Source: an uncultured virus (IMG/VR IMGVR_UViG_3300027734_000063) (Duplodnaviria > Heunggongvirae > Uroviricota > Caudoviricetes). Taken from it: DNA of 20,000 bases. The first letter of the stretch is position 1. Every line of letters begins with the position of its first letter. Where the stretch lies: the IMG/VR virus record IMGVR_UViG_3300027734_000063. One strand, given 5' to 3'. The notes under the pieces were generated by a model. The model worked only from the letters and a program-made list of their open reading frames with translations. It was not told the origin of the DNA and did not search any database. A program made the translations under genes and the position numbers. This document shows, in pieces, positions 1 through 20,000 of the stretch.

Positions 1-1403
1 TAAGTGTATCCACCAGCAGAAGTAACTGTACCGCCAGTACCACGTTGTGCGCCTGAGTAGCGAATAATAACAATTCCAGAACCTCCATTACCGTTTGTTC
101 CGCTTGAGTTCATGCCAGCACCGCCGCCTCCACCGCCTGTATTAGCAGTTGCGTTTGAACCAAGTGATCCAGTTCCAGCACCATTACCGCCACCACCAGC
201 ACCACCTGTTCCAAAATTACTTGTTGTGTTATATAGACCGCCGCCTCCGCCACCAGCGTAGTAAGTTCCAAGAGACTGCCAATTTAAACCATTGCCCCCG
301 CTACCAGCAACAGAAGTAGTCGCATTTCCACCAGCAGCGGCAGCGCCACCACCTCCACCTGCTGGATAATTTCCACCTGATTGACCATTACCGCCAGTGT
401 TACCTTGTCCAGAAGTTCCAGCTCCACCCAACCCGCTATAGCCAGAACCACCGCCGCCAGAGCCACCAGAACCACCATTAAATGTATTACTTCCATTACC
501 ACCGCCACCGCCACCAATTGCAGTGGAAGAAGAAAAAACAGAACTTGTTCCTTGAGAGCCATTTGTTGGTGATCCAGATGAACTACCGCCAGCGCCACCA
601 GCGCCTACAGTTACTGTATAAGCTGTCCCTCCCGCCGCTGTATATGTAGTCGCAATATACCCACCAGCTCCGCCGCCGCCGCCTCCAACATAGCCACCTG
701 AACTATATGTTCCGCCACCACCGCCACCACCAGCTACAACCAAATAATCAATAGCATAAGGAGCGCTATCAGCAAAATTAACCCAAGTTGTATACGTTGC
801 GTTATACCATTCTGGATTACCAGTTGTTGTATTAAACCTCATCATTCCAGCAGCTGGTGTGCCAGGTCTTTCAGCAGTTGTACCAACAGGAATAGTTAAT
901 GCAGTAGTACCGTAAATCTTAGCGCCACCAGCGTAATACAAGTCCATCATTGCAGAACGGCTAGACGAACCACCATGATAGAAAATCATGTCATCTAATG
1001 GACCTGTAGTCAAACGAGCTGCACCTGTAACGTAATCAACAATAACTCCATCAATATAAGAGTTACCAAAGTCACCAGTGGCTAAGTAACCACCAGATGC
1101 AGTAATGTCACCAATAACGGATGGGTCTTGAGAGATAGCAGCGTAAGTAGTAATAAGGCTAGTGTACTCAACCCAGATGTTGTTTGTGCCAGATAGCGGA
1201 GCAGATGTAAACGTAATTGCATTACCAGATACAGTAAAAGCTGTGCTTGGGTTCTGAATGACGTTATCAATAGCGCAAATGATCTGCGCCACAGAAGCTA
1301 TGTTACGAGACAGAGTAAAAGTTACAGTTACGCCATTACCGCTAAAGTAATCAATAGCTGGGGCAAAGCCCTGATTCTGAACTGTATTACCGATGTATGG
1401 CAT
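1..1403 (-). CDS. Glycine-rich tail fibre / receptor-binding-like virion protein (3' end runs off window; absent from ORF track)
   Basis: Hand translation from ATG at 1403 stays open for 467 codons to the edge: MPYIGNTVQNQGFAPAIDYFSGNGVTVTFTLS..., IPVGTTAERP..GMMRFNTTT, then YLVVAGGGGGG...GGSGIVIIRY...GGTVTSAGGYT, typical of phage Gly-rich fibre domains. Starts 1 nt after the stop of 1405..1731. Confidence 0.85.
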   Translation of the reverse strand, partial: MPYIGNTVQNQGFAPAIDYFSGNGVTVTFTLSRNIASVAQIICAIDNVIQNPSTAFTVSGNAITFTSAPLSGTNNIWVEYTSLITTYAAISQDPSVIGDITASGGYLATGDFGNSYIDGVIVDYVTGAARLTTGPLDDMIFYHGGSSSRSAMMDLYYAGGAKIYGTTALTIPVGTTAERPGTPAAGMMRFNTTTGNPEWYNATYTTWVNFADSAPYAIDYLVVAGGGGGGGTYSSGGYVGGGGGGAGGYIATTYTAAGGTAYTVTVGAGGAGGSSSGSPTNGSQGTSSVFSSSTAIGGGGGGNGSNTFNGGSGGSGGGGSGYSGLGGAGTSGQGNTGGNGQSGGNYPAGGGGGAAAAGGNATTSVAGSGGNGLNWQSLGTYYAGGGGGGLYNTTSNFGTGGAGGGGNGAGTGSLGSNATANTGGGGGGAGMNSSGTNGNGGSGIVIIRYSGAQRGTGGTVTSAGGYT

Positions 1404-1404
1404 A

Positions 1405-1731
1405 TTAGGTCGCAGTCAAAGCAGAAACAAACGCATCACAAGAAGAAGCTGTACTAGAAACAACAGTTAGTGAATCGCTAGTTTTCATTACAACACGGTT
1501 GCCTTGAATTGCTTCAAGTGAGCCACCTACAGGCACAGTAGCTTGATAGACCAAATAGTAGTTCACAGAGCTACGGGTAATGTAGGCACTAACTGTAATT
1601 GGGCTTGCACCTGTGTTTGCCAAGATAAGGCTTGATACCGCAACAGTACCAGAAGCAATCGAAGAAATAGCAGTTGAGCCAGACGTGCTGACGTTCTTTA
1701 CCGCATACGAGTTATTTGAATAAGTTGCCAT
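1405..1731 (-). CDS. Small beta-rich virion/tail-associated protein
   Basis: 108 aa, Ser/Thr/Val-rich, tightly packed in the tail gene run. Confidence 0.7.
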   Translation of the reverse strand: MATYSNNSYAVKNVSTSGSTAISSIASGTVAVSSLILANTGASPITVSAYITRSSVNYYLVYQATVPVGGSLEAIQGNRVVMKTSDSLTVVSSTASSCDAFVSALTAT

Positions 1732-1732
1732 A

Positions 1733-2311
1733 TTAGCCCATCATAAAGGATAAGAAGTACGCATCGTCTGCCGTTGCTGCCGTATTTGCTGACCAGACTG
1801 GAGCTGTACCGTTTGATGTAAGGACATACCCGTTGGTTCCAATACCCAGTTTAGACAGCGCAGTACCAGTAGCATAATAGGGTAGATCACCAGCAGTATA
1901 GGAAGTAAGCCCAGTACCACCATAAGCCGTAGTAATTGCAGTAGCATTCCAAACTCCCGAAGCAATAGTCCCAAGCGGAGACACGTTACCAGAAGCATCC
2001 TCATATACAGACTGCGAAGACGGATAAGTAATAAATACGTTTTGCGTACCAGTACTAAAATTAACTGTAGAACCAGAGTTGCTAGAAGATAAAACAGTAT
2101 TACGAACCAGCTGGTTTGGAGAAGTAAAAGTCCCAAGACCCACTTCCCAGTTTGCGCCACCTAGATCAGCAATTGTGTAATAAGTTGTAGAGCCTGATGT
2201 TAATGCTGTATTAAAAGACTGATAGCCAAGCGAAGCGCCCAGCAAGGTAACAGTACCCGTGCCAGGAGCCGAGGCGGTTTCTAGTACCCTATCTCTTAAC
2301 TGGAGAGCCAT
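1733..2311 (-). CDS. Tail-associated/fibre-anchoring structural protein
   Basis: 192 aa; N-terminus LRDRVLETASAPGTG...WEVGLGT; fibre-type repeat YGGTGLTSYTAGDL..LGIGTNGYVLTSNGTAPVW; AGGAG RBS upstream. Confidence 0.75.
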   Translation of the reverse strand: MALQLRDRVLETASAPGTGTVTLLGASLGYQSFNTALTSGSTTYYTIADLGGANWEVGLGTFTSPNQLVRNTVLSSSNSGSTVNFSTGTQNVFITYPSSQSVYEDASGNVSPLGTIASGVWNATAITTAYGGTGLTSYTAGDLPYYATGTALSKLGIGTNGYVLTSNGTAPVWSANTAATADDAYFLSFMMG

Positions 2312-2321
2312 TTAAAGCTCC

Positions 2322-2915
2322 TTAGCCAGCAGCCGACAGCGTGTAAGTCACATTTATTGTATCGCCAGACGTTACAGTCTTAGAACCAGCCGTAAATGCA
2401 CCAATACTGAACAAAACGCCTGTTGTGCTATCAATGGTAGTTGAACCACCTACGTTAATAAATGCGCCGTATACAGTTCCAGAACCAGTCATGCTAAACA
2501 CCACCGCAGCGCTGGTTGACAAAACGGAAGGATTCGCTGTCGTTGATGCTGAGAAACTTGGAGTTTTACGGGTTCCAGAGTAGGTTGGGGCATTAGCACC
2601 GCCAACTTCGTACCAACCAGCATGGCTAGACTGAGTATCAGCATAAGCTGGAGTAAACGTACTAGAGCCATTTGCGCCTCCTAGACCCATAACAATTGCA
2701 CCACCGCCAGTATTACCAAAGTAAGAATTCATTAAATTGGCACGACCTACGTTGGTAGTTAAGTTTTTAATGGTATCTGACCATTTTTCATTGCCGTCTG
2801 CATCAAAGCAGGTAGCAACGTATACACCTTCTAGACCAACAGTTTCAACAGAACCACCGCCAAAGGAGGCTGATCCACCAAAGTTATCGGACATTTTTGT
2901 TATTTCTGCACTCAT
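2322..2915 (-). CDS. Tail-associated structural protein
   Basis: 197 aa, Gly/Thr/Ser-rich beta protein ending VTSGDTINVTYTLS; AGGAG RBS. Confidence 0.7.
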   Translation of the reverse strand: MSAEITKMSDNFGGSASFGGGSVETVGLEGVYVATCFDADGNEKWSDTIKNLTTNVGRANLMNSYFGNTGGGAIVMGLGGANGSSTFTPAYADTQSSHAGWYEVGGANAPTYSGTRKTPSFSASTTANPSVLSTSAAVVFSMTGSGTVYGAFINVGGSTTIDSTTGVLFSIGAFTAGSKTVTSGDTINVTYTLSAAG

Positions 2916-2923
2916 AATTACTC

Positions 2924-3349
2924 CTATTGGCTAAATCTGATAATGGCACTTGTTGCGTTTGCCGTTGGAAAAGTTATCGTAAAGGTGTTAGTTGTTGTTT
3001 TATCTGACCCAAAATCTAAAACAGCTACAGCGGCACTTGTCGTACTATTGTAGATTAAAGCACCCCTACAAGTAAAGGAAGCACCAGTCCAAGTGGATGG
3101 TGCAAACGATACATAAGCGGTCTGATCGCTACTAGCTGGAGGGATAACAACTAAGGTATTTCCACCTGCTGTATACCCTGTTCCCGTGATTTCATTGGTA
3201 GCTGAATATGTTAATGTTTCATAAGAAAGATTAGCGTTAGCGGTGTACAGAGCAATCTTGTAAACATAGGTTGTTCCTACTGCAAAGTTTTCTAATCCAC
3301 TTAAGCAGTTCTTTTTAAAGACTGTGCATTGACCTTGCTGAATAGTCAT
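2924..3349 (-). CDS. Tail-associated structural protein
   Basis: 141 aa; YKIALYT..TNEITGTGYTAGG..RGALIYN..AVLDFGSDKT motif pattern common in phage virion proteins; start overlaps the upstream stop. Confidence 0.75.
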   Translation of the reverse strand: MTIQQGQCTVFKKNCLSGLENFAVGTTYVYKIALYTANANLSYETLTYSATNEITGTGYTAGGNTLVVIPPASSDQTAYVSFAPSTWTGASFTCRGALIYNSTTSAAVAVLDFGSDKTTTNTFTITFPTANATSAIIRFSQ

Positions 3350-4284
3350 TAGGAGCGCCTTCCGCTAACGTCTAATTTAAGCTGACCATCACGATACGCA
3401 TCGCCACGCTCAAGACCATCGCCAAGACGTTTGGCTTGTCCAACAGCCTCTTGGTACTTATCTTCGTAATATTTAATTAAATCTTGTTCGCCCTTCATAA
3501 AAAGCATGGCTTCCCGCATTGCACCATAGAACAAGATTGGGTCATAGTTATCACCAAGCCAGCTTGTGCCGTCATCGTTGGTAACGTCAGACACAGTAAT
3601 AGAGAATCCAGCACCAGTACCAGCGCCAATTGAAGCAGCTGAAATACTTAAGATGTCTCCAACAACATAGAAACTACCAGGATTGGTAATCGTAACTCCA
3701 GTAATAACTTGATTAACCACGGTAATCGTAGCCGTAGCTCCAGTTCCAGAGCCTCCAGTAAGGGCTACATTGCTGTATACGCCTGTGGTATATAGTGCGC
3801 CCCCTACCAGGGTTGTGTAAGTTGATACACCGCCTTGTACGATAGATGCTGGGTAGAAGAAGTAATGCAGTTCTACCGTGTAATTAGCATCTGGGGTTGG
3901 TCCCATAATGGCTGAAAGCTCATTAGAAAGCGTGTATTGTGGACCAAATAGTGCGTAATATTTAGGCAATCCGTTGTAAGCTGCGTTGGTATTTGGGTAA
4001 GCCTCACGAATAAAGTTAACATCTTTGTTAAGCAAGTAAGTGTAGTTATTGCTTGCATCTACTACTGCCAATGAATAAGTAGACAAAAAGTCTAATGGCA
4101 GAGAAAGATACTTGTTTCCAGATGTCAATGTACCAGTTACGTTTCTTCTTAAAGCAGGAAATTGCACCGTGTTATAGATGCGCTCCTCTGCTTGCATAAC
4201 AAACGTAGGAATATTCTCCAAAAATAGCGATTCAGTATTCTCAGAATAGTCCTGTATTGCCTGGTACAACTGTACATAATTCAT
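3349..4284 (-). CDS. Head-tail adaptor/connector-like protein with inserted beta domain
   Basis: 311 aa; MNYVQLYQAIQDY..FVMQAEERIY helical N-terminus, GLPKYYA, GPTPDANYTVELHYFFYP, helical C-terminus; adaptor-like architecture. Confidence 0.6.
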   Translation of the reverse strand: MNYVQLYQAIQDYSENTESLFLENIPTFVMQAEERIYNTVQFPALRRNVTGTLTSGNKYLSLPLDFLSTYSLAVVDASNNYTYLLNKDVNFIREAYPNTNAAYNGLPKYYALFGPQYTLSNELSAIMGPTPDANYTVELHYFFYPASIVQGGVSTYTTLVGGALYTTGVYSNVALTGGSGTGATATITVVNQVITGVTITNPGSFYVVGDILSISAASIGAGTGAGFSITVSDVTNDDGTSWLGDNYDPILFYGAMREAMLFMKGEQDLIKYYEDKYQEAVGQAKRLGDGLERGDAYRDGQLKLDVSGRRS

Positions 4285-4286
4285 GT

Positions 4287-4622
4287 TTAGCCCATTTTGC
4301 CGCTAATTTTACGACCTTTGGTAGCAGCTCCATAACCACGCATTTCACCAACACCGCATTGGTTTTCTTTGGGGTAGTTGCCTTTGCTTACGCCACCTAC
4401 AGAAATATTGTTTTTTTCTAAACCATTACCAGCCATAGCTACAGATTCATGCTCTGTGCCGTTTGGGTTAGGCATTGGTTGTTTGTAAATACCAATGTCT
4501 TTACCACCGCCAGATGGATATTTAAACCCTGTATAAGCACTAGCTGGTTTGTTTTCTTTGGCATGACCTAAAGCCATAAAACCGTTTTTGGTTTCTGTTT
4601 TTGGAAAATCGTTCTTAGCCAT
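4287..4622 (-). CDS. Small basic Lys/Gly-rich hypothetical protein
   Basis: 111 aa ending MRGYGAATKGRKISGKMG; packed in the operon. Confidence 0.75.
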   Translation of the reverse strand: MAKNDFPKTETKNGFMALGHAKENKPASAYTGFKYPSGGGKDIGIYKQPMPNPNGTEHESVAMAGNGLEKNNISVGGVSKGNYPKENQCGVGEMRGYGAATKGRKISGKMG

Positions 4623-4624
4623 AA

Positions 4625-4822
4625 TTATCGACCTCTTCCTGCTGATTTCTGGAGCATTGCACGAGCCATGTTACGACCTACAGCTCTAGCTTTCATGCCT
4701 GTAATGCCACCAGTTTTTTTGCCACCATGTTGAATTGGGGCGGTTGGACCGCTATCACCAAGGTTTGTACCCTTAGTTTTGCCTTTAGATTCAATACCGT
4801 TTGCGCCTTTTTTGAATGACAT
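4625..4822 (-). CDS. Small basic hypothetical protein
   Basis: 65 aa; AAGGAG RBS; ANGIESKGKTKG motif shared with 6586..7002 and 7003..7623. Confidence 0.75.
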   Translation of the reverse strand: MSFKKGANGIESKGKTKGTNLGDSGPTAPIQHGGKKTGGITGMKARAVGRNMARAMLQKSAGRGR

Positions 4823-4832
4823 AATTAACTCC

Positions 4833-5261
4833 TTAAGTTACTGTTATCGTTACTGTACCGACTTGTCCTACTGCAATCAAGTAATTTGGAGTTAAAACGC
4901 TATCAAATTGACTTGCACCGCCAACAGGACCCCAGCCCCATTGAAAGACTCTACTACCACCCTCTTGATAACCGTTTTGGCTTGTACTAACACCGTTACC
5001 ATTTTGGGTCTGTAAACCACTCTGTCCAGAAGCGTAATAACTAGTATCAGGTCTTGGCTCCCGTACTGCCTGGGGGTCATTAACTGGATACATACCCAAT
5101 TGCAACTGAGGCTGATCTGGTTCCCAGCACTCTGGACATACTTTAATACTGACCTGCTTAGTTTTAATAGTCAGCTTTTTAAGCTGGACTAACTTAAACC
5201 GTTGACCACATCTGTCACATTCGGCAATTGAATACTTGCCAGAAGCAAAATTTGATGGCAT
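4833..5261 (-). CDS. Zinc-finger (CxxC...CxxC) hypothetical protein in the structural operon
   Basis: AECDRCG ... VCPECWE in a 142 aa ORF. Confidence 0.7.
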   Translation of the reverse strand: MPSNFASGKYSIAECDRCGQRFKLVQLKKLTIKTKQVSIKVCPECWEPDQPQLQLGMYPVNDPQAVREPRPDTSYYASGQSGLQTQNGNGVSTSQNGYQEGGSRVFQWGWGPVGGASQFDSVLTPNYLIAVGQVGTVTITVT

Positions 5262-5264
5262 TAC

Positions 5265-6227
5265 TTACCTTGCATAAAACAGATTGCGAGGAACCCAGCG
5301 AACTGGAGCAGTTTCTCTATCTTCTTGCGCTGCAAGATCAAACTGTTCTTCGTAATCGCTTTTAAGGAACATTACCCGTTCTGATGTCATTCCCTGCAAT
5401 TTAACGCTTAAAAAGTAAGCTAAACCAGCTGCCATGCAGTTAATAAAGCGAAATGGCACATCTTGAATGTTTACGCCAGTACCAGCATCTTGCACCCTAC
5501 GCATACGCCAGTAGACCAATGTGTATGGACCACCGCCTGAATCGGGGGTAGGCCAGAGATTTACGCATGGTAAATATTGGATGGTAATGTACTTGTAGTT
5601 TGGAGGAGTGCCAATTGTGTGAGCAGCTGCGGTAGTACCGTTTTGACCACGCCAGCAGTTAGTAAGCACGTTGCCTACTAAGTTTGTGTAAGCAATAGTT
5701 TCATTATCAATCTTAATAAAACCAGTAGACCTAATGTTTACTACCGACCCGTCAGTAGTAGCCAAAGTAATTGAGGTGTCTGTGGCGCTAATGTTAGCTG
5801 CCAAATAAATAGTATTTGACACATCATCGTTACCAGACTGGCGGTTGTAATAGACTTGTACAGGTCTGCCTGTGGTCAGTTTATTAGGAATAGTAGCGTA
5901 AGTAGACTCAGATATACGAGACAAATTAATGTCAGTTTGATTAGATGTACTTGCATTACTTGTCCGTGTTTCTAAATCTAAAATATCAATAGTGTCAGCA
6001 GGAATGGCATAAACACCTTGACCAGTAACCAAAGGAATAGATACTTCTTCTACAGTCCAAAGGTTAATACCACGGTTAGCCCATTCAATGCTCATTAAAT
6101 TTAAAGACCGTCTAGCAGTCTTTAAATCATATCCAGAACGCATCTGCGAACCACAGCGCTCAAACGCTTCCTCGACTAGCTCGGTAAGGTCTAGGTTAAA
6201 TACTGTTGTTCCAGAAGTGTATGCCAT
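5265..6227 (-). CDS. Head-tail adaptor / tail tubular-like protein with inserted beta domain
   Basis: 320 aa; LVEEAFERCG..ARRSLNLMSIEWANRGINLW, GRPVQVYY, LWPTPD, helical C-terminus; podovirus adaptor-like pattern. Confidence 0.6.
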   Translation of the reverse strand: MAYTSGTTVFNLDLTELVEEAFERCGSQMRSGYDLKTARRSLNLMSIEWANRGINLWTVEEVSIPLVTGQGVYAIPADTIDILDLETRTSNASTSNQTDINLSRISESTYATIPNKLTTGRPVQVYYNRQSGNDDVSNTIYLAANISATDTSITLATTDGSVVNIRSTGFIKIDNETIAYTNLVGNVLTNCWRGQNGTTAAAHTIGTPPNYKYITIQYLPCVNLWPTPDSGGGPYTLVYWRMRRVQDAGTGVNIQDVPFRFINCMAAGLAYFLSVKLQGMTSERVMFLKSDYEEQFDLAAQEDRETAPVRWVPRNLFYAR

Positions 6228-6589
6228 TATTTTTTCGCAGTTTTAGCAGATTTAATAAAGTCCGCTTTAGTAGGCGCACCTTTAGACCCAGGCTTACGCA
6301 TCTTTTCACCAGAGCCAGCTTTAATACGAGCTTGCTTTTTATGAATATTTTCATACAAACCACCCTTGGCAAACATATCGGCAGCGGTTAATTTTCCTGG
6401 TTTAGCTAACATTCCTTTAACAATAGGAGCCATGCTTCCAGGCACTTTGGATACTTGGATAGGGCCAGAGTGTTTAATCTTTCCACCTTTGGCAAATTGA
6501 GTAAAGTCGGTATCATCCCTACGGGCTTTTTTAATTCCCTTAGGCATTTTGGAAGGGGATATATCACCCATACCACGAGAAGCTCTCAT
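6227..6589 (-). CDS. Highly basic protein with two FAKGG motifs (putative virion core protein)
   Basis: 120 aa, Lys-rich; ATGA overlap with the upstream gene. Confidence 0.75.
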   Translation of the reverse strand: MRASRGMGDISPSKMPKGIKKARRDDTDFTQFAKGGKIKHSGPIQVSKVPGSMAPIVKGMLAKPGKLTAADMFAKGGLYENIHKKQARIKAGSGEKMRKPGSKGAPTKADFIKSAKTAKK

Positions 6590-7002
6590 ATCATTCTTCC
6601 TCTTGTTTTGCCTTTAACACAACATCCATCAGCTCTTTTAGAGGCAGCAGATACTTTGCCACCTTTTTTGTATGTTGGGTCTGGTTTATTACCAATACCT
6701 TTCATAAATTTCATGTCTGTAGCGCCACCTGCTCCACCGCCACTACCGCCACCGCTAGGTTTAGGTAGTCTGCCCATATCTTGCAGTCTTTCGGCATAAG
6801 TGCGTGGGCTTTCAGCTTTAACTTTTGCTCTTTGCTCTTCTGCCATTTTATGTGCATCAGCTTTGGCTTTTTCGTTTTCTTGTTTCACTTTTTCCGCTGC
6901 TTTATCGTAATCGCTAAGACCAAACTTTTCCTTGGGAGGAGTATATTTCTCGTTCCCATTACCGCCAGCTTTTTTAGAAGGATCTATAGGATCAATTGGC
7001 AT
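6586..7002 (-). CDS. Basic protein with YKKGG and RADGxxxKGKTRG motifs
   Basis: 138 aa; abuts the upstream gene. Confidence 0.75.
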   Translation of the reverse strand: MPIDPIDPSKKAGGNGNEKYTPPKEKFGLSDYDKAAEKVKQENEKAKADAHKMAEEQRAKVKAESPRTYAERLQDMGRLPKPSGGGSGGGAGGATDMKFMKGIGNKPDPTYKKGGKVSAASKRADGCCVKGKTRGRMI

Positions 7003-7623
7003 TTAGCACATTCCACCAGATCTCATTTTAACTTGCTTACCTTTAGTAAGACCTTTTACAGCACATCCATTAGCTGATTTATGACCAGCTGCTAAACCGC
7101 CAGATGCCATCTTAATTATTTTAGCGCCATGTTTAGCTTGCTTTTGAACAGGATGATCGCCTTTAGGAGGAGTGCGACCACCACTTTTCATGCCCATGCC
7201 CATAGGGGCAGTAGGAGGAGCCATAGGAGCAGCCATAGGCGGTTTCATAGCTGGAGCAGCTGGAGTGCGCATAGCACGAGCAGCCATCATTGCCATTGCT
7301 GGGTTTACTGATTTCTTTTTCATATCCATACCACCTTTAGCTAGTTTTAAAGTTGTGCCTTTACCGCCTTTATGCTCTTGCATATCGTGCTGTCTAAAAG
7401 CTTTTTGAATCATTGCCTTATCTTGGGCTTTGTCCATTTTCATTTCTGATTTCTCAGAGTGCATTTCTTTTTTAGCCATTCCACCACTCCTAAATTTTTT
7501 GCCCTTATCGGCATCGTTAAACTCTTTACCCACGGATTGTGGAATACCTACTTTTTTAGCAAATGCCTTGTTATGGGCAACTGCTGCCATCAAATTGTGT
7601 TGCGCTTTAGATTTGCTTGGCAT
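7003..7623 (-). CDS. Lys/Met/Gly-rich low-complexity basic protein with five hydrophobic-x-x-GG motifs
   Basis: 206 aa; FRSGG, LAKGG, MKSGG, MASGG, MRSGG. Confidence 0.8.
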   Translation of the reverse strand: MPSKSKAQHNLMAAVAHNKAFAKKVGIPQSVGKEFNDADKGKKFRSGGMAKKEMHSEKSEMKMDKAQDKAMIQKAFRQHDMQEHKGGKGTTLKLAKGGMDMKKKSVNPAMAMMAARAMRTPAAPAMKPPMAAPMAPPTAPMGMGMKSGGRTPPKGDHPVQKQAKHGAKIIKMASGGLAAGHKSANGCAVKGLTKGKQVKMRSGGMC

Positions 7624-7626
7624 TAT

Positions 7627-7863
7627 TTACTTTTGAATAAGCTGGTCAATTTTGCCTTCAAGTTTGTTAAACCTTGAATCAATGTGTTCCATAATGCGAT
7701 CAACTTCTGCTTTAGTAACGTTATCACGGGCTACCTCTTCTCTTGTTTTGTTTAACAAAATACCAATACGACCAAGTTCTGCAAACTTCTCGTGCATGAT
7801 GTATCCAATTACTGCCATAAAAATGGTTAATCCACCAGTCCAAAGTTCCATCATATTTAGCAT
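7627..7863 (-). CDS. Small membrane-anchored coiled-coil protein (holin-like possibility)
   Basis: One hydrophobic segment LWTGGLTIFMAVIGYIM, then heptads ending FNKLEGKIDQLIQK; start codon uncertain (7869, 7863 or 7854). Confidence 0.65.
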   Translation of the reverse strand: MLNMMELWTGGLTIFMAVIGYIMHEKFAELGRIGILLNKTREEVARDNVTKAEVDRIMEHIDSRFNKLEGKIDQLIQK

Positions 7864-8114
7864 TTCCACCTCGCTAAAGAGGCAGCCTTTCTGGTGGGTC
7901 TGCCTTTTTCATCCTTCATTGGACCTGGCATCCCAGACATACGAGCGCAAAATGATTTCTTTCTAGATCCGCCTTCAGGCTGTGGAGCCTTTAGATTCGA
8001 GCCAGTAGCTGCATTATATTTAGCACGACCTTTGGCGGTAAGCCCAGCACCCTTAGATACAGGCAACTTTTCACCACGACCAATAGATAAAGAAGGGGTC
8101 TTTTTACTAGCCAT
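7857..8114 (-). CDS. Small basic phage protein (DUF6321-like)
   Basis: GLTAKGRAKYN..LKAPQ..RKKSFCARM..SLARWKC pattern recognised from phage proteins; family name from memory, not searched. Confidence 0.7.
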   Translation of the reverse strand: MASKKTPSLSIGRGEKLPVSKGAGLTAKGRAKYNAATGSNLKAPQPEGGSRKKSFCARMSGMPGPMKDEKGRPTRKAASLARWKC

Positions 8115-8601
8115 AGTACACCGTTGCAGTTACAGAAGATCCACATCCTACAAAAATACCATTAGGGCAAAAAATACCTTCACCTGGAATTAAAATAGGT
8201 AGACCAACTGAATTAAAAGTATCAATTTCTAGAGCAATACTGCTATACGCTGTGACATTACCGCTTGCTGAGGCAGTTACTCCAGTATCTACGCAAGTAA
8301 ACGTATCGTCACCTGTTACTGTAACTGCGTATGTGCCATCCCGTGCAGTGCCAGTTGTAAAGTCTAAAAATACTCGTTGCCCAGTAACAAAACCATGATT
8401 AACTATAGTTACTGTAATCGTAGCGCTAGGGCTTACCCGTGCGTATGTACCAGACTCTTGAACAGTTGGATCGCATACGGCAGTATTTCTTATGGATACA
8501 GTCCCGCTGGTTACCGTAATAGACTTTAATCTTACAGGTAGCTGTGTTACAAGCAGCCCAGTATTTTGTGCATGGGCAGATTTAACGTCATATTGTTGCA
8601 T
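8107..8601 (-). CDS. Virion structural protein, paralog B (FCCH-like beta insert)
   Basis: MQQYDVKS..RLK..NTAV..TVTIVNHG..LIPGEGI..VYYG; clear paralog of 8611..9099. Confidence 0.75.
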   Translation of the reverse strand: MQQYDVKSAHAQNTGLLVTQLPVRLKSITVTSGTVSIRNTAVCDPTVQESGTYARVSPSATITVTIVNHGFVTGQRVFLDFTTGTARDGTYAVTVTGDDTFTCVDTGVTASASGNVTAYSSIALEIDTFNSVGLPILIPGEGIFCPNGIFVGCGSSVTATVYYG

Positions 8602-8610
8602 AATCTATTC

Positions 8611-9099
8611 CTATCCGTAGAAAATAGTCGTAGTTACAACAGAATCTGGCAACAAACAGAATAATCCTTCTGTTGCAAGAATACCTTCACCTGGAATTAA
8701 CGTGTAAAACGATGTACCTGAAGAACAATCTATTTCGGTCAGAATTTTAGGATACATTGTTACGTTACCGCTTGTAGTTAAACTTGCTGTAGTTACAGTA
8801 AATGTATTAGTTGATACGTTTGCCACAGTAAAACAGTCGTCTACTGCTGACCCACTAGTAAAGTTTAAACCTACTCTAGCGCCATTTGACAGTCCATGAC
8901 TAGCAATAGTCACTGTGCAGACTGTTGATCCTGGAATATTGTACGTTCCAGTTAAAGCACCAGCAGTATCAAGTACAGCAGTGTTATAGGTTGTAGCCGT
9001 AGTTGGGGATGTAACCACACCTTTTAAACGTGTACGAGCGCCATACGCAAGCGATGAGCTTGATGCGTGAAACGACTTTACGTCATATTGCATACCCAT
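8611..9099 (-). CDS. Virion structural protein, paralog A (FCCH-like beta insert)
   Basis: MGMQYDVKS..RLK..NTAV..TVTIASHG..LIPGEGI..IFYG; GGAG RBS. Confidence 0.75.
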   Translation of the reverse strand: MGMQYDVKSFHASSSSLAYGARTRLKGVVTSPTTATTYNTAVLDTAGALTGTYNIPGSTVCTVTIASHGLSNGARVGLNFTSGSAVDDCFTVANVSTNTFTVTTASLTTSGNVTMYPKILTEIDCSSGTSFYTLIPGEGILATEGLFCLLPDSVVTTTIFYG

Positions 9100-9121
9100 A
9101 ATTAATCTCCAAAAGTTAAGA

Positions 9122-9145
9122 TGAGTTAGGGTTTTCCCTAACTCA
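9122..9145 (-). terminator. Intergenic 10-bp hairpin (weak terminator or mRNA stabiliser)
   Basis: TGAGTTAGGG-N4-CCCTAACTCA perfect stem; only an imperfect U-tract follows on the minus strand (UCUUAACUUUU). Confidence 0.55.
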
Positions 9146-9154
9146 CGAGATTAA

Positions 9155-9577
9155 TTAAGCATCGCCAGCTAGTGCGCTAGTAATAGCAAGCCAAGGAGCT
9201 GATTGATTGCCATTTCCAGCCCATTGAACTACTGAATTAACAGCAACGTTACAGCCAGCAGCGTTTTCGTTTACTGGTTGTGTGCCGTATCCTTTCAGGA
9301 TATGAACCAAAGTAGGGTCTTGGTTATATACCTGACCACCAATACCGTTGTAATTAGCGTCAGCTGGGTAGTAACCAACAGCAAAAGTTCCGCTAGTAAC
9401 TTCTGGAAGTACCAAAGTAACCACGCCAGCAGGACCACCTTGGGCTGTAGCTAAGATTACATAAGATCCACCAGCATCAATGTTAATTGGAGAAACATCA
9501 GCAGAAGTGATGTATTGAATTGGAGTTGCAAAACCGTTCAGCGATCTGACGGGGCCTGTAAAGGTGGTATATGCCAT
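9155..9577 (-). CDS. Head-associated structural protein (first gene after the capsid)
   Basis: Likely start ATG at 9577 (MAYTTFTGPVRSLNGF) behind an AAGGA RBS, rather than the ORF-track start at 9598. Confidence 0.75.
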   Translation of the reverse strand: MAYTTFTGPVRSLNGFATPIQYITSADVSPINIDAGGSYVILATAQGGPAGVVTLVLPEVTSGTFAVGYYPADANYNGIGGQVYNQDPTLVHILKGYGTQPVNENAAGCNVAVNSVVQWAGNGNQSAPWLAITSALAGDA

Positions 9578-9589
9578 GATAAATTTTCC

Positions 9590-9666
9590 TTCATACAAAG
9601 TTCAGCTTATTAGTCTTGTATGCGTCTGCTGGGGCAGTCTAATAAGCGGGTAACACCCAGATACAA
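9590..9666 (-). ncRNA. Structured pseudoknotted RNA, candidate Mu-gpT-DE motif
   Basis: Minus strand: 9-bp stem GCUUAUUAG/CUAAUAAGC (9605-13 with 9639-47) encloses the hairpin CUGC-CCCA-GCAG. The loop can pair with 5' CUGGG (9656-60), and internal CAUACAA (9616-22) pairs with UUGUAUG (9592-98). It lies directly downstream of a Mu gpT-like capsid gene on the same strand. Confidence 0.65.
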
Positions 9667-9679
9667 TAATCTTACTACA

Positions 9680-9716
9680 AATAAATAAAAAAAGGGGAGT
9701 TTTTAGCTCCCCTTTT
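9680..9716 (-). terminator. Rho-independent terminator after the major capsid gene
   Basis: Minus strand AAAAGGGGAG-CTAAAAA-CTCCCCTTTT continuing into TTTATTTATTT, about 10 nt after the MCP stop. Confidence 0.85.
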
Positions 9717-9725
9717 CCAGACACA

Positions 9726-10634
9726 TTAAGCGCCTTGTGATCCCCACATTCCGAGTGGATCAGACCAGCCAAAGCTATAACGTTCACGAGACTTGTAACG
9801 GACGTTACCAGTATCGAAGTCGCCATCCATGCCAGTACTCAAAGGAGTACGGACAAAGTGCTTCATGCCGTTAGGTACATCAGTTGTCAAGAACCAAGCA
9901 TTGGTGTCGGTCAAGAAGTGGTTAATTGTGTAACCATCTGGAATCGAACCATTGTTCTTAATTGCGTTGATGTCGTTATCAGCTGTACCAACACGCAATT
10001 CAGTTTCGAGCAAACGAGTTGCAACGAACTGTAGTGCAGGTGGAACAACCAACTTCTTAGGTTTAGCAGCAATTAACAATGAACGCTCGTCTGTCCACAG
10101 AGAGATTTGAATAACAGCGGCTTCCAAAGAAGTCTCATTCAAGTCAGCTGGGGTTGTAGGAATGTTACTGTTAGTGCCACCAGAAACCAATGGGTGGTCA
10201 TTAGCAAACAATGCAACACCGTCACCACCTGGGTAGGAAGCGGAGAAGCCATTGTTCAATACAGAAGCAGCACGAACTTGCTTTGTATACGCCATGGAAC
10301 GAGCTAACGCCTTGGTATAACGAGCACTTAAGCTGTCATACAAGTTGTCCTCAATTGCCTCTTCCGTTAGGGAGAAGCCCTGAGCAATCGTTACGTGTGT
10401 ATAGCGAGCTGTCCAAGCCTCTTGACCGTTGTCATAAGCAATTGCGGAGCCTTCGTTTTTAACTGGGGCAGCACTAAAGCCTGACAATTTGGTCTCTTCT
10501 TCGAAAGAACGCTCAGAGGTCTCTGTTTCATAGATCTCTTTGTGCTCTTGTCCATATGTTGCGTACTCAAGTCCGAACAATGCGTTCAATCCTGGGAGCA
10601 ACTCTTTCAGTAGTTGTGCTCTTGAAATAGCCAT
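9726..10634 (-). CDS. Major capsid protein (Mu-like gpT family, HK97 fold)
   Basis: 302 aa; MAISRAQLLKELLPGL, EGSAIAYD, TEEAIEDNLY, GGDGVALF..HP, KKLVVPPAL, TDTNAWFL, RERYSFGWSDP; strong RBS and a terminator. Confidence 0.9.
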   Translation of the reverse strand: MAISRAQLLKELLPGLNALFGLEYATYGQEHKEIYETETSERSFEEETKLSGFSAAPVKNEGSAIAYDNGQEAWTARYTHVTIAQGFSLTEEAIEDNLYDSLSARYTKALARSMAYTKQVRAASVLNNGFSASYPGGDGVALFANDHPLVSGGTNSNIPTTPADLNETSLEAAVIQISLWTDERSLLIAAKPKKLVVPPALQFVATRLLETELRVGTADNDINAIKNNGSIPDGYTINHFLTDTNAWFLTTDVPNGMKHFVRTPLSTGMDGDFDTGNVRYKSRERYSFGWSDPLGMWGSQGA

Positions 10635-10647
10635 TTTTTAGCTCCTA

Positions 10648-11271
10648 TTAAGCAACATAATTCAAGCCAGTGGCTCGAAGAATTTGCGGATTGTTTAACT
10701 TAACTACGACCTCTACATAACCTGCAGTAGTTTCAGTCCCTGGAACAGTTTCAACAACACGAACAGGTAATGTTGCTGCGCTACCTGCGGCATTACTAGC
10801 AACAAGAACACCTGCGCCAGAGTTACCAGTAGTTGTATCACCAGTGCCTTGGTCAATTGCCATGTTTACACCAACAATGCTTTGGTTAACAGTAGTAACA
10901 ACGCTGTTTGCGTATACGACAGCAACTTTAAAAGCAGCCATAGGATCGTCAACTACATAAGCAATAGCGCTAGTAGCAGCAGCATTGCCAGGATAGTATT
11001 GAGCTTGAACTGTTTGACTTTGACCATTTACATACTGGCAGCCCATAAATACACCATAAGTGTAGTTAGCAGCTGAAGTTGTAGAGTCGTTTGTAACGCC
11101 TGATACTGCAATAGTGCCACCTGCAACTAAAGCCACAATGTCCCCGTAGAAAATTGGAGTGTTATAAGTACTCGCAATTGGCAACTGACGGGTTGCACCA
11201 GCGTAGGGTTTACCATCTACACTGTTGATTGGGCGAAAGCCATAGGGAGCATTAACGGTTGGATAAGCCAT
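10648..11271 (-). CDS. Capsid decoration/cement-like protein
   Basis: 207 aa immediately upstream of the MCP; APYGFRP, IFYGDIV, GVFMGCQY, VVDDP motifs; AGGAG RBS. Confidence 0.65.
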   Translation of the reverse strand: MAYPTVNAPYGFRPINSVDGKPYAGATRQLPIASTYNTPIFYGDIVALVAGGTIAVSGVTNDSTTSAANYTYGVFMGCQYVNGQSQTVQAQYYPGNAAATSAIAYVVDDPMAAFKVAVVYANSVVTTVNQSIVGVNMAIDQGTGDTTTGNSGAGVLVASNAAGSAATLPVRVVETVPGTETTAGYVEVVVKLNNPQILRATGLNYVA

Positions 11272-11296
11272 TTGAATCTCCTAAAATTAAAAAAAA

Positions 11297-11746
11297 TTAA
11301 CCACCTTTGCCAAAACTATTTGTCGTCTTTCTCTCATTAAAGAGAGGCATACGAGGATCGTTTTGACGCATGAGCGTGTTGTCTACTGCTTCCATTTGTT
11401 GGTCGCTTTGGATTTTGTAATATTCATTACGCTGCCGAACGAGCTCTTTTGGAGTTTTGCATAACAACAAGCCACCAATCTCAATATTGTCTCTAAAACG
11501 ACTATTGGGATCGATTAATAGCTGAAACTTAGGCTGTTCCTCAGCCTTAACGGGTTCCCATCCTTCTCTGAGTTTGGCAGAGAGATTGCGGGGATCCGCA
11601 TTGTTTAAAGTAGATACCCTGATCCAACGATACGCATAACCTTCCTGCTTATCTGGTTCTGGCAACAACTCTGGTGGTTTCCATGCTTCTGGTCGCACTG
11701 ATTGTTGACGAGTTTCTATTTCACGAGGTTTTCTGTTTTCAGCCAT
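11297..11746 (-). CDS. Conserved head-module hypothetical protein
   Basis: Probable start ATG at 11746 (MAENRKPRE) behind GGAG; GYAYRWIR..REGWEPV..IGGLLLCKTP; ends FGKGG. Confidence 0.75.
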   Translation of the reverse strand: MAENRKPREIETRQQSVRPEAWKPPELLPEPDKQEGYAYRWIRVSTLNNADPRNLSAKLREGWEPVKAEEQPKFQLLIDPNSRFRDNIEIGGLLLCKTPKELVRQRNEYYKIQSDQQMEAVDNTLMRQNDPRMPLFNERKTTNSFGKGG

Positions 11747-11747
11747 T

Positions 11748-12716
11748 TTAGGACTCCAGTTTTGTAAGTTCACGAGCATATTGCTCTGGGGTTAGATTGA
11801 ATTTCTTTGCCAGTTGTAACTGCGTGGCGGTAAGTCTGACTTTTTTTGGAGAGGTAGACCTAGTCGCTGGCGCAACTACTGTGCTCGGCTTACTAGTTTT
11901 TGTAGAGGGTTTGGTCTCTACCTCAGAAGAGTATTTGGTCTCTTCAGCTATCCCAAATTTCTCTGGGAAACGTTGACGCATTTCTTTGTCAATCACGCCA
12001 TAATAGTGATCAGAGCCAATTGCAACTCCTTCACGCTCAAGGCGTCTATGAATACCCATTGCTAGGTAACTCATATCATCATCAGTCCCATACCAGCTGT
12101 TTTTGTCCAGCCACGCTTGGGTTTTTGAGTCCAAACGTTGGGTCTGAGGTATTTGTACCTCATTTTCTTCAGATTGTAAAGCATCTTGTGAAAATTCAGG
12201 TTTATATCTTTCTAAATCCTGAGCTTTCATTTTGACTTCGGTTAGTTTTTCTTGGGCATCAACCAAAAGATCAGAGTCTCCAGAGTTATAAGCATCCTTA
12301 TAAGCCTGTTTAGCCAACTCTAACTCACGGGTAACGTTTTCTTTGTAATTGCTTACAAGCGTTTGTTCCCCAGCTGACAGTTTTGTCTTAAGACGTTTGT
12401 TTTCTTCAATAATTTTTTGAGCAAAATCAATAGCTTCTTGACGTTCCTTGTCTGCAGCGTCTTTAGCTCTGCGTTCATCGTTGTAGACTTTTTTCATCTG
12501 CAACAATTTCTTTTTTGCCTCTCCAGTAAAGGCTTCTAGATCATCGTTATCGAGTTCTTCAACGATTTCAGCTGGCATAGGCTCTGCATTTATCCTATCT
12601 TCTACTGGTGTATCGTCTTCAACTTCAATTTCAATGGGTTCTAACTCCTCAACTTCAGGCTCTTCTTTAGAAATTTGATCTGGAAATTTAAATTCAGTCA
12701 TTTGCATTTCTTGCAT
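11748..12716 (-). CDS. Putative scaffolding protein
   Basis: Acidic N-terminus, long coiled coil, C-terminal LTATQLQLAKKFNLTPEQYAR helix-turn-helix; positioned between portal and MCP. Confidence 0.7.
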   Translation of the reverse strand: MQEMQMTEFKFPDQISKEEPEVEELEPIEIEVEDDTPVEDRINAEPMPAEIVEELDNDDLEAFTGEAKKKLLQMKKVYNDERRAKDAADKERQEAIDFAQKIIEENKRLKTKLSAGEQTLVSNYKENVTRELELAKQAYKDAYNSGDSDLLVDAQEKLTEVKMKAQDLERYKPEFSQDALQSEENEVQIPQTQRLDSKTQAWLDKNSWYGTDDDMSYLAMGIHRRLEREGVAIGSDHYYGVIDKEMRQRFPEKFGIAEETKYSSEVETKPSTKTSKPSTVVAPATRSTSPKKVRLTATQLQLAKKFNLTPEQYARELTKLES

Positions 12717-12726
12717 AATTTTCTCC

Positions 12727-13149
12727 TTATGCTCTGGTTATGCCACGGGGATCTTGGACTATTCCTTCTACAGAATCGTCATTGATGATCCTAAATTCAC
12801 GTCCGTGGATCTTTAATCGTGTGCCAGAATTTGGTCTGGCTAGAATAAAGTCACCTTCTTTACACCATGGTCCAGTTGGGAACCGAGTTGCGTCTTTGTA
12901 ACAATCAGGTCCCATCTTAACTACGAAGAATACGGTAGAAAGTAGCTCTTCCGTGTGCATAGTGGTATCCGCTTTGAGAATACCGCTTTCAAATTCCTTC
13001 TCTTGCTCTGGAATAGCTACCAAAATACGGTATCCAGAGGGTTCAGGAAGGGCTTTTGCCTTTTCTTCGTTACTTGCACTAAAGTTTACTGCGCCTACAA
13101 CTTGTGGCTGATTGGGATTTGAGCCAATCAGTATCGTTGTATCACTCAT
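12727..13149 (-). CDS. groES: Phage GroES-like co-chaperonin (Cpn10)
   Basis: PSGYRILV, SGIL, VVKMGP, CKEGDFIL, GREFRIINDDSVEGIV follow the Cpn10 motif order. Confidence 0.8.
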   Translation of the reverse strand: MSDTTILIGSNPNQPQVVGAVNFSASNEEKAKALPEPSGYRILVAIPEQEKEFESGILKADTTMHTEELLSTVFFVVKMGPDCYKDATRFPTGPWCKEGDFILARPNSGTRLKIHGREFRIINDDSVEGIVQDPRGITRA

Positions 13150-13333
13150 CCGAGTTCTCCATTCTATGTTTGAGGTCTGTTAAGGTTAAACACGCAGACT
13201 CAAGACCTCTAATTTGTCCACATGCGTACTTATATTCCTCAAAATTGGTGCAATTTCCCGCAGAAACAGCTTTTTGGAGCATGTCTATGCGTTCTTTGTA
13301 CTCTCTTAAGAGGTAATCAAGGTTTTGATCCAC
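13142..13333 (-). CDS. Small helical hypothetical protein after the portal
   Basis: 63 aa; EEYKYACGQIRGL; overlaps both neighbours. Confidence 0.75.
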   Translation of the reverse strand: MDQNLDYLLREYKERIDMLQKAVSAGNCTNFEEYKYACGQIRGLESACLTLTDLKHRMENSDE

Positions 13334-15765
13334 TATTTTTTCCCTGTTTGAGGTTTATTAACATTGGCTACTGCTTGCATTGCTTTGAGTTCTAGCTCTT
13401 GCTTGTCTTTCTGTAGTTTGGACATCAGACTAGCTTGGGCTATACGCTCTTGTGAAGCAATTCTTTCCTTCTCAATCTGTTGCTGGGCTGCTTTGGCAGC
13501 TGCATCAGCTTGATCTTTCTGCATCTTCCGCTGTTCTTCTTGCTCTTTAAGCTGAAGTTCTTTGGCTTGCATTTGAATTACTGGGTCTTGTGCTGCTTGT
13601 TGAGCTTGCTGGGCAGCAATCTCTGTTTTGTTGCGTCTTAATAGCTCATCGGAGGCTTGTGCAGCCATCTTGGAGATCTGAACTTCCATATCCCGTGGAA
13701 TAGCTTCTTCGTCTTCCTCTTCGCCAGTAGGCAATGGAATACCCATCATTTCTTCCATCTGCTTGCGGTATTCAAACGCTAAGTGCTGTTGAATATGCGC
13801 CATGGCAGCTGCGCCAATAGCTTGCGCTTGTGGGTTTTGACCAATTAACTGAGCCAGTTTAGGGTCTTGCATGGCGTTCATATGCACTTGAATATGAGCC
13901 TGATGGTCTTGATACATAAACGCCTTGACGGGTTTCATGTTCAAGATGTTCATGTTCTCTGTTACAGGATCTTCTGGCATCTGATCATCTTCAATCTTAA
14001 CCAGCTTCTTAGCGTTTTTAATACCTAGAACTTCTAGCATCTGGCGGTGGAGTTGTCCTAAGTCGTACAGCTGCGGAGCTTGCTGGGCAAGTTGCAGAAC
14101 TGCTTGATATTGAACAATCTTTTGCGCCATGGTTGCGGCATTTGGATCGCTAACTGGGATGACATCTACGTTGTCATAATCAGACTGCTTGGCAAAACGA
14201 GTGCCAACGTCAGGTGTGTAACTATAGTCTGGCGGGGTGTAATCACGGATGATGTCTTTAAGGAGCTTTAACTCCTGCTTCATCGAATAATGAACACGAG
14301 CTTGAACCGCAGACATGACTTTAAGGGTGCGCTCTAGAATAGCCAGAGTCGTGCCCACTGGGGTGTTAGCTGACATATCGGCAATCTTCATATCCGATGC
14401 CGAGGCAAATCTACGACCTTCTTCTACAATTGTGCCAAGCAAGCTATAGAGGACTTGTGAGGGTTCCTTATATGGTAATGGCAGAATGTTGTCTTTGAGG
14501 ACACCGCTTGGGACATCAACGTCTCGGAACTCTCCAGGGCTGATCGGGGTGTCATCGCCTTTGATTCGCAAGCCACGGGCCTTAAAGCCACCTGGCAAGT
14601 TTGAAAGTGTTCCAGCATCGACAAGCTGCCGAATAATAGACGTTCCAGACTTTGCAAAGGCGCCCACAAGATGAATGAGACCAAAGCAGTAAAAGCCAAA
14701 ACCAGGAACATACCCGTAATGTACGAAGTGATTGCGTTTTTGTTTAGTTTCATCTTCAGGTCTCCAGTTTCTACGGATCGCCAATACTTTCTGCGTTCCC
14801 TTTTCTACAGTGACAATGTATGGAAGAGCAATTCCAGTTAATTTATCATCTTCATCTTTGTCTTCAAAACCCTCAACATCCAGATTGACTTGGATTTCAA
14901 GGATTTTATAGCGGTCATCGGAGGTTGCTTGGAACCCCATCTTTTCCGCAATTTTCTTTTCTACTTCATCAAATGCAGTCGATGGCTCACCTAACTCAAT
15001 GTCTCGGTAAAAACCAGCTACTTGCAGTTTGCGTAATTCGTTTTCTGTCTTGCGCATAACGTGTGTAACACGCTCGGCAGTTTGCAGGTCTGATGCGCCA
15101 TAAGGAACAATCAAGTCTTCAGCTGGCACAAACAACGCTACTTGGCGGTTTAGTGACGGATCAAAGTAAACCTTCTTAAAGGCGTTACCTGAAAGACCAA
15201 GACCCCAGCACATACGCTCATGTTCTGGACGGTACTCAGGCATCTTTTCGGTAATCTGGTAGTTCATGTCCTTTTGAACACGATCAGCAGAAGCCATAAT
15301 TTCAGGGGTTTCTCTGCCAATAACTACGGTCTTAACGGGACCAGCTGGAGGCAAAGTCTCCATGACTGTTTCAGCTTGGAACTTAACTAGGGCTTCTGAT
15401 AACAACGGATGGAATACGCCACAAGCGCCTTCCCAAGGTTCAGAACGAATTTCAATCTTCATTCCCAATAGCTCAATGCCATCGGTGTAGGTCTGCATCC
15501 ATTCTTTACGGGAACCAACGTCTGCTTCTACGTCACCTAAAAGATCGCCACTTAACTGTGTTAAATACCCTTCTTCTAGGTATTCGGCAAGGTTACAGTC
15601 AAAGTCATCTGGTCCTTCTTCTTCAGATTCAAGTTCAATCATCATGCCATCAATGCCAATTTTGACTGATTTTGGATCTTCAATCTCAATCTCGATTGGT
15701 TCCATAGCAGCGGAGGCTGCCTCAAGTCCTTGGGGTAATTCGTAGAGTGCCTTATCAATTGCCAT
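13333..15765 (-). CDS. Portal protein with Gln-rich C-terminal coiled coil
   Basis: 810 aa directly after TerL; HPLLSEALVKFQA, GNAFKKVYFD, GFYCFGL, long barrel-like C-terminal helix. Confidence 0.85.
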   Translation of the reverse strand: MAIDKALYELPQGLEAASAAMEPIEIEIEDPKSVKIGIDGMMIELESEEEGPDDFDCNLAEYLEEGYLTQLSGDLLGDVEADVGSRKEWMQTYTDGIELLGMKIEIRSEPWEGACGVFHPLLSEALVKFQAETVMETLPPAGPVKTVVIGRETPEIMASADRVQKDMNYQITEKMPEYRPEHERMCWGLGLSGNAFKKVYFDPSLNRQVALFVPAEDLIVPYGASDLQTAERVTHVMRKTENELRKLQVAGFYRDIELGEPSTAFDEVEKKIAEKMGFQATSDDRYKILEIQVNLDVEGFEDKDEDDKLTGIALPYIVTVEKGTQKVLAIRRNWRPEDETKQKRNHFVHYGYVPGFGFYCFGLIHLVGAFAKSGTSIIRQLVDAGTLSNLPGGFKARGLRIKGDDTPISPGEFRDVDVPSGVLKDNILPLPYKEPSQVLYSLLGTIVEEGRRFASASDMKIADMSANTPVGTTLAILERTLKVMSAVQARVHYSMKQELKLLKDIIRDYTPPDYSYTPDVGTRFAKQSDYDNVDVIPVSDPNAATMAQKIVQYQAVLQLAQQAPQLYDLGQLHRQMLEVLGIKNAKKLVKIEDDQMPEDPVTENMNILNMKPVKAFMYQDHQAHIQVHMNAMQDPKLAQLIGQNPQAQAIGAAAMAHIQQHLAFEYRKQMEEMMGIPLPTGEEEDEEAIPRDMEVQISKMAAQASDELLRRNKTEIAAQQAQQAAQDPVIQMQAKELQLKEQEEQRKMQKDQADAAAKAAQQQIEKERIASQERIAQASLMSKLQKDKQELELKAMQAVANVNKPQTGKK

Positions 15766-15774
15766 AATATTTCC

Positions 15775-17271
15775 TTAGTAATAACTAACTGGTCGTTTAG
15801 ACTTAAAGTACCGTGGTTCGTCTATTTCATCGCTTTGTAGGCGAATGAACCCGCCTTTTCTAAATCGTAATAATGCTTGGGTTGTAGAGTCAACCAAGTC
15901 ATCATGGTCTGAATTTGGGAACGCTGCCATCTCTTCAATAACCTCATCTGCCCACCGTTTCTTTGGTGCCCATACTTTACCTGATGCAAACATATCTGCT
16001 ACAGAGTTTACACGGGAGATCTTGTCATTACCACGGGTTGGCGTAAATTCTTGTACTGGTATACCCATGGATCTTAGCTCAAATATAAGCGGAGCACCAG
16101 AGGCTTTTGCTTCCACAATAAACGCATCTGGTTCCCATTCGTTATACATTTCTAAAGCCCGTTTTTTTAGTTCTGGAAATTCTAGCCGTTCTTTTAGGGC
16201 GTCTAACAGAATAATGTGCGCATCATTAGGATCTTCGTTTTTATAAAAGACTCCCCAAGTCGTGCAAGCTGAGTAGTCTGAACGCTCATTTTTAGTAAAG
16301 GCGGTATCCCAAGACTGGATGACAAAGTCACAGGCTGGCGGTCTTTCTTCTTCCCAGACATTCCACCATTCCCGTTTGACCAGCGCACCTTCCTCGGAAG
16401 ATGGGTCTTGTTGATACTGGGCTGACCATTTAGAAATCGGCAATTCATTGCGCAGTTTTTCTAATTCATCATACGACCAGAACTCAGGCCATAAGGGTTT
16501 ACCTGTAGGCAGGATGGCAGGTAAGTTAATCACTTCCCATTCATCCCCGTCACGCTCAACCATGGACTGGAGGACTCTGCCCGTTAAATCCCGCTTAGAC
16601 CAGCGGGTCATCACGATCACGATTGAACCGCCAGGTTGCAGACGTTGGCGTGGACCAGAACCGTACCATTCAAAGATTTTGTCGTAAACCGAAGGATCAG
16701 AGGCTGCTAGAGCTGCTTCTTGTTCCGAGTGAGGATCGTCAATAATGAGCAGATCTGCTCCTTTACCAGTAACGGTACCGCCCACACCAATAGCAAAATA
16801 ATCGCCATTAGCGTTAGTAGCCCATCGACCAGCAGCTTTACTATCATGGCGCAAAGCAACATTAGGAAAGATCTTTCCATAGACATCTCCGTCTACTAAG
16901 TTACGTACCTTTCGTCCAAAGCCAACTGCTAGTTCTGCGGTGTTAGAACATTGGATAATTTTTTTATGAGGAAACTTGCCAAGATACCAGGCTGGCAATA
17001 AGTAGCTGGCAAACTCAGACTTAGTATGGCGGGGAGGCATATTAATAATAAGACGCTTAGTTTGTCCATTGGCAATCTCCTCAAATTTTTTAGCCATGAC
17101 TGCATGGTGTCTGCCGTGGATAAACCCAGGCCACATGACTTTGACAAACTCCATAAACGAGACTTGTCCTTTTTCCCTGACCAGCGAATCCTGATAGGCT
17201 TGTGCCATTTCCATGATGCTGGCACGTTCACCTTCTCCAAGGCTTTCTAGGATTTTTTCTAATTTACTCAA
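15775..17271 (-). CDS. terL: Terminase large subunit
   Basis: Walker A-like INMPPRHTKSE, Walker B LLIIDDPH, coupling motif VIVMTRW, nuclease motifs QSWDTAF, IVEAKASG, HDDLVDS. Confidence 0.95.
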   Translation of the reverse strand: MSKLEKILESLGEGERASIMEMAQAYQDSLVREKGQVSFMEFVKVMWPGFIHGRHHAVMAKKFEEIANGQTKRLIINMPPRHTKSEFASYLLPAWYLGKFPHKKIIQCSNTAELAVGFGRKVRNLVDGDVYGKIFPNVALRHDSKAAGRWATNANGDYFAIGVGGTVTGKGADLLIIDDPHSEQEAALAASDPSVYDKIFEWYGSGPRQRLQPGGSIVIVMTRWSKRDLTGRVLQSMVERDGDEWEVINLPAILPTGKPLWPEFWSYDELEKLRNELPISKWSAQYQQDPSSEEGALVKREWWNVWEEERPPACDFVIQSWDTAFTKNERSDYSACTTWGVFYKNEDPNDAHIILLDALKERLEFPELKKRALEMYNEWEPDAFIVEAKASGAPLIFELRSMGIPVQEFTPTRGNDKISRVNSVADMFASGKVWAPKKRWADEVIEEMAAFPNSDHDDLVDSTTQALLRFRKGGFIRLQSDEIDEPRYFKSKRPVSYY

Positions 17272-17512
17272 TGTGATGCGCCCGAATGTACTTTGGTCTG
17301 ATAGACCGTGGTCTATTTTTAATCCCTACACACATACCCAGATCAACCAAGCGCCACATCTTGCGGCAGACATTGCCCCGACTTTTCTCTCCAGTCAAAT
17401 ACATAATGTCGTCAATAGACGGACCAAACCCATGTTTTTTCCAAAACGAATCAATCACCAAAAAAATTTCTTTTTGTGCTGGAGTCACGGTAGTAATCTT
17501 ATGCCTTCCCAT
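17264..17512 (-). CDS. LexA-like N-terminal winged-helix DNA-binding protein (no peptidase domain)
   Basis: VTPAQKEIFLVIDSFWKKHGFGPSIDDI...SRGNVCRKMWRLVDLG..RPRSIR mirrors LexA LTxRQ..GxPPSxxEI..LxxLxxKG..xRxI; likely start at 17512. Confidence 0.75.
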   Translation of the reverse strand: MGRHKITTVTPAQKEIFLVIDSFWKKHGFGPSIDDIMYLTGEKSRGNVCRKMWRLVDLGMCVGIKNRPRSIRPKYIRAHHIE

Positions 17513-17768
17513 GTTGAGCTTTTTTAATAGCCTCATTAGCCTCAAACATTGCCCGAACCGCCATAGCTTCTTCTGCCAATAAATGCTCTTTGACCCAAGA
17601 CATTATTTGCATAAGAGATTCACGGTCATGGTGTAGCAGTACGCCAATAGAACTCATGGCTGAAGCTCTAGCCCGAACAATTTTTATTTCATCCAAAATA
17701 TACCCCCTATCCTTTTTGCGCATAGAAAACTGACGGGGGGTGTTCCACGTGGAACATATTGTGATCAT
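17499..17768 (-). CDS. Hypothetical protein
   Basis: 89 aa with an ATGA overlap to the TerS stop; an alternative start at 17723 would leave the parS-like site intergenic. Confidence 0.55.
   Translation of the reverse strand: MITICSTWNTPRQFSMRKKDRGYILDEIKIVRARASAMSSIGVLLHHDRESLMQIMSWVKEHLLAEEAMAVRAMFEANEAIKKAQHGKA
17741..17756. promoter_or_regulatory. parS-like 16-bp perfect palindrome TGTTCCACGTGGAACA
   Basis: Exact palindrome of the conserved bacterial chromosomal parS type (TGTT[T/C]CACGTG[A/G]AACA). Confidence 0.75.
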
Positions 17769-18655
17769 TCCCCATTTTTTATACCCCCACCCCCAAGACC
17801 GTTATCCTTATTAGGGTTTTCACTAGTTGACACGCAAGTGTCTGATTCTAAAGGACTTGTCACTGGAAGCGGGTTTCCAGTGAGGATTTTTGGAGGTGAT
17901 TTAATGTGTGGAATACTATGCAAGTCTGGCACCACGAGTGTTGCCGAATTTTGGGGGTCGTAGGTAGGTAGGTCGGCAGGATTGCCGTTTGTTGATGCCA
18001 CCCCGTCTTCAATTTCCTCCTGCACCTCGTCCAATACATCATCATCTGCCAGTTCATGAGTGCCTACATCATCCATCACTTTAGTAATCCCTGTGATCTC
18101 TGCCAGTAAAGAGTCTGCATCATCCACCTCGACATCCTCTGCACCCTGACTAGAGATCGCCAGTCGAATAGAGTTGAGTAGCTTGTCCTTCATCTCCTGT
18201 GAGTTAGTGATCTGCACTATCTCTCTGCGTTCTGTAAACAATGCCACCTCAGTGATCTTGCCCAATAGTTCCAGTGCTTTAAGCTGTTGAGCAGGAGGGA
18301 CATCGGGATCAAGAGCCTTCTCTGTGATCTTGTGGATTGCTAATGCCCTTAAAGAAGCAGGCGTAATATACTGATTTGCCTCCAAAGCCACCCTGAAAGC
18401 CTCAATCTGAGTGGCGATAGACGGGTTCTTTGAGAGTTTCTGAGCCTCTGCTGACTGGGTTGATGGTTTGCCCTTGCTCTTATACACCTTCCGATAAGCC
18501 CCTGTCTTCGTATTCCCCATCGCTACTTCCTTCGCAAAAGCCCGTTGTTTGTGGGTTAGCTTGGTTGTCTTAGCATTTACCGCACCCAACAATAGAGTAT
18601 CCATCGGCATAGCTTCAAGCCCTGCCTCGATTTCCTTCCTTGTGAGTCTTTTCAT
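17765..18655 (-). CDS. terS: Terminase small subunit with long acidic/disordered C-terminus
   Basis: KLTHKQRAFAKEVAMGNTKTGAYRKVY...AQKLSKNPSI helix-turn-helix and QLKALELLGK motif typical of TerS; first gene of the late operon. Confidence 0.8.
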   Translation of the reverse strand: MKRLTRKEIEAGLEAMPMDTLLLGAVNAKTTKLTHKQRAFAKEVAMGNTKTGAYRKVYKSKGKPSTQSAEAQKLSKNPSIATQIEAFRVALEANQYITPASLRALAIHKITEKALDPDVPPAQQLKALELLGKITEVALFTERREIVQITNSQEMKDKLLNSIRLAISSQGAEDVEVDDADSLLAEITGITKVMDDVGTHELADDDVLDEVQEEIEDGVASTNGNPADLPTYDPQNSATLVVPDLHSIPHIKSPPKILTGNPLPVTSPLESDTCVSTSENPNKDNGLGGGGIKNGE

Positions 18656-18919
18656 GGGTATCTCTTGATAATCGGCATACCCCTGATTCTAGGACACTTA
18701 GGACTATTCTGCTAGTGATCTCTCTATCCTCTAGTGTTATCTCTCTCTAGTGCTTTACTTACTGGGCTGTTTCGCTTCGCTATTTACCCCGCTTTTAGGC
18801 TAATTTGCCCCGATTTATGCGAGCCACAGAGCCGTGCTTTATCTTTTTATGAGCCTTGATGCACAAGTAATGCTCTCTCGCATCTGGAATATCACCCTGC
18901 AAGCCTTATTCTATAAGGG

Positions 18920-18983
18920 ATAAAAATATTTTAAATAAATACTTGACAGTCAATAAATCTATGCTTGACAATGAAATTGTCAA
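18920..18983. promoter_or_regulatory. Divergent sigma70-type promoter region with operator-like inverted repeats
   Basis: AT-rich UP-like tract (18920-41); TTGACA (18943-48)-N18-GACAAT on +; TTGACA-N16-TAGATT on -; palindromes TTGAC-A-GTCAA (18943-53) and TTGACAAT-GAA-ATTGTCAA (18965-83). Confidence 0.6.
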
Positions 18984-19008
18984 TCACCTGATGACTTGTT
19001 AATTAACC

Positions 19009-19022
19009 ACCTGCTAGGAGTT
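19009..19022 (+). repeat. 14-nt leader/RBS repeat ACCTGCTAGGAGTT, copy 1
   Basis: Identical copy at 19908-19921. Confidence 0.8.
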
Positions 19023-19027
19023 TACTA

Positions 19028-19174
19028 ATGAATCTACTGCCATCACTTGTATCACCAATGGACATCCACCAATGTATTAAGCATTGTGGGGTTCGCTATA
19101 CATTTTGGAGACTGACTGAGTGCGATAACTGCTCGGTTGGTCGTGCCATCTACCTAATCCTACTATCCATCTAA
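19028..19174 (+). CDS. Small early protein, 48 aa, Cys-rich (below the ORF-track cutoff)
   Basis: AGGAG RBS; MNLLPSLVSPMDIHQCIKHCGVRYTFWRLTECDNCSVGRAIYLILLSI; its stop overlaps the next RBS. Confidence 0.65.
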   Translation: MNLLPSLVSPMDIHQCIKHCGVRYTFWRLTECDNCSVGRAIYLILLSI

Positions 19175-19184
19175 GGGGAATCTC

Positions 19185-19460
19185 ATGGCTAACTGGAAGC
19201 AAACCCTTGATATTACTGACCTGATGGATGCTTTTGAGCAAACTGAGGATGCCCTTACCTTTGCCAAAAAAGCCTCAATCCGCATTACTAAATTCATCGA
19301 GACTAATCAGTCTTGGGCTGATCGCAACGATATCACCGAAGACTTAGAGGAGATCGCTGAAAGCCTGTCCTACGCTGACGATACTGCCGAGGTTGATTAC
19401 ATCTTGGCTGACCTGTATGACCTTGCCGACAATGCCCGTATTTGGGTTAAGACTTTTTAA
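19185..19460 (+). CDS. Acidic early hypothetical protein
   Basis: 91 aa; AAGGGG RBS; about 21 Asp/Glu versus 8 Lys/Arg. Confidence 0.8.
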   Translation: MANWKQTLDITDLMDAFEQTEDALTFAKKASIRITKFIETNQSWADRNDITEDLEEIAESLSYADDTAEVDYILADLYDLADNARIWVKTF

Positions 19461-19470
19461 GGAGAATCAC

Positions 19471-19710
19471 ATGACTGATAAAGAATTTATTGAAATATTT
19501 AAAAAACACGCTTGCAAGAACTACAACAATGGCTACGACTATATCGTTGAATGTTGGACTGACGAAGAATTACTGGAAGAACTGGCTTACTGTGGTGGGG
19601 ATACGATTAAATTTACTGACAGTATGCAAGATATTGTTAATTTGTATCTGCAAAAACAGCAAGAGCAGAGAGCCGATGTCATTGATTTTGGCGAAACACC
19701 TAATTTTTAA
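19471..19710 (+). CDS. Acidic early hypothetical protein (79 aa)
   Basis: Likely start ATG at 19471 behind TAAGGAG (MTDKEFIEIFKKHACKNYNNGYDYIVECWTDEEL...). Confidence 0.8.
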   Translation: MTDKEFIEIFKKHACKNYNNGYDYIVECWTDEELLEELAYCGGDTIKFTDSMQDIVNLYLQKQQEQRADVIDFGETPNF

Positions 19711-19721
19711 GGGGACTGATT

Positions 19722-19862
19722 ATGTTTATGACTGACGATGAAATCAACGATTACTACGATTCACATCCTGACCTGACACTTGCCCAGTTAAGCCGTATGA
19801 CAGGCAAATCTGTGGAGCAATTAAAACGCATCCTGATGCCCGATTATTACGAGTCAAACTGA
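19722..19862 (+). CDS. Small early protein, 46 aa, HTH-like
   Basis: AAGGGG RBS; MFMTDDEINDYYDSHPDLTLAQLSRMTGKSVEQLKRILMPDYYESN; the TGA stop lies in the hammerhead core. Confidence 0.7.
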   Translation: MFMTDDEINDYYDSHPDLTLAQLSRMTGKSVEQLKRILMPDYYESN

Positions 19863-19905
19863 TGATGGGGTTTTTCCCCGAAACAATCGAGAGATTGTCT
19901 TTGAC
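19853..19905 (+). ncRNA. Type I hammerhead self-cleaving ribozyme
   Basis: Stem I GUCAAA/UUUGAC; core CUGAUGA plus an extra U; stem II GGGG-UUUUU-CCCC; GAA; stem III ACAAUC-GAGA-GAUUGU; cleavage triplet GUC at 19897-19899. Confidence 0.9.
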
Positions 19906-19907
19906 AA

Positions 19908-19921
19908 ACCTGCTAGGAGTT
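19908..19921 (+). repeat. 14-nt leader/RBS repeat ACCTGCTAGGAGTT, copy 2
   Basis: Identical copy at 19009-19022. Confidence 0.8.
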
Positions 19922-19924
19922 GAA

Positions 19925-20000
19925 ATGAGAGTTATGAAAATTGTTAGATCGGAAGTGATCGTGCCAAAAGGTAGTTATGTAATTGGTGATCCCTGCTATG
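19925..20000 (+). CDS. Early hypothetical protein, N-terminal fragment (YVIGDPCY motif)
   Basis: AGGAG RBS; MRVMKIVRSEVIVPKGSYVIGDPCY runs off the window. Confidence 0.65.
   Translation, partial: MRVMKIVRSEVIVPKGSYVIGDPCY

Follow-up and report, generated by a model that had tools for sequence, protein, structure and literature searches.

A type I hammerhead ribozyme between small genes of an uncultured tailed phage, with the upstream stop codon in its catalytic core

Overview

Positions 19853-19905 of the window, by which is meant the whole stretch of 20,000 nucleotides analysed here (uncultured virus record IMGVR_UViG_3300027734_000063), form a genuine and conserved type I hammerhead fold. 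The reading preferred here, at a probability of about 0.6 and from the comparison of sequences, is that this cis-acting ribozyme punctuates a long operon of small genes and that its overlap with the stop codon of the upstream gene is passive. An initial annotation of the same DNA had proposed the hammerhead, the splitting of a polycistron by it, and a coupling of its cleavage to translation through the stop codon in the core. Ribozyme identity and polycistron splitting are upheld by covariation, by the position of at least 99 copies and by the phage arrays described in PMC3088659; the special coupling is not. The stop codon in the core looks like a tolerated overlap rather than a proven switch.

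The window belongs to a tailed-phage contig with its terminase subunits on the minus strand (PHROG matches), and the large ORFs after the terminase are read as portal and capsid. The closest match of the capsid protein (73%) is in a 65-kb phage deposited under cyanobacterial hosts, and the Pelagibacter phages HTVC023P and HTVC027P match it at 61-62%. Among cultured phages no DNA relative of the window was found, the search returning two 48-nt matches at E 0.008. A hint at the host is provided by a related phage, in which L165:10640-10745 (minus strand) matches the Betaproteobacteria-1 RNA (RF02932, 78.9 bits).

Architecture of the hammerhead

The ribozyme is composed of the following elements:

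19853..19905, plus strand: type I hammerhead ribozyme with an extra U after A9 (local fold, stem descriptor, covariation, covariance model)
19853..19858, plus strand: stem I, 5' strand GUCAAA, coding (end of a Glu codon, a Ser codon and most of an Asn codon of the upstream ORF)
19859..19866, plus strand: core C3-A9, CUGAUGA (19859-65), followed by the extra U (19866)
19867..19879, plus strand: stem II, 4 bp (GGGG/CCCC) with loop UUUUU, compared across 54 subfamily loops
19880..19899, plus strand: GAA (19880-82), stem III (19883-98) with a GAGA loop, and the triplet GUC (19897-99)
19900..19924, plus strand: 25-nt leader of the predicted 3' product, opening with the stem I 3' strand UUUGAC (19900-05) and containing AGGAG (19915-19919)

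Each element that had been annotated at the outset (stems, core, GAA, GUC and GAGA loop) was borne out at its coordinates. The consensus core, C3 U4 G5 A6 N7 G8 A9 and G12 A13 A14, is provided by CUGAUGA (19859-65) and GAA (19880-82), and in 39 aligned copies, themselves chosen on the core, it is invariant except at N7. The pair A15.1-U16.1 corresponds to A19883-U19898, and the NUH triplet of a type I ribozyme to GUC at 19897-99, the triplet present in 89 of 98 copies among the matches listed. The pair G10.1-C11.1 is present as well, but the extra U stands between A9 and this pair. Cleavage is expected after C19899, which would place a 25-nt leader ahead of the ATG at 19925, as had been proposed. 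Likewise, the 5' strand of stem I is indeed coding sequence of the upstream 46-aa ORF, whose stop TGA (19860-62) lies inside CUGAUGA as claimed and is followed by a second in-frame TGA at 19863-65.

Conservation and covariation

The local minimum-energy fold of a 71-nt region is the hammerhead (-16.5 kcal/mol). Fold energy alone is unremarkable (z -1.64), and the bare sequence pattern is no rarer than chance, with 1 match versus 5.76 expected. A descriptor comprising the core and the three stems found a single site in the window, and 1000 dinucleotide shuffles returned 4 loose matches and none equally good. In an alignment of 39 copies, 98.2% of the cells are paired, compared with 29-41% in slid controls. 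Double-sided changes are seen at 14 of 16 pairs and, in relatives, at all 6 pairs of stem I. The alignment comprises the short 6-bp subfamily, namely the window and 38 of 41 candidates, pre-filtered for pairing (at least 4, 3 and 3 pairs), and pair I.5, which lies outside this filter, holds in 95 of 98 copies among the matches listed. Three helices, an open-ended stem I and backing by covariation place the element in type I. The initial annotation had proposed to check related phages for two signs, of which covariation was found (14 of 16 pairs) and conservation of the stop within the core was not (21 of 78 copies among the matches listed).

The search with known hammerhead covariance models that had been proposed as a check came back empty: in Rfam (release 15) the window is without match at the gathering score or at E up to 10, and sub-threshold matches occur in relatives only (Hammerhead_3, 30.5 bits, in L165; RAGATH-1-hammerhead, 27.4 bits, in L345). 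A covariance model built on the copies themselves scores the window copy, a member of its training set, at 74.8 bits, level with its relatives. A pattern of core plus stem II retrieved 33 viral loci, 32 of which complete stems I and III, and a looser pattern at least 120 viral loci, 55 of 119 re-matched ones completing both stems. With a similar pattern, which served as a control, only 2 of 120 bacterial loci complete the hammerhead fold, so that the scan of bacterial genomes yielded no host.

Altogether, at least 99 distinct hammerhead copies were found in phage contigs. Among the matches listed, 81 of 98 copies possess an additional base; it is invariably U, in part because the search patterns demanded U. 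The 17 canonical copies are neighbours in the same loci, and both forms coexist within one operon. Relatives carry 0-3 hammerheads in the examined stretch, with three in L165 and L204; the window has one, as does each of the partial records L161, L163 and L164. The extra-U subfamily is common, and it is absent from Rfam.

Conserved loop ends, flanking A residues and an A.A apposition at I.7 (58 of 98 copies among the matches listed) suggest that loop II may make a tertiary contact with stem I, as fast cleavage at low Mg2+ would require. Near position 1500 in L035, L042, L048, L050, L051, L065, L076, L081 and others lies a second extra-U subfamily, whose stem I has 5 bp. Judged by eye, it has an apparent pseudoknot between loop II and the 3' tail, and once cleavage had taken place, a downstream repeat would allow the new 5' end to form a hairpin; many of these 5'-end hairpins rank in the best tenth of swapped controls. 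In L163, L164, L204 and L009, stem III is extended by long, structured insertions of as much as about 70 nt; the same insertions turn up in different hammerheads, which suggests that parts were exchanged between copies.

Operon, leader and predicted processing

The surroundings of the ribozyme are as follows:

18943..18972, plus strand: sigma-70-like promoter match (TTGACA, 18 nt, GACAAT), a consensus match only
19009..19030, plus strand: first leader and start of the 48-aa first ORF (19028-19174)
19185..19710, plus strand: two small ORFs, 19185-19460 (91 aa) and 19471-19710 (79 aa), 10-11 nt from their neighbours
19722..19862, plus strand: 46-aa ORF of a conserved family, last five residues optional (homologues, substitution counts)
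19908..19921, plus strand: 14-nt leader segment identical to 19009-19022 in the leader that precedes the first gene behind the promoter-like site (repeat family D8)
19925..20000, plus strand: start of the downstream gene (phrog_20074), 137 aa in the relative L161 and identical here

A rightward run of small ORFs starts behind the promoter-like site and diverges from the terminase genes, and it is this layout that points to "early" timing of the operon; sigma-70-like matches as such (7 found versus 3.8 expected in shuffles) are weak evidence for a promoter. An inverted repeat with 11-nt arms (window 18962-18986) overlaps back-to-back promoter-like sites that lie between the rightward operon and the terminase genes, and is a possible operator. 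A second CTGATGA (window 18989-18995) is located in the first leader and kept in L163 and L164; a vestigial hammerhead at 18989 was rejected, as there is no GAAA, there are no stems, and neither descriptor nor model gives a match.

Record G001 is 100% identical to the window over 18900-20000, and L161, identical in the compared genes, extends the operon by about 5 kb beyond the window end. By our own ORF calling, gaps at the junctions of L161 range from -14 to +11 nt, the exceptions being the first leader, the hammerhead and an 82-nt spacer. All three wide junctions finish with one shared leader motif, of which a further copy is found inside a coding end. For the downstream 137-aa protein (phrog_20074), Pfam and PHROGs give no function. 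Across the class, a start with a Shine-Dalgarno-like motif follows 16-70 nt after the cut in 79 of 98 copies among the matches listed. As in the clustered hammerheads of phages, the element sits between genes of a polycistron whose identities are inconstant: different genes flank the unit of ribozyme and leader in relatives, and genes are shuffled around identical leaders. Comparison among relatives shows ribozyme and leader to be a movable unit that also marks points of gene shuffling.

In the preferred reading, when RNA polymerase has passed 19905 and no ribosome occupies the end of the 46-aa ORF, stem I would close and the RNA would be cut after C19899. The 5' piece would keep the whole ORF with its stop and end in two hairpins and a cyclic phosphate, while the 3' piece would begin with a 5'-OH and the 25-nt leader, its ribosome-binding segment matching the one of the first gene behind the promoter. 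Owing to this shared segment, the downstream block would receive its own standard 5' end, in the manner of RiboJ. We infer cleavage, and a stable 5'-OH downstream mRNA, from the sequences.

The stop codon in the core

The 46-aa ORF is real, as had been assumed: it has 39 homologues, and synonymous changes outnumber non-synonymous ones in L163 (7 versus 2) and L164 (3 versus 2); neither Pfam nor PHROGs matches the protein. Its C-terminus varies, with 19 of the 39 homologues ending at or before residue 41 and 20 in residues spelled by stem I, three homologues carrying a three-residue insertion in the tail with the frame kept, and two close homologues (88%) ending at residue 41 ahead of a long hairpin. 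Since homologues that lack the tail and end at about residue 41 are common, the five-residue tail is best read as translated ribozyme flank. The gene was located at 95 loci, which gave 68 distinct ends after duplicates had been merged and loci that ran off (3) or were too short (2) had been set aside. A hammerhead follows in 8 of the 68 scored loci and is lacking in 60 (about four rows look mis-parsed); in all 8 hammerhead-bearing copies the stop falls within the core, and stems II or III have been swapped.

Stop positions were scored in 78 of the 99 copies among the matches listed, the others being without upstream sequence (17), ambiguous (3) or ORF-less (1); rows represent related phages, and ORFs were picked by a rule of length plus Shine-Dalgarno motif. 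Among these listed matches the stop lies in the core in 21 copies, at -3 in 10 (a class inflated by the core plus stem II pattern, which required AA ahead of the core) and at -7 to -12 in 36; in 8 copies it lies at least 19 nt upstream, one copy has it in stem II, and the last 2 have it past the cut, each with a competing ORF that ends at -8. In other words, 46 of 78 copies stop 3-12 nt ahead of the core, and 67 of 78 within -12 to +1, again among the matches listed. From this spread it follows that the rule of the class is a stop at the 5' edge, not a stop in the core.

The reading frames offer a rationale for the overlap. In all 99 copies among the matches listed, the core frame meets a stop ahead of the cut, and the other two frames run beyond it in 75 and 49 of 99. 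A rough model on related sequences, in which every frame is entered with the frequency of the core frame, predicts about 26 read-throughs, versus 2 doubtful ones seen among the matches listed. Because the core frame alone always stops before the cut, the overlap needs no regulatory switch and is explained by selection that disfavours either stop-less 5' fragments or the passage of ribosomes across the cut. In the preferred reading the gene would naturally end about five codons earlier and run into the unit in the sole frame that always meets a UGA before the cut, while frames running past the cut, which are almost never seen, would leave a stop-less mRNA. The initial idea of the stop in the core as a special design for translation-coupled processing finds no support, given the 21 of 78 copies among the matches listed, the tail missing in 19 of 39 homologues, and a frame rule that suffices. 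What survives of the coupling is proximity: 67 of 78 stops are near enough for a ribosome to lie over stem I, and 8 of 8 copies of the gene are core-stopped. Since a ribosome at a stop within about 12 nt covers stem I, and since stems I and II vanish from the predicted fold when the ORF is masked to +12, some damping of cleavage by translation is likely, and this slowing would be a by-product, not a tuned switch.

The same observations could be taken further, namely that stem I is kept open by a ribosome terminating up to about 12 nt from the core, so that the message would remain intact during heavy translation of the upstream gene and be cut when translation drops, the gate extending to the long hairpins that share the slot (see below). 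This translational gating is unlikely, although a good deal points its way: the clustering of 67 of 78 stops within -12 to +1 (matches listed), the stop in the core of 8 of 8 hammerhead-bearing copies of the 46-aa gene despite exchanged stems, the three homologues whose three-residue insertion keeps the frame, the loss of stems I and II on masking to +12, and a stop at or in the 5' arm in all 9 genuine hairpin loci (of 32 matches). Tight packing alone, on the other hand, predicts the closeness of the stops, because plain junctions of the same operon are equally tight (-14 to +11). Furthermore, stops scatter over all frames with 8 of 78 at least 19 nt upstream (matches listed), the keeping of frame is needed anyway for stopping before the cut, and a terminating ribosome dwells for a far shorter time than the half-life of a hammerhead. 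In favour of gating, the engineered ribozyme riboJ57, which is inactive in E. coli, contains a translated ORF, a correlation (PMC7536230). Present data fit tuned coupling and tight packing alike and cannot separate the two.

Hairpins sharing the slot

The second spacer of L161 (82 nt) folds as a 20-bp hairpin with a 2-nt bulge, located at L161:4153-4234 (minus strand), with further sites in L002, L163, L171, L175, L182, L187, L189, L198, L202, L203 and L213. The hairpin sits between a stop codon and the shared leader; 9 of 32 pattern matches are genuine copies, and in all 9 the stop touches or falls in the 5' arm. Upstream of 15 homologues of the gene that follows the hairpin, 9 hammerheads, 4 hairpins and 2 instances of neither were found, seven of the 9 hammerhead loci being the same sequence. 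In L189 the 20-bp hairpin precedes a homologue of the downstream gene of the window. Covariation of the hairpin is thin, as 1 of 20 predicted pairs changes on both sides over 10 copies, and for the L163 hairpin a rival structure with two hairpins folds best. No Rfam match was obtained for the slot-sharing hairpins in the loci scanned. The simplest guess is that the 20-bp hairpin would be an RNase III site. That hammerhead and hairpin are interchangeable supports processing as their common job and the leader as a recombination joint. The same slot can also hold a second type of long hairpin, present at L203:4076-4158 and L213:4397-4479 and, directly behind the match, in L345 and L383, where the gene ahead of it is the 41-aa short version of the window's upstream gene.

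A bolder generalization, rather unlikely in our estimate, would make every operon joint in the clade a ribosome-gated processing slot, in which the stop lies on the 5' arm of a structured RNA (extra-U hammerhead, canonical hammerhead, or one of two uncatalogued long hairpins), the cut is made only when upstream translation lapses, and the released mRNAs share a leader. If true, the hairpin that replaces the hammerhead would also be a cutting signal, possibly an undescribed self-cleaving RNA.

Peculiarities of the window copy

Of the 54 subfamily copies among the matches listed, 53 have an A in loop II, the UUUUU of the window being the sole exception; L347 and L381 have the same stem II with the loop UCAAU. 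As this A is missing, the window copy may cut more slowly than its kin. The pairing probability of stem I falls from 0.34 through 0.17 to 0.0 as the folded segment is widened over three sizes, the class median of 0.145 being low as well, and its competitor is a weak hairpin that covers the Shine-Dalgarno motif. A special conserved hairpin from the new 5' end to the Shine-Dalgarno region was rejected, since 28% of swapped controls fold equally well or better. The stop is overlapped by an AUG at 19862, whose frame matches that of the downstream gene and stays open through the ribozyme (window 19862-19924; 21 extra codons). Re-initiation at this AUG was discarded as a class trait, as it is open and in frame in 7 of 98 copies among the matches listed and closed in L163 and L164.

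These traits could indicate a slow or decaying copy, the unit here serving mainly as a ribosome-binding leader and as shared sequence for cassette recombination. Such an account would draw on the exceptional loop II (one among 54 of the matches listed, with UCAAU on the same stem in L347 and L381), on the competing Shine-Dalgarno hairpin, on the shuffling of flanking genes around identical leaders, and on the loop change itself, which opens the in-frame AUG 19862 and could carry ribosomes through the motif (7 of 98 copies among the matches listed). It is quite improbable in view of the intact core, cut triplet and all 16 pairs, of a score of 74.8 bits, as high as in relatives (for a member of the training set), and of the same sequence in L161, L162 and L377, which rules out an assembly error.

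Cyanobacteria possess the 5' exonuclease RNase J, which, together with the closest capsid match (73%) to a phage with cyanobacterial hosts, counts for a cleavage that lowers expression; against it stand a strong dedicated leader after nearly every cut, and a Betaproteobacteria-1 RNA in a relative, pointing to hosts in which 5'-OH ends resist RNase E. Despite the precedent of glmS, where cleavage exposes a product to decay (PMC6765202), such a step-down or timer along the operon is highly improbable.

Significance

The purpose of phage hammerheads is described as undefined (PMC6765202), and the present clade bears on why phages carry self-cleaving ribozymes between genes. It offers natural swap controls of two kinds, the same gene with its stop in the core, before the stem or without ribozyme, and the same junction filled by hammerhead or hairpin; with these, the ideas on processing and translation coupling become testable with small reporters.

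Comparison with known systems

A literature search covering few subscription papers returned nothing on stop codons inside phage hammerheads or on an extra-U phage subfamily. An additional core nucleotide as such has a counterpart in the hammerhead of the CChMVd viroid: De la Pena and Flores are said to have reported in 2001 that it lies between A9 and G10.1, and that a U in this place raises the rate and occurs naturally. In the plus-strand CChMVd hammerhead, cleavage still takes place with the additional nucleotide, which, unlike the U here, is an A, belongs to a viroid ribozyme of type III and moderately lowers the rate (PMC3376415).

Clustered hammerheads that flank variable genes in prophages and phages were proposed to process transcripts into mRNAs the length of a gene or an operon (Perreault et al. 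2011, PMC3088659); three tandem arrays cleave in vitro and one in E. coli, and in a halovirus a hammerhead lies 13 nt ahead of an early gene (PMC3088659). The term "stop codon" occurs 0 times in the text of PMC3088659, where an overlap of hammerhead and stop is thus undiscussed, and six strings for the variant found no match in its 11 supplementary files, whose gapped alignments and figures could hide it. Like those arrays, the hammerhead described here lies between small, variable genes of a phage polycistron, with up to three per operon in relatives. It differs from them in the extra U after A9 (81 of 98 copies among the matches listed, with biased patterns), unnamed in the relevant sections of PMC3088659, in that no pseudoknot is evident in this 6-bp subfamily, and in the single hammerhead within the 13.6 kb of the nearest relative. 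Type I hammerheads that aid translation in eukaryotic RNA viruses represent a different setting (PMC13725137).

The RiboJ insulators likewise place a hammerhead before a ribosome-binding site, normalising the 5' leader and stabilising the mRNA (PMC7536230). RiboJ is engineered and stands behind a promoter, whereas the element in the window is natural, internal and overlaps an upstream ORF. A further parallel is the early region of T7, where RNase III sites cut one early transcript into units. These sites too are structured spacers, similar in size to the slot-sharing 20-bp hairpin, whereas cleavage by a hammerhead is protein-free and leaves a 5'-OH. Hammerheads that punctuate phage operons have been known since 2011, and the element in the window is an ordinary example of them.
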